Positions 1 through 64,000 of a stretch of 64,000 nt of DNA are shown piece by piece (the first letter of the stretch is position 1; each line of letters begins with the position of its first letter). Location of the stretch: IMG/VR virus record IMGVR_UViG_3300050120_000230, positions 186,001 to 250,000 of that record, one strand, 5' to 3'. A program made the position numbers and the translations under genes. The notes below the pieces were generated by a model. That model had not been told where the DNA came from. It saw nothing but the letters and a program-made list of their open reading frames with translations, and did not search any database.

Positions 1-34
1 CCTGAAGCGCCAGTGCGGTGGCCCGGTAAGCGGC

Positions 35-499
35 ATGTCTGCCGAACTGCTCGATCAGTTTCTATTGGCGCCTCGCTTTCGAAACCCACCGTATCAATCC
101 ACGCCGGTGAAGAAAGAGGTTCGCTACCTCGGGGACAATAAGCTGGGATTTCGTTGCAAACGATCCGATGAGATCATGCACGACATCAAAGCCATGTCTA
201 ATCGTGGCCGCGATAGCACTTGGAAAGAACAACACCGCCCATACTTCAATCGGCAGCACAAGTTGTGGGTGATCTCCATCACCGCTGACACCTACCAAAG
301 CGTGGTCAAACTGATCGGCAGTCATGGCTTCGACGCTGACGACGCGGTGATCGAATATCTCGCATTGGCAGACAGCAGTCGAGGCCAAGCCAGCACCTTT
401 GTTCTCGATGATACGACGGGCTCCATTGTCGTCAACATCTGTGACAATCCTGTGCTCGAAAGCTGGGTCAAGCGCGTGATCTTTGGGGAAATCCTGTGA
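35..499 (+). CDS. hypothetical protein
   Basis: 154-aa ORF, translationally coupled (GTGA overlap) to the next gene. Confidence 0.6.
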   Translation: MSAELLDQFLLAPRFRNPPYQSTPVKKEVRYLGDNKLGFRCKRSDEIMHDIKAMSNRGRDSTWKEQHRPYFNRQHKLWVISITADTYQSVVKLIGSHGFDADDAVIEYLALADSSRGQASTFVLDDTTGSIVVNICDNPVLESWVKRVIFGEIL

Positions 500-1284
500 A
501 CCAAGATTTTCTCATCTCTGGTTCACCGGGCATGGCACGCCGTCTTGTGCAATTGGCTTCCGTTTGCACAATCAATCTCGATCCTGCGGTCGTCGCTCTG
601 GCTGGCACTGGCTTCCTGACTGACGAAGATTTCGCGCCATATCCGAAGCTTTCGCTGACCGAACGCTCAGCCGTTCAGCGCATCATCGACTTCGAATTCC
701 GTTGTGTGTTCCCGGCCCAAGGAACAGTCGGTGGCATGGTGCTATTGGCGGCAGCGAAACTCGCCAAGATCGAACCGATCTTCGTGCTCACGCGCCGTGA
801 ACGCTACTGGCAATCCTTCGCCGAAGAGATGAAAATCCCGCCCGAGAATCTCGTGATGATGACGCGCATTGATCGTCGCAAAGGGCCGGACCCCGACCTG
901 ATCCGTGACCGTCGCCATGGTCTATTGATCGTGGACGAGATGATGGACTCACTGGAATCCTCGATCCTCGCCATGGATTTCCAGAAGACGGTTATTCTCT
1001 CCAATCGACGACTCATCACCGATCTCACACAGGCGATCACCGTGCTCTCGCCGGACTCACCGACCGACCTTCTCACCAACATCAATCCGTATTTCAAGAA
1101 AGACTTGGCGGCGGCTGGCTTCAAGACGACACGCCGCGAAGATTTGGCGTTCATGCTGGGTGTCGTCACCGATCTCATGGTGTTCACCTCCGAGCCTGAT
1201 CCCGAAGACATCGAGATCGACCCCGAACTGTTTGCCCGGTTGGAGCGCAATGTGGCGCTCGGCCACCTCCGTTTGGACGGCTGA
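496..1284 (+). CDS. hypothetical protein, possibly a degenerate SF2/SNF2 helicase N-terminal domain
   Basis: 262-aa ORF; LLIVDE Walker-B-like motif but no Walker A. Confidence 0.55.
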   Translation: MNQDFLISGSPGMARRLVQLASVCTINLDPAVVALAGTGFLTDEDFAPYPKLSLTERSAVQRIIDFEFRCVFPAQGTVGGMVLLAAAKLAKIEPIFVLTRRERYWQSFAEEMKIPPENLVMMTRIDRRKGPDPDLIRDRRHGLLIVDEMMDSLESSILAMDFQKTVILSNRRLITDLTQAITVLSPDSPTDLLTNINPYFKKDLAAAGFKTTRREDLAFMLGVVTDLMVFTSEPDPEDIEIDPELFARLERNVALGHLRLDG

Positions 1285-1424
1285 TCTTCATAAATAAGTA
1301 TATGTAAAAGCTCGATATTTTCGAGCAAAGGTCTAGCTAGTATTTCTGACTAGACAGAAGATATTGCATTTCAAGTTCCTCAGCAATTACGCTGAGGCTA
1401 TTCATTTTTACTGGTATATTTTAA

Positions 1425-2882
1425 GTGAAAACTGCTGTTCTCAAGATCAGCGACCAAGTCAACTGCAAGCTAGAGGGCCTAGAGCCTGAAGTTCGCCGCA
1501 AGATTTCGGACGCCTGCAAATATTTCGTGCCCTACGCTCGCCATATGCCCGCTTTCAAGCTCGGGCGGTGGGACGGGAAGATTGCGTTCGCGTCCATCGG
1601 CGGCAGCACGTTCATCAATATGCTTGATCGCATCCTGCCGTTGGTGATCGAAGCGGGTTACGACATTCAGGTTGATGATCGTCGTCCGAGCTACAGTTTT
1701 GAGTTCCCTGAGATCACGGAAGACATGCTGGCCGAAAAGGTCTGGCCGGAAGGTCACCCTATTGCTGGGCAGTCGATCATGCTGCGCGACTATCAGGTGC
1801 AGGCGATCAAGACCTATCTCGACAACCTGCAATCCATTCAGTCGATCTCTACCGGCGCCGGTAAGACGCTGCTGACGGCCACGCTGTCGTCGCTGATTGA
1901 GCCCTACGGCCGCTCCATTGTCATTGTGCCGAACAAGAGCCTCGTCGAGCAAACCGAGGAAGATTACCTGAACCTTGGCCTCGACGTGGGCGTGTTCTAC
2001 GGCGACCGCAAGGAATGGGGCAAGACCCACACCATCTGCACATGGCAGAGCCTCGGAGCGTTTTCCAAGAAGACCAAAGCAGGCGAAGCCGACATTCCGA
2101 TTCACGACTTCCTTGACGGTGTGGTCTGCGTAATGGTGGATGAAGTGCACTCGGCCAAGGCTGACGTGCTGAAAGACCTGTTGACTGGGCCGATGGCTCA
2201 CATCCCGATCCGGTGGGGCCTTACCGGCACCATCCCGAAGGAAGACTTCGAATATATGTCGCTGGCGGTTTCGCTCGGCCCGGTGGTCGGTGAAATCAAG
2301 GCATCGGACCTGCAAGCGCAGGGTGTCCTTGCACAGTGTCAGGTTGAAGTGCTTCAACTTCAGGACGAGGGTGAGTTCGGGACCTACCCAGACGAATACG
2401 AGTTTCTCACGTCTGACAAGACGCGTCTCGATTACATCGCCGCCCAGTGCAAGAAATTTGCGCTCGAAGGCAACACCCTGATCCTCGTGGATCGTATCGA
2501 GTGCGGAAAATATCTGCGCGACGCAATTGGCGATGAAGCGGTGTTCGTCTCTGGCGAAGTGAAGACCAAAGATCGTCGCAAGGAATACAAGGAAGTCCAG
2601 ACTTCCGAAGGCAAGATCATCATCGCCACTTATGGCGTTGCGGCGGTCGGTATCAACATCCCGCGCATCTTCAATCTCGTGCTGATCGAGGCTGGAAAGA
2701 GTTTTGTCCGCGTCATCCAATCCATCGGCCGGGGCATCCGTAAGGCAGAGGACAAGGACTTCGTCCAAATCTACGACATCACGTCGTCGATGAAGTTCTC
2801 GGCACGTCACCTCACCAAGCGGAAGGGTTTCTACAAAGACGCCAACTATCCGTATCACGTCACGAAGGTGAACTACCGGTGA
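1425..2882 (+). CDS. uvsW: UvsW-like SF2 DNA helicase
   Basis: LRDYQ Q-motif, TGAGKT, DEVH, LTGT, YGVAAVGINIPRI and QSIGRGIR motifs. Confidence 0.92.
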   Translation: MKTAVLKISDQVNCKLEGLEPEVRRKISDACKYFVPYARHMPAFKLGRWDGKIAFASIGGSTFINMLDRILPLVIEAGYDIQVDDRRPSYSFEFPEITEDMLAEKVWPEGHPIAGQSIMLRDYQVQAIKTYLDNLQSIQSISTGAGKTLLTATLSSLIEPYGRSIVIVPNKSLVEQTEEDYLNLGLDVGVFYGDRKEWGKTHTICTWQSLGAFSKKTKAGEADIPIHDFLDGVVCVMVDEVHSAKADVLKDLLTGPMAHIPIRWGLTGTIPKEDFEYMSLAVSLGPVVGEIKASDLQAQGVLAQCQVEVLQLQDEGEFGTYPDEYEFLTSDKTRLDYIAAQCKKFALEGNTLILVDRIECGKYLRDAIGDEAVFVSGEVKTKDRRKEYKEVQTSEGKIIIATYGVAAVGINIPRIFNLVLIEAGKSFVRVIQSIGRGIRKAEDKDFVQIYDITSSMKFSARHLTKRKGFYKDANYPYHVTKVNYR

Positions 2883-3301
2883 CCATTGATCTAAGCAAAC
2901 TGGCTTTGAAACCCGGAAGCCCTCCCGTCCACTTGTGGCGTGATCCGAACCCAGTTCCTTTTCCAAGAAAAACAACGCCCGTGACTCGAAAGGCTCCGGC
3001 TTTCGTCATAAGCACAAAATCATATTCCGACGATGATCTTGTGCGAGATGAGATGGGATTGAGGCAAGTATATGCATCCGCCGTGATTTTGGTTTTCGAT
3101 CACGAAGGAAATGGCAAATACGTTTTTCGGTTCGTGAAAAACAGACATGCGTCCGATTTTGTAGAGACGGAGTATTACGAAAGACTTCGATCTACTATCA
3201 CCGGAAATTTGACGTTTTATCCAACCTCTGCGGAATACGAGTTTGGGTCCTTGGTAATGGACGTGGTTGCGTTCATTGACATGAGGGCAAAATATCCATG
3301 A
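2879..3301 (+). CDS. hypothetical protein
   Basis: 140-aa ORF coupled to both neighbours; more AT-rich than surroundings. Confidence 0.6.
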   Translation: MTIDLSKLALKPGSPPVHLWRDPNPVPFPRKTTPVTRKAPAFVISTKSYSDDDLVRDEMGLRQVYASAVILVFDHEGNGKYVFRFVKNRHASDFVETEYYERLRSTITGNLTFYPTSAEYEFGSLVMDVVAFIDMRAKYP

Positions 3302-3678
3302 CCCGTGAAAACTCAGTCGAACGTCTGCTTGCCCGCGTAGATGAGATCGTGGACTTCACGCCGTATTTTCCGAACACGATTGTTGTCGTGCCGCACAGCG
3401 ATTTTCGTGGAGTGGTGGCCAATGCGTTGATCGATGCATACACCAAAGCCGGGCAATATCTGAAGTGGGCCAGAATTGGCACCGTGGGCAACTACGATTT
3501 CTTGACCCAGATTTTCACCGTCTCCACGAATGCACTGCGCGGGCGGACGGTCGATACTCTCTACATGCCACCGCCGGATGGACTGACAAAAAATCAACTT
3601 CATCACTACAATGAGATGATGAACTCCATGTATCCCGTCATATCGTCGATGCGCTTCTCAAGACTATACGTGTATTAA
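3298..3678 (+). CDS. hypothetical protein
   Basis: 126-aa ORF with ATGA overlap. Confidence 0.6.
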   Translation: MTRENSVERLLARVDEIVDFTPYFPNTIVVVPHSDFRGVVANALIDAYTKAGQYLKWARIGTVGNYDFLTQIFTVSTNALRGRTVDTLYMPPPDGLTKNQLHHYNEMMNSMYPVISSMRFSRLYVY

Positions 3679-3750
3679 ATTGCACCGGAGTCAACGACTT
3701 AGTATAGTCAACTCTTGTTCGGGCAATATTCCGCCCTTTCTAGGAGTAAC

Positions 3751-4254
3751 ATGAGAATCCTTCTTCCTGATAACATCTCCTTCAACATGGAAGAGGTGCC
3801 TAACCAAGTAGACGATCTTCGGTATTGTGTCCTTGATTACTCAAACCAAGCCGATGTTGATTTCTACTTCATTCCGTTGATTTTCTTGGACCAGTTCCCT
3901 CGTCCGGCGGCCGATCTTCAGATTGGAAATTATCGAATCCAAATGCCACTCGATTGGTCGATCATCATCGCGGACAAACATCTTGGCGCCATGGAGATCG
4001 TGGAACTCAAGCACCTCAACGACCGTGACTTCGACGCTTTCGTGCTCAATCCGATCAATGGCTACATGCCGCAGTTCCTTGAGATCACGATACAAAACGT
4101 CTTTCCAGACGTGACGTGGAATATCCCGAAGTTGAAGCGCGGCCACATTCTAGCTGTCCCACTGTCAGACACGCCGGGAGCACCCTGTGCTTTCTTCGTG
4201 AAAGACACCAACAAGTTGCCCGATGGGCTCGACATCTCAAAGGTCTTCGCATGA
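3751..4254 (+). CDS. conserved-looking phage hypothetical protein
   Basis: ATG at 3751 preceded by AGGAG; beta-rich 167-aa ORF. Confidence 0.75.
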   Translation: MRILLPDNISFNMEEVPNQVDDLRYCVLDYSNQADVDFYFIPLIFLDQFPRPAADLQIGNYRIQMPLDWSIIIADKHLGAMEIVELKHLNDRDFDAFVLNPINGYMPQFLEITIQNVFPDVTWNIPKLKRGHILAVPLSDTPGAPCAFFVKDTNKLPDGLDISKVFA

Positions 4255-4442
4255 CGAACTCTGACATCACCTTCCAACAGTGGCTTGCTGAAATCGACAA
4301 GCTTGCCGCCGCCGAAGGTTGCACCACTCCCTACACTCAACAGACCGGTTACGAATGCTGGGCAGACGCTTACGCCGATGGTGTCAGCGCAGCCGAAGCA
4401 TGGTCCGAAGAGAAGGCGTGCGGCGCCTACGACGTAGCTTAA
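4251..4442 (+). CDS. small acidic hypothetical protein
   Basis: ATGA overlap; 63 aa; phage-like codon usage. Confidence 0.65.
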   Translation: MTNSDITFQQWLAEIDKLAAAEGCTTPYTQQTGYECWADAYADGVSAAEAWSEEKACGAYDVA

Positions 4443-4464
4443 CCTCCAACCCCGAAAGCAAGAC

Positions 4465-4953
4465 ATGACACGCACTGAACTCGAAACGCTCATCACCCAA
4501 TACGAAAACCAAGTCGGTCGGGGCAAGATGGACAACGCGGCGCTGACACTCGCCGAAATCATCCGCAGTCTTGCGGATGTGATCCTCCCCCAAGAGGCCA
4601 AGCTGAACCCGCCGCCGTGCGCGCCGTGTGACGTGTCGATCCCGAACAATCCGGTCTTGATCGATCAGTTCAAGTCCACGATCAGCGTGGACGTGCCTGA
4701 AGCCGAACCTGTCGTTGAACCGGTGGTTGAGCCCGAACCTGTGATCGAACCGGTCATTGAAGCACCGGCCGAACCCGTTGTCGAAGTTGAGACAGTGATC
4801 GAAGCGCCGGTCGAAGAGACGGCTGACTCGACAGTCGATGCAGCGGACGAAGAGCCCACTGAAGAAGCGGCGGCTGAAGAGCCTGCCGCTGAGGTCACTG
4901 CCGAAGACGGCGTCGATCCCGCACCCAAGACGCCGAAAAAGCCGAAAGCCTAA
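4465..4953 (+). CDS. acidic low-complexity protein (EPV/EPA repeats)
   Basis: 162 aa; Glu/Pro/Val/Ala-rich C-terminal half with basic tail. Confidence 0.7.
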   Translation: MTRTELETLITQYENQVGRGKMDNAALTLAEIIRSLADVILPQEAKLNPPPCAPCDVSIPNNPVLIDQFKSTISVDVPEAEPVVEPVVEPEPVIEPVIEAPAEPVVEVETVIEAPVEETADSTVDAADEEPTEEAAAEEPAAEVTAEDGVDPAPKTPKKPKA

Positions 4954-4966
4954 CCCGGTTGGAAAA

Positions 4967-5005
4967 CATCTCCCCGCGAGAAAGAATGATCCTCGCGGGG
5001 AGATG
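4967..5005. repeat. perfect 14-bp inverted repeat (hairpin, possible terminator)
   Basis: CATCTCCCCGCGAG-N11-CTCGCGGGGAGATG; no U-tract. Confidence 0.7.
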
Positions 5006-5105
5006 GAGCAACCAAACAGCGGGAGACTGTCGGAAAAATTGACACTGGCGTCTACCGGTATTTATGCTGATATGGTAAACGAGTTTCGATAAGGCGTATT
5101 TTCCC

Positions 5106-5636
5106 GTGGCAGCCCACAAGCTAGACATCTTCGAAACGCTCGCAGCTATCGATAAGCGAGACGGGGAGTTCTACGCCCGCCTGCCTGAAGAAATGCAAAA
5201 AGGTTTCGCGCCACCGGTGGTGCTTCGCTGGGCAAGCGCCGCTGAAGGCCCGGCCGCCGAGCATTACATTTGGCTGGTCAACGACCGGGCCAATGTGAAC
5301 TTCCACGACATTTGGGAACACCCCGAGCTTCAATATAAGCTCTTGGCCTCCTGCGGCTATGGCCGGGGTCAGCGCCACCAGTGGATTCCGATGGTCGGAA
5401 AAAATGCTAAATCCGATCAGGTGAGGGAGTTCCTCTGGCAGTTTTGGCCCGATGCGAACGCCATGGAATTGGACATCCTGTTCAAGCAATTCACTGACGA
5501 AACGTTTGAAGATTTTGTGCTGTCGAGCGGATGCGCGCCAGACGAAGCCAAGGAGATTTTGAAAGCATATGGGCGTCTCACAGGTAAGACCGCAGCTAAA
5601 CCCAAAGGCAAAAAAGGCAAGTCCGCCATCGCCTGA
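5106..5636 (+). CDS. probable clamp-loader small subunit (T4 gp62-like)
   Basis: FAPPVVLRW...HPELQYKLL...G.G..HQWIP pattern resembles gp62-like proteins; upstream TTGACA at 5039. Confidence 0.55.
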   Translation: MAAHKLDIFETLAAIDKRDGEFYARLPEEMQKGFAPPVVLRWASAAEGPAAEHYIWLVNDRANVNFHDIWEHPELQYKLLASCGYGRGQRHQWIPMVGKNAKSDQVREFLWQFWPDANAMELDILFKQFTDETFEDFVLSSGCAPDEAKEILKAYGRLTGKTAAKPKGKKGKSAIA

Positions 5637-6306
5637 GTTTACCTGTGACTACTGTAAGAAGTCCTACGTGAATGAGAGGACGTTTCTCGTTCATATGTGC
5701 GAACCCAAGCGCCGTTGGCTCGATCAAGACGCCAAGCATGTGAAGCTCGGGTTCTTCGTTTTCCAACGGTTCCACGAGGTGAACTACAAGGGTCGCCGAG
5801 AGAAGACATTCGACGATTTCATGCAGAGCCAATTCTACACATCGTTCACAAAATTTGGACGATATCTGCTGAACGTCAATGCCATCAATCCCAAGGGGTT
5901 CATCGACTTCCTAATCAGGACGGAAGTGAAGCTCAACAAGTGGGAAAGCCCTCTCGTCTACGAAACCTACGTGAGGGAGTTGAACAAGAAAGAAACGCCT
6001 GACGCGGCCATCGAGCGGAACTTCCTCTTGATGCAGCAGTGGGCGAATGACACCGGCGAACCTTGGACGGATTTCTTTCGCAAGATCGAACCGGCCTTGG
6101 CCACCAATTGGATCAGATCGGGCCGTATCAGCCCGTGGATTTTGTTCACTGCGTCGAGCGCGAAAGACCTGTTCGCTCGGCTGTCGGATGAGCAATTGGC
6201 TCTGGTCCAGAAAAACATCGATCCAGACTTTTGGAGCTTCAAGCTCGAAAAGGCCGGAGACGATGTGGGATTCATCCGCGAGCAGCTAGACGCAGCGGGT
6301 CTGTAA
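5569..6306 (+). CDS. zinc-finger protein of unknown function
   Basis: FTCDYCKKSYVNERTFLVHMC (C2H-C type finger); overlaps the upstream gene by 68 nt. Confidence 0.7.
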   Translation: MGVSQVRPQLNPKAKKASPPSPEFTCDYCKKSYVNERTFLVHMCEPKRRWLDQDAKHVKLGFFVFQRFHEVNYKGRREKTFDDFMQSQFYTSFTKFGRYLLNVNAINPKGFIDFLIRTEVKLNKWESPLVYETYVRELNKKETPDAAIERNFLLMQQWANDTGEPWTDFFRKIEPALATNWIRSGRISPWILFTASSAKDLFARLSDEQLALVQKNIDPDFWSFKLEKAGDDVGFIREQLDAAGL

Positions 6307-6316
6307 GGGGACGACT

Positions 6317-6724
6317 TTGACACCGGAAGAGAAGGCCGCGCTGCTGGCCATGATGTATGAGCAGCCGGACGAAACCGAAAATACGGAAGACGGTCTGGAC
6401 ATTTTGAAGCGAGTGCGGCCGGACGTGGATTACGATGATCCCAATCCTCCACCACTGGCGAGGCCGTTGACTGAGCCTCCCGGTGTCCGATTCGAAACGG
6501 ATGGTCGATACGTCACATTGACGGTCGATGGTAAGAAGGTGAGCGTCGCCAGCGGGACCTATTGCAAGTCGCTCGAAAAGCGCATCGAGCAACAGGATCG
6601 ATTGTTTCTGCAAATGAAATCGCAGGTTAAGGCAATGCGGCAATTGGTGAACCAGCACGTCGGTGAATTGAGCGACGTGTGGCGGGAACTGGATCGCAAG
6701 ATCAACCTGCGTGATTTGCCATGA
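6317..6724 (+). CDS. hypothetical protein with C-terminal coiled coil
   Basis: 135-aa ORF with heptad-like C-terminus. Confidence 0.65.
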   Translation: MTPEEKAALLAMMYEQPDETENTEDGLDILKRVRPDVDYDDPNPPPLARPLTEPPGVRFETDGRYVTLTVDGKKVSVASGTYCKSLEKRIEQQDRLFLQMKSQVKAMRQLVNQHVGELSDVWRELDRKINLRDLP

Positions 6725-7185
6725 CCACGGTCATCTTGAACGATTTCGTTACGGATAGCCGAACGGCTATCCTGTTCAACTACCCGCAGGACTTCCAGCG
6801 GGTGAACACTTTTTGGGAGACGGAGGATCAGCTTCTCACCAACCTGCAAGGTAACGAAGCGTTCAAGGATCGAACGCGATGGTGTGATCTGTCGCCGACC
6901 CATTTTCGTTTCCTCATCATGTCGAACCTGAACAAGGTTTCGGCTCTGAACGACGACGAACGTGGCGACCCGAACAACATCATCATGGCCAGCCTGACGT
7001 TCCTGCTGACGGGCTTCATCAAGTGCCTTGAGACGCGGACGGAGAGCACGCTCGAACTCATGCGTATCAATCGTCTTGGCGATCATGAGGTGCTCTACGA
7101 CTATGCCGGGAGCATCAACATGAGCCTCGAATCACTTCGCCCAAAATCCGGCCTTCGGGTCATCGTGGACAATACCGGGGCCTAA
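6721..7185 (+). CDS. hypothetical protein
   Basis: 154 aa; ATGA overlap. Confidence 0.7.
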   Translation: MTTVILNDFVTDSRTAILFNYPQDFQRVNTFWETEDQLLTNLQGNEAFKDRTRWCDLSPTHFRFLIMSNLNKVSALNDDERGDPNNIIMASLTFLLTGFIKCLETRTESTLELMRINRLGDHEVLYDYAGSINMSLESLRPKSGLRVIVDNTGA

Positions 7186-7569
7186 ATGTCGATCAAAGAT
7201 ATGCCGATGGGTGGCAACGTTAAGATTTTCACGATGACGAAAATCCCACCCAAGGTTGGCGTCCGCAGCCCCATGAATCGCGTGGGCAAGCCGTTCTACG
7301 ACACGACGAAGGGCCACGACACGATCACTGACATCACCAAAGAAATGTTCGAGAATTATTGGGGCGCCTCGATGCTTCGCAATGTGGGGTTCGAAGTTGT
7401 CCGAGTTTTTTCTATCCCGAATGGTGAGCGCGACAATCAAGAAACGATCATCAAGACCGTGAGAGCAGCGTGCAAAGGTAAGCTCGCTGCACTCGTGACC
7501 GATACCACCTTGAAAATCGCTCTCGAAAAAGAAGAGGACTCTGTCCTCCTGAAGATGTTCCTTGGATGA
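7186..7569 (+). CDS. hypothetical protein, FKL-motif family
   Basis: ends IALEKEEDSVLLKMFLG. Confidence 0.65.
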   Translation: MSIKDMPMGGNVKIFTMTKIPPKVGVRSPMNRVGKPFYDTTKGHDTITDITKEMFENYWGASMLRNVGFEVVRVFSIPNGERDNQETIIKTVRAACKGKLAALVTDTTLKIALEKEEDSVLLKMFLG

Positions 7570-8000
7570 CCTACGCCGTCAGCATCGCTGGCAACCAAGA
7601 CAGCGTCCATTGGGATAGCATCACCCGATGGGTCGAAGCCGTCGCTGGTCCACCCGGCGAACGCTGGTGTCTCTCCAACGACGACGAAGCCTCCATCTAC
7701 ATTTTCAAGCACCGAGCCCACGCCGAGCATTTCAAGCGAGTGTGGTCCTTCACGCCGCTGATTTTGGGTTACGAAGTGTGGGAAGAATTTTGCAATAGCC
7801 GTCTCAGCCGTGCAAGAGTGGATGATTATTGGAGGCATCGAAAGTGGCTCCCGAAAGTGGTCTTGTTTTTCGACCGACCAAAGGCGGTAAGTTCGACATT
7901 CGGCGGACAGAGACATTTTTCGATGCGGCATAAGTGTTGGTTCTTCGAAAACTACACCGATGCATGGCTATTCTGGATTGAGCATTACGAGGGCAAATAG
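7566..8000 (+). CDS. hypothetical protein, two FKL-like modules
   Basis: YIFKHRAHAEHFKRVW and FFENYTDAWLFW. Confidence 0.6.
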   Translation: MTYAVSIAGNQDSVHWDSITRWVEAVAGPPGERWCLSNDDEASIYIFKHRAHAEHFKRVWSFTPLILGYEVWEEFCNSRLSRARVDDYWRHRKWLPKVVLFFDRPKAVSSTFGGQRHFSMRHKCWFFENYTDAWLFWIEHYEGK

Positions 8001-8596
8001 TGCGCGTTACGACCGACATCGACATCGATTTTGCCGACCGCGATATGGCGCTGGTTGGTCTGATGCATGTCGCCGCCAGCATGGAGCAGAAAGGTCAGCT
8101 TTCTCGTCACCCGACTGGGGTCTACTTCCAGAACATCCCCACCGATCCGATCACGGGCTACTCGTCATTCAACTACGAGCAGGCGGCCGACAACGGCTAT
8201 TTCAAGATCGACTTCCTCAACAACTCGATCTACGGCGACGTGCGCGACGAAGAGCACCTCATTGCGTTGATGGCCGATCCCGACTGGGAAATGTTGGAGG
8301 TCGAAGAGATCGTGTCGATGCTCGCACACATCCACAACAGTTTCGGGTTGGTGAGCCAAATCCGACCCAAGAGCGTTGACGATCTGGCCGTTATCCTCGC
8401 GCTGATGCGGCCGGGCAAACGCCACCTGATGAGTCGTTCACGCGAAGAAATCGCCGCCGAAATCTGGAAGACCGGACAAGATGGTTTCGTCTTCAAGCGT
8501 GCCCACGCGATTGCATATGCGGTTAGCATTGTCGTGCAACTCAATTTGCTTTGCGAAAAAACCGCCGCAGCAATCGATGAGGCTGCTGGCCAATGA
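8000..8596 (+). CDS. miniature DnaE (Pol III alpha, family C) catalytic-core-like protein
   Basis: DIDID, HPTGVY, FKIDFL, LMRPG and FKRAHAIAYA correspond to DnaE palm/finger motifs; only 198 aa. Confidence 0.75.
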   Translation: MRVTTDIDIDFADRDMALVGLMHVAASMEQKGQLSRHPTGVYFQNIPTDPITGYSSFNYEQAADNGYFKIDFLNNSIYGDVRDEEHLIALMADPDWEMLEVEEIVSMLAHIHNSFGLVSQIRPKSVDDLAVILALMRPGKRHLMSRSREEIAAEIWKTGQDGFVFKRAHAIAYAVSIVVQLNLLCEKTAAAIDEAAGQ

Positions 8597-8955
8597 ACAC
8601 TTGCTACGTCGAGAATACCACTAGACGCCCGATGACACTCTGTTATGACGTGATGAAGGGATGGCATCACCTCTACACAATGGAGATGATGAAACTCCAA
8701 AGTGGTGAACTCACACTCAACGCGGGGCGCTTTGCTTCGTTCGTCAGAGATGAGCAACCGCACACTGTCACTTTGCGCGTGGATGGCAATGGCGATCAAA
8801 TGCAACGCCGTCTCGCGGAACTCATCACATGGATCGCGGGCCAGCCGGGACTATGGTCTTTCACGTTGAACGCCGAAAGTGTCGGCCGCACGTCGATCAC
8901 GTTTAGCTTCAATCACGTCACGACCGCCGTGACGTTCAAACTGGTCTGGTTTTGA
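8593..8955 (+). CDS. hypothetical protein, FKL-motif family
   Basis: ends FSFNHVTTAVTFKLVWF. Confidence 0.65.
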   Translation: MNTCYVENTTRRPMTLCYDVMKGWHHLYTMEMMKLQSGELTLNAGRFASFVRDEQPHTVTLRVDGNGDQMQRRLAELITWIAGQPGLWSFTLNAESVGRTSITFSFNHVTTAVTFKLVWF

Positions 8956-9674
8956 TGGGCAAAGTCATTCTCGTCCCCGCGATGTCGCGATTTGAAATCC
9001 CTGTCCCGGCCAATGGTGGCCAGTTCACCGGAATGTCGCACGTCTATCCAGTTCAGATGAACATGACATCGGGCTACAACGACGTGGTCGCTGGCGTGCA
9101 GTCGCATGTTCTGGCAGCGTCGGTGACGATTCAAGACCCGAAGACTGAATACCACTACCATGATCCAATGCTCAGCTATGCTGCGTTCTACAGCTTTTCA
9201 GGGTCTTCGGGCGGCACCAACATAACCAGTCGAGCACTCGGCGGCGCCTCGCCGCTGATTCACCGGGTTGATGCGACCATGGTCCCGCGCATGTTCTGGG
9301 ATCACACCGAAATTGAAGACATCGTCCACGAACGGTTCCATGGTCATTTGCTGGTTCAAATCAACAACCAGTCATCCGATTACCGTGAGCCATCGACTTG
9401 GAATTTCTGTGCGGCCGATGGTCGAGATAACGCGGCCTTGTCTGATATGTTGACCCGCCGCAAATCGAACAAGCTGGAATCGCACAAGGGACTGAGAACT
9501 GAGGTCGCCGCGTGGCTTCGAGCTAATGCGACCGACTACGATCTCTTCGATGCGGCCCATTTCGCCGAGCCGAATGACGAGGTTTACATTCGCAACGCGA
9601 CCGAAGCGATCCACTTCAAAATGAAGTGGCACAAACAAGAGCCGGACCCCGAGGAAATCGAGGTTCCGTTCTAG
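8955..9674 (+). CDS. hypothetical protein, FKL-motif family
   Basis: C-terminal YIRNATEAIHFKMKW. Confidence 0.65.
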   Translation: MGKVILVPAMSRFEIPVPANGGQFTGMSHVYPVQMNMTSGYNDVVAGVQSHVLAASVTIQDPKTEYHYHDPMLSYAAFYSFSGSSGGTNITSRALGGASPLIHRVDATMVPRMFWDHTEIEDIVHERFHGHLLVQINNQSSDYREPSTWNFCAADGRDNAALSDMLTRRKSNKLESHKGLRTEVAAWLRANATDYDLFDAAHFAEPNDEVYIRNATEAIHFKMKWHKQEPDPEEIEVPF

Positions 9675-9737
9675 CGATTTTGGTTGACCAAAATCATAAT
9701 TGTGAGAAACTGATCCTTCAATCGCAGGAGGGATCGC

Positions 9738-9992
9738 ATGGCCGTTTTCGCAGAGAAGATCGCGCGTCCCATCGGCCCGGCCGACATGGAATTCTACTAT
9801 GGCGGCATTGTTTTACGGATGGCGCTGTTGCTTTCCGGCTACGACGACGCTGGATGGGTCGCTGCGAGCGTCAGGACGCGCATACGCTGGCTTAATCGTG
9901 CAGCACGGGCAACGTGCAGCCTTTTCAATGATTCGGCTGTAGCGGCTCGCCTGCCCCTTCTGGCGCGTAACCTTCAAGAGCGTTCGAAGTGA
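9738..9992 (+). CDS. hypothetical protein
   Basis: AGGAGG RBS; TTGACC promoter-like element at 9684. Confidence 0.65.
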   Translation: MAVFAEKIARPIGPADMEFYYGGIVLRMALLLSGYDDAGWVAASVRTRIRWLNRAARATCSLFNDSAVAARLPLLARNLQERSK

Positions 9993-10528
9993 TCGACTAC
10001 GAAGACGGCATGGACGACGATGATGTGCGGCAGGCCGAAGACGAACGCCTCCGAGTCATGCGCGCAAGGCAAGCCGAGGTGGATTTCTGCGAGACCCTCT
10101 GTGGGATCGCCCCGTCAGAAGTCATGGGCCTGTTGGCCAAGATGATGCGGCAGGAGTTCTATCTCTTCCGCACGTCCACCGGCGGCAAGCGGGTTCGCAA
10201 ATGGAAAGGCGAGCTTCTCGGCATCAACGTCGAAGTGACCGAGGTGGATACCGGCAGTATGCCCCTCATGGGCTTTGATAACCGCATGTCGTCCGTGGAC
10301 TACCACGTCGAAAACGTCGAGTGGGAGTTTCGAGTTTGCGTGGGCGGCTCCGACAGCTATGTTCGTGACGACGTTCCGCAAGGCAACGCGAAACTGGGTA
10401 AGCATCGCGTCAAGGTATCCTATCCGTGGTTCGAGGGCGATGAAGACACCTATCGCAGCGACATGTCGTTGATCCGACTCATGGGTCTGAACAACGATGA
10501 CGAGGATTCGAAGGAAGTCATGATTTGA
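9989..10528 (+). CDS. hypothetical protein
   Basis: 179 aa; GTGA overlap. Confidence 0.65.
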   Translation: MIDYEDGMDDDDVRQAEDERLRVMRARQAEVDFCETLCGIAPSEVMGLLAKMMRQEFYLFRTSTGGKRVRKWKGELLGINVEVTEVDTGSMPLMGFDNRMSSVDYHVENVEWEFRVCVGGSDSYVRDDVPQGNAKLGKHRVKVSYPWFEGDEDTYRSDMSLIRLMGLNNDDEDSKEVMI

Positions 10529-10773
10529 AGCCGACTAAGCCGCTTCCGACACACGCAGTTCGCCTGAATCCAATCGACCACGGTTATGCTCTCCGATCCG
10601 TTGCCGCAAGCTGGCGAGGCGTTCGGTATGACATTCGACCGGAAATCAGAACTTGGATGAGGGCCAATTTCAAGCACTTCCGCTACGACCGCGTTCATCG
10701 ACGGTATGGCGAAGTCATCATCCGTTTCGATGACCCCAGAGACGCGGTGCTGTTCAAGCTCTTCATGTCCTAA
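10525..10773 (+). CDS. hypothetical protein, FKL-motif family
   Basis: ends IRFDDPRDAVLFKLFMS. Confidence 0.7.
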   Translation: MKPTKPLPTHAVRLNPIDHGYALRSVAASWRGVRYDIRPEIRTWMRANFKHFRYDRVHRRYGEVIIRFDDPRDAVLFKLFMS

Positions 10774-10780
10774 ATATGGG

Positions 10781-11185
10781 ATGCGCGCGCGAGAAATCTT
10801 CGAGGCCCCGGAACAACTGCGTCTCTCGATAGAGCGCACCAGCGACACTGCATGGCTCATCACGGCGACCATGGGAGATGAACTGGCGGGAACACTGAGC
10901 ATTGCCCCATCCCGCTCTGGCTACGGCCTGCCGGGCAGCTATTCTGTCATGAACGTCGGCGTGAACCCGCAATATCAGCGCAAGGGCATCGCCACGGCCA
11001 TGTATGATTTCGCCTACAAGAAGGGTTTCGCGCCCTTGACGCCTGATCCGAAGCAATCGCCGGACGGGCAGGCATTCTGGGCGAGGGCATACGAGAAAAA
11101 GCTGAGACTCGGTAAACCGCGTCCGACCCATGAGTGGGGCAAACTTCGTGGTTTCCGCAAGCCTCGCAATGGGCCGCCGGAATGA
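10781..11185 (+). CDS. GNAT-family acetyltransferase with capsid-targeting-like N-terminus
   Basis: VGVNPQYQRKGIATAMY (GNAT motif A, QRKGIA); starts MRAREIFE; TAAATA 4 nt upstream. Confidence 0.8.
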   Translation: MRAREIFEAPEQLRLSIERTSDTAWLITATMGDELAGTLSIAPSRSGYGLPGSYSVMNVGVNPQYQRKGIATAMYDFAYKKGFAPLTPDPKQSPDGQAFWARAYEKKLRLGKPRPTHEWGKLRGFRKPRNGPPE

Positions 11186-12228
11186 AGCTCTTCGAAGTCC
11201 ACAAGCAGGGCCAGACGTTCTACGAGACGGATCACCGGTATCTCTACCACCTGACCGATCATCACGGGTTCGCTTACACCGTGGATCAAAACGCGTTGCG
11301 CGCAATGCGACAGGGCTACGTCAGCACGACGTATGATGCCAACAAGAACGGCGTTTTCGGTTACTCGCATTACGACTTCAAGTTCGTGCTCGACGGCAAG
11401 GCGCTCGTGTCAGAATACGGCGGTTTCAACTACGACCACCACATCATGGTCGGCGACGCAAAGAACATCGAGTCGTTGGATGAACGCGAGATCGGTATCG
11501 AGACGGGCGAGATTGAACCGTTCAGCCAATACCTTCTCGGCACCCAACTTCTGTTCCCGATTTTCAGTCAGAAATCTATCCAATGGCTGCTCTACGACAA
11601 CAAGGAAATGTCGGGATGGGGCACGAAGCGGACGCAGGCTCCGCGCACCATCGAGACGCTCTACAAGGTCATGGTCGAGTGGAAGAAACCGATCTGGGTC
11701 TACGACACCAAACCGCGCAAAATGAACGCCCACGAGATGCAATTCATCGAAGATGTCCTGAAGCTCCACAACGCCGGTGCGAACTTCGACGAGGGGATGC
11801 GAGAGCTTTCCGCGAAATACCCGATCAAGGATCACTGGGACAAAGATTTGGATCGCCGGATGGTGGAACGCCGCCAGCAATCCGAGGTGATCTACAAGGC
11901 CCTGAACAAATATTATCAGGGGCGCCCATACCAGAAGGTGGACACGAGCGTCGTTCGCAATCTCATCACCAAAGCGATCAATGTGCTCGGGCTCGGGAAC
12001 AACATCGAATCTGTTGTGCTTGGAGCAATTGAAGAGCAGGGCTTGTTCCACCAGATGATGGCCCCTGTGGATTGGGGAATTATCCTCAAGCCGCTCATGG
12101 ATGGCGATGTCGAGGACGCTCTAGAGCATATCCAGTGGACCGGCCGTGAGAAGGCCAGCCACAAGCGTCGATATGATGCCGACCCGGAACAATTTGCCTA
12201 TTCGAACCACGTTGGAACGCGTTTCTAA
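11182..12228 (+). CDS. ADP-ribosyltransferase-like protein (putative)
   Basis: YLYHLT, YVSTTYD and DEREI resemble the H-S-ExE ART triad; starts MKLFE. Confidence 0.5.
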   Translation: MKLFEVHKQGQTFYETDHRYLYHLTDHHGFAYTVDQNALRAMRQGYVSTTYDANKNGVFGYSHYDFKFVLDGKALVSEYGGFNYDHHIMVGDAKNIESLDEREIGIETGEIEPFSQYLLGTQLLFPIFSQKSIQWLLYDNKEMSGWGTKRTQAPRTIETLYKVMVEWKKPIWVYDTKPRKMNAHEMQFIEDVLKLHNAGANFDEGMRELSAKYPIKDHWDKDLDRRMVERRQQSEVIYKALNKYYQGRPYQKVDTSVVRNLITKAINVLGLGNNIESVVLGAIEEQGLFHQMMAPVDWGIILKPLMDGDVEDALEHIQWTGREKASHKRRYDADPEQFAYSNHVGTRF

Positions 12229-12246
12229 TTTTTGGTTAACGAGATT

Positions 12247-12275
12247 TTGACTTCAGTGCGATACCTGCCTATTGT
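12247..12275 (+). promoter_or_regulatory. sigma70-type promoter of the OMP gene
   Basis: TTGACT-N17-TATTGT. Confidence 0.6.
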
Positions 12276-12327
12276 GCGGAGATCGGGCGGTGACGCCTGA
12301 ATTTCACTGAAGGAAGACAAAAAAACT

Positions 12328-12867
12328 ATGAAGCAATTTATTGCGACTTTGGCCGCTGTGGCGGCTTTCGCGGTTGCCGGTTCGGCTGCTGCGGCTTCTC
12401 CGGTTGCGGGCTATTACGTCCAAGGCTCCGGTGGTCAGAACTACCAATCCGACCGTGACAGCGGCACTGCCCTGTCCGCGTCGTTCGGCAAGGACTTCGG
12501 CAAGGTCCGGGTTGAAGGCGAATACCTCGCGACTCGCGGCACCAACTCCGCGACGCTCGGCGACACTGCCGCCAACCTCGTGAACGCCAACGTGTTCTAT
12601 CAGCCGATCACGTTCGCGAACATCACCCCGTTCATCGGAGCGGGCGTCGGTTACGGCGAACTGTTCCGCAGCGGCGTGGTGGGTGACCAAAATGGCGTCG
12701 TGTTCAACGGCACCGTGGGCGTCTCCTATCCGATCAGCGGCAAGCTGAGCGCGGTTCTGCAATATCGTGAGTTCCTCGCGAACTCGATCCAGTTCCGCAA
12801 GGCTCCGGGCAACACCGACAACTACAAGGCGTCGGTTGCCACCATGGGTCTGCGCTACACCTTCTAA
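12328..12867 (+). CDS. 8-stranded outer-membrane beta-barrel protein (Omp25/RopB/opacity-like)
   Basis: signal peptide ending AAA; amphipathic strands RVEGEY, PFIGAGVGY; C-terminal GLRYTF BAM signal. Confidence 0.85.
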   Translation: MKQFIATLAAVAAFAVAGSAAAASPVAGYYVQGSGGQNYQSDRDSGTALSASFGKDFGKVRVEGEYLATRGTNSATLGDTAANLVNANVFYQPITFANITPFIGAGVGYGELFRSGVVGDQNGVVFNGTVGVSYPISGKLSAVLQYREFLANSIQFRKAPGNTDNYKASVATMGLRYTF

Positions 12868-12894
12868 GGTTAACGCCCCATTGAAGTAGTTATG

Positions 12895-12929
12895 AGGGGC
12901 GGGGGCAAGTTCTCCCGCCCCTTTTTCTT
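12895..12929 (+). terminator. intrinsic terminator
   Basis: AGGGGCGGG.../...CCCGCCCCT stem followed by TTTTCTT. Confidence 0.8.
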
Positions 12930-12937
12930 GACACGAC

Positions 12938-14155
12938 ATGGAACTCTTCTATGGTGTGTCGTATACAGTCTCGGAGGCTCACTTGCCAGAACCGCTCTTG
13001 TTCGGGATCATTTTGATCCCCGTCGCGATTTCGTTGTTCTGCAAGTATGCCTTGCGGTTCGAGATTTCGTGGCTCGAATTCGCCGCGCAACTGGTGATTG
13101 GTTTCTGCGTCTTCAGCCTGATTTGGGCTGTCGGTCGCTACTCGGCCGCCGGAGACACCGAAATCCTCAATGGCACGGTGCAGTCGAAGAACGCATGGCG
13201 TTTCTCCTGTCCGACCAACACCAGCAATCCGTGCCGCAACGGCTATTCCTGCCACTCGCACCAAGTCTGCTCGACCGTTGGTAGTGGCAAGGACGCCCAT
13301 GAGTCGTGCCATGAAGAGCACGATACCTGCTACGAATACGACTGGGAGCAGAACTGGTATGTGAAGTCGAACGTGCCGACCGCTTCCGAGATCGAGATCA
13401 AGCGCGTGGACGCGCAGGGCGCCTATATGCCGCCGCGCTACGACAAGGTTCAGGTCGGCGACCCGGTCTCCGGCACACATGCCTACAAGAACTGGGTGAA
13501 GGCTTCGGTCAACTCGCTCTTCAAGGAAGATGCGGGCAAGGACGAGACCTACAAGGCGCTGATGAAGCCCTATCCCATCGGCATCGTCGATTACTACAAC
13601 ATCGACCGGATCGTGACGCCCAATTTCCCGCTCGCCAACAAGCAAGCTTGGAACTGGGAACTGTCCAAGATGCTGGGCAAGCTCGGCCCGAGCCGTCAGA
13701 TGAACATGGTGGTGGTCATCGCCAACAACGTTCCGCGCGACTACGCCTATGGCGTTCGTCGTAGCTGGCAGGGGTTCAAAAAGAACGACGCGATCATCGT
13801 GATCGGCCTGCAAAATGGCAAGGTGTCGTGGGGCGAAACGATGTCGTGGTCGAAAAACTCGATCTTCAACATCGAAATGCGTAATATGGTGACCGATCTG
13901 CAAGGGACGGACATCAATGCGGTGAACCCCGCGACGTTCTTCGCCAACGTTCAGACGATCTCCACCAAGGACTTCGTCCGCCGCCCGATGAAAGAATTCG
14001 AGTACCTCAAGGGGGACATCCCGCCGCCGGTTTGGTTGATCGTCCTCTCCGTCATTCTCGCCATCCTGTTTGGCGTGGGAACCAGCGTGCTTTTCAACAA
14101 CGTCGATCTTGACGCCGCGATCTTCTCCGGCCGTCGCAACCAGAATTGGAGCTAA
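12938..14155 (+). CDS. membrane protein with TPM-like domain
   Basis: two N-terminal and one C-terminal TM helix; Cys-rich loop; SWQGFKKNDAIIVIG resembles the TPM W-x-G-K...N-G-hydrophobic motif. Confidence 0.6.
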   Translation: MELFYGVSYTVSEAHLPEPLLFGIILIPVAISLFCKYALRFEISWLEFAAQLVIGFCVFSLIWAVGRYSAAGDTEILNGTVQSKNAWRFSCPTNTSNPCRNGYSCHSHQVCSTVGSGKDAHESCHEEHDTCYEYDWEQNWYVKSNVPTASEIEIKRVDAQGAYMPPRYDKVQVGDPVSGTHAYKNWVKASVNSLFKEDAGKDETYKALMKPYPIGIVDYYNIDRIVTPNFPLANKQAWNWELSKMLGKLGPSRQMNMVVVIANNVPRDYAYGVRRSWQGFKKNDAIIVIGLQNGKVSWGETMSWSKNSIFNIEMRNMVTDLQGTDINAVNPATFFANVQTISTKDFVRRPMKEFEYLKGDIPPPVWLIVLSVILAILFGVGTSVLFNNVDLDAAIFSGRRNQNWS

Positions 14156-14157
14156 CT

Positions 14158-14784
14158 TTGTCCGACACCACCGCAACTCGTTCGGGGCCGAACGGCCTCA
14201 TCATCGGCCTCTGCGTCGCCGCAGCCGTCGTGGCCGTGCTCTTCGTCATGCTGTTCAGCAGCTACACCGGCGCCGTCGCCTATGGTGCTCAGTCCGAGCA
14301 GCAGATCAACGCGACGTGGGAGAACAACAAGCAAATCCTCGGGACCTACACGACCAAGATCGGCGAAATGGCCCAAGTCCCCGGCATGGCTCGCGGCGAC
14401 CTTCAGAAGGTCATCCAGACCAGCATGTCGGCGCGCTACGGCGAGGATGGGTCCAAGGCCACCGTGCAGTGGATTCACGAGAACTATCCGGGCTCCGTTG
14501 ACCCCGCGCTTTATCGCAACATCCAGACCGCTATCGACGCGGGCCGTACCGACTTCTCGGAGAACCAGAAGCGCCTTCTGGACCAGAAGCGTGAATACCA
14601 GACCCACCTCGCCTACGTGGTGCAGGGGTTCTGGCTGCACGCCGCTGGCTATCCGAAGATGGACCTGAACAAGTTCAACGTGGTCACCTCGACTTCGGCC
14701 GAACACTCGTTCACCACCGGCGTCGATGACGGCGTGAAGCTGCCGAGTTCCGACCCGGCGCCTGCGGCTCCGGCCAGCAAGTAA
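14158..14784 (+). CDS. LemA-like membrane-anchored helical protein
   Basis: TTG start 6 nt after GGAG; single N-terminal TM then helical EQQINATWENNKQIL segment; adjacent to the TPM-like gene. Confidence 0.55.
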   Translation: MSDTTATRSGPNGLIIGLCVAAAVVAVLFVMLFSSYTGAVAYGAQSEQQINATWENNKQILGTYTTKIGEMAQVPGMARGDLQKVIQTSMSARYGEDGSKATVQWIHENYPGSVDPALYRNIQTAIDAGRTDFSENQKRLLDQKREYQTHLAYVVQGFWLHAAGYPKMDLNKFNVVTSTSAEHSFTTGVDDGVKLPSSDPAPAAPASK

Positions 14785-14811
14785 GCGTTCACCCATCGGC
14801 AATACTGGGAG

Positions 14812-14836
14812 AGGCGGGGCATGTCCCCGCCTTTTC
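14812..14836 (+). terminator. intrinsic terminator
   Basis: AGGCGGGG-N5-CCCCGCCT followed by TTTCT. Confidence 0.8.
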
Positions 14837-14843
14837 TATTTGG

Positions 14844-14871
14844 TTGACGAGAATCACTTCTGGGGTAAACT
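14844..14871 (+). promoter_or_regulatory. early/host-type promoter
   Basis: TTGACG-N16-TAAACT. Confidence 0.65.
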
Positions 14872-14904
14872 GTAGGCATAAGGGAACAACCCGGAGGCAC
14901 AACT

Positions 14905-15342
14905 ATGACCGAGCGCATGACTTTCACCACCGTCAATGGCTACAAGGCTTCCGCTGCGGATCAGGTCGATACCATCCGCAAGCTTCTCGAAGGCTTCGGC
15001 TCCATCGCCTACATGTCCGGCACGCGCGGCATCGAAATGAAGCTCGGCGCCGAAATCAACATGCGTCTGGCCATCCTTCACAATCTGTTCGCCCGCATGA
15101 CGGTCGCTGACCAGATCGACGAAGAAGAACTCGAAGGGAAGGGCGCGCGCATCGACCGCCTCGACAAGCAAGGCCGCGAAGTTCTCCGCGAAGAACTGGC
15201 CTTCATCGCCGGGACCGTCAACGACCCCTATCTCTACGCCTCGGAACCGGTCAACTACCAGCAGGCCGCCGTCATCAACCTCCACAAGGCCCGCGACATC
15301 CTCGCCTATCGTGTGGAACGCAACACGCGCGACCCGGCCTGA
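14905..15342 (+). CDS. hypothetical protein
   Basis: GGAGG RBS; 145 aa; strong codon bias. Confidence 0.75.
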   Translation: MTERMTFTTVNGYKASAADQVDTIRKLLEGFGSIAYMSGTRGIEMKLGAEINMRLAILHNLFARMTVADQIDEEELEGKGARIDRLDKQGREVLREELAFIAGTVNDPYLYASEPVNYQQAAVINLHKARDILAYRVERNTRDPA

Positions 15343-15524
15343 TGCGTCGCGAAGTCGTAACCGTGGGGGCGCTTTTGCGTCGTGGCTTCCGGCGAATGCT
15401 GGACCAAGAGGGTGTTTCCTATTCGGAAGACAGGGGGTTCCTCGACAGCCAGTTCATCGTCAAGGGTGAACCCGAGGCGATGGCCCGCGTCGAAAAGCGC
15501 ATCAAGGACACGCTCGGGAAATGA
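15342..15524 (+). CDS. small hypothetical protein
   Basis: TGATG coupling; 60 aa. Confidence 0.65.
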   Translation: MRREVVTVGALLRRGFRRMLDQEGVSYSEDRGFLDSQFIVKGEPEAMARVEKRIKDTLGK

Positions 15525-16090
15525 AGGCCATTTCCAAAGCCATCAAACGCGTTGAGGTAAAGGCCACCATCGAACGCAAGTATGAGGTGGTTCTCACGAA
15601 CAGCGAGAACCAGACCATTTGCGCGCTGCTGACCAATTCGCTCCGCGAGGCCCTCACCGAGGCAGCGGAGTGGGCCGACTTCTGTGGCATCGTTCTAACG
15701 CCGTATCGCGTCATGGGTAAGATCGTAGAGCCGGTCACCAAGGACACCTACAAGCAAACCACGCTCAAGACGTTCGCGCAGCTTCATGCGGAATATCGGA
15801 CGAGCGGTGGCGAACTGAATTGGAACAAGCTGATGCATTGGGAGTGGCAACGCTTCCGGGGCACCTACAAGGACAAGGAAGCCATGAAGTTGTGGCTCCT
15901 GCCGCATTTCATGGAGAGCAAGCCGCCGACGTTTGATGAGGCGGTGGCCCGTGCAGGGACCAAAGACTCCCCGGCCGTCGAATGGCTGAGCGCCAACGCC
16001 ACGGGCTCGTGGATGCCTTCCAAGGGCGGCTATCGGTTCTCCGATGATCGAGATGCCGCTCTGTTCAAACTGTTTTTCGCTGGAAACTAG
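15521..16090 (+). CDS. hypothetical protein, FKL-motif family
   Basis: ends YRFSDDRDAALFKLFFAGN. Confidence 0.7.
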   Translation: MKAISKAIKRVEVKATIERKYEVVLTNSENQTICALLTNSLREALTEAAEWADFCGIVLTPYRVMGKIVEPVTKDTYKQTTLKTFAQLHAEYRTSGGELNWNKLMHWEWQRFRGTYKDKEAMKLWLLPHFMESKPPTFDEAVARAGTKDSPAVEWLSANATGSWMPSKGGYRFSDDRDAALFKLFFAGN

Positions 16091-16099
16091 GAGGATCGC

Positions 16100-16489
16100 A
16101 TGTTCGAGATTCACGGCGAGGCCGATTCGAAAGTTCTCTACGATCTGTGCACCGAGCTTGGCGCGGATTACCGCAAGACCGCCGTCGTGCCGCTGGCGAG
16201 CGACATTGACACACGCATCGCCGCCGCACTGGCCGTGCCTGTGGCGCCCTACGCCAACTCCTTGGAAGCGGCTTTCGCGTTGAGGGACATCGTTTTCCCG
16301 AACGTCGAATATCTGAACGTGGATTTTCGCGAATATTTCTATGCGGATCACGGCATGTCCTATCATTGTGACGTGCGACATGAATACGGAGAAGGCTGCG
16401 GCCGGGGCTCCACCCGCGCCCGCGCGCTGGTGTGCGCTATCCTGATGCACGTCATCTATGCGTTGGATGAGCAACGGACTTCACGCTGA
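16100..16489 (+). CDS. hypothetical protein
   Basis: AGGAGG RBS; 129 aa. Confidence 0.7.
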   Translation: MFEIHGEADSKVLYDLCTELGADYRKTAVVPLASDIDTRIAAALAVPVAPYANSLEAAFALRDIVFPNVEYLNVDFREYFYADHGMSYHCDVRHEYGEGCGRGSTRARALVCAILMHVIYALDEQRTSR

Positions 16490-16911
16490 TGTTCTACGAG
16501 AAGGCCCTGCGTGGCCTCTCCATCGATGAGATGCAAAAGCTCATCAACATCATCGTAGCCGAAGGTCAGCGAAGCCAACCCCTCCTGACCGACTACGGGA
16601 AGATTACCAACGACGTTGTGTGGCTGCATAGCATCATGGGTATCGCGTTGCAGTTCACCTACCACAAGGGCAACGTGAACGTGCCGTCGTTCCGTCTAGA
16701 GGGTTCAGAGTGGGCGATCACTTTCAAAGGGTCGCGAAGCTCATCGCTGATGCCGCGCTTTCACGATTACATCGAAATCAGGATCGGGCCTCTGGAACGT
16801 ACCATGCGTCCGCCGCCCACCGCGACTAAGTTTTTCGCGCACCAATTTCGGCGGCGTGGTAAACTGTCGGACTTCAAGCACGACCTGACTTTGCTGAGGC
16901 TGACCCTGTGA
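16489..16911 (+). CDS. hypothetical protein
   Basis: TGATG coupling; ends SDFKHDLTLLRL, similar to the end of 9989..10528. Confidence 0.65.
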   Translation: MFYEKALRGLSIDEMQKLINIIVAEGQRSQPLLTDYGKITNDVVWLHSIMGIALQFTYHKGNVNVPSFRLEGSEWAITFKGSRSSSLMPRFHDYIEIRIGPLERTMRPPPTATKFFAHQFRRRGKLSDFKHDLTLLRLTL

Positions 16912-17207
16912 CCAGATATCGATTGAACATCGAAAGCGTAGCTCGTGTCGGCGGCTTCGTTGCGATGCTGTCTGTGTTTTTTATTTTGATGGGAACAACA
17001 CCGGAAGATAGTGTGCCGCCGTGGTGGGCCATCGCTCCCATGATCGTGTTGTTTTTGATGAGCGTCATCTATCTCTCTGGCGGCAACGCAGGCATGAAGT
17101 ATTTCGGAGACTGCCTCGCCAAGTTCTTCCTCATCAAGATCGAACCCGCCGATGAGATTTCCGAGATCGACGAGGATCGCTGCAAGGGCCGAGAGGTTCC
17201 AGATTGA
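16908..17207 (+). CDS. small membrane protein
   Basis: two hydrophobic helices. Confidence 0.6.
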   Translation: MTRYRLNIESVARVGGFVAMLSVFFILMGTTPEDSVPPWWAIAPMIVLFLMSVIYLSGGNAGMKYFGDCLAKFFLIKIEPADEISEIDEDRCKGREVPD

Positions 17208-17512
17208 AGCTCTTCCTCGACGATGAACGGTTTCCTCCGAACGATGGTGCGTTCTGGATCATCGTCAGAGACGTGGGCGAAGCCGTGACGTTGATGGAGC
17301 AGACCGGCTGTCCGGGTTTCCTGTCGTTCGATCATGATCTCGGGAAGAACGTCCCCACGGGTTATGATCTGGCTCACTGGATGGTTGAGCGAGACATGGA
17401 CCAAGATGGCAAGTTCATCCCCGCCAATTTTGAATACTACGTTCACAGTCAAAACCCACCGGGGGCCGCGAACATCAAGGCTTTGCTCGACAATTACTTG
17501 AAACAGCGGTAA
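17204..17512 (+). CDS. cyclic-phosphate-processing receiver-domain protein (cREC-like)
   Basis: KLFLDDER, LSFDHDLG, TGYD and VHSQNPPG motifs. Confidence 0.75.
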   Translation: MKLFLDDERFPPNDGAFWIIVRDVGEAVTLMEQTGCPGFLSFDHDLGKNVPTGYDLAHWMVERDMDQDGKFIPANFEYYVHSQNPPGAANIKALLDNYLKQR

Positions 17513-17538
17513 ATAGGGTCTCCACCAACGGAGAACCC
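17510..17538 (+). promoter_or_regulatory. TAAATA late promoter overlapping an RBS-sequestering hairpin
   Basis: TAAATA at 17510-17515; GGGTCTCC (17516-23) pairs with GGAGAACCC (17530-38). Confidence 0.6.
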
Positions 17539-17540
17539 CG

Positions 17541-17753
17541 ATGAAACAGAAGCAGCCGCGCAAGGCGCGGAACATGGTGGCGAAGGCAATGCACGAGTGC
17601 AAGCTGTTCGCCCCGAAAGCCATCCCCTCCAAAAAGGGCAAGGGCACCATCTACAACCGTAAGAGCCGGAACGCCAAAGAGCCTTCCGGCTCTTATTATT
17701 TTGGACTACTGGTTCGCTCCGACATATACTTTGGGCATGGCGTTTGCATTTAG
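17541..17753 (+). CDS. arfA: ArfA-like alternative ribosome-rescue factor
   Basis: RNMVAKAMH...LF...KKGKGTIYNRK aligns by eye with E. coli ArfA NAIEALLHDPLF...KKGKGSYMRK; 70 aa with hydrophobic tail. Confidence 0.7.
   Translation: MKQKQPRKARNMVAKAMHECKLFAPKAIPSKKGKGTIYNRKSRNAKEPSGSYYFGLLVRSDIYFGHGVCI
17660..17702 (+). terminator. intragenic intrinsic terminator within the arfA-like ORF
   Basis: AAGAGCC-TTCC-GGCTCTT plus ATTATTTT; alternative stem 17660-70/17685-95. Confidence 0.7.
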
Positions 17754-17916
17754 AAACTTCGTGATTGCTATCGGTTGCTTGGGCGTTGTGCTCGGCTTCG
17801 GCGGCATGATCGTGGATTGTTTCTTCAATGCCGTCTGGCCGGTCACCGCAGTGGGGTTCTTGCTTTGGTGGATCGCTGGCGAAACGCTCTGCAAAATAGA
17901 CGGAGACGAGGATTAA
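17737..17916 (+). CDS. small membrane protein, probably leaderless
   Basis: two TM helices; TTGGAC-N18-TATACT ends 6 nt before the ATG. Confidence 0.6.
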   Translation: MAFAFRNFVIAIGCLGVVLGFGGMIVDCFFNAVWPVTAVGFLLWWIAGETLCKIDGDED

Positions 17917-17917
17917 C

Positions 17918-18190
17918 ATGCCATCCATGGAACTAGATGCATCTGACATTCAATTGCTGGCCAAGGCCAAGCAAGGCCCCGTATATCGCGGGCTGTTCGG
18001 CTGGCCGATCAACTCGATGATCGGCCCCATGCGAATCCAACACATGGTAGACTACGGCTACCTGCAATTCATTTACGACTGGGGTAAGGATCGCCCGGCC
18101 GTCCGCATCACGTCGCTGGGAGACTGTCGCCTGCGAGAAGAGTTGGAGCGCGACGTGCAGATCGTTCGGGGCGTCGATATTCGCGTCTAA
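17918..18190 (+). CDS. hypothetical protein
   Basis: 90 aa; follows GAGGA. Confidence 0.65.
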   Translation: MPSMELDASDIQLLAKAKQGPVYRGLFGWPINSMIGPMRIQHMVDYGYLQFIYDWGKDRPAVRITSLGDCRLREELERDVQIVRGVDIRV

Positions 18191-18238
18191 GCGAAGAAAA
18201 ATATTGCAGCCCAATCTCGTATACCATATATTCAAATC

Positions 18239-18502
18239 TCGGGTCGGCCAAACGTGCACGTTCGGCTTTTCCGAGTTACGCCCGTCCAAGCGACCGCATG
18301 AGGACGTTAAACTAAAGGGTGGTGGCTTTTAGCCCGGTTGGGTCGAAACCGGCTCTTGTTTAGGGGACCAAGTTCAACATCCTCTGCGCTCGCTTGTGGC
18401 GCGATGGCGCTAGTCATCATTACAGGTCGGCCCCGCTCTGGGCCGCATTATGGGGTAAGCTACCCCTTGAAAGGCCCCGGCGTATGGCATCGCCGGGGCT
18501 TT
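18239..18502 (+). ncRNA. candidate structured non-coding RNA (~260 nt)
   Basis: TTGCAG-N17-TATATT promoter (18204-32), several hairpins, terminator 18474-18502, no credible ORF. Confidence 0.5.
18474..18502. terminator. probable bidirectional terminator
   Basis: AAAG-GCCCCGGCG-N8-CGCCGGGGC-TTT between convergent units. Confidence 0.7.
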
Positions 18503-18508
18503 GGCATG

Positions 18509-18757
18509 TCAGGGCGGATAATCCACCCAGAACCCCAGTTTGAACATCACGCCGTGTTCCGCTTCCGTGAAGAACATGAACGTGTTGTTCCATTCGGCAT
18601 CATAGCCACTGTGATCCGCCCAACGCAGAGCGCGCCCAATTTCTTCGGTAGTCGCCCTTCGACAGAGTATGTCGAAAAATGCGACGCGAAACGGATACTT
18701 CTCCGCGAACTCGCCCGTCGCTTCAGCCGTCCAAGAGACTTTGTAGGACGGAATCAC
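18509..18757 (-). CDS. hypothetical protein, FKL-motif family
   Basis: GTG start overlapping the upstream stop; ends FFTEAEHGVMFKLGFW. Confidence 0.6.
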   Translation of the reverse strand: MIPSYKVSWTAEATGEFAEKYPFRVAFFDILCRRATTEEIGRALRWADHSGYDAEWNNTFMFFTEAEHGVMFKLGFWVDYPP

Positions 18758-19152
18758 GCGGCCAGTTCCAACAGATCGTCTTTCAGATCGTTCATGAACT
18801 GGTTGGCCAACCGCACGGCATGATCGGAGTTGGCTTTCACGCCATCCGCCCAAACCTGCTGAAGCTTCGCATCGGTGAACACCTCGTCGGCACACGATGC
18901 ATGTAGCGCGTCTCGGCGTTTCTGAATGATCGCGACGGCCTGCCGCACGTCGCTCATCGTAAACTGGCTGGTGGCGATTTTGCCGAACAGTTTTGCTTCC
19001 AAAGCGGCCGGGCCAAGTTCATCTCGGCGGCGAGACTGCGCTTCGTGCTTGGCGCCATGGCGATTACCTCCCACGAGGTTCCACGCGTTCGACAGGTGGC
19101 TCAGGCGAGCCCGGTCGGAACTGGACAAGGTGATGACGGTTTCGATCTTCAT
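18754..19152 (-). CDS. hypothetical protein
   Basis: GGAGG RBS before the ATG at 19152. Confidence 0.7.
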   Translation of the reverse strand: MKIETVITLSSSDRARLSHLSNAWNLVGGNRHGAKHEAQSRRRDELGPAALEAKLFGKIATSQFTMSDVRQAVAIIQKRRDALHASCADEVFTDAKLQQVWADGVKANSDHAVRLANQFMNDLKDDLLELAA

Positions 19153-19203
19153 GGCGGCCTCCTTCATTTCCAGTATACCCCACATTCTGGAAATGATGAC
19201 CGC

Positions 19204-19536
19204 CTAGTAGGATTTTAATTTCGGAGGGTTTTCCATACCGGGCCAATGTGTCGGCTCCGGCATGGACTCGTCACTGAAGAACAGCCTGAACATCGCGCGG
19301 TCACGTTCGTCTCTAAAGGAGAACGATCCGTAGCGATTGCTCCACACCATATGGCTCTTCAAGTTGCGGTCGCACCAGTCGAGCATCTCGTTCATTTTCA
19401 CGCGACTGTAGGGCTGAGCCATCGACATCTTGTCCGTCGATGTCCAATATTCACAGGCCGGATAGAGACCGAACTCAAGCGAACCTTTGCGCTGCTGAAG
19501 TTCGTTGATCGGTTCGAGATACCAGAACTTGGCCAT
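19204..19536 (-). CDS. hypothetical protein, FKL-motif family
   Basis: FSFRDERDRAMFRLFF. Confidence 0.7.
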   Translation of the reverse strand: MAKFWYLEPINELQQRKGSLEFGLYPACEYWTSTDKMSMAQPYSRVKMNEMLDWCDRNLKSHMVWSNRYGSFSFRDERDRAMFRLFFSDESMPEPTHWPGMENPPKLKSY

Positions 19537-20186
19537 CAGGCTGCTTCCGGCTGTCTGAAGTCGAACGTCAGCCTGAACTCGACCATGTCGGTCAGGTTCT
19601 CGAACATGAAGCGATACGGTTGTTTCGCCTTGGAGTCCTCAATCTCGTCTTCATCGGGAAGCCAGACGGTCCACCGCCCGCCGTGACGGGTCCTGCCCCA
19701 AATATCGCGCGCGACTTGCCCGGCCGTGGCATGGCCGACCAAGAATACGGCGGTGTGGAACTCGACACCCGCCTTGATGGCGTCCTTGAGATGATCTTCA
19801 GGGATGAAGCCCGAATGTGGGTCCGTCCAGAACGGCGTCTTGAAGTCGTTGAAAACTGGCGGCAGGCCGCTGTTGAAACGTATGATCCGAACAGTCTGCA
19901 AGCGGTTCCTCGTGCGTTTCTTCAAATCCACCATCGGATCATGCCCTTTGGCGATCAACGCTTTGTCTATCTGCCGGTCGCGAGAGATGTCATTGAACAT
20001 ACCGAACGCACTGTCGCGCATGGTCTTTTCCAAGACCATCGTCTTGATGTATCTCTTGATCTCCTGCTTTTGAGCATGGAGATTGTTGATGCCGGGCGAG
20101 CGCCCGTATTCCATCAGTTCCGCGATCTCACGACCGCGAGTAGCCTTGCCTCTATACCATTCGAGGATTTCTTTGCGGTAAGGCAT
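19536..20186 (-). CDS. hypothetical protein, FKL-motif family
   Basis: TAATG coupling; ends FMFENLTDMVEFRLTF. Confidence 0.7.
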   Translation of the reverse strand: MPYRKEILEWYRGKATRGREIAELMEYGRSPGINNLHAQKQEIKRYIKTMVLEKTMRDSAFGMFNDISRDRQIDKALIAKGHDPMVDLKKRTRNRLQTVRIIRFNSGLPPVFNDFKTPFWTDPHSGFIPEDHLKDAIKAGVEFHTAVFLVGHATAGQVARDIWGRTRHGGRWTVWLPDEDEIEDSKAKQPYRFMFENLTDMVEFRLTFDFRQPEAA

Positions 20187-20788
20187 TAGGGGAACATCGA
20201 GACGGAAATGCCGTTCGCGGTCGCGATGTCCGCAGCATCTTTGAATTCGATTTTCTGCGACCAATACTCCCCACGATTGAACGACCACCCCACGCGGTTC
20301 CAGATCGCTTCACAGACCTCGGAGTCGGTGATGCCGGGGAACTTGTCTTCGAGGGGCGCCAGCTTGTCACGGGCCACGACGTAGGCCACCGTGGCTCGGG
20401 CTTCATCGTCCAACGCGACGGTGATGCCCTTGGCGGCACTCACGGCGTCTTTGACGATGGCGGCCACGGCCTTATCACCGGCGGGGCTACCGGCCGAGAA
20501 ACGGGTGGCTGACGGCGCGCGGTAGACCGGCGCGGGCGCTTCCATCAATTCGGCGACCCGGCCCGGCAGGCGGTCGATGGTCGTGGTCATAAGCCCCGAC
20601 ACGTCGAACTGTCCGGTCCTGCCATCAGGGAGAGTCCATTCGACGATGCCCTTCAGGCTGTAGGGCCGGATATATTCGATGGGGAACACGTCTTCGCCGA
20701 TGGTGAAGGTGATCTTCTCGCCGTCTACGAGCAGGATGATGGGAATGACGGTTTGACCGATGACCGCTTGGGTCTTCCACTCTCGCAT
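20186..20788 (-). CDS. hypothetical protein
   Basis: GGAG RBS; TTGACG-N16-TATCTT promoter at 20854-20827. Confidence 0.7.
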   Translation of the reverse strand: MREWKTQAVIGQTVIPIILLVDGEKITFTIGEDVFPIEYIRPYSLKGIVEWTLPDGRTGQFDVSGLMTTTIDRLPGRVAELMEAPAPVYRAPSATRFSAGSPAGDKAVAAIVKDAVSAAKGITVALDDEARATVAYVVARDKLAPLEDKFPGITDSEVCEAIWNRVGWSFNRGEYWSQKIEFKDAADIATANGISVSMFP

Positions 20789-20874
20789 TGTTTGCTCCTA
20801 GTTGGGCCGGACGTGCTTCAACGATCAAGATACCATTCTTCCTATTTCCGTCAACGAAAACGCTAAATAGGTAT

Positions 20875-21465
20875 ATGCGTGCTTTTGAAGTCCTGTGTGA
20901 AGGTTATCGATACGTCGGCAATTGCACAGACCGATCTACGGCTCCCCATCTTCAAGACATGATGGACAAGGCTCGACAAATCACCTACCGAACTTTTGTA
21001 AAGGCCGTGGGGCTGGACAGCCTGCGCGGTATCTTTGCTGACTATTCGTGGGGTCATCATCGCGGTGACCTTCGCATGAAGAACGATCCCTACGTCACGT
21101 ATTTCCGTAGTGTCTTCAACGGCGAGCAATGCTATTATGTCCGGCATTCGGGCATCGAATACATCTTCATCGACGACAAAGATGAGGTTGAGGACGCCGA
21201 TGCACCGGCCGCCATGCCGGTCTCGGCCAACGACTGGTCGATCACGGGCGATGGCCAACTTCATCGCGGTTTGGGACGTGCTCCGACATTCTACGGCACG
21301 AAGACCCCCACCTCGTTGACGATCAACAGCACAGAGCAGCCGAGCAAGAATGCGTCGCTGACCATGATGCGGATGATTAAGCAGTCGAAACTTGAAACGG
21401 TGACCTTCGCGGACGACGAAGAGCCCGCCAAAGAGACCCTACGCTGGCTCAACCAGTTCGTCTGA
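20875..21465 (+). CDS. late protein with capsid-targeting-like N-terminus
   Basis: TAAATA 20864-69, 5 nt before the ATG; starts MRAFEVLCEG. Confidence 0.7.
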   Translation: MRAFEVLCEGYRYVGNCTDRSTAPHLQDMMDKARQITYRTFVKAVGLDSLRGIFADYSWGHHRGDLRMKNDPYVTYFRSVFNGEQCYYVRHSGIEYIFIDDKDEVEDADAPAAMPVSANDWSITGDGQLHRGLGRAPTFYGTKTPTSLTINSTEQPSKNASLTMMRMIKQSKLETVTFADDEEPAKETLRWLNQFV

Positions 21466-21747
21466 GTCTTTCATCTTCTCGAAAATAAAGCTCGACAGGA
21501 GCCGTCCCTCAAAATTGGGGATGTGACGGTTCATCTCGGCTGTCGATTTTTGATGGATCGAGATTTCTTGAGTGCGCTGCATGTTCTTCAGCGCCGCAGT
21601 CTCGTTGCGATGACAGAACCACTTCAGGCTCAGTTTGTCGCCATCGGGGCGCCACTTGCCGAAATATTCCCAAATTTGCCCGTCAACTCTACCCCAGCCC
21701 CAAACGGTAGCGGTTTCGCGATCATATAGATGAAAATGCCAGTCCAT
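21439..21747 (-). CDS. hypothetical protein
   Basis: 102 aa; GGAG upstream. Confidence 0.55.
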   Translation of the reverse strand: MDWHFHLYDRETATVWGWGRVDGQIWEYFGKWRPDGDKLSLKWFCHRNETAALKNMQRTQEISIHQKSTAEMNRHIPNFEGRLLSSFIFEKMKDSDELVEPA

Positions 21748-21794
21748 TAGACTCCCCTTGCGGCAAAACTACAGCAAAGATTGTGCCAAGCAAG

Positions 21795-22172
21795 TTAGTC
21801 TGGACGGCGGACCAATGTCACCTGACGCTTGCGAACCCGGCGAGCGATAGTTTCTTGGAGGCTGACACATGGGCCAGCTTGGAGATCGAAGTTCTTACGG
21901 TCGAAATGCTTCAGGTAGGGGCGGAACGGTTTGAAGCGATCCTTCAGGAAAATGTTGATAGGAATTTGGCGGTTGCTACCCCACCACCATTCGAGCCCGT
22001 AGTTGAGGAATTGACGACGCAGTTTCTCGTCAGGAATCGAATCCAGCACATACATCGAGAGAAGTTGGTTATCCGAGTTCTGAATGATCCCAAGGTAGGG
22101 TGTGTCCAACAGCACACCATAGCTCAAGAATGGGAACTTCGTCAGGATAAGGGCGATGCGCTCGTCTTCCAT
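21795..22172 (-). CDS. conserved-looking phage protein
   Basis: start reassigned to the ATG at 22172; minus-strand TAAATA at 22201-06; KFPFLSYG...YLGIIQN. Confidence 0.65.
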   Translation of the reverse strand: MEDERIALILTKFPFLSYGVLLDTPYLGIIQNSDNQLLSMYVLDSIPDEKLRRQFLNYGLEWWWGSNRQIPINIFLKDRFKPFRPYLKHFDRKNFDLQAGPCVSLQETIARRVRKRQVTLVRRPD

Positions 22173-22249
22173 AAGACCAATACTGAAAGCTTTGTGGGGG
22201 TATTTATACTCGCACAAAACCACAACCTTTCGTCTCAAATAAATATCGG

Positions 22250-22846
22250 ATGCGCTATCACGAGATCATCAGAGAAGACACCGCCGTAGACGGCTTGATG
22301 AGCTATTGGGACCTCGTGGATTACTATGATTTGAAGGACGCTGCCGACAAACTACACGACGCATCGCTTCCATGGATTAATCGTAATGCGACTTCAGCAA
22401 TCGCCCGGCTCGCCACCAACAAAAAGATGCGTCTGCTCTCAAAGTTGAAACTATTTTGCTCCCTAGAAGGTCCGCGCAGCTATAGCGACAAATGGACGAC
22501 CCCCGAGGTGTTCGAGCACGTCTTGCACCAGCCCGTGACCATGTGGCGCGGCGGTGGTGGGGTCTACGATCCCAATTATGCCTACCCTCTGCCGTGGACG
22601 AGTTTCACGGTGAAGGAAGCCCGTTCGGAAACATTTTCGAAATATGACGGCACCCGCGCAACGCGAACTTTCAGGCTGCCACTCCGCGATCAATATTGGA
22701 TAATCAAGCTGACGATTCCCCTCGACAGCATTTTGCTTTATCTGCCCCACGGCTCGGATGAAGAAGTGATCGTCAGCACAGAGATCGCACGCGCCGCCGA
22801 ACTCGTTACCCAGACCAATACCGGGATGGCCAATGAGGTATCGTGA
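22250..22846 (+). CDS. ADP-ribosyltransferase-like protein (R-S-E type)
   Basis: MWRG, WTSFT, SDEEVIV; starts MRYHEIIRED; TAAATA 4 nt upstream. Confidence 0.6.
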   Translation: MRYHEIIREDTAVDGLMSYWDLVDYYDLKDAADKLHDASLPWINRNATSAIARLATNKKMRLLSKLKLFCSLEGPRSYSDKWTTPEVFEHVLHQPVTMWRGGGGVYDPNYAYPLPWTSFTVKEARSETFSKYDGTRATRTFRLPLRDQYWIIKLTIPLDSILLYLPHGSDEEVIVSTEIARAAELVTQTNTGMANEVS

Positions 22847-24071
22847 ACTCGTTGAGAGCCGCTCGGCTCCGCTCTACCACATCATGGAGTTCAAGAAGGC
22901 GATCAGCGTTTTCGAAGCAGATATGATGCCCGCCCGCTGGGAGCACTTGGTGCCGAAGATCGGCAAGCTGCTCGGGAACAGTTTCACCCGCAACAAAGAA
23001 TTCAAGAACCGGCTCGTGCGGATCACCGTTGACCAAGCCAGACTGGCACATACCCATCGCATCATCCCGGTCGATGGCGAACGCATTTTCATGCACACCA
23101 CGAAGAGCGCCGAAGACCCGACACCGGAGCGTGGTGAACTTTCTCTCGGCCGCCGAGGTGACCGCGATATGAACACCACACCACTCGCCGAAGAGTTCGT
23201 GGTCGGCGACATCAAGCAGCTTCACCGGTTCATCACCAAGATTGAAATCGGCACACCCAATTTCTCGGTTATCTCCGGCGCCAACGCCATTCACTTGTTG
23301 GAAACCACACAGGCATATGCCGCAAAATACGGTATCGAACTGGTCGTTTCCCAGCGGTTCATCGACAACGTGGAAGAGATCAAGCAACGGTGGGCCGATG
23401 AGGCTGCCGAAGACGAACTTGATGAGATGGCGCCGACCGATCAAATGCGCTCGACCACGTTCTACCATGGCACTGGCGGGACTGTGAACGCCAAGGCTAT
23501 CATGAAGCAGGGCCTCAAAGGGCGTGAGACGCAGGGCAAGAGTCACTTGGCCCCGGTCGCAGGTAAAGCCTATCTGTCGCAAGACCTACGCTATGCGATC
23601 ATCTATGCGCTCGGTGGAGACTATCTAGGCCATGCCACACCGAAGTTCGCCACCGAAAGCGGCGATCCGTATGGCTATCTGTTCGTGGTCAAGGGTGACA
23701 GCTTGGAGACGGCCCAGCCGGATGAAGACTCTGTCGGACAGTTCCTCTACGATTTCTATCACAAGTCCAAGGATGAGCAGATGGCTGATCCGCACGGCGT
23801 CTCAGTGGCGACTTTCATCGCCCAGTCTGTCACGGACGGCCAGCGCCGCGCCATTCGCGATGGAGAATACTCCTACTTTGCGGCCGGTGGGAAACGTGCT
23901 CTCAAGAAAATGCCAGATTGGATCAAAGAGTATCTGATAAAGCACGGCGCGCATGTTGCGGCGACTGGCAAGCTCATGCCGTCAGAAGTCTGGCGGATCG
24001 ACCGTCGCAAATCGGACAAGCTGGCCAAGGATGGTTCCAATTTCTTCGAGATCGCCAAACGAGTGAAGTGA
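22833..24071 (+). CDS. tandem ADP-ribosyltransferase-like domains
   Basis: domain 1 PLYH/NSFTR/AEEFV; domain 2 FYHGT/AYLS/YAIIYA; starts MRYRELVES; internal LDE-M junction. Confidence 0.6.
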   Translation: MRYRELVESRSAPLYHIMEFKKAISVFEADMMPARWEHLVPKIGKLLGNSFTRNKEFKNRLVRITVDQARLAHTHRIIPVDGERIFMHTTKSAEDPTPERGELSLGRRGDRDMNTTPLAEEFVVGDIKQLHRFITKIEIGTPNFSVISGANAIHLLETTQAYAAKYGIELVVSQRFIDNVEEIKQRWADEAAEDELDEMAPTDQMRSTTFYHGTGGTVNAKAIMKQGLKGRETQGKSHLAPVAGKAYLSQDLRYAIIYALGGDYLGHATPKFATESGDPYGYLFVVKGDSLETAQPDEDSVGQFLYDFYHKSKDEQMADPHGVSVATFIAQSVTDGQRRAIRDGEYSYFAAGGKRALKKMPDWIKEYLIKHGAHVAATGKLMPSEVWRIDRRKSDKLAKDGSNFFEIAKRVK

Positions 24072-24110
24072 CTTACATATCAGTCACAACGGCCTCTTAT
24101 GACTGATATG

Positions 24111-24404
24111 TCAGTCAGCGAAAAAATAGTGCCGGTTGGTGTCCTGATCGTAGATGATGTAGACACCATCGGCTTCTAGAAACTCGCACTCATGGCCGTC
24201 GATTTCTTGCTCAATATGTTCGTCCGGTGGGACGTTGGCATAGAACTCGTTCTCGGTGATGTGCTCTGCCTGTTGATCCGCGTATTGGAAGTCTTCTTCC
24301 GTAGCCCACGGCAGTTCGGGAACAATGCACCGTCCGGCATCGTCGAATGACGTAACGCACGTTCCAACGCAGTGATAGCCTTCTGCGATGATGACCGTCC
24401 TCAT
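24111..24404 (-). CDS. acidic hypothetical protein
   Basis: 97 aa; TAATG coupling. Confidence 0.65.
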   Translation of the reverse strand: MRTVIIAEGYHCVGTCVTSFDDAGRCIVPELPWATEEDFQYADQQAEHITENEFYANVPPDEHIEQEIDGHECEFLEADGVYIIYDQDTNRHYFFAD

Positions 24405-26188
24405 TAGAGCATGGTCATCAGCTTACGCCAGTTGTCCGTCAGACGCAGATCGAAGCACTGCTGGACAAGGCGGAAGTTGACCTGACGCTTGAGCTTGCCG
24501 GTCGTGTAGAGTTCGCGCAGATAGTCCATGACTTCCTGCTTCATTTCGTCGGTCAGACCGGGCGTCTTGATGTGTCCCTTGATCTTGTCGATGTAGTCCA
24601 ACATGTCAGCCGACGAGAAGTTCATGTTGATCGAGAAGGCGCGCGTCAGAATCGCGCTGTCCCACTCGGACTCATCCATGTTGGAAATGAAAATGATCCG
24701 GCCACGGAAGTCGATCTTGTTCGGAAGGTGACGTTCCAGATAGGCTTGTGTCTTCAGCAACAGGTTGTAGCTGTAGCGATACTTGCCGGTGCCGCCTTCG
24801 GCCTCGTCACCTTCCGGGGTTTCATCGTCATCGGGGATGTCGTCGAAGTCATCTTCATTCTTGCTGTTGATGACGTAGCGTTCGAACGTTTCCAGATCGC
24901 CTTCTTCGGGCTTGCCGCGCAGGATGCGGGAAATCTTCTCGACGTAGATGTCACGTTCTTTGGGTTCGAGAACGCCAGTGTTGATGGTGCCGCGAACGTC
25001 ATATGAGATTTCGCGAACAGGATCGGTGTCAAGCGCGCCCTTGAGCATGTTGACGGCGTTCTTGTCGTCCACGACGCTGTCGCAGTCATCGAAGATGACC
25101 ATGCCGTCGATCTGTTCGATCAGCGTGCGATAGAGGGCGACCGTGGTGATACGGCCCTTCTTGACGATGTAATTGACGCCGGGCTTCAGACCAAGTTCGT
25201 TGATCGTCTTCATGACGACGAACGTCTTACCCGATGACGGGGCGCCGGTGATGAGCAGGGACTTGATGAAGTTCGATTCGCCACCGGCGACCAGCTTCAC
25301 CTTGTCGTGCAGCATGTCATATTGTTCATCCATGCTGTCGCCCTTGCCACCGGTGGTTTCAAGTTCACGACCCAACATGCGCTCAAGCTGAGCAGAATAG
25401 TCTTCGAGACCGGGGATGCGGAACCACGCGCCCTTGGGTTTGCGGCCCATCAGATAGATTTTGCCCTGACCGGCAAGGCGGCGGACGGTCTTGGCCTTGG
25501 CCAGCGCCAAAGCATCTTGATAGGCCGGATCGACGGATGCGTCAGGCGCCTCGACCGGACCACCCATGGCTTTGCCAAGTTCGGTGTCGGTCTGATCGGG
25601 TTCACCAGCACCGTGACCGGAAAGGTTCCAGTGGTGGGCGTCCACTTTGTATTCGTTGCCCATGCGAACGTCGCCGGGAATTTGCACTTCGTTTTCGGCC
25701 GCCAGAGCCATCATCTGAGGCATCGTGATCTTGGACGCGCCAGCGTCGCCGAACTTGGCGACGGCCATACGCATGAACTCTTGGGCGTTCGAACGTCTCG
25801 CCATTTCATCGAGTTCGACGCTTTCGTTCACTTCGCCCTCTTTGCCAACGCTGGGATGATTGATCCATTCAGCGACTTGATCTGCCATTTGCAGGAAAGA
25901 ACCTGTCACAGGAATATCCAGAACATAGTCCGGTTCACGGCTGATGTCGAACTGTTCCCAGACATAAATGCTGTCAACTCCAATGGCGCCAGTCGAACGC
26001 GACCAAGCAAGACCAATGGCCTTGGTAGAGTTGCCGAGAACGTAAACAACACCAAGATGATCTTCGCCAAGTTCGTAGACGCGCTTCGGACCACCGACGC
26101 GTTCAAGTTGACCCAGCTTGTTTTGCAGGATGTTAGCCACGCTAAGCGGGAGACGAGAACTGTCACCTTGGAATTCAACTAGACGCAT
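24404..26188 (-). CDS. AAA+ ATPase with long N-terminal extension
   Basis: GAPSSGKT, VIFDDCD, IIFISN sensor 1, LTRA arginine finger; starts MRLVE; TAAATA at 26220-25 (minus). Confidence 0.85.
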   Translation of the reverse strand: MRLVEFQGDSSRLPLSVANILQNKLGQLERVGGPKRVYELGEDHLGVVYVLGNSTKAIGLAWSRSTGAIGVDSIYVWEQFDISREPDYVLDIPVTGSFLQMADQVAEWINHPSVGKEGEVNESVELDEMARRSNAQEFMRMAVAKFGDAGASKITMPQMMALAAENEVQIPGDVRMGNEYKVDAHHWNLSGHGAGEPDQTDTELGKAMGGPVEAPDASVDPAYQDALALAKAKTVRRLAGQGKIYLMGRKPKGAWFRIPGLEDYSAQLERMLGRELETTGGKGDSMDEQYDMLHDKVKLVAGGESNFIKSLLITGAPSSGKTFVVMKTINELGLKPGVNYIVKKGRITTVALYRTLIEQIDGMVIFDDCDSVVDDKNAVNMLKGALDTDPVREISYDVRGTINTGVLEPKERDIYVEKISRILRGKPEEGDLETFERYVINSKNEDDFDDIPDDDETPEGDEAEGGTGKYRYSYNLLLKTQAYLERHLPNKIDFRGRIIFISNMDESEWDSAILTRAFSINMNFSSADMLDYIDKIKGHIKTPGLTDEMKQEVMDYLRELYTTGKLKRQVNFRLVQQCFDLRLTDNWRKLMTML

Positions 26189-26212
26189 GTTTTGCCCTTG
26201 ACAGAAGTATAG

Positions 26213-26443
26213 ATGGTGATATTTATGTTAGATTGGAGGGATACAAACGTGTCCAGCTTCGAAAACTGCTCGCCGGAAGAAATCGCGGTCTTTGCGAAGA
26301 TCGCCGATGGGGAACCTGTGGAAAAACAGGACCCCGAGATCGTTCAACGACTGTTAGAACGAAATCTTCTGACCCACATCACATCGACAGACCTGACGGT
26401 CCCAGCCATGGTCTGGAACCAGTGGAATCACTTCAAGGGATGA
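26213..26443 (+). CDS. small hypothetical protein
   Basis: 76-aa ORF; TTGACA at 26198; exact start uncertain. Confidence 0.55.
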   Translation: MVIFMLDWRDTNVSSFENCSPEEIAVFAKIADGEPVEKQDPEIVQRLLERNLLTHITSTDLTVPAMVWNQWNHFKG

Positions 26444-26515
26444 CGTTCCAGAGGCGCTGCCCAAGGCCGCCTCCGTAGAAGTCTCTCAAGCCGTCTCCCT
26501 AGTCTAAATAAGGGC

Positions 26516-28276
26516 ATGACGGCCACCATCAACGTTTTCAACATGCCTCAAGTCGTGACGTTGACTCTGGGTGGCGACACCGGAGCCACACTCATGAACT
26601 ACCCGGTCAATAGGACTGACTTCAAGCTCGCCAAGGGCGTCACGACCGAGATCATGTTCTTCGTGAAGGACACGGATCGGCATCCGATTACTGTCTCCGG
26701 TCTGGCAAATGCTGGAATCGTTGGTCTGCGTTTGATTGTCACCGACATCGACGACAACGTTTTGCTACTTGGTAGCCAGAACTCGACCACGACGACGTAC
26801 ACCATTTCGCAGGGCGAGACGGTGACGACATATTCGAACAGTGCGATGTTCACGTCGAACACGGTCACCATTTCCTCGACTTCCAATTCTTCTGGTTCGA
26901 ACTCGATTGTCAGCAACACGACGATGACCACGGTTTTGACCGTCTCTCCGGGCGCTGGTGATTACGTGGTCCCCGACTTCGTCAATGCCATTGTGGTTGA
27001 GACATGGGGTCCGGGCGGCGCGGGTGTGCTTTCTCCCGAAACTGGCGCCGGTGGCGGCGCCTACGCGCTCAAGAACTTCACGGTCACGTCCGGCGAAACG
27101 TTCCCGTTTTTCGTCGGCAATTCGTCTGCACCTGAAAAGGCGACGTTCTGGGGCAACTCGACTGACCACAACGCCGCGACTTTTGGTGCGTTCGGTGGTG
27201 CTTGGGTCGCGAACAATGTCACCGACGTTTCAGCCCAACTCGGTTCCCCGTTCGGCGCTTACGACGTGGGCTACTACGGCGCCCCGCCGATCACCGGGCA
27301 ACTGGACGGCCGCGCATCGGCGTGGTCGGGCGGCAACGCTTCTACCAATCCGGCTGGGGTCAATGTAAGCACAATCGAAGGCGGCGGCCAGAGTAACGGC
27401 GTTGTGGGCACCTCGCCCGGCGGCGGCGCCCCGGCATCTATCAGCAACAGCACGATGTATGGCGGCAATGGCCAGCTTCGCATCACGGAATACTACGATC
27501 AAGAGGCTATCGCGAACGCAATTGCGAACGCGCAGTCGAACTCCAATTCGATCTCGAACACCGTGACTTCCAATTCGAACGTGACGACCAATTCGGTGAC
27601 GATCACGAACACCGTCACTACCTCGGTTACTTACTTCAGCAACGTCGTGACCCTCGACCCGAGCGTCTTGGTCCCGGCTCCGGGTATCGACCCCGCCAAG
27701 GGCGTTTGGATGCTTCGTCTAAAGGCCACCGACATCGTCGATTGGCCGCTGGGCTTCCTGCGTTACTCGGTGATTGCCGACCGGATCGGTGGAGATCAGG
27801 TGATGCTCTACACCGACCGTGGCTACGGACCTTATAGTTCGCTGCTAGTGATCGATGGGCCGTTCCCGATGCCAAACGAAGCCACGAACGTTACGGCCAA
27901 CAGTATGGTCATGCTCGGCCAAAGTCTACAGAGCGGCGCCTACGCGGGTCCTGCCCAAGTCCGCAATTTGAGTGGACTGTCGAGCGTTGTCTATCACATG
28001 GGTGGCGTTGGTGACGGGTTCACTGGCTCGGTTACAATTCAAGGTTCATTGGATAATTCCATTTCGCAAAACGACGCGGACTGGATGCCAGTGGAGATTA
28101 CCGATTCCACCGGTCAAGGCACCATTTCTGGCGGGACGATCACCTTCAATACCCCACCGACTCTAACGGATTTTAACGTTACTGTGCGTGGCAACTACAT
28201 GTGGCTCCGTTTCATCGTCACTGAAATGACCATTGGCGCCAAAGCGTTCACCAGCCTTGACTTCCGAGCAGACTGA
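26516..28276 (+). CDS. probable virion structural protein with Ser/Thr/Asn-rich linkers and a Gly-rich insert
   Basis: TAAATA 5 nt upstream; WGPGGAG...GAGGGAY Gly-rich fibre-like segment. Confidence 0.7.
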   Translation: MTATINVFNMPQVVTLTLGGDTGATLMNYPVNRTDFKLAKGVTTEIMFFVKDTDRHPITVSGLANAGIVGLRLIVTDIDDNVLLLGSQNSTTTTYTISQGETVTTYSNSAMFTSNTVTISSTSNSSGSNSIVSNTTMTTVLTVSPGAGDYVVPDFVNAIVVETWGPGGAGVLSPETGAGGGAYALKNFTVTSGETFPFFVGNSSAPEKATFWGNSTDHNAATFGAFGGAWVANNVTDVSAQLGSPFGAYDVGYYGAPPITGQLDGRASAWSGGNASTNPAGVNVSTIEGGGQSNGVVGTSPGGGAPASISNSTMYGGNGQLRITEYYDQEAIANAIANAQSNSNSISNTVTSNSNVTTNSVTITNTVTTSVTYFSNVVTLDPSVLVPAPGIDPAKGVWMLRLKATDIVDWPLGFLRYSVIADRIGGDQVMLYTDRGYGPYSSLLVIDGPFPMPNEATNVTANSMVMLGQSLQSGAYAGPAQVRNLSGLSSVVYHMGGVGDGFTGSVTIQGSLDNSISQNDADWMPVEITDSTGQGTISGGTITFNTPPTLTDFNVTVRGNYMWLRFIVTEMTIGAKAFTSLDFRAD

Positions 28277-28545
28277 TGAGGCAATATATCGACATCGTTT
28301 CTGAAGAGAATTCGCAATTGGACGAACGTTCGTTGTCAAATCGGACGGTAAAAATACGTTATGTTGTCGAGAGTTACAACAAAACGACGGGTGAAGTCAT
28401 CTCTTCCAAGGACTGCGAAGACAACAAGGATTTCGCATGGGAAGTCGGTCATTCCTTCAAGCGCCTCGCGCACGCTCATATCGGAGTCCGGGTGGTTGAA
28501 TTTCAGACCGTTAGTGTAACCGAGCGCAAGGTTCGTAACTTCTGA
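28276..28545 (+). CDS. small late protein with capsid-targeting-like N-terminus
   Basis: starts MRQYIDIVSEE...LDE. Confidence 0.65.
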   Translation: MRQYIDIVSEENSQLDERSLSNRTVKIRYVVESYNKTTGEVISSKDCEDNKDFAWEVGHSFKRLAHAHIGVRVVEFQTVSVTERKVRNF

Positions 28546-28587
28546 ATCTGGTTGACGAAACGCACAGTTTCGTGCCAGAGGTAGATC

Positions 28588-29004
28588 ATGAATTATGATC
28601 TCATCATCTCCCGTCTCAAAGACGCCTCTGGCTATTATGACGCCAATCGTGAGGCGATGTATGTCGTTCGGTCGGACGAAGATCAATATAGTTTTCGTCG
28701 ATACAACGACTCCGCAGAACGATTGGCGTTGACTGCCAAATGCGATGCGGTCTTTGCATTGTTGGTTGAGGCGAAGGTGGACATTACACTCGCCGAGGTT
28801 CCGACACCGCTCGAACAACTCGCAGTCGATTTGTTTGATCCGACGATATTGCGCGAACAAAAAGAAGCCGTCACCGCCATTTCTATTGCCCGATTCATGA
28901 TGGACACCAAATACGGTGGTCTCGGGCTTCCCATGGTGACTACCGAAATGGAACATTTCGTGACGTTCGCCGATAAGTTCAAGAATTTGGTCCTCCCGAA
29001 ATAA
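28588..29004 (+). CDS. hypothetical protein
   Basis: GAGGT RBS; GTTGACGAAA element at 28551. Confidence 0.7.
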   Translation: MNYDLIISRLKDASGYYDANREAMYVVRSDEDQYSFRRYNDSAERLALTAKCDAVFALLVEAKVDITLAEVPTPLEQLAVDLFDPTILREQKEAVTAISIARFMMDTKYGGLGLPMVTTEMEHFVTFADKFKNLVLPK

Positions 29005-29056
29005 TTTCGTAAACCAAATTTGGACTGCGAGACGCCCTGCATGATAAACAGGGTTA

Positions 29057-29812
29057 ATGCGTATCCATTTGCTTTCCGACCTTCATTTCGAATTCGCCAA
29101 AATGCCCCGAACTTACACACCGCCTGAGTGCGACGTTGTGGTGCTGTCCGGTGATATTTCGGCTGGGCTGCCCGGCGTGATGTGGGCTGTCGATACGTTC
29201 ACCGTGCCCGTCATCTATATCCCCGGCAATCACGAATATTACGTGCGGCGGCCGTGGCGGGATCATCTGGCAAAGATGAAGGCGAAGGTTGCTGGCACAA
29301 ACGTTCATGTCCTCCATAACGAAACGGTGGACATCGACGGCGTGCGTTTCATCGGCGCCACCATGTGGGCGGATTTCGATCTCTTCGGCCAAAACTTCTT
29401 CCACCAGCAAGTCGCGCAGCGCGGCATGAACGACTATGCCTGCATTTTCACGGATGACAGAGGCACGAACTTCACGGCAGATGAGTCTTTGGCCGAGCAC
29501 CAGTTCAGTCGTCAGTTCATCACCGATGAGTTGGTCAAGCCGTTTGAGGGCAAGAAGGTGGTCTGCACGCATCATGGGCCGACTGAGTTATCGGTGGCCC
29601 CACGTTGGCAGAACCACCCGCTGACGCCTGCTTACACTTCGCGTATGGCGAACCTATTGCTCGACCACGGGCCGGTTCTGTGGACGCATGGGCATGTGCA
29701 CGACACGTTCGATTACGTGATCGGCGAGACGCGAGTCAGGACAAACCCTCGTGGCTACGAAGGCCACGAGATCAACCCTGCCTACGATATGCATCTTGTG
29801 CTCGATGTTTGA
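29057..29812 (+). CDS. calcineurin-like metallophosphoesterase
   Basis: SDLH, SGDI, GNHE, THH and HGHVH motifs. Confidence 0.92.
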   Translation: MRIHLLSDLHFEFAKMPRTYTPPECDVVVLSGDISAGLPGVMWAVDTFTVPVIYIPGNHEYYVRRPWRDHLAKMKAKVAGTNVHVLHNETVDIDGVRFIGATMWADFDLFGQNFFHQQVAQRGMNDYACIFTDDRGTNFTADESLAEHQFSRQFITDELVKPFEGKKVVCTHHGPTELSVAPRWQNHPLTPAYTSRMANLLLDHGPVLWTHGHVHDTFDYVIGETRVRTNPRGYEGHEINPAYDMHLVLDV

Positions 29813-30065
29813 AATCTATGTTCCCTTGGAAGTCGTTTTGGTTGATGGGGACGAGGAAGAATTTTTGAACGCCGCGTTGAGAGAAGTATGGGACGATGTG
29901 CGGTGGCGTTTCGTCGTAGACGAAAATTGGGAAAATAAAGGTGTGGTATTCAAAATACCCACAGAGAGTTGCGCGATCAAGCTGTTGTTGGTCGGTGGTA
30001 TGCGTGACGTTCCCAATGGGATGATAGTCGAAGAAACAATCCACGACTTGTCTACGAAAGATTAG
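29805..30065 (+). CDS. hypothetical protein (degenerate FKL-like)
   Basis: ATG at 29805 overlapping the upstream stop; VVFKIPTESCAIKLLL. Confidence 0.5.
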   Translation: MFEIYVPLEVVLVDGDEEEFLNAALREVWDDVRWRFVVDENWENKGVVFKIPTESCAIKLLLVGGMRDVPNGMIVEETIHDLSTKD

Positions 30066-30724
30066 ACGCTCTTGACGTGGGCTCGTCGGATCATCGCGTA
30101 GGTATCGGACACTTCTTTCATGTCTTTGTCGTCGTCGATGATGTGATATTCTTGGCGCTCGGGGTTACCGTATTTGTCGCCACGACGGCCGTCGTATCCA
30201 CCGCAAGAGATGTTGAAGCCGATACCTCGATCATCCCAGTTGTTCAGATGGGTGGTTCGCAGGCCACTGCGGCTAGGCTGATAGGCTCCGAGCGGAGAGT
30301 CTTCGCGCCCGGCGAAGAGTTCCTTGGCGGTGTTCAGGTCGATCACTTTACGAGCGAACGGACCCAGTGGGTCTTGTCTCGGGTTCTCTTTAGGCTCGTG
30401 GCCCTTGGCCCACTTCGTATAGGTGACTTGGAACTTTTGTTTGCGGAGTTCTGCGATCAACTGTCGCGCATCGGGTGCGGGTCGGAAGTCTCGAAAGTTT
30501 ACGTCCAAGATCAGTTCAGGGGCGTATTCCTTGTCAAAATCGTGGGCAATGTAGCTTTGCGCGAAGGGGGAGAACTTCCCACTTGCAAAAAACGCCTGTT
30601 CGCCTTGCAGAATGCCGCCAATTGCGTCGGCGTAGCTGTTCATCGCCTTCTCTGTTTTGTGCGCGCCGAGGCTCACTACGTCACCTTCGACGAGAAGCTT
30701 AACGATGTCGATCAGATCACGCAT
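30062..30724 (-). CDS. late protein with capsid-targeting-like N-terminus
   Basis: minus-strand TAAATA 30729-34, 4 nt upstream; starts MRDLIDIVKLLVEG. Confidence 0.75.
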   Translation of the reverse strand: MRDLIDIVKLLVEGDVVSLGAHKTEKAMNSYADAIGGILQGEQAFFASGKFSPFAQSYIAHDFDKEYAPELILDVNFRDFRPAPDARQLIAELRKQKFQVTYTKWAKGHEPKENPRQDPLGPFARKVIDLNTAKELFAGREDSPLGAYQPSRSGLRTTHLNNWDDRGIGFNISCGGYDGRRGDKYGNPERQEYHIIDDDKDMKEVSDTYAMIRRAHVKSV

Positions 30725-30804
30725 CCAGTATTTAGGCGTAAATTGACACTGTGGCGCCCGGTCGTCATATTGAGTTTGGTTAACGAGATTTCCGGGGACG
30801 ATCC

Positions 30805-31884
30805 TTGAGCAATATGCTGTCCAAAGTGGTGCATGACGACTTCGTGTGGTCAGCCATCACGGGCGCGCTCTCGGGCAAGCGCCGCGTGTCTAACACGCAA
30901 TTCATCAACATCAATTGCCCTATGTGCGTTCTGCGTGGGGAAAGCGCCGACCGCAAGCAGCGGTGCGGCATCAAGCACAATCCCGATGGAGTGGGTGTGT
31001 CATGCTTCAACTGCGGGTTCGCCAGTCGCTTCAAGACCGGCGAGACCCTCAGCAAGAACATGAAGCTGTTTCTGGGCGCCATCGGGGTGCCGTCTCGTGA
31101 AGTCCAGCACATCAATCACAAGGCGCTGCAATATCGCCGCCTGATCGCCAACAGTCCAGAAGCTATGGCGATCATACCCACGATCAACAGGCCACAGTTC
31201 CAACCATCCAGCTTGCCGCCGGGCGCGAAGACCTTGTCGCAGTGGGCATCGGACGGCGTAACAGACCCGGATTTCTTCGCGGTGGTCGAATATCTGTTCG
31301 GGCGCGGCGAGGCCATTTCCGAGGCTATGGACTACTATTGGACGCCGGACACCGACAACGCCATGAACCGGCGTATCCTGATCCCGTTCAAGTTCAACGG
31401 CCAGATCGTCGGTTGGACCGGGCGCCTTGTGGATCGGGCGACAGAGAAAATGCCGAAATATTGGAGCAGTGTGCCGTCGAACTTTTTGTTCAACCACGAG
31501 ATGCTCGAATCCGACTGCAAGTTCATCATCCTCGAAGAAGGTCCATTCGACGCCATTGCGACAGATGGGGTCGCGACGTTGGGAGCCAAGCTGACAGATG
31601 AGCAAGCCCACTGGCTGAACACCACCGGCAAGACGATCATCGTGCTCGCCGACCGTGACAAGGGCGGCCAGAGGCATATCGATCATGCCTTGCAGCACAA
31701 TTGGATGGTGAGTTTCCCGAAATTGAAAGATGGCCACGGTTTTCAGAACTGGTGGCACAGCGATGTAAAGGATGCGGCCGAAGCTTCGAAGCGTTATGGT
31801 AAGCTCTACACCGTGCGTTCCATCATCGAGAGCGCCACTTCGTCGAAGATCGAGATCGGCGTGAAGCGAAGGATGCTGTTCTGA
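30805..31884 (+). CDS. DNA primase (T4 gp61-like)
   Basis: CPMC...CFNC zinc ribbon; TOPRIM EEGPFDA and ADRD. Confidence 0.88.
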   Translation: MSNMLSKVVHDDFVWSAITGALSGKRRVSNTQFININCPMCVLRGESADRKQRCGIKHNPDGVGVSCFNCGFASRFKTGETLSKNMKLFLGAIGVPSREVQHINHKALQYRRLIANSPEAMAIIPTINRPQFQPSSLPPGAKTLSQWASDGVTDPDFFAVVEYLFGRGEAISEAMDYYWTPDTDNAMNRRILIPFKFNGQIVGWTGRLVDRATEKMPKYWSSVPSNFLFNHEMLESDCKFIILEEGPFDAIATDGVATLGAKLTDEQAHWLNTTGKTIIVLADRDKGGQRHIDHALQHNWMVSFPKLKDGHGFQNWWHSDVKDAAEASKRYGKLYTVRSIIESATSSKIEIGVKRRMLF

Positions 31885-32147
31885 TGAACGACGACGGTTT
31901 TGATTACAATGATGCGCTCGAATATATGTTGGCTTCTTCCTTCCTGTCGAAGAAGTTCAAGATTAAGTTCATGTCCACTGCGGACATGGAAAACGATGGA
32001 AAATGGGCCGCGCGGCAACGCGCAGACCAACGCGATAGTGATTGGACTATCTACGTTGCAGGTTGTCGAAAAATTGCATTCGCGGCCAGTCTTTTCGTCG
32101 CCGTATCAATTTTGACTTCGGTCGTTTTGATGCGTTACGTTCACTAA
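31884..32147 (+). CDS. small membrane protein
   Basis: C-terminal hydrophobic helix. Confidence 0.5.
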   Translation: MNDDGFDYNDALEYMLASSFLSKKFKIKFMSTADMENDGKWAARQRADQRDSDWTIYVAGCRKIAFAASLFVAVSILTSVVLMRYVH

Positions 32148-32151
32148 TTCT

Positions 32152-32343
32152 ATGAGCCAAACTTTCAGTCATATTCGACACAAGCTTGGATTAAAACCCG
32201 CCAACGTGACTGACCACTACAACAAGCAGAGAGACAACGACTGGAATGAATATCGCAGGAAATGGGAGATATTTCTCTTCCTGACCTTCGAGGCAATTTT
32301 CTGTTCATACATACTTCTTCACGTCATTTTTCACGCCATTTGA
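32152..32343 (+). CDS. small membrane protein
   Basis: C-terminal hydrophobic helix; AT-rich. Confidence 0.5.
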   Translation: MSQTFSHIRHKLGLKPANVTDHYNKQRDNDWNEYRRKWEIFLFLTFEAIFCSYILLHVIFHAI

Positions 32344-32417
32344 TTGCATAACTAAGAAGCCGAAAAGTTCAAGAGAGGTGGTAATTCGGCCACCCGGTAT
32401 ATTTTAAGAGATTTTAC

Positions 32418-33875
32418 ATGAGCGATTCTAACGAGGAATTCGGTTCCGAATTCCAACAACTGATGCTTGCTTTCATGATTAGCGACCCGGAAGCGTTCGC
32501 ACAGAGCCAAGACATCATCAAGGCCGAGTATTTTGACGACAGGTTGCGTCCGGCTGCCCGGTTCATTCTTGAATACGCTGACCAATATCGTCAGCTTCCG
32601 AGCCCTGAACAAGTTCAGGCGATGTCCAAGGTCACCGTCATGGCCTATCCGCAAGCCATGACCCAGAGCAAGTGGTATCTGGATCGCATCGAAGCATTCT
32701 GCAAATACCGTGCTCTTGAGTCCGCTATTCTCGAAGGCGTCACCCTGCTCGAAAAAGGTGAAGGTGCCAAGCTGCAAGAGTTGGTCAAGGAGGCGATGGA
32801 AATCAGCCTCGTGAAAGACCTTGGAACGTCTTACTTCCACGATCCAGTCACCCGGCTCGAACGCCTGAAAGACAACTCCAATTTCGTCCCGACCGGTTGG
32901 AAGGTTCTCGACGACAAGCTCTACGGCGGTTTCACCCGTGGCTCTCTGAACATCTTCGCCGGTGGCTCCGGTTCCGGCAAGTCACTGTTCCTTCAGAACC
33001 TCGCGAAGAAGTGGGCGCTCACTGGTCTGAACGTGATCTACATCACGCTCGAACTGTCAGAAGACCTCGTCAATTTGCGTCTCGACGCCATGGTCACCGG
33101 CAAGGGGACCAAGGACGTTCTGCGGAATGTGCGTGACACGGCCAATCAGATTGGCGTGATCGTCAAAACGAAGAAGCCGGGCGACCTGAAGGTCAAGAAG
33201 TTCCCCGAAGCCGGGACGACTTGCAACACCGTCCGCGCCTACCTCAAGGAATACGAAATCCAAGAGGGCCGCAAGCCCGACGTGCTGCTCATCGACTACC
33301 TCGACCTGATGCACCCGAACAATGCAAAAATCGACGTGTCCAGCATGTTCACCAAGGACAAGTATGTCTCGGAAGAGATGCGCGCCATCGGCTCGGATTG
33401 GAACATCCCGGTAGTGTCCGCTTCCCAGTTGAACCGCCAGTCCGTGGAAGCTCAGGAGTTCGATCACAGCCACATCGCGGGCGGTATTTCGAAGATCAAC
33501 ACCGCCGACAACGTGTTCGGTATTTTCACCTCCATGTCGATGAAGGATCGCGGCGTCTATCAACTCCAATTCCTGAAGACCCGTTCGTCGTCGGCAACCG
33601 GTCACAAAATCGAGCTTTCCTACAACCCGGTTTCCATGGCAATCGAAGACCCGGATGAGGGAGATGCCGCAGTCCGGCCGAGCACCATGGACGAGATCAG
33701 GCAACAGTTCAAAAACAACCCGACCGCGACGCGGGGGGACGGAGAAGTCAAGATGACCGCTCCTGCGGAGGTTCCTGCTGGCCGAAAGATCAGCGAAATG
33801 GCCACACCGCAGGCCGGGCCGCTGCGTGCCGATCTGTCAAGCTTGATCGCTCGAACGCGTAAGAGTGAAAACTGA
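32418..33875 (+). CDS. replicative DnaB-family helicase (T4 gp41-like)
   Basis: GGSGSGKS, ITLELSE, IDYLDLM, SQLNR and KTR motifs. Confidence 0.92.
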   Translation: MSDSNEEFGSEFQQLMLAFMISDPEAFAQSQDIIKAEYFDDRLRPAARFILEYADQYRQLPSPEQVQAMSKVTVMAYPQAMTQSKWYLDRIEAFCKYRALESAILEGVTLLEKGEGAKLQELVKEAMEISLVKDLGTSYFHDPVTRLERLKDNSNFVPTGWKVLDDKLYGGFTRGSLNIFAGGSGSGKSLFLQNLAKKWALTGLNVIYITLELSEDLVNLRLDAMVTGKGTKDVLRNVRDTANQIGVIVKTKKPGDLKVKKFPEAGTTCNTVRAYLKEYEIQEGRKPDVLLIDYLDLMHPNNAKIDVSSMFTKDKYVSEEMRAIGSDWNIPVVSASQLNRQSVEAQEFDHSHIAGGISKINTADNVFGIFTSMSMKDRGVYQLQFLKTRSSSATGHKIELSYNPVSMAIEDPDEGDAAVRPSTMDEIRQQFKNNPTATRGDGEVKMTAPAEVPAGRKISEMATPQAGPLRADLSSLIARTRKSEN

Positions 33876-34162
33876 TGTCGTCTCTAAGCATGGTTCTCTT
33901 CAACAAGCTCATTCTGGACGTGGCCGTCTGCCAACTGGCGGTGGATGATTTCGAAGTGATCGCCGGGCAAGACAACCCGGCGGCTTTCGCTGCGGCCAAT
34001 TTGGAACTCGACACCGTCAAGCTTGCACTGATTCGGCATGTGCTTCGGGAAGGCAATCTCCTGACACTCAACATTGTCGCCGAACAGTTGGAGAGGGCGA
34101 TAAAACCGCCATCGCTCCCAACTTCCTCTGGCAAAGCAGGGATTTGGAAGTCCCAACTCTGA
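33875..34162 (+). CDS. hypothetical protein
   Basis: TGATG coupling; 95 aa. Confidence 0.5.
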   Translation: MSSLSMVLFNKLILDVAVCQLAVDDFEVIAGQDNPAAFAAANLELDTVKLALIRHVLREGNLLTLNIVAEQLERAIKPPSLPTSSGKAGIWKSQL

Positions 34163-34503
34163 TCTGCGAAATTGCTCGTCGGCTAAATATGTCAATGGAC
34201 GAGCTTGGCGAAGATCAGCTTCAGATGAGAGGCTTCATCGAGATCACGGAACAGTTGCTCTGTGCGTATGCGCGGGTGACTCGACCGGAGACGATGCTTG
34301 TAGAGAGCGTCCTAGAAGAAAGCGTTGAAACTACGGAGCATCCAATTGTCTCGGAAGCCCGTGACCTCGTTTTCAAACTGCGGGCCTTCATGGAAGATTC
34401 GTCAGGAGAATACGCGCTTGGTGTCGAAAACGGGATGCAGCGCGCCGCCGATATGATCGAGAACCTCATTCGGCGGCACGAGAAAGGTGACGGACTTGGA
34501 TAA
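34144..34503 (+). CDS. hypothetical protein
   Basis: 119 aa, acidic and helical; start uncertain. Confidence 0.65.
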   Translation: MEVPTLICEIARRLNMSMDELGEDQLQMRGFIEITEQLLCAYARVTRPETMLVESVLEESVETTEHPIVSEARDLVFKLRAFMEDSSGEYALGVENGMQRAADMIENLIRRHEKGDGLG

Positions 34504-34750
34504 AAAATTTCGCAGCTTGATTGAGGAACTATCGGACTATGCCCCGACCCACAATCGCGATCTCTTCATTGAAGGTCGTGCTGAGATGGTCATGGCCAGC
34601 GTCAAGCATCTGATGCACCTGATCCGTGAAAACTACGACGAGGCCACGGCAGACGATTTGACGAAGCGCCTCGTGAACTCAATCAAAACGGAAGACGAAA
34701 ACAAGTTTCGCCGACGCATCCGTCAAATCAGGGAGTCTCGGGGGAAATGA
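34487..34750 (+). CDS. conserved-looking phage helical protein
   Basis: 87 aa; AAAGG RBS. Confidence 0.7.
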   Translation: MTDLDKKFRSLIEELSDYAPTHNRDLFIEGRAEMVMASVKHLMHLIRENYDEATADDLTKRLVNSIKTEDENKFRRRIRQIRESRGK

Positions 34751-35886
34751 GCACGATCTTGAACGAAGCAATGTTCGCCGAAGGTCTCGGCGATATGGTC
34801 AAAAACGGTGTGGCGAACGCTGCTGACCGCGTGCGTTGGGCGTTCAAGGACGATAAAGCGCGCGGCCGTCTTGGTCTGCGTGCTGCCACGAAGCACATCT
34901 ACAAGGACTGGAACGCCTACATCGGCCGCAAGCAGCTTGCCGGTTCGGGCGCCAAGAACACGCTCGGCAATCTAGCCCAATTTTTGGAATTCCAATACGG
35001 CATCGAAATCGGCCAAGACGTTCTGGATCGCATCGCGGGCGCGCAAGCTGCCCCGGAAGCTGAACCGCAAGGCGGCAACACTGCTGACGGTCGAGCCAAG
35101 GCAGCCATCGGCCAGATGTCTCAATCGGAAATCGACGCTCTGCGGAAGAAGAAAACTGAAAGCATCAACGAGTCCGCCGAAACCACTTTCGATCCTAGGA
35201 AGCTGTTCCCTCGTCTTGCCGACGTGCTGATCGATCACGGTCTGATGGCTGTGTCTCGCAACGGTGAAGTCATGGGCGGCAATCGTCGTTCTCCGGCATC
35301 TAGCAAGTCTGAGCCTGCCAACCCGGATGGTTCCGCACCGGCTGATCCCAACTCCATGTCGTCAAAAATTACCAGCGATGGTCATTCCATTGACGCCAAG
35401 AAAATGTCGGAACTGCTCGAACAGGATCGTGTGACCAAAGAGCAGATGGACGAACTCCGTACTATCCTGCAACTGGGACAAAATGCGCTGGCCGGGCGTG
35501 TTCGCCGCAACGCGAAAATCGCAGCCCTGATCGCATCCGTCGTGAACGCCACGCTGAAATCGATCAGTTCGGATAACGATCCGGCGAAAGTCATCAGCAG
35601 CAACATCACCGCGAGCGGCAACACCATCAGCATCTCGAAGATGAAAGAGTTGCTTGAAAAAGATGGCATCTCTGGGTCCAAGATGAATGCAGTTCGTTCG
35701 GAACTCGATGCCGGTGGCGAAGGCGCCATCAGCAAAATCCTTCAGAATGGTGGCGACGGAGCAAAAACCGTCATCGCCATCACCAACGCCGTCATCAACG
35801 CGACGACTAATGTCGGAGCCAAGAAGAGGCCAGTGGGCCGCCCGGCCGCTGCTGCCGCCGCCCCGGCTGCTGAACCGACTGCGTAA
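34747..35886 (+). CDS. probable head-internal protein with internal duplication
   Basis: starts MSTILNEA; repeated SxITxxGxxIxxxKMxELLE module. Confidence 0.65.
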   Translation: MSTILNEAMFAEGLGDMVKNGVANAADRVRWAFKDDKARGRLGLRAATKHIYKDWNAYIGRKQLAGSGAKNTLGNLAQFLEFQYGIEIGQDVLDRIAGAQAAPEAEPQGGNTADGRAKAAIGQMSQSEIDALRKKKTESINESAETTFDPRKLFPRLADVLIDHGLMAVSRNGEVMGGNRRSPASSKSEPANPDGSAPADPNSMSSKITSDGHSIDAKKMSELLEQDRVTKEQMDELRTILQLGQNALAGRVRRNAKIAALIASVVNATLKSISSDNDPAKVISSNITASGNTISISKMKELLEKDGISGSKMNAVRSELDAGGEGAISKILQNGGDGAKTVIAITNAVINATTNVGAKKRPVGRPAAAAAAPAAEPTA

Positions 35887-35889
35887 GTC

Positions 35890-36651
35890 ATGTCGTTCGA
35901 GTTCATGAGCACATTGGCCGAGAGCAAGCTCATTCCGGCCGAAGACATGACGCGCCGTTGGCGTGCCCATGAACTTGCCGATCTCGTGGTGCTCTATGTC
36001 AGCGCGCTCTACATTCTCTACTCCTACCCCGAAAGCCAGAAATTTGCCGTCACATACGCCCGTAGGACGGTGCAGTATGGGGTGAAGTTCGAGAAATGGC
36101 AGTCGGGTGGCACAGACATCTATGTCCTGCTCTACGGCCTTAAATCCGGCCATGCTTCGCTTAAGGATCAGGCCGAGAGTGACAAGTTCAAGAAGCAAAT
36201 GCCGTTCGGAGAGCCGCTACTCGTTAAATGGCTCCGCGAGATGTCCGGCGGGCGCGTCTTCGCGCCGACGCACCGTTCACTGTTCAGCCGTCTGGATTTC
36301 AACTTCAAGATCAACACTTCCTCGATCCGTGCCGTGCGTCGCATGGCCATGGATTGGGACAGTCTGGAAAATCACGACAAACGCCTGACGATGACGCGCC
36401 TTCTTCAGCTTTTGAAGAACCGTGCACCGAAGTGTGAACTCCTGACCGAGCTTCACAAAGTCGCCGATACTCATGATTTGGAGATCGACGGCGTGTGCGA
36501 CCGAGAGTCGGGCGAAGGCTGTCAGTCTGCTGCCGACGTGCTGCGCGCATCGACCAAGGACAAACCGTCCAAGACGGGTAAGTTCCTCGTTGCCCTAGCA
36601 GGCATTGCGGCCGGGGTCGCCGTTTCCAACGCCCTAGATCGGAAGAAATAA
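35890..36651 (+). CDS. probable virion/head protein
   Basis: starts MSFEFMSTLAES; hydrophobic C-terminus. Confidence 0.65.
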   Translation: MSFEFMSTLAESKLIPAEDMTRRWRAHELADLVVLYVSALYILYSYPESQKFAVTYARRTVQYGVKFEKWQSGGTDIYVLLYGLKSGHASLKDQAESDKFKKQMPFGEPLLVKWLREMSGGRVFAPTHRSLFSRLDFNFKINTSSIRAVRRMAMDWDSLENHDKRLTMTRLLQLLKNRAPKCELLTELHKVADTHDLEIDGVCDRESGEGCQSAADVLRASTKDKPSKTGKFLVALAGIAAGVAVSNALDRKK

Positions 36652-36652
36652 C

Positions 36653-36829
36653 ATGCGCTGGAAAGAGATCATCGCAAACGAAAGTGCATCCTGCGGCGCT
36701 ACTTGCTCCGCAAGCATTGCCACGGCTCCGACCGCTCTAGGCGGCATTGGTGTTGGTTTTGACCCCAACGGCGACAAGGGTATCTATCAAGCAGCCAAGA
36801 AGAAAAAACCCGTTATACTTCGACGTTGA
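36653..36829 (+). CDS. 58-aa late protein absent from the ORF track
   Basis: MRWKEIIANESASCGATCSASIAT...KKKKPVILRR; same N-terminal motif class. Confidence 0.7.
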   Translation: MRWKEIIANESASCGATCSASIATAPTALGGIGVGFDPNGDKGIYQAAKKKKPVILRR

Positions 36830-36913
36830 AGATCATTAAATTGGCTTTGTGCACCGTCCACGAGTTATGTTGATAAATACTTCTATCAACCTCCTCTTGG
36901 AAGGATCATTTCT

Positions 36914-37288
36914 ATGACTTACAATGCAAACAAGGTCAACGGCCACGTCGCTTCGGGCGAACACCTGACCTCCGCAATCGACTACTTCACCGTGACCACC
37001 CCGATCAACCTCGGCGACACGGCGAACACCACGGTTTCCGGTCTGTCCGCTCTGGACAAGCTGGTCGAAATCGTTGCTCAGCGTGGCCAGCCGGTCATTC
37101 AGGGCGCCGTCACCGGCACCGGTCCATACGCCCTGAAGTTCGCAACCGAACACAAGGGTTCGTGGAACGTCACCGGCAACGCCGTCACTGACAACTCCGC
37201 AGCCGACCTGAAGGCCGCAATCCTCGCCGCTGGCGTTGACTACGGCTTCGACGCGAACACCTCCGTCACGGTTTCGGCTTCGCTGTAA
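36914..37288 (+). CDS. probable abundant virion structural protein
   Basis: TAAATA at 36874-79; extreme codon bias; own terminator. Confidence 0.7.
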   Translation: MTYNANKVNGHVASGEHLTSAIDYFTVTTPINLGDTANTTVSGLSALDKLVEIVAQRGQPVIQGAVTGTGPYALKFATEHKGSWNVTGNAVTDNSAADLKAAILAAGVDYGFDANTSVTVSASL

Positions 37289-37328
37289 TGCGACGCCTGT
37301 AGGCTTCTACCCTACAGCACACAAGTTT

Positions 37329-37363
37329 AAGGCCCCGAGGGAAACTTCGGGGCCTTTTCTTTT
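37329..37363 (+). terminator. intrinsic terminator
   Basis: AAGGCCCCGAGG-GAAA-CTTCGGGGCCTT followed by TTCTTTT. Confidence 0.85.
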
Positions 37364-37418
37364 GGACAACGAGAAATATTACCGGCTACTGTGGGCTATT
37401 CATCCAAGTGATTGACCC

Positions 37419-38105
37419 ATGTTCCTGCTGCTCATCGTCGCTCTATTCGCCACCGCGTTCAGTCAGCCAATCGTAACCACGATTCCGAGCGAACGTTTCA
37501 TCGCCGTGCAGGAAATCACTTGCCCGGTTGGCAAGCACGGCATGTCTCAGGGTACGGCCGTAGTCGTTGGCGATGGCGTTATCATGACGGATGCCCATGT
37601 CGTCGAGCATCGATCCGGCGCGTGTGGGTTCAATGGCGATGAAACCACGGTCGTTTACGAAGACCCCGTCCAAGACATCGCATTCGTCGAGGCCGACACC
37701 ACAGACATCACGCCGATGACGATCTCTTGCGAAGGAATCAAGGCAGGAAAATCGTATGTGGCAATTGGTTTCCCCGGCTTTTTGAATAACAAGTCGGAAA
37801 TCAAGATCGTCCTACCGCACAGTGATTTCCCGAACTTCATCTTCACGATTGAAACGGAAGACAATCCGCAACCTGTCAAAATCGCCGAAGTGCTGAGTGG
37901 AACTGGCGAATATCGAGATTTCAAAGAAGGGCCAGATCACCATTTCCCCTCTCCGCATCTCGCGATCATGCGAGGTTCGCTCTATCAAGGAATGTCGGGT
38001 GGGCCGATTATCAATGAAGCGGGAGAAATCGTCGGCCTGAACACGTCGATCTATGGCGTGGACTTGGCCAATCGGGATTTGAAAGACACTCCGCTTTGCC
38101 GCTGA
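37419..38105 (+). CDS. exported trypsin-like serine protease
   Basis: signal peptide; triad TDAHVV, QDIAF and GMSGGP. Confidence 0.85.
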   Translation: MFLLLIVALFATAFSQPIVTTIPSERFIAVQEITCPVGKHGMSQGTAVVVGDGVIMTDAHVVEHRSGACGFNGDETTVVYEDPVQDIAFVEADTTDITPMTISCEGIKAGKSYVAIGFPGFLNNKSEIKIVLPHSDFPNFIFTIETEDNPQPVKIAEVLSGTGEYRDFKEGPDHHFPSPHLAIMRGSLYQGMSGGPIINEAGEIVGLNTSIYGVDLANRDLKDTPLCR

Positions 38106-38163
38106 AAGTCTCTGTCCCCGCATAAATACTCAAATAGTGCGTAGGGATACAGGCTTAGCCACC

Positions 38164-38316
38164 ATGACGGTAGATCAAATCTTCGAAAATGCGGGCACAC
38201 GAAAGACAGTGTGGACCAAGCGCGGGGACACTGTGTCGAAGCGTGATGTCTCGGCTGTCTCATCTGTGAAACCCCGCGTCAAGATCGAAACCGTGAAGGA
38301 GGGACGCAAGTCATGA
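38164..38316 (+). CDS. 50-aa late protein absent from the ORF track
   Basis: MTVDQIFENAG...; TAAATA at 38123-28; ATGA overlap with the next gene. Confidence 0.55.
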   Translation: MTVDQIFENAGTRKTVWTKRGDTVSKRDVSAVSSVKPRVKIETVKEGRKS

Positions 38317-39914
38317 GCCTTTACGAAGATGAGATGTCCGCCATGGACTTCGATTTCACATCCACTCTCACCAAGCTGCTCGGCATCAGCGAAGACGAAG
38401 TCTCCGATTTGATCGAAAAGTTGGATGTGGATGACCTCACCGATCTGGTGGATGCGTGCGTCAAAGGCAATGCCGACGAAGCTCGTAAGATCATCGGTTC
38501 TGAGACCGAAGAACTCGAACCGGCTGCGGACAAAGACGAGGGTGAGGAAGAGAAATCAGACGAACCCGAGATCGGCGATCTCATCGCGCCCAAGGAAAAA
38601 CTGCGAGCGCAACGTAACAAAAAGAAGGCTCGTATCCTTCGCAAATCAGAAACCGAACTTGGCGAGGACACCGCCCCCGACGTGATTTTCAACATTGGCG
38701 ACCCTGTCGCCGTCGATGGTGAAGAAGCAACGGTCAAGGTGCCTTCTGGCCCCGGAGACACTGTCGGTGTCCTCATCAATGGAGAACTCAAAATGGTCAA
38801 TAAAAATAGCGTGCACCCGATCACTGAAGGTGTCCTCGGAATGACTCCGATGCCGGGCCTTAAGCCGTCTGGCGATCTGCAACGCATCCGTGAACTCGCC
38901 GGTCTACCGAGCGATTACGAAACTGATTCGATGGATCAACCGCCGATGACGCCTCCGCTGGAAGCAGGCGAACCCGAAGTCGGTTTGCCCGATGCGATGG
39001 CCGATGAGCCCGCAATGGACGAGCCTGCAATGGATGGTGGCATGGACGACGGCATGGATGGCATGGGCGATGTCGCCGACGTGCATCATAGCACCGGTAT
39101 GGAACCGGACGTAGACGCAGGTATGGAGCCCCCGGCTCCGATGGGCGGCCCTGACATGGCGGCTCTCCCGGCTCCCGAAGCTGAACCTGCCCTGCCCGGT
39201 TCTCTGGAAGATGCGGCTGCACTCGACGCGGCGATCACCAACATCGAAGACATGATCCCCAACGTCAAGATCAGCGAATACAAGACGCTGGTCGCCCGTC
39301 TGGAAGCCCTCGTTGCCATGGCCAAGTCGGCTGGTAAGACGGCCCTCGCCGAGTCGTCCCTGAAAGTGAAGCCGGAGATGAAGGCCAAAATCGCGGCATT
39401 CGCTGCTGGTCGCAAGCCGAAGACCGAAGACAAGATCGCTCCGAAGCCGGAATTCTCCAAGCCTGCTCCGCTTGCCAAGATCGATGGTCCGAAGCCGCAG
39501 TCTGCTCCGAAGGTGGCTGATGCCGGGGTTGGCGAGAACACTCGCAAGACCCTGATGGACTATGTTCGCGAGGCTGACGGTGATGGTTCGGAAACTCTCG
39601 GCGCCAACCGCATCGAGGCTATGAAGAACCTGCAAACCCGCATGGGTCCGGGCACCACGCCGCAAGCTGCTTCGGCCGCTTTCGATGCGATGATGAAGGA
39701 TGGCGGCGTGAAGCAAATGGGTTCTGCGTTCACGATGGCTCCGATGAGCGACGACAATCTGAAGACCAATGTCGCTGCGATGAAGAAGCCGACGCAGACG
39801 CCGACACAATCTGACGCCAGCACCACCGACACCACCACTTCAACCGGGTCCACCACCACGAACCCCGGCGCGAACGTTCAAGGTGCACCGAACTCGTCTT
39901 ACCAAGGCGGCTAA
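38313..39914 (+). CDS. acidic prohead core/scaffold-like protein
   Basis: 533 aa, D/E/P/M-rich; multiple [LIV]xE-[GSDA] sites. Confidence 0.6.
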   Translation: MSLYEDEMSAMDFDFTSTLTKLLGISEDEVSDLIEKLDVDDLTDLVDACVKGNADEARKIIGSETEELEPAADKDEGEEEKSDEPEIGDLIAPKEKLRAQRNKKKARILRKSETELGEDTAPDVIFNIGDPVAVDGEEATVKVPSGPGDTVGVLINGELKMVNKNSVHPITEGVLGMTPMPGLKPSGDLQRIRELAGLPSDYETDSMDQPPMTPPLEAGEPEVGLPDAMADEPAMDEPAMDGGMDDGMDGMGDVADVHHSTGMEPDVDAGMEPPAPMGGPDMAALPAPEAEPALPGSLEDAAALDAAITNIEDMIPNVKISEYKTLVARLEALVAMAKSAGKTALAESSLKVKPEMKAKIAAFAAGRKPKTEDKIAPKPEFSKPAPLAKIDGPKPQSAPKVADAGVGENTRKTLMDYVREADGDGSETLGANRIEAMKNLQTRMGPGTTPQAASAAFDAMMKDGGVKQMGSAFTMAPMSDDNLKTNVAAMKKPTQTPTQSDASTTDTTTSTGSTTTNPGANVQGAPNSSYQGG

Positions 39915-39917
39915 GTC

Positions 39918-40196
39918 ATGGCGTCGATCAGAGAACACATTGATCTCGTGGAATCGGTCCACGGGAACGCTACACCGAAAGTCATTCGACTGGTATTCCG
40001 TGAAGACGGAAGTGGTTCCGATGGCTTGATTCTTACGGGCGTGCCGGTGCAACTCATCGACGGCGGCCGGTCACTCAAGCTCTTCCTCATCAGCAGCACG
40101 TTCGAAGATGGTTCGGAAGAATATGACTACGCAGAGAAAGCCGGACAGATTGTGATGATCGGCGGCGAACTCTCCCAATGGTATGTGATCCCCTAA
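39918..40196 (+). CDS. small late protein
   Basis: starts MASIREHIDLVES. Confidence 0.65.
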   Translation: MASIREHIDLVESVHGNATPKVIRLVFREDGSGSDGLILTGVPVQLIDGGRSLKLFLISSTFEDGSEEYDYAEKAGQIVMIGGELSQWYVIP

Positions 40197-40199
40197 ACG

Positions 40200-40634
40200 A
40201 TGTCAGACCATATTCTACTCGGCGATACGAGGCGTGAAGCCATCAACCGTGTTCAAGAACGTCTTGGACCGGCGACTTCACGTCCGCTCGCCGAGCAGAC
40301 TTTCTGGGCTCTGGCGAAACGCGGCCAGATCACCATGGACCCGTCTGATGGGACCTATTTGATTGAGGCTGAACTCGAAGACGAGTCGATCAAGGACGTA
40401 GCCACTGCTGTTCAAAAGACCCAGACTCAGCAACGTGGCGTTCAATACAACGTCAACCGCAACCACTTCCATCGTGCCCGCGTGGCATACAAATGGAGCG
40501 CCAAGGCATCTTCGGTGATGAGCCCTTCGCTCCAAGGTTCCGAGGGGTATCATCATCCGTCAGCAGCCGGTCAATCGGAAGAGGACTTGAATATCATCCT
40601 CGATCCACCGCCCCCTCCAACAAGCACGGATTAA
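40200..40634 (+). CDS. hypothetical protein
   Basis: 144-aa ORF. Confidence 0.6.
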   Translation: MSDHILLGDTRREAINRVQERLGPATSRPLAEQTFWALAKRGQITMDPSDGTYLIEAELEDESIKDVATAVQKTQTQQRGVQYNVNRNHFHRARVAYKWSAKASSVMSPSLQGSEGYHHPSAAGQSEEDLNIILDPPPPPTSTD

Positions 40635-40684
40635 TATTGCAACGAGTGACCGCTAAATAGATAATTGGTCATCAAAGCAGCATC

Positions 40685-40912
40685 ATGCGTTTTTTCGAAA
40701 TTTCAAGTGGACTCCGTATCCCGGTGTCAGAAGAAGAGCAAGAAATTCTCGATCTGATCTCTCCTGAGAATCGGATCGCGAAATCGAAGCTCGACGAACG
40801 ACAGAAGGAAGTCGCCCGAAATATGGTGACGAGGGGTCTCCTTGTGCGCGAGCGCGAGGACGATGTTACGTTCCTCCGCACGAATAGCGCAGCCGACATT
40901 TGGAGATTTTGA
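40685..40912 (+). CDS. small late protein, possibly winged-helix
   Basis: TAAATA at 40654-59; starts MRFFEIS. Confidence 0.7.
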   Translation: MRFFEISSGLRIPVSEEEQEILDLISPENRIAKSKLDERQKEVARNMVTRGLLVREREDDVTFLRTNSAADIWRF

Positions 40913-40914
40913 CT

Positions 40915-41577
40915 ATGAATCCGCCGAACCCCCAAGACGTTGGCGAAATGGCTCGCCTTATTCGAATGATGAACGAAGGCGTTACCTTCGAAGACGACGC
41001 ACCGGAACAGCCGCAGTCGCGGTCACGCGCATCGATCATCGAAGGCGTCGTGGACTCATCTCCTACCAGCCTCGATCCGTCTGTCGCCGCCATGAAGTCT
41101 ATCTTGGAAGCGTTCAACGGCACCGGCAGCCCGGCCGATGCACTGGCAGATCGTTCCGTCATCGACCGCGAGTTGCGCGAAGCCCTGATTACCGAAGCGA
41201 CCCAGACAGGCACGCGCATCGGTAGCTGGGAGATCATCGTCAACGAAAACGATCAAGGTCTCAAGAGTTTCGACGTGACGAATGTCCACACCGGCGAACC
41301 CATCGCCACCGACCTGAGTCTCTATGACGCCGCCCACGGTATCGTGCGTGCGCTCAACGAAGGTCTGATGATTAACAGCAGCCGCGTGCGCGACATCCTG
41401 TCGGCTGAATCTGAATACGAACGTGCCCGTCAGAATGCAGCCGAGTTCCGCGAACGTGGCCGCGTCCTCGAAAGCCGTGGAGATCAACGTGCCGCCGTGA
41501 TGGAAGATCGTTTCGACGTGGCGCTCAGCCAAGCCAAGGATGCTCGCTCGCGTCTGATGAGACTAGCTAAGCTCTAA
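40915..41577 (+). CDS. probable head-assembly protein with C-terminal coiled coil
   Basis: GGAG RBS; acidic N-terminal half; helical C-terminus. Confidence 0.65.
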   Translation: MNPPNPQDVGEMARLIRMMNEGVTFEDDAPEQPQSRSRASIIEGVVDSSPTSLDPSVAAMKSILEAFNGTGSPADALADRSVIDRELREALITEATQTGTRIGSWEIIVNENDQGLKSFDVTNVHTGEPIATDLSLYDAAHGIVRALNEGLMINSSRVRDILSAESEYERARQNAAEFRERGRVLESRGDQRAAVMEDRFDVALSQAKDARSRLMRLAKL

Positions 41578-41841
41578 GTCTTCGGTCTCGCCGACCCACC
41601 GCATTTTGAAATGCAGTCTGTCCGTTTCGGACCTGAACCACATCACGAACCGCCCGGTTTCACCCGGCGGCAACGCATACCGAATATGCAGTTTCCAGTC
41701 GTCCTTTGGGATGGTGTCGTTGCACCACGCCTCGATCTGCGGCTTGAGCATCGGGTCATGATGTAGGTCTTCTGGCTGGAAGACAAACGATCCATCAATC
41801 GCCATCCGATGCGGATAGTAGGCGCCGATCCTATGCGGCAC
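41563..41841 (-). CDS. hypothetical protein, FKL-motif family
   Basis: MWFRSETDRLHFKMRW. Confidence 0.65.
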   Translation of the reverse strand: MPHRIGAYYPHRMAIDGSFVFQPEDLHHDPMLKPQIEAWCNDTIPKDDWKLHIRYALPPGETGRFVMWFRSETDRLHFKMRWVGETEDLELS

Positions 41842-42181
41842 CGAATTGTTCTTTCAGCGCCGCGTCAATGACAATATCACCAAGAGCTTCGAGTTCGCGC
41901 GCGTGACCAAAGTAGTTGATCTCCCGCAGAATGTCGTTGATCGACCCAACCCGGTGCTTATAGAATCGGGACACGGTGCGGAGGTACTTGCCCTTGTGGT
42001 CCCAGTTTCCCGCCCCGTTGTTGTAGATGTCGTAGTAGGCGTTGGAATACTGTCGGAACAATTCGAGGTGCATGTTGGCCGGATTGAACACCACTTCGCC
42101 AGTCGCGGGAACCCGCGCGTCCAGCACGATCAGGTCGGCCTTCCGGCGATCACCCCACAGGGAGTTGTCATACTTACCCAC
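41831..42181 (-). CDS. hypothetical protein
   Basis: 116 aa; YYDIYNNG motif. Confidence 0.65.
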   Translation of the reverse strand: MGKYDNSLWGDRRKADLIVLDARVPATGEVVFNPANMHLELFRQYSNAYYDIYNNGAGNWDHKGKYLRTVSRFYKHRVGSINDILREINYFGHARELEALGDIVIDAALKEQFGAA

Positions 42182-42485
42182 TGACCTTCACTCCGATCAT
42201 TTTGAACGCCGCCTTGATCGCAGTGCGAGCATCCGGCGCGGTTTCGAAGAACTTCACCTCGGTTTCCTTGAGGCCGAAACGCGCGGCGCCGTGGCCGGGG
42301 ATCGTTTCGAACTTGAAGCCGACGATCTTGACGAACCAGCCTTGGGCGTTTCCTGCCCGCCGCATAGAACCAACCATCTTGCCGCCCTTCATGATCGAAT
42401 ACGCACGATAGGGCCTGCCCGCCAAGACGACATCACCTTGGGGAAGCAGACCTACCGAGCGTTCGTTCCAGTGGCCCAGCATCAA
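42174..42485 (-). CDS. hypothetical protein
   Basis: 103 aa, coupled operon. Confidence 0.6.
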   Translation of the reverse strand: MMLGHWNERSVGLLPQGDVVLAGRPYRAYSIMKGGKMVGSMRRAGNAQGWFVKIVGFKFETIPGHGAARFGLKETEVKFFETAPDARTAIKAAFKMIGVKVSG

Positions 42486-42718
42486 GATACCCAGATCGGT
42501 TTATTGGGGCGAAGACGATAGGCGATGCAACCGATCACAAGGACAGTATTGATGATCGGGCAAACGGAGAGCCCGGCGAGTCCAACCGCCAAACTGCCCT
42601 CGGGCCATGGGCTGCGATAGTAATCTACGCGGGCGTGCCAGTGGATCATGCGGGCAATAATGACCCAACACGAAATTACCGAAACCGCCCAGACGATCAG
42701 CAGCAGGCCGCCCATCAC
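42482..42718 (-). CDS. small membrane protein
   Basis: two TM helices. Confidence 0.6.
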   Translation of the reverse strand: MMGGLLLIVWAVSVISCWVIIARMIHWHARVDYYRSPWPEGSLAVGLAGLSVCPIINTVLVIGCIAYRLRPNKPIWVS

Positions 42719-43128
42719 GCGTCGGCCATGTCGGCGACGAGGGCGTCATAGTCCGTGTGATAGTGGAAGTTCAGGGCCACGTCGCGGACCAGTTCCCCAC
42801 GCCGAATCGCGCGCTGTTGGATGAACTGGGATTCCTGAAGCGACAGGCCGCAAAGCTTGGTCAGCGTCAGATCGATGGCGATCTGTTCGGCGCTGATACC
42901 ATCGGCGGTGCGTTGATCGATCAGAGCGAGGTTGTTCAGGACCATGCTGGTCGCATGAGCGGTTTCGAGGCGGCCGACATCGCAGAGTTGTTCACGAACG
43001 TCCAGTTGGACCGGAGTCGGCTGATGATAGCGACGAACCGGCACATAATCGGCGGCGACATCGGCTTGGTGGGCCGCTTCAGCTTGGCTGTTGGCGATGC
43101 TGTCGGCGTGGGCGGTGAGAGCGATCAT
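42715..43128 (-). CDS. hypothetical protein
   Basis: GGAGG RBS; TTGACG-N16-TAATTT promoter at 43186-43159. Confidence 0.75.
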   Translation of the reverse strand: MIALTAHADSIANSQAEAAHQADVAADYVPVRRYHQPTPVQLDVREQLCDVGRLETAHATSMVLNNLALIDQRTADGISAEQIAIDLTLTKLCGLSLQESQFIQQRAIRRGELVRDVALNFHYHTDYDALVADMADA

Positions 43129-43226
43129 GTGTGTGCCTCCGGTTTCCGGTGTTGACTTAAATTACCACCGATCAGCATCTCGTCAACAATATTGCGCTCC
43201 GAATCAGCATCCATCAGAATACAATT

Positions 43227-43352
43227 GCTGCGCGAAAAAGGCACTGTAGTAGGCCGGATGTCGAGTGTGCCCGAAATACCCTCAGCCGAAAGGTCGTTGA
43301 AGCTCTAGCTCCGGTATGCAGCAGGCCCCCGGTCGAATGGTCGGGGGCTCTT
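43227..43352 (+). ncRNA. candidate small structured RNA (~125 nt)
   Basis: TTGCGC-N17-CAGAAT promoter; GGCAC/GTGCC and CC-GAAA-GG stems; terminator 43325-52. Confidence 0.4.
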
Positions 43353-43400
43353 CTGCTTGGAATAAATACCTAATACAGCGTTTGTTGCCCGGAGTGCCTA

Positions 43401-43682
43401 ATGAAAATTCGCGAGACCCGCGACCTCGCCATTCGAAAACTGACACCACTGAACGAGCGTCTGTCTCGTCAGTATGGGGTCAGCATCGACTTGGCGTCGG
43501 ACGAGGATCATCTCCGACATATTCTTGAGCACTACAATTCGAAGCGGGAGATCATGATCTTCCAACAGGGTGAAATGGCAACGAGCGATCCAGATTACGC
43601 GAAAGCGGTCCTGATTAGCGAAACTGTCAGGCTGCTGCTGCGCGAAATCGCACCGAAGCGTTCGCGCAGAAAGAAACACTAA
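43401..43682 (+). CDS. small late protein
   Basis: TAAATA at 43363-68; GGAG RBS; starts MKIRE. Confidence 0.7.
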   Translation: MKIRETRDLAIRKLTPLNERLSRQYGVSIDLASDEDHLRHILEHYNSKREIMIFQQGEMATSDPDYAKAVLISETVRLLLREIAPKRSRRKKH

Positions 43683-43683
43683 G

Positions 43684-45708
43684 ATGGCAATCGGTTACGT
43701 TGTTTATATGGGGAAAGGCGATCCAGTCGGAGACACTATCAAAGTGCCGCTCCGTCCTCATGCTGACCTTGCCTCTGCTCAGGCAGCGGCCGGAGATCAT
43801 TCTCGCGTTTTCGAAGTGAATGTCGAAAATCCCGATGAAACGGGCAAGGGAACGTGCACCATCATCAAGCAAATCGATGGAAACATCGAAGAGGGCTTGC
43901 GTGCATGGCCCGACATGACTTTCGATGACACCGAAGACGCACAAAGTGCTCTGGATTGGCATGACCGTCATGCGAAAATCCATGCGGGCAAAATGAAATC
44001 CGAGCCGGGTCGTAGAACCAGCCACGCAGATTTCGTCAATATTCACAAACGCAAGGCCAAGGCCGCCAAAGAATGGCTTGCCAAGAACGGAGCCGCGAAG
44101 GAGCCCATGAAAGAAGACGCAAACGCCGAACACTATCACGGTCTTACTGGCTGGGTTTCTGATTACAAAGCCCAGCGCAAAGCTGGCAACGTTGCGGACG
44201 CCAAGCAGACTCGCGACAACATCAAAGCCGTCATCAAGAAACACAATCTCGATGCAACCAAAGTCTGGGGCGAAGACCCCGATCAACCGAAGGAACCCAT
44301 GAAAGAATCCAAAGCAGTGAGCGGCCTCGCCTTTCTCGTCGAGAGCGAACTCGAAAAGGCCCAAGTCGTTATTGCGGCGAAGGGTATTCTGGACAAGCTT
44401 CAGAAAATGGCTGAAGACCTCGCCAAGACCGAAGCCGACGATATCATGCCCATGCTCGACAGTATGCGTCTGACGTTTGGCCCGGAACTGACGGACAGCT
44501 TCAACGACATCACCACCGCGAAGATTCGCCAGACCATGGAAGCCGTCAAGGGCGCCAAGGAAGCGATCACGCGTGAAGTCGGCCGCCTTGAAAACGAAGT
44601 CAACGGCGACATGACCAATGACATTGGCATGGGCGACCAAGACAACGGCGAAGATATGGATGCAGGCGACATGGGTGCGGAAGCTCCCGAGGGCGAACTG
44701 AACATGGGCGACGACAACATGCCCCCGATGGATGGTGCGGAAGCTCCGATGCCGGGTGACGACGAAGAAGTTCCCGATCCGGCCGCAGATGGTGGTTTGG
44801 ATGCAGCGTTCGACGACGCTGCCGCAGACACCACGGCCGCCGGTCGTGCAAAGAAGGAAAGTGTTCAGCGCAACGTGAAGGCGCTCAGCGAGTCCAAGAA
44901 CCCGGATCGCCTCGTGTTCGAAACCTTCCGCCGCACTCTGAAGGAATCGAAAGACGCCGTTCGTGCTGCTCAAGCTGTGGCACAGGCATTCGCCATCGAT
45001 TTCGCCGACGTGGTCGCCATCGTGAAGGAAGGCAAGACATTCAAGGACGAAAAAGGCAAGACCGACAAGAACAAGGATCGCGCCGAAGACCGCAAGGAAA
45101 AGAAGCGCAATCGTCCCTCCGATCTCGACGAGGATTTCGGCGACAACAAGGCCCCTCCCTTCGGCAAGAAGGCCGATAAGGACGAAGGTGAGGACAAGAA
45201 AGACGACAAGGCCGACAAAAAGCCTGCCGCTTCCAAGAAGCCTTGGGAAAAAGATGACGAGAAAGTCGAAGAAGGTAAGACCTTCAAAGACGAAAAAGGC
45301 AAGACCGACAAGAACAAGGATCGCTCCGGCGAGCGCAAAGACAAGAAGCGCGAACGTGAAGAACTCGGGGAGGGTTCCAAGCGCCCTTTTGACTCTGCCA
45401 GCCCCCCGGACGTGCACCAGAAAAAGATAGCTCTCAAGACTTTGAAGATGTCGGACGTTGGTGCAGATGTCATGGGTGGCATGAGCAAGGTTGAAGCCCG
45501 CTCGTTCCTCAAGAACCGGTGCGGATACAGCGATGCTCGAATCGCAAAACTCGAAGAGGGTGCGATTATGAACATTGGTGAGGCGACTATTGAGCAGTTG
45601 CAACGACGCGAAGAAGACCTCGCTCGTGCAGCCGCCGCCCGCCGCGCCAAGGGCTTCGGCGCCATGGCTGATGCCAAGGAAAAGCAGAAACCCGCCGAGA
45701 AAAAATGA
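43684..45708 (+). CDS. prohead core/scaffold-like polyprotein
   Basis: 674 aa, highly charged; repeated xxE-[GSD] junctions; central coiled coil. Confidence 0.65.
   Translation: MAIGYVVYMGKGDPVGDTIKVPLRPHADLASAQAAAGDHSRVFEVNVENPDETGKGTCTIIKQIDGNIEEGLRAWPDMTFDDTEDAQSALDWHDRHAKIHAGKMKSEPGRRTSHADFVNIHKRKAKAAKEWLAKNGAAKEPMKEDANAEHYHGLTGWVSDYKAQRKAGNVADAKQTRDNIKAVIKKHNLDATKVWGEDPDQPKEPMKESKAVSGLAFLVESELEKAQVVIAAKGILDKLQKMAEDLAKTEADDIMPMLDSMRLTFGPELTDSFNDITTAKIRQTMEAVKGAKEAITREVGRLENEVNGDMTNDIGMGDQDNGEDMDAGDMGAEAPEGELNMGDDNMPPMDGAEAPMPGDDEEVPDPAADGGLDAAFDDAAADTTAAGRAKKESVQRNVKALSESKNPDRLVFETFRRTLKESKDAVRAAQAVAQAFAIDFADVVAIVKEGKTFKDEKGKTDKNKDRAEDRKEKKRNRPSDLDEDFGDNKAPPFGKKADKDEGEDKKDDKADKKPAASKKPWEKDDEKVEEGKTFKDEKGKTDKNKDRSGERKDKKREREELGEGSKRPFDSASPPDVHQKKIALKTLKMSDVGADVMGGMSKVEARSFLKNRCGYSDARIAKLEEGAIMNIGEATIEQLQRREEDLARAAAARRAKGFGAMADAKEKQKPAEKK
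45028..45324 (+). repeat. two near-identical 54-bp direct repeats encoding EGKTFKDEKGKTDKNKDR
   Basis: copies at 45028-45081 and 45271-45324. Confidence 0.9.
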
Positions 45709-45908
45709 CCGAACGAACCTTCAATTTCGACCCCGGCACAGCCAAGGCCATTCATGACCTTAAAGCTGTGTTCGGGGTCGCGTCCGGTCTCGAAGTGATA
45801 CGCAAAGCCGTCGCTCTGGCCCGGATCGCTGAACGCAATTCCACCGATCACACCATCACTATGGTGGACTCGAAGGGGACGGCGACTACAATTTTACTGA
45901 ACGGGTAA
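45705..45908 (+). CDS. small putative DNA-binding protein (ribbon-helix-helix-like)
   Basis: short strand plus two helices, EVIRKAVAL. Confidence 0.5.
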   Translation: MTERTFNFDPGTAKAIHDLKAVFGVASGLEVIRKAVALARIAERNSTDHTITMVDSKGTATTILLNG

Positions 45909-45911
45909 CCG

Positions 45912-46298
45912 ATGAGACTGTTTGAACTTTTTGATGATGATAGTCTCGATGTCACCGACGACATCAAGCAGAGTCTTATGGATATCCTGACACCAATGGT
46001 TGCCTCGCGGGTGCCATTCGTCACGATTCAACAAATCATCGAAAAACTCACGCAGCTTCGCACCGGAGTCATGATCGACAGAAATCTCATCATGACCCTT
46101 CTAGACCCCGACCAGATCAAGATCATCAGCAAGATTGAAGGTGATCGCGTCTATCTCAGCAATCCAAACTCCCCCGACCGAAGCCTCGGCAAAGACGATG
46201 CCGAGAAAGAAGCCGAGCACGTTGATGACATGGCCCAGAAACAGGCTCAGAAAGCCATGGGAGCCGGGAATAAGACCGGTGGGGACGCTCCGCTTTAA
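45912..46298 (+). CDS. late protein with capsid-targeting-like N-terminus
   Basis: starts MRLFELFD. Confidence 0.7.
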   Translation: MRLFELFDDDSLDVTDDIKQSLMDILTPMVASRVPFVTIQQIIEKLTQLRTGVMIDRNLIMTLLDPDQIKIISKIEGDRVYLSNPNSPDRSLGKDDAEKEAEHVDDMAQKQAQKAMGAGNKTGGDAPL

Positions 46299-46696
46299 GC
46301 GGTCGGCCTGATCCACGTATCGATGCCGCTGATCCGGCCATCTTCTGACGTGTTCACGTAGAGTTCGCCCGGCATGGCATTCGGAGCGCCCCTGTTAGGG
46401 TGCAGGAGCAGCACGAACTTCGTAATGGGGTTTCGGGCCGTTTCGAACGGCGAACGCCCCCTGATGGCCTCTGAAGCCTCTTCAGCGGTCATTCCAACGA
46501 GCTTTCCGAAGATCACTTGCGGCCGGGCGTCGAGAATCGCCTGAAGGCCCTGCTGCAAATCATTCGCATCGATCACTTCCATCGTTTCGCTTGAGCGCAT
46601 CCATTCGGCGCCGTGGTCATCTTCACCGAGCGTGATCGTCCGGCGGCACGAGCTAACAAGTTCCATCAGAGCTTCGACTGTGAGCGGCGTGGACAT
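46295..46696 (-). CDS. hypothetical protein
   Basis: GGAGG RBS; TTGACG-N16-TACTCT promoter at 46748-46721. Confidence 0.7.
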   Translation of the reverse strand: MSTPLTVEALMELVSSCRRTITLGEDDHGAEWMRSSETMEVIDANDLQQGLQAILDARPQVIFGKLVGMTAEEASEAIRGRSPFETARNPITKFVLLLHPNRGAPNAMPGELYVNTSEDGRISGIDTWIRPTA

Positions 46697-46810
46697 GCGG
46701 TGCCTCCTGTTGTTGAGCACAGAGTATCTTCGATCTCTATTTCGTCAACGAAAGAAATTGCTGAACAGTCATTAACCAATCTATGCTGACTCATATTTTA
46801 AGCATTTGCA

Positions 46811-47560
46811 TTGGCATTCATAGTGTTCATCAATAAGCTCCACGAGTATCCTACGCTTGACCGCACGACGGCCGCAGACGGAACCCGGTTCTACCTTGAC
46901 CCGAACAATGGTCAGCCGCTTCCCAGCGTGACCACCATCCTCTCGCATACTTCCGACAAGACTTTCTTGATCGAATGGCAAGCCCGCGTCGGTCAACGGA
47001 AAGCGGATGCGATCCGAGATGAGGCGGCGGCGCTTGGCACGCTTCTGCACACGCACATGGAATGCCATATCCAAGGCATTCCGCGCCCCGGTGGCAACAA
47101 CCTCGCCCGCCAGATGGCGACGAGGATGGCAGACACGGTGATCCGCGAAGCTTTCCCCAAGCTCGATGAGGTTTGGGGCTACGAAATCCCCTTGTGGTAT
47201 CCCGGCCTCTATGCCGGGACCACCGATCTCGTGGGTGTCTATGACGGAGCCCCGGCGATCATGGACTACAAAACGACCAAGAAGATGAAATCGCGTGACA
47301 AGATCACCGACTATTTCGATCAAACGGTGGCTTACTCACTAGCACACAACGAAGTGTTCGGAACGAACATCAGACGTGGTGTGATTTTCATGGTTGCTCG
47401 TGACCTTGAATACCAAACTTACGTGCTGGAAGGCGCTGAATATGATCGGCATGAAGCCTCCTTTCTCGACCGTGTCGGCCAATATTATGCGTCCAATCCC
47501 ACGGTGATGGAAGTTTCCGCTGGGTCCAAGACCGAACGAGTCACGCCGTCTGCGTCCTGA
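46811..47560 (+). CDS. PD-(D/E)XK exonuclease
   Basis: LPSVTTIL, GTLLH, E.PLWY, AGTTD, DYKT and Q..AY motifs. Confidence 0.88.
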   Translation: MAFIVFINKLHEYPTLDRTTAADGTRFYLDPNNGQPLPSVTTILSHTSDKTFLIEWQARVGQRKADAIRDEAAALGTLLHTHMECHIQGIPRPGGNNLARQMATRMADTVIREAFPKLDEVWGYEIPLWYPGLYAGTTDLVGVYDGAPAIMDYKTTKKMKSRDKITDYFDQTVAYSLAHNEVFGTNIRRGVIFMVARDLEYQTYVLEGAEYDRHEASFLDRVGQYYASNPTVMEVSAGSKTERVTPSAS

Positions 47561-47601
47561 CCGCATAAATACAGGACAAGATTGCGTAACGGATTTCGAT
47601 C

Positions 47602-48258
47602 ATGATTATCATCGTAGGCAAAGTGCAAGTTCGTCGAGACCCGCAAGCCCTGTTGCCGGGTGCTCCGATCTCGTCGAGCCCGCTTGCCTTCGGCCCCGGT
47701 CTCGACATCGGGGAACTGGGCTATGGTGAAGACACGGCTCGGCTTTTCATTGGCCACAGTCCGCAGACCGGTAATCCGAACTTCAATCGCACGGTCTTCC
47801 CGTATCAGAACGTCGAAGTCCTCACGGAAAACTCGCCGCGCAACGGCGAACTGTTCAGTCAATTCGTGCGCGATCAGGACCGGAATGACTTCTTCGTGCC
47901 GACCGTCATCCCGGCAAGCTATTCCGGCGCTCTGCTCTACACCGAATACGACGGTGGGATGGCGATCCCAACCATGCTGCGCGGTGCGGCCATCTCGGCG
48001 ACCATCGAATATCATGCCTTCCAGAACGACAGCCCGATCAAGCAGGGCATTGTTCGTATTTTCGGTGACGGCAATTTCACTCAAATCAGCGACACCGAAA
48101 ATCTCGTGAAGACCGGCGGGTCTCTGATCGATTTCTCGGTCAACGCTCGCAACACCGATAGCGAAGGCTATTTCTTCCAAATCAATGTGGTCAACCACAC
48201 TTCCACCCCGATCACTCTCTTGATCCGTCGCGCCATTCTCGTCGGACAATCTGCTTAA
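47602..48258 (+). CDS. probable virion (tail/baseplate-associated) protein
   Basis: TAAATA at 47566-71; IGELGYGEDTARLFIG motif typical of fibre/baseplate N-termini. Confidence 0.6.
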   Translation: MIIIVGKVQVRRDPQALLPGAPISSSPLAFGPGLDIGELGYGEDTARLFIGHSPQTGNPNFNRTVFPYQNVEVLTENSPRNGELFSQFVRDQDRNDFFVPTVIPASYSGALLYTEYDGGMAIPTMLRGAAISATIEYHAFQNDSPIKQGIVRIFGDGNFTQISDTENLVKTGGSLIDFSVNARNTDSEGYFFQINVVNHTSTPITLLIRRAILVGQSA

Positions 48259-48286
48259 TTTCCGTCCCTCTTAGCTCGGGCTAAAA

Positions 48287-48736
48287 ATGAACCCGTTCTT
48301 GATGTCGCCCCGACAATTGTTGGCCGACTGGAAGACTTTCCGAACCTCTTTGTCGGCGCTCCCCGAGGCCGAGCAACTTGATTCGGTTGCAGAATACTGG
48401 GCCAAGGCGCCGGTGAAGACGATGGCCTATGATCCCGAGGCGTTGGATACCTACCCCACGCCTTGGGAAATGATGGACGAGAACGACTGGTGCCGGAACT
48501 CCGTGGCCGTGGGCATGGATTTCACCCTGCGTTTGGCTGGCTGGTCCCCGGATCGCCTTCGCATCAAAATGATGCGTGACTACGACATTTCAGACCAAAA
48601 ACTCGTCGTCGAAATTGACGGCAACACCCTTCTTAACTACGATTATGGAATTGCAGTGGGTGTCCCGCAAACACGATTTGATATTCTTCAGACGTGGCGT
48701 TTTACGGGCAAGCATTACGAGAAAGTGGGCGGCTAA
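48287..48736 (+). CDS. conserved-looking phage protein
   Basis: 149 aa; YPTPWEM...WCRNS. Confidence 0.65.
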   Translation: MNPFLMSPRQLLADWKTFRTSLSALPEAEQLDSVAEYWAKAPVKTMAYDPEALDTYPTPWEMMDENDWCRNSVAVGMDFTLRLAGWSPDRLRIKMMRDYDISDQKLVVEIDGNTLLNYDYGIAVGVPQTRFDILQTWRFTGKHYEKVGG

Positions 48737-48771
48737 ATACCTCCCCAAAATCATTTCAGGACGTAAAAAAC

Positions 48772-51246
48772 ATGCAAGTTCGTAAGAGGAACGGCAGCTA
48801 TGAGGCTGTTGACCTAAACAAAATCGTCGGCTCTATTTCTCGTGTTTGTGCCGATCTCGGCGATCTCGACATTTTCAAGGTAGCTACCAAAACGGTTGGT
48901 GGTCTGGTGGACGGAGTTTCCACCCGAGAGCTTGATTTGCTCTCCATCCGTAACGCAGTCGGCCTCATCATCGAAGACCCGGTCTATTCCAAGGTCGCCG
49001 CCCGTCTTCTCTCGAACTTCATCATCAAGGAAATCGACGGACAAGATATCCAGTCGTTCTCTCAATCCATTCAAATTGGATACGAGCAGGGCCTCATCAA
49101 TCAACAGACCTACGATTTGGTCACCGCGAACAAGCGCAAGCTGAATGCCGCCATCCGCAACGAGCGTGATTGGCTGTTCGAGTTCCACGGTATCCAGACG
49201 GTCTACGACCGCTATCTCCTGAAGCACCCCACGCTCGTGCTGCTTGGTGACGATGGTAAGAAGTCCCGTGCGGTCATCGAGACCCCGCAATACTTCCTGA
49301 TGCGCGTGGCTTGCGGTCTGTGCAACGACGCGGCCGAAGCCGTCGAACTCTACAATCTGCTGTCCAGCCTCGAATATATGGCTTCGACGCCGACCCTGTT
49401 CAATTCGGGCACGGTCCACAGCCAAATGTCGTCCTGCTATCTGCTCGATAGCCCGCTCGACAGCCTCGAAGACATCTACAAGCGTTACAGCGACATTGCG
49501 GCGCTCTCGAAGTTCGCCGGTGGTATTGGCGTTGCCGCCAGCCGCATTCGGTCGAAGGGCCGCCACATCAAAGGGACCAACGGCAAGTCCAATGGTCTCG
49601 TGCCGTGGCTGCATACCCTCTCCGGTTCAGTCGCCGCCGTCAATCAAGGTGGCAAGCGCAAGGGCGCGGCCTGCGTCTATCTTGAGACCCATCACCCGGA
49701 CATCATGCAGTTCCTCGAACTGCGAGACAACACCGGTGAGAAGGAGCAGCGCGCCTACAACCTGAACCTCGCGAACTGGGTGCCCGACCTGTTCATGAAG
49801 CGCGTTCAGGAAGATGGCCTGTGGTCTTTGATCGACCCGTCCGTGGCGCCGGAACTCACCGATCTCTACGGCGACGAATATGAAGCCCGAGTGCTTGAGA
49901 TCGAACGTGACGGGTTGTTCGTCGAACAAATCCCCGCCCGGAAACTCTACGGTCGCATGATGCGGACGTTGGCGGAAACCGGCAACGGCTGGATGTGCTT
50001 CAAGGACACGTCCAATCGTCGGGGTAATCAGGTCGGCGAAGGTGGCATGATCCACCTGTCGAACCTCTGCACCGAAATCCTCGAAATTACGTCCTCCGGC
50101 AAGCGCACCAATTTGTCGCGCACGGAAATGCTGGGAACTTCTGCCTCCGATCTGATCGAGAAAAACGTTCGCGTCACCGGGTTCGATCCGAAGTCCGACA
50201 CCTTCGAAGCCATTCAAGGCATGGAGACAGCGGTCTGCAATCTCGGTTCGATCAACGCCGGGCGTGGATACGTGAAGAACGGCAAGCTGAACGTCGAGAA
50301 GCTGCACAAGAACGTCGCCACCGCGATCAAATATCTGGACCGCGTCATCGACCGCAATTTCTACCCGATCCAAGAAGCCGAATCGTCCAACATGCGTTGG
50401 CGGCCGGTGGGTCTGGGCCTGATGGGTCTGGCTGATCTCTTCTTCCAACTGCGTCTGCCGTTCGAGAGCGACGAAGCTATCGAACTGTCGGCCACGATTC
50501 AGGAAGAAATCTACTACCAAGCTCTGAAGACTTCCAACGAACTGGCGAAAGCCTATGGCGCTCACCGTGATTTCAACCTCACGCGCGCCGCCAAGGGCGA
50601 TCTGCAATTTGATCTGGCAGGTGTCAAACCGAAAGACATGACTCGCTGGGACGCTTTGAAGGCGGACATCAAGGAGCACGGTCTTCGAAACTCGCTGGTG
50701 ATCGCCATCGCGCCCACCGCGACTATCGCGCACATCACCGGTGTCGAAGAATGCATTGAGCCGATCAAGTCGAACCTGCTCAAGCGCGAAACCCTCTCGG
50801 GAGAGTTCATCGCGATCAACCGCTATCTGGTTGACGATCTGAAGAAACTCGGCCGATGGGACGCAGAAGCGATCAACCTGCTGAAGCGCGACGAAGGGTC
50901 CATGCAGAAAATTCCGGGCCTGCCGGAAGAATTGTATGCACTCTACAAGACGGTTTGGGAGATCAGTCAAAAGAAGGTGATCGAACACGGCGCCGCCCGT
51001 GGCGCCTTCATCGATCAATCCCAATCGTTGAACACTTTCATCGACTTGAACAAATACCCCGAAGACAAGCGTATCGGAGTCCTTTCCTCTCTCTATATGT
51101 ATGCATGGGAAAAGGGTCTGAAGACCACATACTACTTCCGCAGTCGCTCGGGTTCTCGCATTGAGAAAGTCACCGTCTCTGGCACGACTTCCGTGGTGCC
51201 TGCCATGGCGGCCGAAGAACCGGAAATCTGCGAAAGCTGCACTTAA
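48772..51246 (+). CDS. nrdA: class Ia ribonucleotide reductase alpha subunit with ATP cone
   Basis: VRKRNGS ATP cone, TPTLFN, SSCYL, SNLCTEI, AVCNLGS, APTA, KTTYY and C-terminal CESC. Confidence 0.97.
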   Translation: MQVRKRNGSYEAVDLNKIVGSISRVCADLGDLDIFKVATKTVGGLVDGVSTRELDLLSIRNAVGLIIEDPVYSKVAARLLSNFIIKEIDGQDIQSFSQSIQIGYEQGLINQQTYDLVTANKRKLNAAIRNERDWLFEFHGIQTVYDRYLLKHPTLVLLGDDGKKSRAVIETPQYFLMRVACGLCNDAAEAVELYNLLSSLEYMASTPTLFNSGTVHSQMSSCYLLDSPLDSLEDIYKRYSDIAALSKFAGGIGVAASRIRSKGRHIKGTNGKSNGLVPWLHTLSGSVAAVNQGGKRKGAACVYLETHHPDIMQFLELRDNTGEKEQRAYNLNLANWVPDLFMKRVQEDGLWSLIDPSVAPELTDLYGDEYEARVLEIERDGLFVEQIPARKLYGRMMRTLAETGNGWMCFKDTSNRRGNQVGEGGMIHLSNLCTEILEITSSGKRTNLSRTEMLGTSASDLIEKNVRVTGFDPKSDTFEAIQGMETAVCNLGSINAGRGYVKNGKLNVEKLHKNVATAIKYLDRVIDRNFYPIQEAESSNMRWRPVGLGLMGLADLFFQLRLPFESDEAIELSATIQEEIYYQALKTSNELAKAYGAHRDFNLTRAAKGDLQFDLAGVKPKDMTRWDALKADIKEHGLRNSLVIAIAPTATIAHITGVEECIEPIKSNLLKRETLSGEFIAINRYLVDDLKKLGRWDAEAINLLKRDEGSMQKIPGLPEELYALYKTVWEISQKKVIEHGAARGAFIDQSQSLNTFIDLNKYPEDKRIGVLSSLYMYAWEKGLKTTYYFRSRSGSRIEKVTVSGTTSVVPAMAAEEPEICESCT

Positions 51247-51289
51247 AGGCTCGCTTGACCACCGTGACCCTTGCTCGCATAGTGTGAGG

Positions 51290-51567
51290 GTCACGGCGAC
51301 GTTGACGGTCGGTATTAAGGTTCAGCAGTTCGGGCAGCCCGCCCCCGCTTGAAGCCCAGAAAGCTGAGCACCAAAACTTACCCGAGTCGGGTGGTAGTGT
51401 CTTCTTTAGGCATCGGAAACGGTGTCACCGTAATCGCGAGTCGGCAGGCTGTGGATAATGCTTCCACGGATAAGGGTGAAGGTGCTGTAGGGACCGGGAG
51501 CTAAACCGGGCCGTGATTCGATGGTAGGATCGAAATGGGAAGGGCCGTCCGAAAGGGCGGCCCTTTT
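51290..51567 (+). ncRNA. candidate structured non-coding RNA (~275 nt) between nrdA and nrdB
   Basis: TTGACC-N17-CATAGT promoter (51255-83); multiple stems; GAAA-capped terminator 51540-67. Confidence 0.5.
51540..51567 (+). terminator. intrinsic terminator
   Basis: AAGGGCCGTCC-GAAA-GGGCGGCCCTT followed by TT. Confidence 0.85.
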
Positions 51568-51722
51568 CGTCACAAACATATTGAGATTCATCCGAGGGAT
51601 TCCGTAGGATGCATCATGGTAAACGATAATATCTCGTCCTCCTAAAGCCACTCAACCTGAGCCGTATTACCGGTTCTGGGGCACCTAAATACTCGCTCAT
51701 AATACTGCATTAGGAGAATATT

Positions 51723-52742
51723 TTGTCCGATTCTCAACACAACCTGCTGACGCCGGGTTTCGATCTCACGCTGCGTCCGATGAAATACCCCCAATTTTAC
51801 GATGCCTTCGTCAAGGCCCAAGACAACAACTGGACGGTTCAGGAAATCTCGTTCGGAACCGACATCGCCGATCTTCGTGAAAAGCTTACGCCCGGCGAAC
51901 GACACATCGTGTCCCGCCTCGTGGCATTCTTCGCTACCGGAGACTCCATCGTCGGCAACAATGCCGCGCTCACGCTCTACAAGCATGTGAACAGCCCGGA
52001 AGCCCGCCTCTATTACAGCCGCCAGATTTACGAAGAGGCGCTGCACGTCCAATTTTATCTGACGCTTCTCGACAACTACGTCACCGACCACGCCGAGCGT
52101 GCGGAAATGTTCGACGCCATCAACAACATCCCGAGCGTCAAGGCCAAGGCCGAGTGGACGTTCAAGTGGATGGATCAAATGAACGCCATCGACATCATCG
52201 AGACGGACGAACAGCGCAAGACATTCCTTATGAACCTGTTGGCGTTCACGATGGGCGTCGAGGGTCTCTTCTTCTACGCAGCGTTCGCATACGTCTACTA
52301 CCTGCGCGACCGTGGCCTCCTGCATGGACTGGCATCCGGTACGAACTGGGTGTTCCGCGACGAGTCGTGGCACATGCGATTCGGTTTCATGATCGTGGAT
52401 ACGATCCGCAAAGAGATGCCCCACCTGTGGGACGCGGATATGGAAGCCCGCGTCTACGCGATGGTTGAGGAAGCAATTCGCTGCGAGATGATGTTCGCGG
52501 AAGACGTGCTGTCGGTCGGCGCCATGGGCCTCAGCCTGAAGGACATGGAGGAATATCTTCGTTTCGTGGCCGATGGCCATCTGCGTCGTCTGGGCATGGC
52601 TCCTGCCTACAATGCGACATGCCCCTTCGACTTCATGCTGAAACAGGATGTGCAGGCGCTCACAAGTTTCTTCGAACGCACGGTGGCGGAATACACCGTG
52701 GGGATCGGCGGCGAAGTCGATCTGAAAGTCGAGGATTGGTGA
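51723..52742 (+). CDS. nrdB: class Ia ribonucleotide reductase beta subunit
   Basis: TGD, EALHVQFY (radical Tyr), VEGLFF and DESWH; TTG start with GGAG; TAAATA at 51686. Confidence 0.96.
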   Translation: MSDSQHNLLTPGFDLTLRPMKYPQFYDAFVKAQDNNWTVQEISFGTDIADLREKLTPGERHIVSRLVAFFATGDSIVGNNAALTLYKHVNSPEARLYYSRQIYEEALHVQFYLTLLDNYVTDHAERAEMFDAINNIPSVKAKAEWTFKWMDQMNAIDIIETDEQRKTFLMNLLAFTMGVEGLFFYAAFAYVYYLRDRGLLHGLASGTNWVFRDESWHMRFGFMIVDTIRKEMPHLWDADMEARVYAMVEEAIRCEMMFAEDVLSVGAMGLSLKDMEEYLRFVADGHLRRLGMAPAYNATCPFDFMLKQDVQALTSFFERTVAEYTVGIGGEVDLKVEDW

Positions 52743-53041
52743 TGACGGAAGAATTCGAGATCGATCTCGCAGACATTCCCAACATGGAAATTCCAGATAC
52801 GGAAGCCTTGGGCTGGGTTCTCGATCTCCCTTTGGGAAGCGTGGGCAGTCTGGTTGACAGGGAATTGGTGCTTTCTGAAGACGTGCAAGAATGGATGGAT
52901 ATCAACATCCGTGACCGATATTGGATTTTCAATCGGTTCGCCGCCGCCTTTGTATATCTAAGCACTCTTAACAGTATGCCCATCGAATTTAATTTCACGT
53001 CGGAGCGCGACTACATCGCCTTCAAGATGCGGTGGTCATGA
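52742..53041 (+). CDS. hypothetical protein, FKL-motif family
   Basis: ends FNFTSERDYIAFKMRWS. Confidence 0.7.
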   Translation: MTEEFEIDLADIPNMEIPDTEALGWVLDLPLGSVGSLVDRELVLSEDVQEWMDINIRDRYWIFNRFAAAFVYLSTLNSMPIEFNFTSERDYIAFKMRWS

Positions 53042-53370
53042 TGGACGATGAAATCCCGAAAGACATCGTCGATCTATACGTGGACGGTTTCGGCGCGGAC
53101 ATGGAAGTCCCCGATAGCGAGCCCATCGCCGGGTGGATGCTCATCGTCCCTCCTAATAGCGGGGCATTCGGTTTTTACCCGGTTGGATCGTTCGATAAGA
53201 ACGGCCGCCGCCGCCTTCAGCGTGGCCATGATCTCACCCCTGAAGCCGAGGAATGGGCCGAAATGAACCTACGTCATCGGTATTGGGTGCTTGGTGATGG
53301 GGCATTGGGGATGGAAGTGTATTTCACCGATGAGCATGACTACATCTATTTCAAGATGCGTTACGGCTGA
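53038..53370 (+). CDS. hypothetical protein, FKL-motif family; paralog of the upstream gene
   Basis: MEVPD..P..GW...RYW...VYFTDEHDYIYFKMRYG. Confidence 0.7.
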   Translation: MMDDEIPKDIVDLYVDGFGADMEVPDSEPIAGWMLIVPPNSGAFGFYPVGSFDKNGRRRLQRGHDLTPEAEEWAEMNLRHRYWVLGDGALGMEVYFTDEHDYIYFKMRYG

Positions 53371-53564
53371 GCCGAGTATAGGCAAGTATTTGCCTCCACC
53401 TAGACAGTAATTCCATACCGTCGATCTAATTGTTTACAAACAACAAAATCGAATACTGCAATATCAAAGTTCTGGCGTTGTTCTCTACATGTGATATAAT
53501 AGTCATATGCCGTGGGAACACTCCACGTCTTGATCTTTGATAATTGAAAAGGTATGTGCACACC

Positions 53565-53963
53565 ATGGAAAAACAGTCCAAGCACACCAAACTCATCACC
53601 ATGCGCTTGCTCAAGGGGCTTCTTACCTACGAGCAGGCGCGGGACGCTCTGGACAACCCGGAGAAGTTCAAGGCTGAAGAGAAGCGGAAATCTCTTTTGA
53701 AGAATCGCGCAGATGGACAGGCTTGGCCCGGCCGTTATCGCTGGGCCGGTAAAATCCGCACCGCTCGGATGAACGTTGGCTACTGTTGGATGATGAAACG
53801 CAACAAAGCTGGCTATTTTCTGGGCTGGCGAGAGACCTACGACACCAAAGGCGCTTTGATCGAAAGGGATCAATTTGTCGCACGAAAGTCAAAGAAACGC
53901 CTTTCCTTGCTCCAAAAGCGACGGACTGAGGCGCTAAAGAGCAAAAAATCGGTGGCTACTTAA
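53565..53963 (+). CDS. basic hypothetical protein
   Basis: K/R-rich, 132 aa; start uncertain. Confidence 0.6.
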   Translation: MEKQSKHTKLITMRLLKGLLTYEQARDALDNPEKFKAEEKRKSLLKNRADGQAWPGRYRWAGKIRTARMNVGYCWMMKRNKAGYFLGWRETYDTKGALIERDQFVARKSKKRLSLLQKRRTEALKSKKSVAT

Positions 53964-54119
53964 GCGATCAAGGAAAAGCGGCAACGGGGTTAATTTCCTG
54001 TTGTCGCTTTTTCGCGCTTAGGTTGGAGAAATCTCGTTGACGAAACCATTTTTTTCCTATTTGATCCGGTCATGCGCTCAGTAGTGAGCCGCAAGGACCA
54101 ATTCAGGGGATACGCCAAG

Positions 54120-54869
54120 ATGGCGCCAGCTAAGGGTAAAGGTTTCCTCGGAAACCTCGCAGACAAGATCAGCCACGAACTGCTCGAAGATGACGGTTCG
54201 GCTCCCAAGAGCACATCGGCCGCGACTGCCGCTCCGGCTCCCGCGCCTGCACCGGCTCCCACGAGCTATATGCCCGGCGTCTCCGGTCCCGCACCCACGG
54301 TTGCTTCCGGCACCATGCCCTATACCTTTGGGACGGGCGGCGTGACTGGTGCTCCCGAACCGCTGGACCCCAAGGCTCTCGAAGCCGTGCAAGCTGGTGT
54401 GTTCACCAATATCGGCAACCAGCCCTCTCGCTATCTTCTGTTCATGAAGATGTATGAGAACCTCGGCAAGCCCGCCGACCTCACCGTTCCGCTTCATGCC
54501 CTTCAGGTCATGGACCCGTCGCTGACGGCGGCGGCCATCCTGCAAGACATCCAAGCGCACCTGAAGATGCTGGACGATGTCGAGACCAAGGCGGGCACCG
54601 ATCTCGACGGCGCCGCCTCCGATGTTCTGGGCGGGGCCGACAAGCAGATCGCCGATCTGCAAGCCGCCAACGTCAACGCTCAAAGCGAGATCGAGCGTCA
54701 CCAAAAGGAAATGGCCGAACGGATCGGCCAGATCACGCAACTGCAAACGCAACGTGCGAACGACGACGCCAACATCAGCCGCGCCAAGGCTCACACGGCG
54801 GCGGCGGTCAGCGTCGTGCGGTCGCAACTGCAAAGTATGCAGACCACCTTCTCCAACCTCCCCGCCTAA
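54120..54869 (+). CDS. coiled-coil protein, first gene of the ABC locus
   Basis: AGGGG RBS; Pro/Ala linker then long heptad region. Confidence 0.75.
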   Translation: MAPAKGKGFLGNLADKISHELLEDDGSAPKSTSAATAAPAPAPAPAPTSYMPGVSGPAPTVASGTMPYTFGTGGVTGAPEPLDPKALEAVQAGVFTNIGNQPSRYLLFMKMYENLGKPADLTVPLHALQVMDPSLTAAAILQDIQAHLKMLDDVETKAGTDLDGAASDVLGGADKQIADLQAANVNAQSEIERHQKEMAERIGQITQLQTQRANDDANISRAKAHTAAAVSVVRSQLQSMQTTFSNLPA

Positions 54870-54884
54870 ACCGGACCCACACCC

Positions 54885-55904
54885 ATGCCCCAAGAAGCAA
54901 CTACGTGGCATCCGCCACAGGAAAAGATCGTCTCGCGTCTGTTTACGGGCGCTTCGATTTTCGCAGTCGTCGTCGGCGCCTCGTTGGTCATCAAGACCTT
55001 CGTGCCGACCATCAGTGATGCGTTGGCCCTGCTGCAAAAGCTGCTGGCCAATACGATCACCACGGCGATCACGGCGGGCGCCTTGGCGGCCACCCTATGG
55101 GTTCTCTATGAGACCTTCAGCCCCAAGGGCAAGATCAACGGCCTCTTCGCGCAAGCCTATTCGAGCTTCATCCACAACATCACGCTCGAACTGCTGAATG
55201 TCGATCCGATGTCGCCGCTGAAGGACAGCCTCGCCGCCGTCCAGAAGAAGAAGGCGTACTACGACGAGCAGTTCGCCGTGTTCGACGGTCAGATTTCCAA
55301 GCTGAACGAGTCCATCAACACGTTCACGGACAAGGCGAAGAAGTCGGAAAGCCGCGCCAAGGCCGCGCAAACGCAAGGCAACAAGACGGCCTTCGATCAG
55401 GCCGCCTATGAATCCGGCAGCGCCCGCGAAACCGCCGACGATCTCGCCAAGATGGCGGCCCGTCTGATTACGGTTCGCACCGTGATCGTGCGTCTGCAAG
55501 ACGCGGCCAACGATCTGATCTACAAGCTCGGCATCGACATCGAGTCCACGCAGATTCGCTGGGACACGGCCAAGAGCATGAGCGGCATCGAGGGCGCGGC
55601 GCGCAGCATCATCTCTTCCGGCGGCAAGAGCGATCTGGCCAAGGAAGCGCAAGCCATCGTCCAGTCGAAGTATGCCGTCGCCATCGGCCGCCTCGAAAAC
55701 CTGAACGATACGGCGATGCCCCTGCTGAACAGCATGGACATGGACAAGGCGACCTACAGCCAAGAACTCTTGGACAAGTGGGATGCCGAAGATCATTCGC
55801 CCATCGCGATCCCGATGACCGCTACCATTCTGGCCCCCGGCCAGTTGGCGGCGCCCGCTGCTGCTCAGGGTTCCAATTTCCGCGACCTGATCGGCCGTCA
55901 ATAA
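54885..55904 (+). CDS. 2-TM membrane protein with long coiled coil (PspA/IM30-reminiscent)
   Basis: two N-terminal TM helices; about 200-aa helical region. Confidence 0.7.
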   Translation: MPQEATTWHPPQEKIVSRLFTGASIFAVVVGASLVIKTFVPTISDALALLQKLLANTITTAITAGALAATLWVLYETFSPKGKINGLFAQAYSSFIHNITLELLNVDPMSPLKDSLAAVQKKKAYYDEQFAVFDGQISKLNESINTFTDKAKKSESRAKAAQTQGNKTAFDQAAYESGSARETADDLAKMAARLITVRTVIVRLQDAANDLIYKLGIDIESTQIRWDTAKSMSGIEGAARSIISSGGKSDLAKEAQAIVQSKYAVAIGRLENLNDTAMPLLNSMDMDKATYSQELLDKWDAEDHSPIAIPMTATILAPGQLAAPAAAQGSNFRDLIGRQ

Positions 55905-55964
55905 AACTGCGGAACGTTTTCACCCCGACCTACCATCGGAAAAACAAAGAATAGGAGCAGCCAC

Positions 55965-57749
55965 ATGGCTGGTTTGAAGACTCGATATAAAGTTGTCGGC
56001 ATCGGCATCTTGGCTCTGGGAGGCGTCTTCGGTCTGAAGTCTGCCGTTCAACATGGCCTGATCCCGGCTCCGGCCGCTCTCAAGGCGATGATCCCGCAGA
56101 AGGCTGACATCGCGACGCTGGGTGGCAACATCCAGATCGCGCCGACCCAGACCTATGACCTGTCCGCCGCGCCGGAAGCGAACGCGCCCAAGCGCACGTT
56201 CCTGATGATTCCGTGGCAGGGCGGCGGTGCGCTGACGCTCGCCAACGGCGGCGCCGGTGACGCCAGCGGCACGTTGATGCAGAAGTTCGCGGGTTCGAAC
56301 GTGAACCTTCAGCGGCAGGACGACTACGGCAAGATGCAAGAGCAACTGCTGAAGTTCGCCAGCGGCTTCAAGGCCGGTCAAGCGAACCCGGATGGTGCGG
56401 CCTACGTCCAGATCATGGGCGACGGTGGCCCGGCGTTCTTCGCCGGTGTCGAGCCCCAGATGGAGAAGCTCGGCCTTCACCTGAAGATCGTCGGCGTGAC
56501 CGGCTTCTCGCACGGCGAAGACAAGTGCATGGCGCCGGACGTGAACGGTGACCCGAACAAGGCCCGTGGCGACCTGATCGCCGCCGTGCCGCGCGACGGT
56601 GACTGGAACATCTGCGTCAAGTGGGCGTCGGACAACAACATTCCGATCAACACCGACAACACGGTCTACGATCCGACCGCCATCAACTTCGTCGATACGG
56701 ACAGCTTCACGCAAGCCGACGACAAGTTCATCGCGGGCGCCTACGAAGATCGTGACGAAGCCAAGAACGGCATCAAGACGGGCAAGCGCGTCCACGTCCA
56801 GATCAACGGCGTGGCGACGTGGACTCCCGGCGACGTGACCGTCATGGAGAAGAAGGGTGGCGTCGTTTCGCTGGCCTCGACCAAGGACTACGACCAGCAG
56901 ATGCCCGCCGTCATCATCGGCATCAAGGAAGAAATGGACAAGCACCCGGCGTTCGTCACCGGTATGCTTCGGGCCGTTGACCGCGCATCGTTCCAAGTCC
57001 GCACGACTTCGGATGGTGTGCAGAAGATGTCGGAAACTGAAGCCAAGGTGTTCGGCTCGGCGGGCGGCGACGAAGCGAAGCCGGAATACTGGGCACGCTT
57101 CTTCAACGGCTTCGACAGCCCGGACGGCAAGGTGAAGCTCGGTGGGTCGCGCGTTTCGACGCTGGCCGAAATCCGTGACTTCATGGGCATGGGCACCGGC
57201 ACCCTGAACGTCTACCAAGGCGTCTGGAACGTGTTCGGCGACTACGACAAGACCTTCTACCCGAAGCTGGTCCCCAGCTATCCGAAGTTCGCTGACGTGG
57301 TCGATACGAGCTACATCAAGGCCGCCCTCAACGGCGTCCAGATGACGGCTCCGACTTCGACGGCGTTCTCCACCCAGAAGACGATGTCGGCGACCGTGTC
57401 CAAGAAGGCCGTCTCCATCGAGTTCGACAACGGTAAGGCGACGATCCGCCCGACCAGCCGCGCTCAACTGGTGGACATCGCCAACCAGTCCGGCATGACC
57501 AGCCTGCTGATCCGCATCGAAGGTCACACGGACAACACCGGCAACCCGGATGCGAACGTCGCCCTGTCGCGGGCTCGCGCTCAAGCGGTGGCTACGGCGC
57601 TGACGAACATGGCCCCGGCCACGTTCCCGGCGACCCGTATGGAAGTGCGTGGCTACGGCGACACGAAGCCGGTCAACGATACGGCCGACCAGAACTCGCC
57701 GACCGAGCGCGCGAAGAACCGCCGCGTCGAGGTGATCCTCGGCAACTAA
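55965..57749 (+). CDS. ABC transporter substrate-binding protein (NitT/TauT-like) fused to a C-terminal OmpA-like peptidoglycan-binding domain
   Basis: N-terminal membrane anchor; IEFDNGK, EGHTDNTG, LSRARAQAV, GYG and NRRVEV OmpA motifs. Confidence 0.85.
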   Translation: MAGLKTRYKVVGIGILALGGVFGLKSAVQHGLIPAPAALKAMIPQKADIATLGGNIQIAPTQTYDLSAAPEANAPKRTFLMIPWQGGGALTLANGGAGDASGTLMQKFAGSNVNLQRQDDYGKMQEQLLKFASGFKAGQANPDGAAYVQIMGDGGPAFFAGVEPQMEKLGLHLKIVGVTGFSHGEDKCMAPDVNGDPNKARGDLIAAVPRDGDWNICVKWASDNNIPINTDNTVYDPTAINFVDTDSFTQADDKFIAGAYEDRDEAKNGIKTGKRVHVQINGVATWTPGDVTVMEKKGGVVSLASTKDYDQQMPAVIIGIKEEMDKHPAFVTGMLRAVDRASFQVRTTSDGVQKMSETEAKVFGSAGGDEAKPEYWARFFNGFDSPDGKVKLGGSRVSTLAEIRDFMGMGTGTLNVYQGVWNVFGDYDKTFYPKLVPSYPKFADVVDTSYIKAALNGVQMTAPTSTAFSTQKTMSATVSKKAVSIEFDNGKATIRPTSRAQLVDIANQSGMTSLLIRIEGHTDNTGNPDANVALSRARAQAVATALTNMAPATFPATRMEVRGYGDTKPVNDTADQNSPTERAKNRRVEVILGN

Positions 57750-57757
57750 GACGGCTT

Positions 57758-57790
57758 GGGGTGGGCTTCGGCCCACCCCTTTCCTCTTTC
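57758..57790 (+). terminator. intrinsic terminator between the binding protein and permease genes
   Basis: GGGGTGGGC-TTCG-GCCCACCCC followed by TTTCCTCTTT. Confidence 0.8.
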
Positions 57791-57815
57791 TCAGTAAGAT
57801 TTTCGGAGACCCGTC

Positions 57816-58625
57816 ATGGGCGTCCAATCCCTCCTGCTGCCTAACGAGAAGGTCAACGAGCGCGTTTCGCTGATCCTGACAGGCGGTTGGGTTTTGTTCA
57901 TTCTCGCCTTCTGGTGGGGTGTCCTGCCGCACGCTTCTGCGCTGATCCCCACCCCGCCCGAAGTGGCGAAGGCTGGGTTGATCCAATGGAACCAAGGCGC
58001 GGTCATCGTTGCCGACTCCAACGGTATTCATGCTGGCCAACTCATCATCAGCATTTTCACCAGCCTATCGGCGATCTTTTTCGCTCTTCTGTTGGGCCTA
58101 TCACTGGCCTATCTCTCGACGATCCCGTTGTTCAAAGCGCCGGTGCGCTTCATTGGGAGTGCGAGGGTTCTCAGCCTTACAGGCATGACCTTCATTTTCG
58201 TTCTGGCTACGCCCAATGGCTACTGGCTCAAGGTGTCGGTTCTGATCTTTGCCATCGTGGTTTTCTTCATCAACGCCATGCTTCAAGTGATCGAAGACAT
58301 TCCACAAGGTCGGTTCGACCATGCTCGAACCCTTGGAATGAATCACTGGGAAGTTCTTCGTGAAGTGGTCATCCGGGGAACACTTGCTTCCGCGTTTGAT
58401 ACGCTGCGGATGAATGCCGCCATGGCGTGGATGATGCTGACCATGGTCGAAAGCATGTCGCGTTCCGGCGGTGGGATTGGCATCGTGCTGGTCGAGCTTG
58501 CTCGGACGGCCAACTATGCCGCAATCTTCAGCGTTCAGTTGATGATTTTCGTCGTCGGTATCGCCCAAGACAAACTCGTGCAGTTCGCCAAATTGGCAGC
58601 CTGCCCTTACACGAAGGGTCAATAG
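57816..58625 (+). CDS. ABC transporter permease (SsuC/TauC-like)
   Basis: about six TM helices; EAA-like loop DHARTLGMNHWEVLREVV. Confidence 0.88.
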   Translation: MGVQSLLLPNEKVNERVSLILTGGWVLFILAFWWGVLPHASALIPTPPEVAKAGLIQWNQGAVIVADSNGIHAGQLIISIFTSLSAIFFALLLGLSLAYLSTIPLFKAPVRFIGSARVLSLTGMTFIFVLATPNGYWLKVSVLIFAIVVFFINAMLQVIEDIPQGRFDHARTLGMNHWEVLREVVIRGTLASAFDTLRMNAAMAWMMLTMVESMSRSGGGIGIVLVELARTANYAAIFSVQLMIFVVGIAQDKLVQFAKLAACPYTKGQ

Positions 58626-59510
58626 ATGAGCGGCGTCGTGGGTTACGAATACGAACTCAAAGACACGCTCTTGGACGTGCGCGACGTGAGCATGGTCTAT
58701 GGAGACAATGTCGTCCTGCGTGATGTGAGTTTCCAGATCAAAGATATCGTCCGGCCGGGTAAAACACAGGGTCAGGTCAATGCTTTGCTGGCGCCCTCCG
58801 GCACGGGGAAAACTCAGCTATTTCGATGTATCGCTGGGCTCCAAGTTCCGACCAACGGTGAAGTTTTCTTGAACCGCCATGATTGCACCGCTGATGGCAA
58901 AGCCGTCGTGGATGACAAGGGCCAGCCAATTTTGAAGCCGGTGACAGTTGGGTCAGTCGGCGTGGTTGCACAGGACTATCCGCTGTTCAATCACCTGTCC
59001 GTCTGGGACAATCTGATGATGGCGGCCGAAATCAAGATGAACAAGGCCGCCGCCACAGAAAAAGTCGAAGCGTTGCTTCAACGTTTCGGTCTCTCCGAAC
59101 GACGCACGTTCTATCCGCAGGCGCTTTCTGGCGGCCAGCGGCAACGCGTGGCGATCATCCAGCAAATGGTCTGCAATGGTAAATTGCTGCTGATGGATGA
59201 ACCATTCTCCGGTCTCGATATCATCATGAAGGAAGAGGTGCAGAACCTCATCTCCGACGTGGCCGCGTCCGACGAGTGGAATTCTGTCATCGTCACGACC
59301 CATGACATCCAAAGCGCCATCGCCGTGGCCGACACGATTCTTCTGTTGGGCAAAGAACGCAAGCCCAACGGTGAGATCGTCCCCGGCGCCTACATCAAGC
59401 ACACCTACAATTTGATGGACCTTGGGCTGACTTGGCACCCGGATATCGCTTCTCTTCCGGCATTTGCCGAACTTGAACGCGAAATCAAGGCGCGGTTTAG
59501 GGAACTGTGA
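58626..59510 (+). CDS. ABC transporter ATP-binding protein (SsuB/TauB-like)
   Basis: APSGTGKT, Q-loop VAQD, LSGGQRQR, LLMDEPFSGLD and TTHD. Confidence 0.93.
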   Translation: MSGVVGYEYELKDTLLDVRDVSMVYGDNVVLRDVSFQIKDIVRPGKTQGQVNALLAPSGTGKTQLFRCIAGLQVPTNGEVFLNRHDCTADGKAVVDDKGQPILKPVTVGSVGVVAQDYPLFNHLSVWDNLMMAAEIKMNKAAATEKVEALLQRFGLSERRTFYPQALSGGQRQRVAIIQQMVCNGKLLLMDEPFSGLDIIMKEEVQNLISDVAASDEWNSVIVTTHDIQSAIAVADTILLLGKERKPNGEIVPGAYIKHTYNLMDLGLTWHPDIASLPAFAELEREIKARFREL

Positions 59511-59758
59511 TGGATTACGAAACGGTCGTTCGAGCGAGTTTGGCCGGGACGCTCATTCTCGTCACCATAACGTTGGCCATCATGTTCGCAGATTGGTGGC
59601 GGCGGGGCCGCAGTAGTCATTGGGTTACGGTGGCTCAAATCGACGGCATCGTCTATCAACAACACAAAACGCGCCCCGAATGGCGGCGATGGTATCCGAC
59701 TTTCAGTGGATACCGGGTGCGGATCGACTGGATCAAGGGCAGAACCGACAAGCTCTAA
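59507..59758 (+). CDS. small membrane protein
   Basis: one N-terminal TM helix; GTGA overlap. Confidence 0.55.
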   Translation: MMDYETVVRASLAGTLILVTITLAIMFADWWRRGRSSHWVTVAQIDGIVYQQHKTRPEWRRWYPTFSGYRVRIDWIKGRTDKL

Positions 59759-59827
59759 TCCATTTTCGTTGACGAAATTATAATCTGGGGGCATGATGCT
59801 TGTAACAAAACAAGCACGAGGCACCCC

Positions 59828-60373
59828 ATGACCGACCGTTTCACGCGTCCCCAAACCGAATTGCTTCGTTCTCTCGACGAAGAGCCCGGTGTATGGGCCG
59901 AGTGCAACGAAAGCGAATGGCGGACTGCCGTGTCGCTGCAAAAGCGCGGCCTCGTCGAACTTGATCGCGATCCGAGCGACCATTCGCCTCGTCGTTTCGA
60001 TGCGCGCACCACTTCGGTCAGCCCGAACTACAACAACGGTGTTCGAGACATTCCCTACGACAAGCACGTCTTCGTGCTTGCACGGCCGATCAAGGGCGAC
60101 TGGAAGGAATACGACGGTTCGACCAGTGCACGCGGTCGCCAAGAGTTCCGCCCCTGCATGATCCAAGGCCACGACGGCGGCCAGCGCCTCTATGTGATCG
60201 GCAGCCAATACGCCTACGATCTGACCAAGTTCGAAATCCGCGAATTCGAAGCGTTCTCGGCCAAGCCGGTAAAGGACGATTTGCTGCACAAGCTGCTGGT
60301 CAATGGCGAGGCCGATGCCGAAGAACAGGCGGATGCGGCGAACTGGATTGGCCGTCTGGCGGGACAAGCCTGA
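59828..60373 (+). CDS. hypothetical protein
   Basis: GAGG RBS; TTGACG-N17-CATGAT promoter at 59769. Confidence 0.7.
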   Translation: MTDRFTRPQTELLRSLDEEPGVWAECNESEWRTAVSLQKRGLVELDRDPSDHSPRRFDARTTSVSPNYNNGVRDIPYDKHVFVLARPIKGDWKEYDGSTSARGRQEFRPCMIQGHDGGQRLYVIGSQYAYDLTKFEIREFEAFSAKPVKDDLLHKLLVNGEADAEEQADAANWIGRLAGQA

Positions 60374-60591
60374 TGGCTGGTCTTCGTCGTCTTGCAAAGA
60401 TGTTCGGCGGTCTCACCGCAATCAGCACCAATCCGGTCACCGGGGAAGTGACGAAGGTCGAACACGTTTGGGACTACGTCGCCGATGAACCGACCACTAG
60501 CGACGAGATGCCTGTGGGTTCTGAAAGATGGAAGGCGTCTGAACGCGTGAAATGGGCTAATGTCGGTGGCGGCGAAGACAAATTGATCTGA
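60373..60591 (+). CDS. small hypothetical protein
   Basis: TGATG coupling; 72 aa. Confidence 0.6.
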   Translation: MAGLRRLAKMFGGLTAISTNPVTGEVTKVEHVWDYVADEPTTSDEMPVGSERWKASERVKWANVGGGEDKLI

Positions 60592-60611
60592 GTCGTGAAG
60601 CCGACATTTAC

Positions 60612-60639
60612 TTGACGGAAATTGGTTTGCGAATAAGCT
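60612..60639 (+). promoter_or_regulatory. early/host-type promoter giving a leaderless argS mRNA
   Basis: TTGACG-N16-TAAGCT, ATG 7 nt downstream, no SD. Confidence 0.6.
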
Positions 60640-60646
60640 GCACCGT

Positions 60647-62236
60647 ATGGACATTCTAGAGCAACTTTTGAGTCAGGCATTCGCCGCCGAAGGTTTGGAC
60701 CCCGCACTTGCTGTGGTGTCGCCTTCGGAGCGGCCGGACCTTGCCGATTTTCAATCGAACGGAGTGTTTCTAGCGGCCAAGGCTGCGCGGATAAATCCTC
60801 GGGCTCTGGCCGAGCGGATCGTTGAACGGCTCAAACACCCAGACATCACGTTCGAAGTAGCCGGGCCGGGCTATATCAACATGACGCTGGGTCCGGCTCT
60901 GCTCGAAAAGATGCTGCTGGACAACAGTCCGATCCCACAGGTTTCCGGTCGGATCGTGTTGGATTTCGGTGGACCGAATGTCGCCAAGCCGATGCATGTG
61001 GGTCATATGCGGTCTCTGGTGATCGGTGACGCCCTTCAACGGATTTTGCGGTTCGTGGGCTACGAGGTGCTGTCCGACATCCACCTCGGCGACTGGGGCC
61101 TCCAAATGGGCCTGTTGCTGGCGGCCTTGGAAGGCACACCGCTACATGACTACAATATCGCGCTGTTGGAAAAAACCTATCCACAGGCGGCGGCTCTTGC
61201 CAAAGAGGATGAACCCTTCCGGTTGAAGGCACAGATGTTCACGCGCCTACTGCAACAAGGTGATCCCGAGCTTATGCAGCGGTGGCGGAAAATGGTCTGC
61301 GTGAGCATGACCACCGTCAATCGGGAGCTTGCTGCTCTGAAAGTCAATTTCACTCTCATGAAGGGTGAAAGTGACGTTCAGGACTTGATCCCCGATATGA
61401 TCGCGAGCTTCGTCGCCAAAGGGATCGTAGAGGAAGACAACGGGGCGCTCGTCGTCCGGGTTGGAGAACCTCCACTCATCCTGCGGAAGTCGGATGGTGC
61501 GGCTCTCTATTCCACGACCGATCTCGCGACGATCCTTGATCGGAAGGCAGCCTTCGATCCCGACAAGATCATCTATGTGACCGATGAACGGCAGCAACTT
61601 CACTTCAAGCAGGTTTTCGCGGCGGCCGAGATGGCTGGTTATCTGAACGGCAAGCTCGAACTCGAACACATCTGGTTCGGGACGGTGAACGACGCCAATG
61701 GCAAGCCACTCAAGACGCGGGCTGGTGGTGTGCCGAAGTTGCACGACCTGATCGAAGAAGCGATCACCAAGGCGTCCGAGAAGAATGCTGAATCGGCGAT
61801 CCCGGTGGCTATGGCGGCGTTGAAGTTCGCCGATCTACAAAACCCTCGGACAGGGTCGTATTCTTTCGATCTCGATAAGTTCCTGAGCTTCGAAGGCAAG
61901 ACCGGCCCATATCTGCTCTATCAAGCGGTGCGGATCAAATCCATCCTCGTCAAGTCGGTTGAACCCGGCCCGATTACGCTTGAGACCGCACAGGAGCGGG
62001 CTCTTGCGTTCAAGCTGGTGTTCGGTTTCCGGCAGGCGCTCGATGGCGCCGTGCGGCGATTGTCGCCCAAAGAGATCGCCGATCACGCCTACGATCTCGC
62101 GCAATCCTTCTCGAAGTATTATGCGAACACGCAGATCGGAGAATCACCGTCGAGGGTGGCCCTCTCTGCCAAGGTGTTGGCCCAACTGGAATGCTGCTTG
62201 GGTCTGATGGGTATCGATATCCCCGAGCGGATGTGA
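60647..62236 (+). CDS. argS: arginyl-tRNA synthetase
   Basis: N-terminal add-on domain (ADFQSN, VAGPGYIN), PNVAKPMHVGHMRS HIGH motif, GDWGLQMG, KSDG..LY.TTDLA, EGKTGPYLLY and DALR-type anticodon domain. Confidence 0.95.
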   Translation: MDILEQLLSQAFAAEGLDPALAVVSPSERPDLADFQSNGVFLAAKAARINPRALAERIVERLKHPDITFEVAGPGYINMTLGPALLEKMLLDNSPIPQVSGRIVLDFGGPNVAKPMHVGHMRSLVIGDALQRILRFVGYEVLSDIHLGDWGLQMGLLLAALEGTPLHDYNIALLEKTYPQAAALAKEDEPFRLKAQMFTRLLQQGDPELMQRWRKMVCVSMTTVNRELAALKVNFTLMKGESDVQDLIPDMIASFVAKGIVEEDNGALVVRVGEPPLILRKSDGAALYSTTDLATILDRKAAFDPDKIIYVTDERQQLHFKQVFAAAEMAGYLNGKLELEHIWFGTVNDANGKPLKTRAGGVPKLHDLIEEAITKASEKNAESAIPVAMAALKFADLQNPRTGSYSFDLDKFLSFEGKTGPYLLYQAVRIKSILVKSVEPGPITLETAQERALAFKLVFGFRQALDGAVRRLSPKEIADHAYDLAQSFSKYYANTQIGESPSRVALSAKVLAQLECCLGLMGIDIPERM

Positions 62237-62496
62237 TGCGCTGGTTCTGGGAAATGCTCTATCGCCGCCAAGCGGTAGAGGTTGTCCTTGATCGAGATTG
62301 CATCAGAGTTCTCGGCGGTGATGGTCCCACGACCTTGGCCAGACTACGAGATGTCGAGCGCGAATGGTGTCGTCACAACGTTCGCAGGCCATTCGGTCTA
62401 TATTGCCGATGGCGAGGCGTAGGGGGCGGATACCATGCGTATCTGTGGTTCATTGAGCCGAAAGATGCTGCACTCTTCAAAATGTTTCAAACGTGA
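62236..62496 (+). CDS. hypothetical protein, FKL-motif family
   Basis: ends LWFIEPKDAALFKMFQT. Confidence 0.65.
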   Translation: MRWFWEMLYRRQAVEVVLDRDCIRVLGGDGPTTLARLRDVEREWCRHNVRRPFGLYCRWRGVGGGYHAYLWFIEPKDAALFKMFQT

Positions 62497-62513
62497 CGTG
62501 TCCTAAATAGTGG

Positions 62514-63650
62514 ATGCGTGAGTTCATCAATCTCCTAGAGCAAGCCGACAACGTCACGCTCTATCGCGGCGACAGCGGCCCTGTGGAGAAGTTCGAACTG
62601 GCCAAGACCGATTCAGGAGCTTTGCTCGGCATCGGCATCTATCTCACCGATAGCCCGGAAGTGGCTGGCGACTATACCGTCAAGGGTTCCCAAGACATCG
62701 CCTATCCGTCAGGGCGCCGGGGCGAAGACAATTCGTTCAACGATCCGAAGCAATTGACCGCTGGGTATCTGCGGAAACTCATGAACGATGCTGGTTTCCA
62801 ACAGCAAATGGACGACACGAAAAATCAGTGGCAGGACAAATATTACAGCCTGTCGCGAGATATCGATTGGACCGACCATGAACGTGCTCGTAAGGAGCGC
62901 GACGAAATGCAAGCCAAGTTCCAAGCGGACTATCAGGTCGTCCGATCCAAGATGATCCGCGCCGCCGTGGCCAAGGCCAAGGCACAGTTCAAGGCGATTC
63001 GACCGAACCTACGGATGGTCAAGCTGACCACTGGGGAATACATCTTCACGAAAGTTGGCCGGGCGGCCAGCATCGCGAAGTTTATCGTGCCTACGGCCTA
63101 CCTCGAACGATGCCTTCATGCTGAGCGGCCTCTGCCTGATGATCTTCTTCCGATCATGAAAGCGGCTTTCGCTCGTGTGGCTCATGACAAAAACCCCGAT
63201 CAAAAATGGGACCTACGGGTTCGGAATCCCAAGGGGAACAACGGCGACGAAGACATTGGCCTTTCATTCGATGAGTTCATCGCAGGCTTTCGTAAAGCGG
63301 GCGCTCGCTACGCGTGGACGGACGAAGTTCGTGGCGGCAAGGGTGAGAACCCTTCGCTCGACATCCTCTGGAACGGCACGCACAGCGGCTATCACGTCTT
63401 CCAGAACAAAGAAGCACAAGAGACCCTCATGCATGAACTCATGGCCATGGGCTACGTCGGCTACGCCTACGACGGCGGCGTTCGTCTAGCTGGCACCGGT
63501 GCTCGTGGTGGCGGTGGCATTCGTCACAACGCCTACGTTCTTTGGGACGAAAATGCCGTTCATTCTTTCCGCGTCGAGGGCGGCGGGGTGACTGATGACG
63601 AAGTCGGTGACTTGGAAAAAGGTATCAAGGCAGCAAAAGTCCTGCGTTAA
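62514..63650 (+). CDS. ADP-ribosyltransferase-like (polyvalent-protein ART type) late protein
   Basis: TLYRGD, GIGIYLTD..EVAGDY; starts MREFINLLE; TAAATA 4 nt upstream. Confidence 0.6.
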   Translation: MREFINLLEQADNVTLYRGDSGPVEKFELAKTDSGALLGIGIYLTDSPEVAGDYTVKGSQDIAYPSGRRGEDNSFNDPKQLTAGYLRKLMNDAGFQQQMDDTKNQWQDKYYSLSRDIDWTDHERARKERDEMQAKFQADYQVVRSKMIRAAVAKAKAQFKAIRPNLRMVKLTTGEYIFTKVGRAASIAKFIVPTAYLERCLHAERPLPDDLLPIMKAAFARVAHDKNPDQKWDLRVRNPKGNNGDEDIGLSFDEFIAGFRKAGARYAWTDEVRGGKGENPSLDILWNGTHSGYHVFQNKEAQETLMHELMAMGYVGYAYDGGVRLAGTGARGGGGIRHNAYVLWDENAVHSFRVEGGGVTDDEVGDLEKGIKAAKVLR

Positions 63651-63664
63651 ACACTAAATAGTTC

Positions 63665-64000
63665 ATGTTTTCGATGCGTGAACTGATGTTGATGGTCGAA
63701 ACCGAGCGTCCGAGAGAAGGGCCGCCGGTTCCCGACACGTTGTTCCATGGCACCGGTGAAGAAGCGTGGAATAGCATCCAAGAGAGCGACACCATGTATT
63801 CGTCGGATCACAGAGACGAAGACGCTATTTCCTTCACCACCGATTGGCACACTGCAAATCGCTTCGCACAAGCCGTAGCCAAGCGAGAGGGCGGCGCCGG
63901 AGTCATCATCGAGTTCAACGGTGACGATCTGGCTCGCAAGTTCAACGTCGAGCCATTTTCAGATAGTGGGCTGGTTCACGCCGAACAAGAATGGCTAGTC
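63665..64000 (+). CDS. ADP-ribosyltransferase-like protein, 3'-truncated by the window edge
   Basis: own translation: MFSMRELMLMVE...LFHGT...ISFTTD...AEQEWLV; TAAATA 63655-60; not in the ORF track. Confidence 0.6.
   Translation, partial: MFSMRELMLMVETERPREGPPVPDTLFHGTGEEAWNSIQESDTMYSSDHRDEDAISFTTDWHTANRFAQAVAKREGGAGVIIEFNGDDLARKFNVEPFSDSGLVHAEQEWLV

What the first reader, a model, noticed from the sequence alone, without database searches (positions are those of the whole stretch)
18204..18502. Candidate ~260-nt structured ncRNA with its own promoter and terminator
Seen: in an otherwise gap-free genome, a TTGCAG-N17-TATATT promoter opens a region with no credible ORF. It holds nested stems: CTCGG/CCGAG enclosing the palindrome AACGTGCACGTT, CCGGTT/AACCGG, CGGCCC/GGGCCG and GGGGTA/TACCCC, ending at a strong terminator. 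It does not match tRNA, tmRNA, RNase P or SRP motifs that I know. It lies ~500 nt from the arfA-like gene. Inference: a novel phage RNA.
Basis: partly seen in the sequence, partly recalled or inferred. Interest (0 to 1): 0.65.

Follow-up and report, generated by a model that had tools for sequence, protein, structure and literature searches.

The report
New structured RNA gene in megaphages
A stretch of about 270 bases between two converging gene blocks of a giant peat/soil phage is very likely the gene for a folded non-coding RNA of an undescribed family, kept with its own promoter in four related phages; its function is not known.

Summary
Window 18191-18508 is a 318-nt ORF-free gap between convergent genes of a 415-kb phage record.

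I found three homologous copies in related phages: L015, L023 and G001/L070. All four have a sigma-70-type promoter with a 17-nt spacer; in G001 it is TTGACA-N17-TATATT. In three of them the RNA sits directly at a convergent gene junction, although the flanking genes differ.

Nine hairpins are kept through compensatory changes:
- 3' half: 13 of 39 pairs changed on both sides, against 4.9 in shuffles.
- 5' half: 10 of 30, against 4.7.
- Column-shuffle z is -8.8.

G-U pairs favour the + strand. No reading frame is conserved. Rfam, ARAGORN, GenBank phages and E. coli genomes give no match.

The "strong terminator" is a strong hairpin, but its U tract is weak in the three GC-rich copies. No RNA data exist, so transcription is inferred.

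Verdict: a real, new, narrowly distributed structured ncRNA family. Its function is unknown. My best guess is a stable trans-acting, protein-binding RNA linked to the adjacent arfA-like/cREC module.

The parts
18196..18236 (+). Conserved promoter block: A-rich stretch, -35 TTGCAG (18204-18209), 17-nt spacer, -10 TATATT (18227-18232). The predicted start of the RNA is near 18239.
   Evidence: GAAAAATNTTGC and GTWTACCATATA are kept in W, L015 and L023. G001 has TTGACA-N17-TATATT. The spacer is 17 nt in all four. In L023 the -35 lies inside a different upstream ORF. The motif GTWTACCATATWTT also stands upstream of two protein genes elsewhere in the genome.
18238..18275 (+). P1: 5'-terminal hairpin with internal loops. 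The tip loop UGCA is conserved.
   Evidence: It folds in all four copies with different stem sequences. The tip is GUGCAC, GUGCAU or AUGCAU.
18279..18287 (+). J: conserved single-stranded CGCCCGUCC. It can pair with GGACG in the P3 loop.
   Evidence: CGCC(C/G)GUC is found in all four. The C-G pair becomes G-C in L015.
18289..18327 (+). P3: helix of 9-10 bp closing a 17-21-nt loop (18298-18318) with the conserved motif GGAC(G/C)UUAA.
   Evidence: 7 of 8 pairs changed on both sides among W, L015 and L023. The loop motif is kept in all four and occurs twice in G001.
18334..18352 (+). P4: hairpin CCGGUU/AACCGG with a variable loop.
   Evidence: helix 4: 5 of 8 pairs changed on both sides.
18363..18385 (+). 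P5: hairpin with a conserved 12-13-nt loop that can pair with the P3 loop.
18386..18418 (+). P6 and P7: two hairpins, or one longer helix that encloses P7.
   Evidence: P7 has 4 of 6 pairs changed on both sides; the enclosing helix has 6 of 8 pairs changed on both sides.
18428..18445 (+). P8: CGGYCC-CGCUCU-GGGCCG. It is nearly invariant and is the most conserved element.
   Evidence: In G001 it is GGUCU-CGCUUA-AGACC, which keeps the pairing.
18452..18466 (+). P9: hairpin with an AGCU loop. It is absent in G001.
   Evidence: (3 of 5 pairs changed on both sides).
18471..18507 (+). P10: 12-bp GC-rich hairpin with UGGCA in the loop (18471-18502), then the conserved tail UGGCAU. This is the likely 3' end or terminator of the RNA and possibly also of the converging transcripts.
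   Evidence: The U tract is weak in W, L015 and L023 and is a proper UUUUU in G001. The terminator scan did not call it.

Best explanation
Window ~18239 to ~18507, + strand, is an independent gene for a structured non-coding RNA of about 270 nt that belongs to no described family.

Shown:
- The sequence is conserved in four related giant phages.
- It folds into a string of about nine hairpins (P1, P3-P10), and their pairing is kept by compensatory changes.
- It has sequence-invariant elements: P8, the P3-loop motif GGAC(G/C)UUAA, the P1 tip UGCA and the P10 loop UGGCA.
- It is preceded in every copy by a sigma-70-type promoter with a 17-nt spacer.

Inferred:
- Host RNA polymerase starts about 7 nt after TATATT.
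- The 5' hairpin P1 and the very stable 3' hairpin P10 make the RNA long-lived.
- The P3 loop docks on the J strand or on the P5 loop, giving a compact fold.

Mechanism I think most likely (about 0.3 on its own): the RNA acts in trans as a protein-binding scaffold or decoy, with the invariant hairpins as binding sites. It would work with the neighbouring module for translation rescue and RNA-end repair (arfA-like gene, cREC domain gene) rather than by base-pairing with mRNAs.

The confidence of 0.75 is for 'a real, independently transcribed structured ncRNA gene of a new family', not for the mechanism.
For: Homologs and synteny:
- Homologs are L015 (blastn E 1e-26, 70.5% over 319 nt), L023/L024 and G001/L070 (covariance model R2, E 3e-4, plus synteny and motifs).
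- Gene order is shared. The genes next to the RNA differ in each phage. In W, L023 and G001 the RNA sits directly at a convergent junction; in L015 one + strand gene intervenes.

Covariation:
- Manual pair table: of 60 pairs, 27 are unchanged, 5 changed on one side, 24 changed on both sides and 4 are broken.
- 3' half: 94% of cells paired; 13 of 39 pairs changed on both sides against 4.9+-1.7 in shuffles (0 of 500); slid controls give 2-4.
- 5' half: 10 of 30 against 4.7+-1.5 (0 of 500).
- RNAalifold on a sequence-only MAFFT alignment gives -87.9 against -48.5+-4.5 for column shuffles, z -8.8.

Strand: the + strand folds better than the - strand in L015 (-123.7 vs -99.4), L023 (-124.0 vs -113.1) and G001 (-66.2 vs -57.6). 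This is expected if G-U pairs matter, that is, if the structure acts at the RNA level.

Promoter. The same extended -10 motif lies upstream of two protein genes.

Not coding: conserved nucleotides fall in different frames in different phages.

No known family.

Context:
- The cREC domain scores 86.8 bits and is predicted to process 2',3'-cyclic phosphate or cADPr (PMC7824862).
- The arfA-like gene has a conserved hairpin and U tract inside its ORF in all four phages.
Against: - There is no expression evidence. The only run holding the DNA is a DNA run.
- Only four distinct sequences exist, all from one small clade, so covariation statistics are weak by R-scape standards. My manual registers and the model-fitted alignments lean towards the structure.
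- The middle of the fold is ambiguous. W alone forms a 27-bp long-range stem. P6 has two competing versions. P3 competes with J/GGAC pairing.
- The G001 copy has no significant z-score of its own (-0.76) and lacks P9.
- P10 lacks a good U tract in three copies, so the 3' end is uncertain.
- The promoter in W matches only 8 of 12 consensus positions.
- Nothing ties the RNA physically to any protein. The link to arfA/cREC is neighbourhood only.
Confidence: 0.75

Rival explanations
1. The region is not a gene of its own. It is a structured spacer and bidirectional termination/insulation region between two converging transcription units, with hairpins that stop or stabilise the 3' ends of the flanking mRNAs.
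For: In W, L023 and G001 the copy lies directly where + and - strand gene blocks meet; in L015 one + strand gene intervenes. P10 is a strong symmetric hairpin whose flanks carry short U runs on both strands. W folds about equally well on both strands.
Against: One hairpin suffices for termination, yet nine are kept by compensatory change. A promoter with fixed 17-nt spacing is conserved just upstream in all four copies, even inside another gene's coding end. The strand asymmetry favours the + strand. Most of the other 70 convergent junctions of this genome have far shorter or overlapping gaps. In L015 a + strand gene follows the element.
Confidence: 0.1
2. It is a base-pairing small RNA, or a precursor processed into several, that regulates host or phage mRNAs through the conserved loops (P3 loop, P5 loop).
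For: It has its own promoter and a terminal hairpin, as trans-acting sRNAs do. The loops of 12-21 nt have conserved sequence.
Against: At about 270 nt with nine hairpins it is much larger and more structured than typical sRNAs. The conserved loops are complementary to other parts of the same RNA, which suggests internal contacts. No target could be tested.
Confidence: 0.12
3. It is a cis-acting leader (riboswitch or attenuator) that controls read-through into whatever lies downstream.
For: In L015 and its copies a DUF488-like gene starts about 60 nt after P10 on the same strand. P8 and P10 share GGCCC/GGGCC strands that could swap partners.
Against: In W, L023 and G001 there is no downstream gene on the + strand. 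No riboswitch or T-box family matches. The alternative P8/P10 pairing (5 bp) is far weaker than P10 at about -25 kcal/mol.
Confidence: 0.05
4. It encodes small proteins: a - strand ORF starting MP(R/K)PR at the conserved ATGCCA just after the stop of the converging gene, or a 5-codon mini-ORF (start-Arg-Thr-Leu-x-stop) in the P3 loop.
For: In W and L023 the ATG lies 1-2 nt after the upstream - strand stop codon. L015 and L023 - strand peptides align at 43% over 46 aa. The mini-ORF has start, Arg, Thr, Leu and stop in W, L015 and L023, with synonymous changes AGG/CGG and ACG/ACC.
Against: The - strand frame is broken in W after 15 codons. Between MPRPR and RPRAGP, L015 and L023 are read in different frames, so the likeness comes from conserved nucleotides. 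The mini-ORF has no ribosome-binding site, uses CUG in L023 and is lost in G001. Its 'synonymous' changes are also the compensatory partners of J.
Confidence: 0.03
5. It is a DNA-level element (replication origin or terminus, packaging or recombination site) whose palindromes act as DNA.
For: It has many inverted repeats, including perfect palindromes (GTGCAC, AGCT), and it sits at a strand switch.
Against: Pairing is kept through G-U wobble on the + strand only. These would be A-C mismatches on the other strand, hence the weaker - strand folds. No repeat family or iterons were found in the genome. The conserved promoter points to transcription.
Confidence: 0.03

Closest known systems
Orphan structured ncRNAs found by comparative genomics in phages and bacteria (for example GOLLD and ROOL; from my own knowledge of Rfam and the Breaker-lab surveys)
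   Same: It is a stand-alone, multi-hairpin RNA with conserved loops. It is phage-borne, in a genome rich in tRNA genes, it is defined only by covariation, and its function is unknown.
   Different: It is much smaller (about 270 nt against about 500-800). It shows no sequence or model match. So far its distribution is limited to four related soil/peat phages.
tmRNA (SsrA)
   Same: It is of similar size class and is a stable RNA. It lies next to a ribosome-rescue gene (arfA-like). Giant phages often carry tmRNA genes (PMC7162821 lists them; not read in detail).
   Different: It has no tRNA-like domain, no acceptor stem or CCA end, and no tag reading frame. ARAGORN and the Rfam tmRNA models find nothing. 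No SmpB over the family cut-off is found in the genome. There is no similarity to E. coli genomes, ssrA included.
Bacterial and phage Y RNA / YrlA with Ro (Rsr)
   Same: The neighbourhood is tied to RNA repair (cREC). It is a structured RNA of a few hundred nt or less. Some jumbo phages carry Ro/TROVE with a tRNA-like partner (PMC7824862).
   Different: There is no TROVE protein and no RtcB in the 415-kb record. There is no Rfam Y RNA hit. The one T-arm-like hairpin (P4) has a loop that is not conserved.
Intrinsic terminator
   Same: P10 is a 12-bp GC-rich hairpin at the end of the element.
   Different: The U tract is only UUU (W), is absent (L015) or is split (L023); it is a full UUUUU only in G001. 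The arfA-internal terminators of the same phages do have long U tracts.

Membership tests
Any Rfam 15 family | Score at or above the family's gathering threshold | tested here: not met
   There are 0 matches in the whole window. At E<=10 only two chance hits lie on the P10 hairpin. There are 0 matches in L003 and L015 at E<=1.
tmRNA | tRNA-like domain (acceptor stem, T arm, CCA end) and a tag reading frame | tested here: not met
   ARAGORN finds none in the window or in the 415-kb genome. There is no Rfam tmRNA hit. The 3' tail is UGGCAU, not CCA.
tmRNA | Partner protein SmpB encoded or used | tested here: not met
   PF01668 gives only a 14.6-bit fragment inside a 426-aa frame, below the cut-off. 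The record is 72% complete, so absence is not proven.
Y RNA / YrlA | Ro (TROVE) protein encoded nearby, and a Ro-binding stem plus a tRNA-like module | tested here: not met
   There is no TROVE and no RtcB in the genome, and no Rfam hit.
Sigma-70-type promoter | -35 and -10 hexamers near consensus, 16-18 nt apart | tested here: met
   W: TTGCAG-17-TATATT, 8 of 12, not called by the scan. G001: TTGACA-17-TATATT, 11 of 12. L015: TTGCGC-17-TATATT. L023: TTGCAC-17-TATAAA. Position and spacing are conserved in all four. Activity was not tested.
Intrinsic (Rho-independent) terminator | GC-rich hairpin directly followed by a run of U | tested here: inconclusive
   The hairpin is strong at about -25 kcal/mol.
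Structured ncRNA (general criterion) | Base pairs kept by compensatory substitutions beyond controls | tested here: met
   The caveat is that there are only four sequences.
Structured ncRNA (general criterion) | A discrete transcript | not testable with these tools
   No RNA run holds the locus.
ArfA (the neighbouring gene, context only) | Pfam ArfA match, and synthesis from an mRNA truncated inside the ORF (hairpin or terminator before the stop) | tested here: inconclusive
   PF03889 gives 19 bits, E 1e-3, below the 25.5-bit cut-off. A 13-bp hairpin plus U tract inside the ORF is kept with compensatory changes in all four phages. The KKGKG motif is conserved.

The most novel reading that the evidence does not exclude
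The RNA is the RNA partner of a phage module that takes over ribosome rescue. It would be a decoy or scaffold that ties up a host factor (for example the tmRNA-SmpB system or an RNA-cleaving defence enzyme), so that the phage ArfA-like protein, made from a deliberately truncated mRNA, escapes tagging, while the cREC enzyme heals cleaved RNA ends.
Probability: 0.07. Interest if true: 0.85.

Novelty: new variant of a known kind. Interest (0 to 1): 0.55.

Why it matters
Giant phages carry large sets of translation-related genes, but few of their non-coding RNAs beyond tRNA and tmRNA have been described. This element is a compactly folded RNA with its own promoter. It is kept next to a ribosome-rescue gene (arfA-like) and an RNA-end-processing gene (cREC) in a clade of soil/peat megaphages. 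If it is expressed, it adds a new RNA family to catalogues such as Rfam. It also gives a concrete handle on how such phages handle stalled ribosomes or RNA damage. It is small enough for chemical probing, pull-downs and structure work.

Tried and rejected
Searches that found no further homologs:
- GenBank phages, near and distant modes: no match.
- E. coli genomes: no match.
- IMG/VR with both flanking proteins and the arfA-like protein alone: nothing.
- Exact DNA patterns in IMG/VR: only chance hits.
- The P10-plus-tail pattern in 185,579 species genomes: 28 hits, all ordinary terminators.
- Protein word searches with p90, m132 and m110: few or no new contigs. The short contigs L021, L022, L025-L029, L061, L062, L071 and L072 hold no RNA copy.
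- No paralog in the genome or in four other jumbo-phage records.

- My first genome-wide z-score script timed out. The second uses only 14 crude shuffles per gap and is used for ranking only.
- Read laying was not used, because the only run is DNA kept as contigs.

Ideas rejected:
- Resemblance to E. coli tmRNA segments, which I recalled from memory. It is not supported by any search.
- T-arm reading of P4: the loop is not conserved.
- P8-loop pairing with the arfA hairpin: the arfA arms vary while the P8 loop does not.
- Sigma-54 reading of TGGCA: the spacing is wrong.
- Alternative genetic code: genes in the window read well under table 11.

Full report
Setting. The window is bases 186001-250000 of a 415,409-bp IMG/VR virus record, estimated 72% complete. 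The only public run that holds this DNA is a peat metagenome. ARAGORN finds 52 tRNA genes in the record, including a CTA suppressor-type tRNA, and no tmRNA. A rough gene call of my own gives 661 genes, 90% coding and a median intergenic gap of 9 nt.

The observation. The + strand 90-aa gene ends with TAA at 18188-18190, and a - strand gene ends at 18509, so 18191-18508 is a 318-nt gap between convergent genes. RNAfold of 18236-18505 gives -125.4 kcal/mol with z -4.56 on the + strand, and z -5.89 on the - strand. Among 71 convergent junctions this is the largest gap without tRNA genes. Rfam gives nothing at gathering score, and at E<=10 it gives only two chance matches on the last hairpin. The promoter scan did not call the promoter (8 of 12 matches), and the terminator scan did not call the last hairpin, which is followed by only UUU. 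So the anatomy is confirmed, but 'strong terminator' should read 'strong hairpin with a weak U tract'.

Finding relatives. Searches of GenBank phages, of IMG/VR with the flanking proteins, and by exact patterns gave nothing.

The cREC-domain neighbour led to L003, an AT-richer relative with the same gene order. An alignment of the two arfA-like proteins then found L015, a 19.6-kb metagenome contig. L015 shares eleven neighbouring genes at 40-69% amino-acid identity. It also has a stretch 70.5% identical to the gap over 319 nt (E 1e-26).

An HMMER profile of the 90-aa protein against 1.84 billion representatives gave 11 proteins. Their contigs yielded L023, a 569,661-bp NCBI contig, and the identical L024. 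The L015-type RNA is identical in four independent samples.

A covariance model of the 5' half then found a fourth, divergent copy in the record that holds L003, about 250 nt beyond the end of that locus (G001/L070; E 3e-4). That match is weak by score. It is backed by position, by the promoter and by the shared motifs CGCCCGUC, GACGUUAAAC, GGUCU-CGCUUA-AGACC and UUGGCAC. Pairwise identity among the four copies is 49-67%.

Promoter. All four copies have -35 and -10 hexamers 17 nt apart:
- W: TTGCAG/TATATT.
- L015: TTGCGC/TATATT.
- L023: TTGCAC/TATAAA.
- G001: TTGACA/TATATT, which matches the consensus at 11 of 12 positions.

The block GAAAAATNTTGC plus GTWTACCATATA is conserved although the upstream gene differs. 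It is p90 in W and L015, an unrelated 111-aa gene in L023 whose stop codon lies inside the spacer, and an AAA-ATPase gene in G001. The motif GTWTACCATATWTT occurs at three places in the genome, where about 0.01 is expected. The other two places are upstream of protein-coding genes. I take this as a real promoter type of these phages. Its activity is inferred.

Structure. Cutting the RNA at conserved anchors gives nine modules, and each folds into a hairpin in W, L015 and L023. G001 keeps P1, P4, P5, a single P6/7, P8 and P10.

- In my pair table of 60 pairs, 27 never change, 5 change on one side, 24 change on both sides with pairing kept, and 4 are broken in one sequence. P3, P7 and P9 are almost entirely rewritten yet still pair.
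- The tool counts on model-fitted alignments agree. In the 3' half, 13 of 39 pairs have changes on both sides, against 4.9+-1.7 in shuffles (0 of 500) and 2-4 when partners are slid. In the 5' half it is 10 of 30 against 4.7+-1.5.
- On a MAFFT alignment made without any structure, the RNAalifold energy is -87.9, against -48.5+-4.5 for column shuffles (z -8.8). The - strand gives -74.7.
- The + strand folds better than the - strand in L015, L023 and G001. This is what G-U pairs produce and what a DNA palindrome would not.

Caveats on the structure. There are only four sequences, and the registers are partly chosen by me or fitted to the model. The middle of the fold is also unsettled:
- W alone forms a 27-bp long-range stem.
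- P6 may instead be a longer helix that encloses P7.
- The conserved P3-loop motif GGAC(G/C) can pair with the J strand (C/G)GUCC, with a C-G to G-C swap in L015, or with the P5 loop.
- G001 has two copies of the loop motif and two CGUC partners. This hints at tertiary loop contacts.

Not coding. Stop-to-stop frames were compared among the three GC-rich copies. The best candidate is a - strand frame starting MP(R/K)PR right after the stop of the converging gene. It is cut after 15 codons in W. Between its conserved ends it is read in different frames in L015 and L023, so the likeness reflects conserved nucleotides and not a protein. A five-codon mini-ORF in the P3 loop (start-Arg-Thr-Leu-x-stop) is shared by three copies but is lost in G001. 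Its variable bases are also the pairing partners of J. I record it as a curiosity.

What it is not:
- tmRNA: no tRNA-like domain, no ARAGORN or Rfam hit, no SmpB over the cut-off.
- Y RNA: no Ro/TROVE, no RtcB, no Rfam hit.
- A leader or riboswitch: three of four copies have no downstream gene on the + strand.
- A repeat or mobile element: it is single-copy.

Context. Upstream in all four phages lie three genes.
- A cREC receiver-domain gene (86.8 bits). The domain is predicted to process 2',3'-cyclic phosphate or cyclic ADP-ribose and is linked to RNA ligases (PMC7824862).
- An arfA-like gene (Pfam ArfA E 1e-3, below the cut-off). A 13-bp hairpin and a U tract inside its ORF are kept by compensatory change in all four phages. 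That is the arrangement by which ArfA is made from truncated mRNA, as I know it from the ArfA literature.
- The 90-aa protein. By eye it looks like a winged-helix regulator, and distant homologs sit next to NusG-like genes.

The record also encodes an RF-1-domain protein outside the window. The RNA thus closes a module concerned with translation rescue and RNA repair. This is neighbourhood evidence only.

How it most likely works. Shown: a conserved, structured, non-coding + strand element behind a conserved promoter. Inferred: it is transcribed by host polymerase from about 18239, ends at or after P10 (about 18502-18507), and is stabilised by terminal hairpins.

For a mechanism I commit to a trans-acting, protein-binding scaffold or decoy (about 0.3). 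Three things speak for it. The size and hairpin density exceed those of base-pairing sRNAs. The most conserved parts are whole hairpins with invariant stems (P8, P10). The conserved loops are complementary to each other rather than free. The rivals are a base-pairing sRNA (0.12), a termination/insulation spacer (0.1), a leader (0.05), small ORFs (0.03) and a DNA element (0.03).

Verdict. This is a real feature and a new, narrowly distributed family of phage structured RNA with unknown function. Expression remains to be shown. 

Noticed in passing
window 17541-17753 (hairpin 17659-17696); L015 5001-5201; L003 3526-3717; L023 3094-3360: The arfA-like gene (KKGKG motif) has a 13-bp hairpin plus U tract inside its ORF. 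The hairpin is kept by compensatory changes in all four phages. This looks like a phage ArfA made from a deliberately truncated (non-stop) mRNA. The Pfam score is below the cut-off (19 bits).
   Followed up: partly
window 17204-17512: A stand-alone cREC receiver-domain protein (PF20274, 86.8 bits; phrog_1479), predicted in the literature to process cyclic phosphate ends. No RtcB or Ro is present in the record.
   Followed up: partly
window 15521-16090, 18509-18757, 19204-19536, 19536-20288: Several neighbouring proteins on both strands end with a similar C-terminal motif, roughly (Y)xFxFxDExDxxxF(K/R)LxF. They look like a paralogous family around the RNA gene. No Pfam or PHROG match.
   Followed up: no
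genome 68331(-), 70728(-), 82401(+), 191080(-) = window 5080(-): The extended -10-like motif GTWTACCATAT recurs. Two sites lie upstream of protein genes. The site at 82401 shares 14 identical bases (AATCTCGTATACCA) with the RNA promoter. It may be a phage promoter class or an operator, since GTATAC is a palindrome.
   Followed up: partly
L015 6036-6050: In L015 only, TGGTATACGA, the inverse of the promoter's TCGTATACCA, lies just after the RNA, so the gene is flanked by a 10-nt inverted repeat. It could be a second operator in front of the DUF488-like gene.
   Followed up: no
L003 1660-2030: A GC-rich stretch of about 370 nt without good ORFs in the otherwise AT-rich relative G001, at a different place in the same module. 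It may be another structured RNA. It has no Rfam hit and is not similar to the RNA studied here.
   Followed up: partly
genome 371074-371332 and 265271-265710; window 53371-53555: Other tRNA-free intergenic gaps fold better than crude shuffles. They are possible further ncRNAs or leaders.
   Followed up: no
genome 373385-373472 and 265777-266067 (outside the window): A suppressor-type tRNA with anticodon CTA sits among the 52 tRNA genes, and there is an RF-1-domain protein (48.7 bits) in a 196-aa open frame. Genes in the window read normally under table 11.
   Followed up: no
window 17918-18190; L028 4001-4252; L029 766-1026: The 90-aa protein upstream of the RNA has 11 representative relatives in 1.84 billion proteins. 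Distant ones sit directly after NusG-like genes, which hints at a transcription factor.
   Followed up: partly
window 18298-18315: A five-codon mini-ORF (AUG/UUG/CUG, Arg, Thr, Leu, x, stop) lies in the P3 loop of three of the four RNAs. It is probably a by-product of the conserved loop motif.
   Followed up: yes

What the first reader, a model, noticed from the sequence alone, without database searches (positions are those of the whole stretch)
51255..51567. Candidate ~275-nt ncRNA inserted between nrdA and nrdB
Seen: a 10-bp stem CCGTGACCCT/AGGGTCACGG after nrdA overlaps a TTGACC-N17-CATAGT promoter. The following ~275 nt carry stems such as CCAG-AAAG-CTG, CATCG-GAAA-CGGTG, GTGGA/TCCAC, CCGG/CCGG and TTCGAT/ATCGAA, then a GAAA terminator. 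nrdB has a separate TAAATA. Inference: an independent RNA gene similar in size to the 18.2-kb unit, possibly a decoy for defence proteins or a regulatory RNA.
Basis: partly seen in the sequence, partly recalled or inferred. Interest (0 to 1): 0.62.

Follow-up and report, generated by a model that had tools for sequence, protein, structure and literature searches.

The report
Orphan structured RNA after phage nrdA
Between the two ribonucleotide-reductase genes of a huge peat phage lies a real, selectively conserved, non-coding RNA element of about 230-280 bases that matches no known RNA family; it has been found in only one other phage, and its function is unknown.

Summary
Window 51255-51570 carries a sigma-70-like promoter match, a multi-helix region and a strong terminator hairpin, between nrdA (48772-51246) and nrdB (51723-52742). 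The window lies in a 415-kb virus record from peat.

The element is real. One other phage contig (L003) has it at 85% identity, while third codon positions of the flanking genes differ by 37-47%. It does not encode protein: it has five indels, none a multiple of three, and substitutions fall 9/13/11 by codon position. Two helices keep pairing through compensatory changes, four of them double. Structure is supported on the + strand only.

It matches no Rfam family, tRNA or tmRNA, and it is unrelated to the 18.2-kb unit.

About 25 related phages (NrdA or NrdB 60-91% identical) lack it. They carry a bare terminator, a short element with a C-rich loop, or small ORF cassettes at this junction.

nrdB has its own conserved promoter motifs downstream of the terminator. 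In L003 a 750-nt gene cassette separates the RNA from nrdB, so the element is not an nrdB leader.

Best reading: a lineage-specific ncRNA cassette, transcribed from its own promoter (start near 51290) and as the tail of nrdA mRNA, probably acting in trans. Expression and function are untested: no RNA runs exist, and there are only two sequences.

The parts
48772..51246 (+). nrdA (class I RNR large subunit, 824 aa). A CTAAATA motif lies at 48733-48739, 39 nt before the ATG.
   Evidence: Pfam ATP-cone, Ribonuc_red_lgN and Ribonuc_red_lgC. The start is set by the 824-aa database entry P0001 and its homologs. Motif.
51255..51283 (+). Sigma-70-like promoter match: TTGACC, 17 nt, CATAGT. The expected start is near 51290.
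   Evidence: 9/12 match. Kept in L003 as TTGACC-N17-CATACT. The class TTGAC[CG]-N17-nAnnnT occurs 52 times in the genome against 19.7 in shuffles. Function is not shown.
51262..51296 (+). 13-bp RNA hairpin after the nrdA stop codon. Its loop contains the -10 hexamer. Its 3' arm overlaps the 5' strand of the closing helix, so the two cannot form together.
   Evidence: -25.4 kcal/mol in the window and -26.3 in L003. 5 of 13 pairs differ between the two phages and all stay paired: 2 double changes and 3 single. G-U pairs are valid only on the + strand.
51290..51517 (+). Structured core closed by helix 51290-51297 with 51510-51517. It contains H2 (51298-300/51308-310), H3 (51311-13/51370-72), H4 (51320-35/51354-69), H5 (51376-95), H6 (51396-404/51478-86), H7 (51409-26, GAAA loop), H8 (51449-69, loop UAAUGCU) and H9 (51494-97/51506-09).
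   Evidence: Model on alignment A9: 62 pairs, 99.2% of cells paired against 33-45% when partners are slid, and 4 pairs changed on both sides. In H6, 7 of 9 pairs changed and all are kept. Column-shuffle z is -2.4 on the + strand and -0.35 on the - strand.
51336..51353 (+). 18-nt C-rich apical loop of H4, with an 11-nt block (CGCCCCCGCTT) invariant in both phages.
   Evidence: Similar C5-C7 apical loops occur in the shorter elements at the same place in L122 and L123, and a C-run in L117.
51517..51534 (+). Small hairpin TTCGAT / ATCGAA. L003 has a different small hairpin, GATCG / CGATC, at the same place.
51535..51570 (+). Intrinsic-terminator-like hairpin (16 bp, GAAA loop) running into TTTT.
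   Evidence: -29 kcal/mol, z -7.3. L003 has a different stem sequence with the same design and five T.
51581..51610 (+). nrdB's own sigma-70-like promoter match (TTGAGA, 18 nt, TAGGAT), preceded by ATA.
   Evidence: Conserved in L003 and in relatives as ATATTG...TAnnAT. The class is enriched, 15 against 3.8.
51685..51691 (+). CTAAATA motif 38 nt before the nrdB start codon.
   Evidence: Conserved upstream of nrdB in L003, L117, L118, L121, L124 and L125. 67 copies in the genome against 28 expected.
51723..52742 (+). nrdB (RNR small subunit, 339 aa, TTG start after AGGAG).
   Evidence: Pfam Ribonuc_red_sm, E 1e-78.

Best explanation
A lineage-specific gene cassette for a structured non-coding RNA, placed in the hypervariable nrdA-nrdB junction of a huge phage.

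Shown:
- The DNA from about 51253 to 51570 is under purifying selection.
- It is not protein-coding.
- It keeps a multi-helix fold on the + strand through compensatory changes.
- It ends in a strong terminator hairpin.
- nrdB has its own promoter motifs beyond that terminator.

Inferred:
- Host RNA polymerase starts at the TTGACC-N17-CATAGT promoter near G51290.
- The first 8 bases of that transcript pair with 51510-51517 and close a roughly 228-nt domain. The RNA ends at about 51570, giving about 280 nt.
- Transcripts that read through from nrdA instead form the 13-bp hairpin 51262-51296. That hairpin uses the same bases, so these transcripts cannot close the domain. Only the promoter-derived RNA would be in the closed form.
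- The RNA then acts in trans. The two candidate modes are binding through the invariant C-rich apical loop (51336-51353), or binding a protein as a compact folded scaffold built on a GAAA tetraloop and multi-way junctions.

Which target it has is unknown.
For: Conservation:
- L003 is 85% identical over the core (33 substitutions in 215 aligned columns).
- Third codon positions differ by 37% in nrdA, 47% in its last 85 codons and 46% in nrdB.

Not coding:
- Five indels, none a multiple of three. Substitutions by codon position are 9/13/11, and no frame is open and shared.

Structure:
- H6 has 7 of 9 pairs changed and all kept. The closing helix has 2 double compensations.
- 99.2% of cells pair, against 33-45% with slid partners.
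- The alignment shuffle gives z -2.4 on the + strand (8 of 300 shuffles as good) and -0.35 on the - strand.

Boundaries:
- The promoter hexamers are conserved and the promoter class is enriched in the genome.
- The expected start coincides with the first base of the closing helix.
- The terminator is kept in design but not in sequence.

Modularity:
- In L003 a 750-nt cassette with its own TTGACG promoter and three small ORFs sits between the terminator and the conserved nrdB promoter region.
- Relatives have other contents at this junction.
Against: - There are only two sequences. Covariation statistics are therefore weak: 23 of 500 shuffles reach the observed score.
- There is no expression evidence. 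Only two DNA runs from peat hold the stretch.
- The promoter is only a consensus match. Its conservation is not clearly above the 85% background of the element.
- The compensated upstream hairpin shows that some RNA enters from nrdA, so the element could be purely a 3' UTR.
- A second fold appears in both single-sequence minimum-energy structures: 51380-51405 pairs with 51453-51477 in place of H5 and H8. It cannot be excluded.
- The C-rich loop shows no excess complementarity to the phage's own translation start regions.
- The single-sequence folding z-score is within this genome's background.
Confidence: 0.5

Rival explanations
1. A purely cis-acting 3' UTR of nrdA mRNA. The hairpin, the folded domain and the terminator together stabilise or tune the nrdA transcript. 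No separate RNA is made, and the promoter match is a coincidence.
For: - nrdA has its own CTAAATA motif upstream, and nothing terminates transcription before 51535.
- The 13-bp hairpin right after the stop codon is kept by compensatory changes and is valid only as + strand RNA.
- Relatives L117, L122 and L123 also carry about 100 nt of structured sequence between the nrdA stop and the terminator.
Against: - Many relatives manage with a bare terminator directly after nrdA. A constrained 230-nt multi-junction domain is therefore more than mRNA protection needs.
- The closing helix begins exactly at the expected start site, and it is incompatible with the read-through hairpin.
- The promoter hexamers are kept in both phages.
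Confidence: 0.22
2. A cis-regulatory leader for the genes downstream. It would work either as a riboswitch or attenuator, or as a put-like processive antitermination RNA that decides whether polymerase passes the terminator at 51535-51570 into nrdB.
For: - The order promoter, folded domain, strong terminator, gene is the classic anatomy of such leaders.
- There are two mutually exclusive pairings at the 5' end and an alternative central fold.
- RNR genes are known riboswitch targets. This last point rests on my own knowledge: cobalamin and 2'-dG riboswitches.
Against: - nrdB has two conserved promoter motifs of its own downstream of the terminator.
- In L003 the element is separated from nrdB by a 750-nt cassette with its own promoter.
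- I found no antiterminator pairing that competes with the terminator stem.
- The terminator is very stable (-29 kcal/mol).
- No Rfam riboswitch matches, even at E up to 10.
Confidence: 0.1
3. A non-functional remnant, for example a decayed gene or the scar of a mobile element, or simply a chance fold. Its similarity to L003 would reflect recent exchange rather than selection.
For: - Distribution is very narrow, 2 of about 35 related loci.
- The junction is a hotspot for insertions.
- The folding z-score is within the genome background.
Against: - The adjacent last 85 codons of nrdA differ at 47% of third positions, against 15% in the element. A recent transfer would have to cover only the element.
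- Substitutions concentrate in helices and are compensated.
- Promoter and terminator are both retained.
Confidence: 0.1
4. A small protein gene, for example the 51-codon frame 51349-51504 or the 69-codon frame in L003.
For: An open frame covers the region in L003, and part of it is open in the window.
Against: - The window frame is broken relative to L003 by 1-nt and 2-nt indels.
- There is no excess of third-position changes (9/13/11).
- There is no Shine-Dalgarno sequence before the TTG at 51349.
- No Pfam family matches.
Confidence: 0.03

Closest known systems
3'-UTR-embedded bacterial sRNAs with their own promoter that share the mRNA's terminator (DapZ and MicL type; from my own knowledge)
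   Same: It lies directly after a stop codon. It ends at the terminator that also ends the upstream mRNA. A promoter-like site sits at the end of the upstream gene. The RNA can therefore exist both as an mRNA tail and as a separate transcript.
   Different: Those sRNAs are about 80-150 nt, depend on Hfq and carry a short linear seed. This one is about 280 nt with a closed multi-junction fold. No target or chaperone is known, and expression is unproven.
sRNAs that use C-rich apical loops to pair with G-rich ribosome-binding sites (RsaE/RoxS, RNAIII and RepG type; from my own knowledge)
   Same: It has an invariant C-rich apical loop on a long hairpin. C-rich loops recur in the shorter elements at the same position in related phages.
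   Different: No target was found, and there is no excess complementarity to the phage's own start regions. The loop could equally form an internal pseudoknot with the conserved G-rich segments (GGGTGG, AAGGGTG).
Insertions at the nrdA-nrdB junction and in nrd genes of T4-like phages (mobE, group I introns, inteins; from my own knowledge)
   Same: The same junction is a hotspot for variable cassettes in this clade: small ORFs, a methyltransferase-like ORF, and inteins in NrdA.
   Different: There is no endonuclease gene. There is no group I or group II intron signal in Rfam. The element does not interrupt a coding sequence.
Large orphan structured RNAs of phages and prophages (GOLLD, ROOL) and HK022 put RNA (from my own knowledge; those that Rfam holds were among the families searched)
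   Same: It is a phage-borne RNA of complex fold and unknown or unusual function. As with put, the order is promoter, folded RNA, terminator.
   Different: No Rfam model matches. The size is different: 600-800 nt for GOLLD and ROOL, about 70 nt for put. It is not next to tRNA arrays.

Membership tests
Any Rfam 15 family (riboswitches including cobalamin, T-box, RNase P, 6S, SRP, tmRNA, group I/II introns, GOLLD/ROOL, known sRNAs) | A match to the family covariance model at or near its gathering score | tested here: not met
   There were no hits at gathering score in the whole window. At E up to 10 in 51100-51800, and E up to 1 in L003, L117, L122 and L123, only terminator-hairpin matches far below threshold appeared: CC2171 at 15 bits against 75, BjrC68 at 22 against 39.
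tRNA / tmRNA | A cloverleaf or tRNA-like domain with a tag reading frame | tested here: not met
   ARAGORN found none in the window. It found 52 tRNAs and no tmRNA elsewhere in the genome.
Transcription-attenuating riboswitch or leader of nrdB | It lies in the 5' UTR of the regulated gene, between that gene's promoter and its start codon | tested here: not met
   The conserved nrdB promoter motifs (51581-51610 and 51685-51691) lie downstream of the terminator. L003 has a 750-nt cassette in between.
Transcription-attenuating riboswitch or leader of nrdB | A terminator that competes with an alternative antiterminator pairing | tested here: inconclusive
   Inspection and the minimum-energy folds show no antiterminator. 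Alternative folds do exist elsewhere in the RNA.
3'-UTR-embedded sRNA with its own promoter | It lies after the stop codon and shares the upstream mRNA's intrinsic terminator | tested here: met
   The nrdA stop is at 51244-51246. The only terminator-like hairpin before nrdB is 51535-51570.
3'-UTR-embedded sRNA with its own promoter | An internal promoter gives a primary transcript | tested here: inconclusive
   There is a 9/12 consensus match, kept in L003, and the class is enriched in the genome. No RNA data exist.
3'-UTR-embedded sRNA with its own promoter | It regulates targets in trans by base pairing | not testable with these tools
   The host is unknown. The C-rich loop shows no excess complementarity to the phage's own start regions.
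Group I intron (common in phage nrd genes) | It interrupts a coding sequence and has the P3-P9 core | tested here: not met
   nrdA and nrdB are intact on either side. There is no Intron_gpI match at E up to 10.
Small protein gene | A conserved open frame with a codon-position substitution bias | tested here: not met
   Indels shift the frame, substitutions are 9/13/11 by codon position, and there is no Pfam match.
Same family as the 18.2-kb unit (18239-18502) | Shared sequence and structure | tested here: not met
   Covariance model R1 finds only 51286-51512 in the window at E up to 10. The MAFFT alignment shows no shared blocks.

The most novel reading that the evidence does not exclude
The element founds a new class of phage-encoded structured RNA with a tertiary fold: a closed multi-junction domain, a GAAA tetraloop and a bistable core. 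It would be made only from its own promoter, because read-through transcripts are locked out by the upstream hairpin. It would act during infection as a protein-binding RNA or ribozyme-like RNA, for instance as a sponge or decoy for a host factor or defence protein.
Probability: 0.15. Interest if true: 0.7.

Novelty: new member of a known kind. Interest (0 to 1): 0.42.

Why it matters
Huge phages are known for tRNAs and translation genes, but their non-tRNA RNA genes are almost unexplored. This is a concrete, bounded candidate of 228-280 nt with a testable fold, a predicted start and a predicted end. It has a built-in contrast: the promoter-derived form should fold closed, and the read-through form should not.

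If it is expressed, it would be a new RNA family. It would also be a handle on how such phages add regulatory cassettes at the RNR junction.

Its value is limited for now. There are only two copies, both from uncultured phages, with no host and no expression data.

Tried and rejected
Searches for a known family or more copies:
- Rfam at gathering score and at relaxed thresholds found no family.
- ARAGORN found no tRNA or tmRNA here.
- BLAST against 50,697 phage records found no match.
- Three gapped DNA patterns scanned over IMG/VR found only the L003 contig.
- One pattern over 185,579 prokaryote genomes gave 20 hits. That is about the number I would expect by chance, the hits come from unrelated taxa, and none matches the covariance model.
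- Covariance model R1 found nothing in the rest of the own genome, in four related virus records (two of them complete), or in about 50 loci scanned around NrdA or NrdB relatives from metagenomes, ENA and Logan. A sequence profile (nhmmer) and BLAST over all loci held at that point also found nothing.
The last one, with L014's NrdA, found nothing.
- A search with the small CxxC ORF family found no new RNA-bearing contig.

Expression:
- Only two DNA runs from peat hold the stretch, one of which is probably the source. There are no RNA runs. Laying contigs gave no variant in the element.

Target search:
- The C-rich loop was tested against 562 ORF starts and showed no enrichment over random sites.

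Ideas dropped on inspection:
- T-box (GGGTGGTA resembles the T-box core): the order of motifs is wrong and there is no Rfam match.
- RNase P (AAGGGTGAAGGTGC resembles CR-II): there is no P4 pairing and no Rfam match.

Methods that failed:
- The ORF-gap scan for other ncRNA cassettes failed because spurious ORFs cover this GC-rich DNA.
It was redone from files.

Full report
**Context.** The window is bases 186001-250000 of a 415-kb IMG/VR virus record, estimated 72% complete and 55% G+C. The record carries 52 tRNA genes. The only sequencing runs that hold the stretch are two peat metagenomes, and one is probably the source. nrdA and nrdB are confirmed by Pfam. Homologs put the nrdA start at 48772, giving 824 aa. 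The spacer between the two genes is 51247-51722.

**Observation.**
- The promoter-like site is TTGACC, 17 nt, CATAGT at 51255-51283.
- The stem after nrdA extends to 13 bp (51262-51296, -25.4 kcal/mol), and the -10 hexamer sits in its loop.
- The terminator hairpin 51535-51570 has 16 bp, a GAAA loop and -29 kcal/mol, and runs into TTTT.
- Folding of 51247-51575 gives z -4.4 on the + strand and -2.8 on the - strand.
- As a control I folded 40 random 329-nt segments of the same genome. The mean z was -1.3 with sd 1.8, and 4 of 40 were at or below -4.4. Folding energy alone therefore proves nothing here.

**Comparative evidence.**
- Searching with NrdB and NrdA found about 90 related loci in IMG/VR and JGI metagenomes. 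Eleven more loci came from ENA, Logan and JGI through the 83-91% identical NrdA proteins.
- Only one other phage has the element: contig IMGVR_UViG_3300009177_000057, held as L003, L014 and L015, with NrdA 90-91% identical. It lies at the same place and aligns from the -35 hexamer to the terminator.
- Over the core there are 33 substitutions in 215 aligned columns (15%), plus five indels of 1 or 2 nt.
- Third codon positions differ by 37% in nrdA, by 47% in its last 85 codons next to the element, and by 46% in nrdB. The element is therefore under purifying selection. It is not a recently exchanged patch.
- It is not coding. The indels shift every frame, substitutions fall 9/13/11 on the three codon positions of the longest L003 frame, and no frame is open and shared.

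**Structure.** RNAalifold and my hand-refined model give a closed multi-junction fold.
- The closing helix pairs 51290-51297 with 51510-51517.
- Inside it lie these helices:
  - a long hairpin H4, with an 18-nt C-rich loop whose central 11 nt are invariant;
  - hairpin H5;
  - helix H6 (51396-51404 with 51478-51486), which closes a three-way junction;
  - H7, with a GAAA tetraloop;
  - H8, with the loop UAAUGCU.
- H9, a small hairpin and the terminator follow.
- In H6, 7 of 9 pairs differ between the two phages and all remain paired, two by double changes.
- The closing helix has two further double changes and one broken pair.
- Overall, 99.2% of cells pair, against 33-45% when partners are slid by 1-3 columns.
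- Column shuffling of the alignment gives z -2.4 on the + strand (8 of 300 shuffles as good) and -0.35 on the - strand.
- With two sequences this is suggestive, not conclusive: 23 of 500 partner shuffles reach the observed score.
- Both single-sequence minimum-energy folds also contain an alternative pairing, 51380-51405 with 51453-51477, in place of H5 and H8. All those bases are invariant, so covariation cannot choose between the two.

**Boundaries and biogenesis.**
- The expected start of the promoter, 7 nt after the -10 hexamer, is G51290. That is the first base of the closing helix.
- The same bases form the 3' arm of the upstream 13-bp hairpin. That hairpin is itself kept by two double and three single changes. 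It contains G-U pairs that work only in + strand RNA.
- So RNA does enter from nrdA. In that RNA the hairpin, which is made first and is more stable, should prevent closure of the domain. A transcript that starts at 51290 can close it.
- The hexamers are kept in L003 as TTGACC and CATACT. The class TTGAC[CG]-N17-nAnnnT occurs 52 times in the genome, against 19.7 in shuffles.
- The terminators of the two phages differ in stem sequence but not in design.

**Not an nrdB leader.**
- Downstream of the terminator, nrdB has a conserved sigma-70-like site (51581-51610, in the context ATATTG...TAGGAT) and a CTAAATA motif (51685-51691). Both recur upstream of nrdB in relatives that lack the element.
- In L003, a 750-nt cassette with its own TTGACG-N17 promoter and three small ORFs lies between the RNA's terminator and that nrdB upstream region.
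- The element therefore behaves as a separate module.

**The junction is hypervariable.**
- Relatives carry one of the following at this junction:
  - only a terminator after nrdA (L118, L121, L125, L126, L127);
  - a small ORF (L007-L010, L016 and L124, L018, L019, L022);
  - a methyltransferase-like ORF (L020, L021);
  - about 100 nt of hairpins plus a terminator, followed by a 62-65-aa CxxC ORF (L117, L122, L123).
- In L122 and L123 a hairpin presents a C5-C7 apical loop, and L117 has a C6 run. This resembles the window's H4 loop.
- This hints that a C-rich loop after nrdA is older than the large domain. MAFFT could not establish homology, and R1 gave only a 5.7-bit match in L123.

**Identity.** The element matches no Rfam family, tRNA or tmRNA. 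It has no match among deposited phage genomes or elsewhere in its own genome. It is unrelated to the 18.2-kb unit.

**Mechanism.**
- I commit, at about 50%, to an independently transcribed, trans-acting structured RNA of about 280 nt. It is also present, in a different fold, as the tail of nrdA mRNA.
- The C-rich loop and the compact GNRA-containing domain are the likely functional surfaces.
- The C-rich loop shows no excess complementarity to the phage's own translation start regions. Any base-pairing target would therefore more likely be in the host.
- A purely cis 3'-UTR role (about 22%), a leader or antitermination role (about 10%) and a non-functional remnant (about 10%) remain open.

**Limits.** There are two sequences, no RNA data and no known host. 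No alternative genetic code was used.

Noticed in passing
window 48733-48739 and 51685-51691; genome-wide in G000: CTAAATA occurs 67 times against 28 expected. In most copies ATG follows 3-7 nt later (for example CTAAATA-nnGG-ATGCGTG). That looks like a phage-specific promoter giving leaderless mRNAs. Many of these genes begin MR(D/E)(F/L)I, which suggests a paralogous family. nrdA and nrdB each have the motif 38-39 nt before their start codons.
   Followed up: partly
window 18204-18505: The '18.2-kb unit' consists of TTGCAG-N17-TATATT (18204-18232, in an AATATTG context like the nrdB promoter), about 260 nt with folding z -4.6, and a terminator hairpin near 18474-18505, lying between two ORFs. 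It has no Rfam hit. It has no match in five related virus records. It is unrelated to the nrdA-nrdB element.
   Followed up: partly
L117 4982-5108, L122 2534-2660, L123 4970-5078: Phages with NrdA 86-91% identical carry a shorter structured element (z -2.9 to -6.7) between the nrdA stop and the terminator. In L122 and L123 it has hairpins that present C5-C7 apical loops. This may be an older, simpler relative of the window's H4 hairpin.
   Followed up: partly
L003 2130-2321, L117 5143-5340, L122 2694-2882, L123 5087-5272: A conserved 62-65-aa protein with invariant Cys and His residues (C7, C10, C22, H24, C47), 43-49% identical. It sits in its own promoter cassette right after the nrdA terminator in several relatives and is absent from the window. 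Function unknown.
   Followed up: partly
L005, L006; proteins P0007, P0010, P0028-P0047: Many related NrdA proteins are 950-1340 aa with Hint/intein and LAGLIDADG domains, and nrdA is in pieces in L005 and L006. L020 and L021 carry an extra ORF with a DPPW motif (methyltransferase-like, judged by eye, no family search) in the nrdA-nrdB spacer. The RNR locus is a hotspot for selfish insertions in this clade.
   Followed up: no
G000:C1 373385-373472, 297550-297621, 379988-380070: Among the 52 tRNA genes, ARAGORN calls one with anticodon CUA (labelled Pyl; an amber-suppressor type) and two with odd anticodon loops. No alternative code was assumed or needed in the window.
   Followed up: no
G000 genome-wide, including window 51578 and 18201: Sigma-70-like promoters with an ATATTG -35 context followed by TAnnnT occur 15 times, against 3.8 in shuffles. 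TTGAC[CG]-N17-nAnnnT occurs 52 times, against 19.7. The phage appears to use host-type promoters alongside the CTAAATA class.
   Followed up: partly
window 51380-51405 with 51453-51477: The segments ACCC, GTGG, CCAC and GGGT each occur so that two mutually exclusive folds are possible: hairpins H5 and H8, or one long-range helix. Both single-sequence minimum-energy folds, of the window and of L003, choose the long-range version. The RNA could be bistable.
   Followed up: partly

What the first reader, a model, noticed from the sequence alone, without database searches (positions are those of the whole stretch)
54120..59510. Complete phage-encoded ABC importer with an OmpA-fused binding protein
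Seen: binding protein, permease and ATPase are all intact. The binding protein has an N-terminal membrane anchor and a C-terminal OmpA-like peptidoglycan-binding domain, so it could span from inner membrane to cell wall. A UUCG terminator after it predicts a large excess of binding protein over permease and ATPase. Established: SsuABC/TauABC-family architecture; OmpA_C binds peptidoglycan. Inference: a whole transporter is unusual phage cargo; it may scavenge nucleosides or cofactors (it lies downstream of nrdAB) or act in envelope remodelling or exclusion.
Basis: partly seen in the sequence, partly recalled or inferred. Interest (0 to 1): 0.75.

Follow-up and report, generated by a model that had tools for sequence, protein, structure and literature searches.

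The report
Phage five-gene envelope and ABC-importer module
A 415-kb peat phage carries an intact ABC importer whose binding protein is fused to a cell-wall anchor, but it is one copy of a five-gene envelope module found in dozens of huge phages and many soil and water bacteria, so it is recurrent cargo of unknown substrate rather than a one-off.

Summary
On the + strand lie a 594-aa export-signal/SBP/OmpA_C protein (55965-57749), a 9-bp UUCG hairpin (57758-57779), a type-I permease (57816-58625) and an intact ABC ATPase (58626-59510). An AlphaFold model places residues ~60-455 in the TauA/SsuA/NrtA/CmpA fold. No Pfam, NCBIfam or PHROG model matched that part.

The interpretation needs widening. 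One is a cytoplasmic coiled-coil protein (54120-54869). The other is a membrane-anchored helical-hairpin protein (54885-55904) that looks most like PspA/Vipp1. The order A-B-S-P-T recurs in 47 of 61 IMG/VR contigs with a full-length S, many of them 200-578 kb. It also recurs in Burkholderiales and some Bacteroidota. Linkage to nrdAB is seen in only 2 of the 61.

A strong hairpin right after the binding-protein gene is a family-wide feature. The locus is not a chimera.

Both published themes already exist: bacterial operons with a PBP+OmpA protein, an ABC transporter, PspA and a membrane-bound Snf7 (Ravi 2024), and huge-phage PspA genes beside complete ABC transporters (Yuan & Chen 2026). Substrate, expression and role in infection remain untested. 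My best guess is solute import coupled to inner-membrane maintenance.

The parts
53976..54012 (+). Terminator-like hairpin plus T-run that closes the upstream gene (53544-53963). It marks the 5' boundary of the unit.
   Evidence: Read directly from the sequence (GCGGCAAC...GTTGTCGC then TTTTT). The consensus scan did not list it.
54037..54071 (+). Promoter-like site: TTGACGAAA (-35-like), 17 nt, then TTTGAT. It is one copy of a motif class that recurs across the phage genome.
   Evidence: TTGACGAAA occurs 24 times in the 415-kb genome against about 2 expected, mostly behind an AT-rich stretch. Window copies are listed. Promoter function is inferred, not shown.
54120..54869 (+). Gene A: cytoplasmic protein of 249 aa from ATG 54120 (the longest ORF starts at 54072). 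It has a short conserved N-terminal amphipathic motif, a Pro/Ala-rich linker, a helical domain and a C-terminal coiled coil. No known family.
   Evidence: ORF. Homologues start at the position of 54120, and AGGGGA lies 10 nt upstream. An HMM seeded from phage and bacterial copies converges on 45 loci. Only generic coiled-coil hits in Pfam. hhalign against PspA is not significant. No hydrophobic segment.
54885..55904 (+). Gene B: 339-aa membrane-anchored helical protein. A hydrophobic N-terminal hairpin (about residues 16-78) is followed by a three-helix coiled-coil domain (about 105-290) that resembles PspA/Vipp1 (ESCRT-III) or BAR domains.
   Evidence: Model pLDDT 76.6. Vipp1/PspA/LiaH are the top hits in Foldseek PDB (E 2e-3, 19-20% identity), in AFDB Swiss-Prot and in the ESM Atlas shape search. 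VIA-align ranks BAR domains first (Z 10-11.6) and Vipp1/PspA at 9.5-9.7, all below the level that is meaningful for helical bundles. Weak PspA_IM30 and Snf7 HMM hits. hhalign against PspA is not significant. Homologous to the bacterial neighbour gene (E 1e-7).
55965..57749 (+). Gene S: 594-aa exported protein. It has an N-terminal hydrophobic anchor or signal (6-29), a disordered linker (30-75), a NitT/TauT-type substrate-binding domain (about 76-455) and an OmpA-like peptidoglycan-binding domain (487-585).
   Evidence: The family has 353 clusters at 50% identity, nearly all about 600 aa, so the fusion is the rule. The OmpA motif GHTDNTG...LSRARA has D523 and R538 invariant.
57758..57789 (+). 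Hairpin with a 9-bp G+C stem and UUCG loop, followed by the interrupted U-tract UUUCCUCUUU. Probably a leaky terminator or 3'-end stabiliser that uncouples S from P and T.
   Evidence: A strong hairpin at this position is family-wide. Its effect on transcript levels is inferred.
57816..58625 (+). Gene P: 269-aa type-I ABC importer permease with an ARTLG (EAA-loop) motif. GGAGA lies 7 nt before the ATG.
   Evidence: BPD_transp_1. SaoP/NtrB/SsuC/TauC are the best NCBIfam models. Hydrophobic segments and the motif. Sequence.
58626..59510 (+). Gene T: 294-aa ABC ATPase with all catalytic motifs. Its start codon directly follows the stop of P.
59510..59758 (+). Small ORF (82 aa, one hydrophobic segment) whose ATG overlaps the stop of T. 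It is not conserved in related modules, so its membership is doubtful.
   Evidence: Sequence. Small ORFs at the same place in L094, L095 and L004 do not align with it.
59769..59797 (+). Next copy of the TTGACGAAA promoter-like motif, which marks the 3' boundary of the unit.

Best explanation
The locus is one transcription unit of five conserved genes, A-B-S-P-T.

Shown: S, P and T form a complete binding-protein-dependent type-I ABC importer of the nitrate/sulfonate/taurine (NitT/TauT) kind. The binding protein S is exported. It stays attached at one end by its N-terminal hydrophobic segment and at the other end by an OmpA-like domain with the conserved peptidoglycan-binding Asp and Arg.

Inferred: S therefore sits fixed between inner membrane and cell wall above its permease rather than diffusing freely.

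Inferred: the G+C hairpin with a broken U-tract after S lets only part of the transcripts run on into P and T. This gives more binding protein than channel, as in many binding-protein operons.

Shown as conserved neighbours, with function inferred: A and B act on the cytoplasmic face. B is anchored by a hydrophobic hairpin and carries a long helical-hairpin domain of PspA/Vipp1 (ESCRT-III) or BAR appearance. A is a soluble coiled-coil partner.

Most likely role: the module couples uptake of one small, still unknown solute with stabilisation or shaping of the inner membrane. The huge phage expresses it from its own promoter to keep the host envelope working during a long infection.

The conserved aromatic and acidic residues of the S domain (W84, E185, D186, D211, D213, W286, D290, Y309) suggest a cationic or amine ligand. 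That is a weak inference, because the pocket was not mapped on the model.
For: Parts and folds.

The five-gene order is conserved in 36 of 88 genomic and metagenomic loci, and S-P-T is present in nearly all of them. In IMG/VR, 47 of 61 viral contigs with a full-length S show the five-gene order. Further huge-phage contigs of 206-578 kb carry it too. No other gene is widely co-conserved.

S is under strong constraint: 29 invariant positions in the binding domain across phage and bacterial copies.

A hairpin after S is family-wide.

A, B and S have higher GC3 (0.73-0.85) than P and T (0.68-0.69). The other GC-richest regions of the genome are virion structural genes.

The promoter-like motif brackets the unit.

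B resembles PspA/Vipp1.

Literature: Ravi et al. 2024 (PMC11237479) describe bacterial operons joining PspA, a membrane-anchored divergent Snf7, a PBPB+OmpA solute-binding protein, a permease and an ABC ATPase, and propose a link between membrane remodelling and transport. Yuan & Chen 2026 (10.64898/2026.10.24.761521) report 15 huge-phage PspA genes beside complete ABC transporters.

Some bacterial loci have OmpR-type regulators or sensor kinases next door (L007).
Against: - No substrate, transport or expression data exist. No RNA run holds this DNA.
- The PspA/ESCRT-III assignment of B is not established. Pfam PspA_IM30 finds nothing in the phage genome at E <= 1. hhalign against PspA gives a probability of 1.6%. 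An independent aligner ranks BAR domains first, with all Z values in the range seen for unrelated helical bundles.
- A has no recognisable family.
- About half of the bacterial loci, mostly Bacteroidota, have S-P-T without A-B next to it. The importer can therefore work, or at least persist, without adjacent A-B.
- The published bacterial operon has a different gene order and an AAA+ ATPase that is absent here.
- The hairpin's U-tract is interrupted, so it may stabilise the mRNA rather than terminate it.
Confidence: 0.5

Rival explanations
1. This is a plain auxiliary metabolic importer, as the reader first suggested. S-P-T scavenges a nutrient such as nucleosides, cofactors, or a sulfur, nitrogen or phosphorus compound to feed phage replication. 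A and B are unrelated neighbours.
For: The importer is intact and strongly conserved. It sits in a replication and nucleotide region with helicases, NrdAB and ArgRS. Many Bacteroidota carry S-P-T alone. PHROGs files phage ABC ATPases under auxiliary metabolic genes.
Against: NrdB is within 5 kb in only 2 of 61 viral loci, whereas A-B precede S in at least 50. A freely diffusing binding protein would serve scavenging better than one tied to the wall. The fold family (TauA, SsuA, NrtA, CmpA, ThiY/Thi5) is not the nucleoside-binding kind.
Confidence: 0.25
2. This is not a transporter in practice but an ATP-driven envelope device. The ABC ATPase and permease pass conformational changes to the wall-bound S protein and to the A/B coiled coils. 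The purpose would be to remodel the envelope, exclude superinfecting phages or time lysis, with the binding domain acting as a sensor.
For: S is tethered at both ends like MotB, PomB, TssL or YiaD. Its partners look like membrane-shaping proteins. The module is more diverse in phages than in the bacterial clades.
Against: The permease is the ordinary type-I importer fold with the EAA-loop motif, not the MacB/FtsX/LolC kind used by known mechanotransmitting ABC systems. The binding domain keeps many invariant polar and aromatic residues, as expected for a real ligand site.
Confidence: 0.15
3. This is host DNA joined to the phage contig by misassembly, or a very recent host pick-up with no role for the phage.
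For: The A-B-S part is richer in G+C (0.60-0.63) than the genome mean of 0.554; the module as a whole is at z 2.8. Close bacterial operons exist.
Against: Logan's separate assembly of the peat run (probably the source sample) spans the whole stretch in one 14.9-kb contig at even depth. A second peat sample holds two identical 151-base pieces. P and T have the genome's average G+C, and the phage's own tail-fibre genes are as G+C-rich as A-B-S. The genome's recurrent promoter-like motif flanks the unit. The window's S protein falls in a starred all-viral/metagenomic clade at 57-79% identity. The best bacterial matches (genome collection, excluding contigs binned as candidate-phyla bacteria) reach only 37-44%. 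A 578-kb phage contig has the same NrdB ... module ... ArgRS order.
Confidence: 0.03

Closest known systems
NitT/TauT-family ABC importers (SsuABC, TauABC, NrtABCD/CmpABCD; TC 3.A.1.16-17, named from my own knowledge)
   Same: The binding-domain fold matches (Foldseek top hits TauA 6ssy, NrtA 2g29, CmpA 2i4b, SsuA 3ksx/2x26). The permease's best NCBIfam models are SaoP, NtrB, SsuC and TauC. The ATPase is canonical. The gene order is binding protein, permease, ATPase.
   Different: Sequence identity to any solved binding protein is only 9-14%. No Pfam, NCBIfam or PHROG model hits the domain. The binding protein carries a C-terminal OmpA-like wall anchor and about 100 extra residues. All NCBIfam scores are far below the family cut-offs. 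The substrate is unknown.
Bacterial PspA / membrane-anchored Snf7 operons with a PBPB+OmpA solute-binding protein, permease and ABC ATPase (Ravi et al. 2024, PMC11237479; example OGG56892.1)
   Same: Same set of component types: an exported binding protein with an OmpA domain, a permease, an ABC ATPase, a membrane-anchored divergent ESCRT-III-like protein and a second coiled-coil protein. The authors make the same proposal that remodelling and transport are linked.
   Different: The published order is PspA, S, P, T, TM-Snf7, AAA+. Here it is A, B, S, P, T with no AAA+ ATPase. A is not recognisably PspA. I could not compare sequences with OGG56892.1, so membership in the same family is untested. 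This copy is phage-borne.
Huge-phage PspA neighbourhoods with complete ABC transporters (Yuan & Chen 2026 preprint, 10.64898/2026.10.24.761521)
   Same: Huge phages, a PspA-like gene, and an adjacent binding protein, permease and ATPase. The interpretation as envelope or membrane-stress cargo is also the same.
   Different: The preprint gives 15 cases without describing an OmpA fusion, a five-gene order or bacterial counterparts. Its supplementary tables were not available here, so I cannot say whether this module is among them. Pfam's PspA model does not hit this phage.
Wall-tethered inner-membrane proteins with OmpA-like domains (MotB/PomB, TssL, YiaD, YfiB, Pal)
   Same: The C-terminal domain matches them at E 1e-13 to 1e-21 and keeps the TD...R peptidoglycan-binding motif. 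The N-terminal hydrophobic segment plus linker is arranged as in MotB.
   Different: None of these has a substrate-binding domain between anchor and OmpA domain, and none is the receptor of an ABC importer.

Membership tests
Binding-protein-dependent type-I ABC importer | ABC ATPase with Walker A, Q-loop, LSGGQ signature, Walker B and H-loop | tested here: met
   ABC_tran E 5e-25. All motifs located.
Binding-protein-dependent type-I ABC importer | Permease of the BPD_transp_1 fold with an EAA-loop | tested here: met
   BPD_transp_1 at 27.8 bits against a cut-off of 26.4. ARTLG motif at residue 170 and multiple hydrophobic segments. The margin is narrow.
Binding-protein-dependent type-I ABC importer | Exported two-lobe substrate-binding protein encoded with the permease | tested here: met
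   Model pLDDT 86.9. Foldseek to TauA/NrtA/CmpA/SsuA with TM by target 0.60-0.74. N-terminal export segment.
Binding-protein-dependent type-I ABC importer | ATP-dependent uptake of a defined ligand | not testable with these tools
   This needs a binding screen and an uptake assay.
NitT/TauT subfamily (SsuABC/TauABC/NrtABC) | Sequence membership in curated subfamily models | tested here: not met
   The best NCBIfam permease hits score 35 bits (SaoP) against a cut-off of 295, and 18 bits (SsuC) against 347. No model hits the binding domain. It works like this subfamily and is its nearest relative, but it is a separate, unnamed family.
OmpA-like peptidoglycan-binding domain (PF00691) | Pfam match over the gathering score, with the conserved Asp and Arg of the diaminopimelate-binding site | tested here: met
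   65.1 bits against 27.2. D523 and R538 are invariant in 59 sequences. Mapping these to the ligand contacts of the Acinetobacter OmpA structure (3td5) rests on my own knowledge. Binding itself was not tested.
PspA/IM30/Vipp1 (ESCRT-III superfamily), for gene B | Significant sequence or profile match to PspA_IM30 or Snf7 | tested here: not met
   No PF04012 hit in the genome at E <= 1. 2 of 43 family members hit weakly, best E 0.002, below the cut-off. hhalign probability 1.6%.
PspA/IM30/Vipp1 (ESCRT-III superfamily), for gene B | Helical-hairpin fold (helices 1-3) that superposes on PspA/Vipp1 better than on other coiled coils | tested here: inconclusive
   Vipp1/PspA rank first in Foldseek PDB, AFDB Swiss-Prot and the Atlas shape search. 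VIA-align ranks BAR domains first, and all Z values are below 13.
PspA/IM30/Vipp1 (ESCRT-III superfamily), for gene B | Self-assembly into rings or rods on membranes | not testable with these tools
   This needs purified protein and electron microscopy.
Intrinsic terminator | G+C-rich stem-loop directly followed by a U-run | tested here: inconclusive
   9-bp stem with 8 G-C pairs and a UUCG loop. The tail UUUCCUCUUU is interrupted. The position is conserved across the family. Termination efficiency was not measured.

The most novel reading that the evidence does not exclude
The A-B-S-P-T unit may be at heart a phage invention rather than borrowed host metabolism. On this reading it is a wall-anchored, ATP-driven membrane-shaping machine that huge phages use to reorganise the host inner membrane, for example to keep it sealed or to build a membrane-associated replication or assembly site. 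The tight Burkholderiales and Bacteroidota clades would then be domesticated descendants. The greater depth and diversity of the viral branches in the S tree, and the near-universal five-gene order in viral contigs compared with about half of the bacterial loci, are compatible with this but do not show it. The tree is unrooted and phage genes evolve faster.
Probability: 0.1. Interest if true: 0.8.

Novelty: new member of a known kind. Interest (0 to 1): 0.45.

Why it matters
Huge phages carry many genes that act on the host envelope, and almost none have been tested. This module is a well-defined candidate for such a test. It has five genes and is strongly conserved in dozens of huge phages and in cultivable bacteria such as Undibacterium, Massilia, Collimonas, Caballeronia, Emticicia and Fibrella. 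Its function could therefore be worked out in a tractable host and then carried over to the phage.

It would also give a first handle on two open questions. One is why an ABC importer's receptor should be bolted to the cell wall. The other is whether bacterial ESCRT-III-like proteins really work together with transporters, as comparative genomics has proposed.

For annotation, the binding domain deserves its own family model. At present these proteins are labelled 'OmpA-OmpF porin', which they are not.

Tried and rejected
- Structure-based complex test of A with B: no verdict. It counts neither for nor against binding.
- Profile-profile comparison of B and of A with four genuine PspA proteins taken from genomes that also carry the module: not significant.
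- A against B: unrelated.
- PADLOC: only generic MotB/ZorB hits on the OmpA domain and generic ABC hits. There is no sign of a known defence system.
- Megablast of the locus against GenBank phages: no match.
- Profile search of S against PDB sequences: finds only the OmpA domain. The binding fold was detectable only by structure.
- RNA evidence. No metatranscriptome holds this DNA. The scraps laid from two soil/rhizosphere RNA runs are 40-50-base matches to the conserved ATPase motifs of other organisms, so they say nothing about expression.
- Search for a sixth conserved gene. The small ORF overlapping the stop of T is not conserved. Clustering of flanking ORFs found only lineage-restricted neighbours: an OmpR-type regulator in 14 loci, sensor kinases, and a second free NMT1-type binding protein in four contigs binned as candidate-phyla bacteria.
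- Foreign origin inferred from G+C: rejected.
- Ligand identity. I could not read model coordinates, so the pocket was not mapped. The 'cationic ligand' idea rests only on which residues are invariant.

Full report
**Where the window lies**

The window is bases 186001-250000 of a 415,409-bp IMG/VR virus record, estimated 72% complete.
- The record encodes a large terminase and tail-fibre and virion proteins.
- The window itself holds helicases, a DnaB-like protein, NrdA, NrdB and an arginyl-tRNA synthetase among many ORFs without family hits.
- The DNA comes from a peat metagenome.

**Checking the observation**

Five same-strand ORFs fill 54072-59510.

S (55965-57749, 594 aa):
- One hydrophobic segment near the N-terminus.
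- An OmpA family domain at residues 487-585 (E 7.8e-18), also matched by many solved OmpA-like domains.
- No Pfam, NCBIfam, PHROG or PDB-sequence hit covers residues 30-480.
- I collected homologues, aligned 59 of them (A1) and predicted the structure (mean pLDDT 86.9, pTM 0.83).
- Foldseek places residues about 60-455 in the fold of TauA, NrtA, CmpA, SsuA and Thi5/ThiY-type proteins. Against the PDB, E is 3e-10 to 1e-8 and TM by target 0.60-0.74. Against Swiss-Prot models, E is 4.5e-12 to 1e-9.

P (57816-58625):
- A BPD_transp_1 permease, narrowly over the cut-off.
- Its nearest curated models are SaoP, NtrB, SsuC and TauC.

T (58626-59510):
- An ABC ATPase with every catalytic motif.

The hairpin:
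- GGGGTGGGC-UUCG-GCCCACCCC plus UUUCCUCUUU lies at 57758-57789.
- The intergenic RNA folds at -29.8 kcal/mol, z -3.1.

**What else belongs to it**

A (249 aa from that start):
- No hydrophobic segment.
- A conserved short N-terminal amphipathic motif, a Pro/Ala-rich linker and a C-terminal coiled coil.
- It matches only generic coiled-coil models.

B (54885-55904, 339 aa):
- A hydrophobic N-terminal region followed by long helices.

Both families are found next to S elsewhere:
- HMMs seeded with the phage proteins and with the two genes upstream of a Bacteroidota S homologue converge on the same sets.
- Among 88 loci from genomes and metagenomes, 36 show A-B-S-P-T in that exact order and 32 show S-P-T alone.
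- Among 61 IMG/VR viral contigs with a full-length S, 47 show the full five-gene order. Most of the rest are cut by contig ends.
- Individual huge-phage contigs of 206, 570 and 578 kb show it amid typical phage ORFs.
- By contrast, NrdB lies within 5 kb in only 2 viral loci.
- No sixth gene is broadly conserved.

**Is it really phage DNA?**

Yes.
- Logan's separate assembly of the peat run spans the stretch in one 14.9-kb contig at even depth. The run is probably the sample the window came from, so this is a second assembly, not a second data set. A second peat sample holds two identical 151-base pieces.
- The unit is preceded by a terminator-like hairpin and by a copy of TTGACGAAA. This motif occurs 24 times in the genome against about 2 expected, behind AT-rich DNA and ahead of -10-like hexamers. 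The next copy follows the unit.
- A, B and S are G+C-richer than the genome mean. P and T are not, and the other G+C-richest regions are the phage's own tail-fibre genes.
- In a tree of S proteins, the window's copy lies in a well-supported clade made only of viral and unlabelled metagenomic sequences, at 57-79% identity. Named bacterial copies (excluding contigs binned as candidate-phyla bacteria) reach 37-44%.
- With IMG/VR sequences added, viral branches are the deepest and most diverse. Burkholderiales (26 rows) and Bacteroidota (43 rows) form two compact clades. About six virus/bacterium label changes are needed.
- The tree is unrooted, so the direction of transfer is open.

**What B is**

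Evidence for a PspA/Vipp1 (ESCRT-III) likeness:
- A language-model feature search gave PspA/IM30 as a lead only.
- Foldseek put Vipp1, PspA and LiaH first in the PDB and in Swiss-Prot models, at 19-20% identity.
- The Atlas shape search put a PspA/IM30 cluster first.

Evidence against calling it a member:
- VIA-align, which does not use sequence, ranked BAR domains first (Z 10-11.6) and Vipp1/PspA at 9.5-9.7. All of these are in the range that long helical bundles reach by arrangement alone.
- Pfam's PspA model finds nothing in the genome.
- Two of 43 family members hit it weakly.
- hhalign against real PspA proteins is not significant.

I therefore describe B as a membrane-anchored helical-hairpin protein that resembles ESCRT-III (PspA/Vipp1) or BAR proteins, and I do not file it as a member. 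Both look-alike classes shape or stabilise membranes. The C-terminal domain should be cytoplasmic if the N-terminal region forms a two-helix hairpin; this is inferred from the sequence.

**The hairpin is a family trait**

I scored the most stable local hairpin in the 85 nt after each gene across the loci. Median free energies were:
- after S: -19.5 kcal/mol
- after A: -9.5
- after B: -10.2
- after P: -10.6
- after T: -14.7
- inside S: -13.2

The paired Wilcoxon p value is about 1e-8 for S against B, P or inside S. The loci are related, so these p values overstate independence. The stems differ in sequence while keeping their place, and several carry clean U-runs. P has its own GGAGA and T abuts P's stop, so both depend on read-through. 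The higher GC3 of A, B and S fits higher expression, but that is only suggestive.

**How it probably works**

S, P and T make a complete importer of the NitT/TauT kind.
- S is exported and keeps the peptidoglycan-binding Asp and Arg of OmpA-like domains; D523 and R538 are invariant.
- The N-terminal segment has 18-20 hydrophobic residues, no lipobox and no clear AXA site, and is followed by a conserved motif. This suggests an uncleaved anchor. S would then bridge membrane and wall as MotB does, with a 45-residue flexible linker.
- The binding domain has 29 invariant positions across phages and bacteria. Many are aromatic or acidic (W84, E185, D186, D211, D213, W286, D290, Y309). That argues for one conserved ligand and hints at a cation or amine. 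The pocket was not mapped.
- On the cytoplasmic side sit the ATPase, A and the helical domain of B.

My preferred reading is import of a small solute coupled to maintenance or shaping of the inner membrane, expressed by the phage to keep the host envelope functional. It rests on conserved gene linkage, fold resemblance and two published comparative studies, not on any experiment.

**Comparison with the literature**

- Ravi et al. 2024 (PMC11237479) list an operon PspA, SIG+PBPB+OmpA, permease, ABC ATPase, SIG+TM+Snf7, AAA+. They suggest that the OmpA domain binds the wall while the binding domain captures the solute.
- Yuan & Chen 2026 (preprint 10.64898/2026.10.24.761521) find 189 PspA genes in huge phages, 15 of them beside complete ABC transporters.
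- The present module has the same kinds of parts. It differs in gene order, lacks an AAA+ ATPase, and has an A protein that is not recognisably PspA.
- I could not test whether it is the same family as either set.

**Verdict**

- The finding is real, and it is larger than described: five genes rather than three.
- It is neither a chimera nor a rarity among huge phages.
- The nucleoside-scavenging idea is not supported. The envelope idea fits better but is unproven.
- I rate it a new member of a kind already noted in the literature, of moderate interest. Its main value is as a tractable target for experiments.

Noticed in passing
window 54037, 59769, 46748 (- strand), 28552; 24 sites across the genome G000:C1: The motif [CG]GTTGACGAAA, usually behind an AT-rich stretch and 16-18 nt ahead of a -10-like hexamer, occurs 24 times in the 415-kb genome against about 2 expected. 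It is probably a class of phage promoters read by the host sigma-70 polymerase.
   Followed up: partly
L002 (contig JBINOA010003469.1 of GCA_043956695.1, 1,136,180 bp): A 1.1-Mb contig carries the same five-gene module among small ORFs almost all without Pfam hits, which is phage-like content. It is either an exceptionally large phage genome, a concatemer or misassembly, or a phage region inside something else.
   Followed up: no
L008, L009, L011, L021, L022, L064: Contigs binned as Parcubacteria, Lloydbacteria, Paceibacterota or Patescibacteria carry the module, and their S proteins branch with viral sequences. Four of them have an extra free NMT1_3-type binding protein just upstream of A. 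They are probably phage contigs mis-binned into candidate-phyla genomes.
   Followed up: partly
window 54120-59510: GC3 splits at the hairpin: A 0.73, B 0.81 and S 0.85, against P 0.69 and T 0.68. The genome's other G+C-richest stretches (C1:16-26 kb and 85-94 kb) encode tail-fibre and virion proteins.
   Followed up: partly
L095 8803-9729; L103, L107, L111, L134, L146 and others: In many viral copies of the module, 0.3-1.7 kb of extra DNA with small ORFs is inserted between S and P or between P and T. The bacterial copies are mostly compact.
   Followed up: no
window 60647-62236 and 62514-63650: There is a complete phage-encoded arginyl-tRNA synthetase. Next to it is a 378-aa protein with a weak, sub-threshold match to ADP-ribosyltransferases of polyvalent proteins (ART-PolyVal, E 0.002).
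   Followed up: no
S-protein tree: Viral S proteins form several deep branches. The Burkholderiales and Bacteroidota copies form two compact clades, one of them nested among viral sequences. Direction of transfer cannot be read from the unrooted tree.
   Followed up: partly
public annotation of S homologues: JGI names most members of this roughly 600-aa family 'OOP family OmpA-OmpF porin'. The model shows no beta-barrel porin, only a binding domain plus an OmpA-like domain, so the name is misleading.
   Followed up: yes
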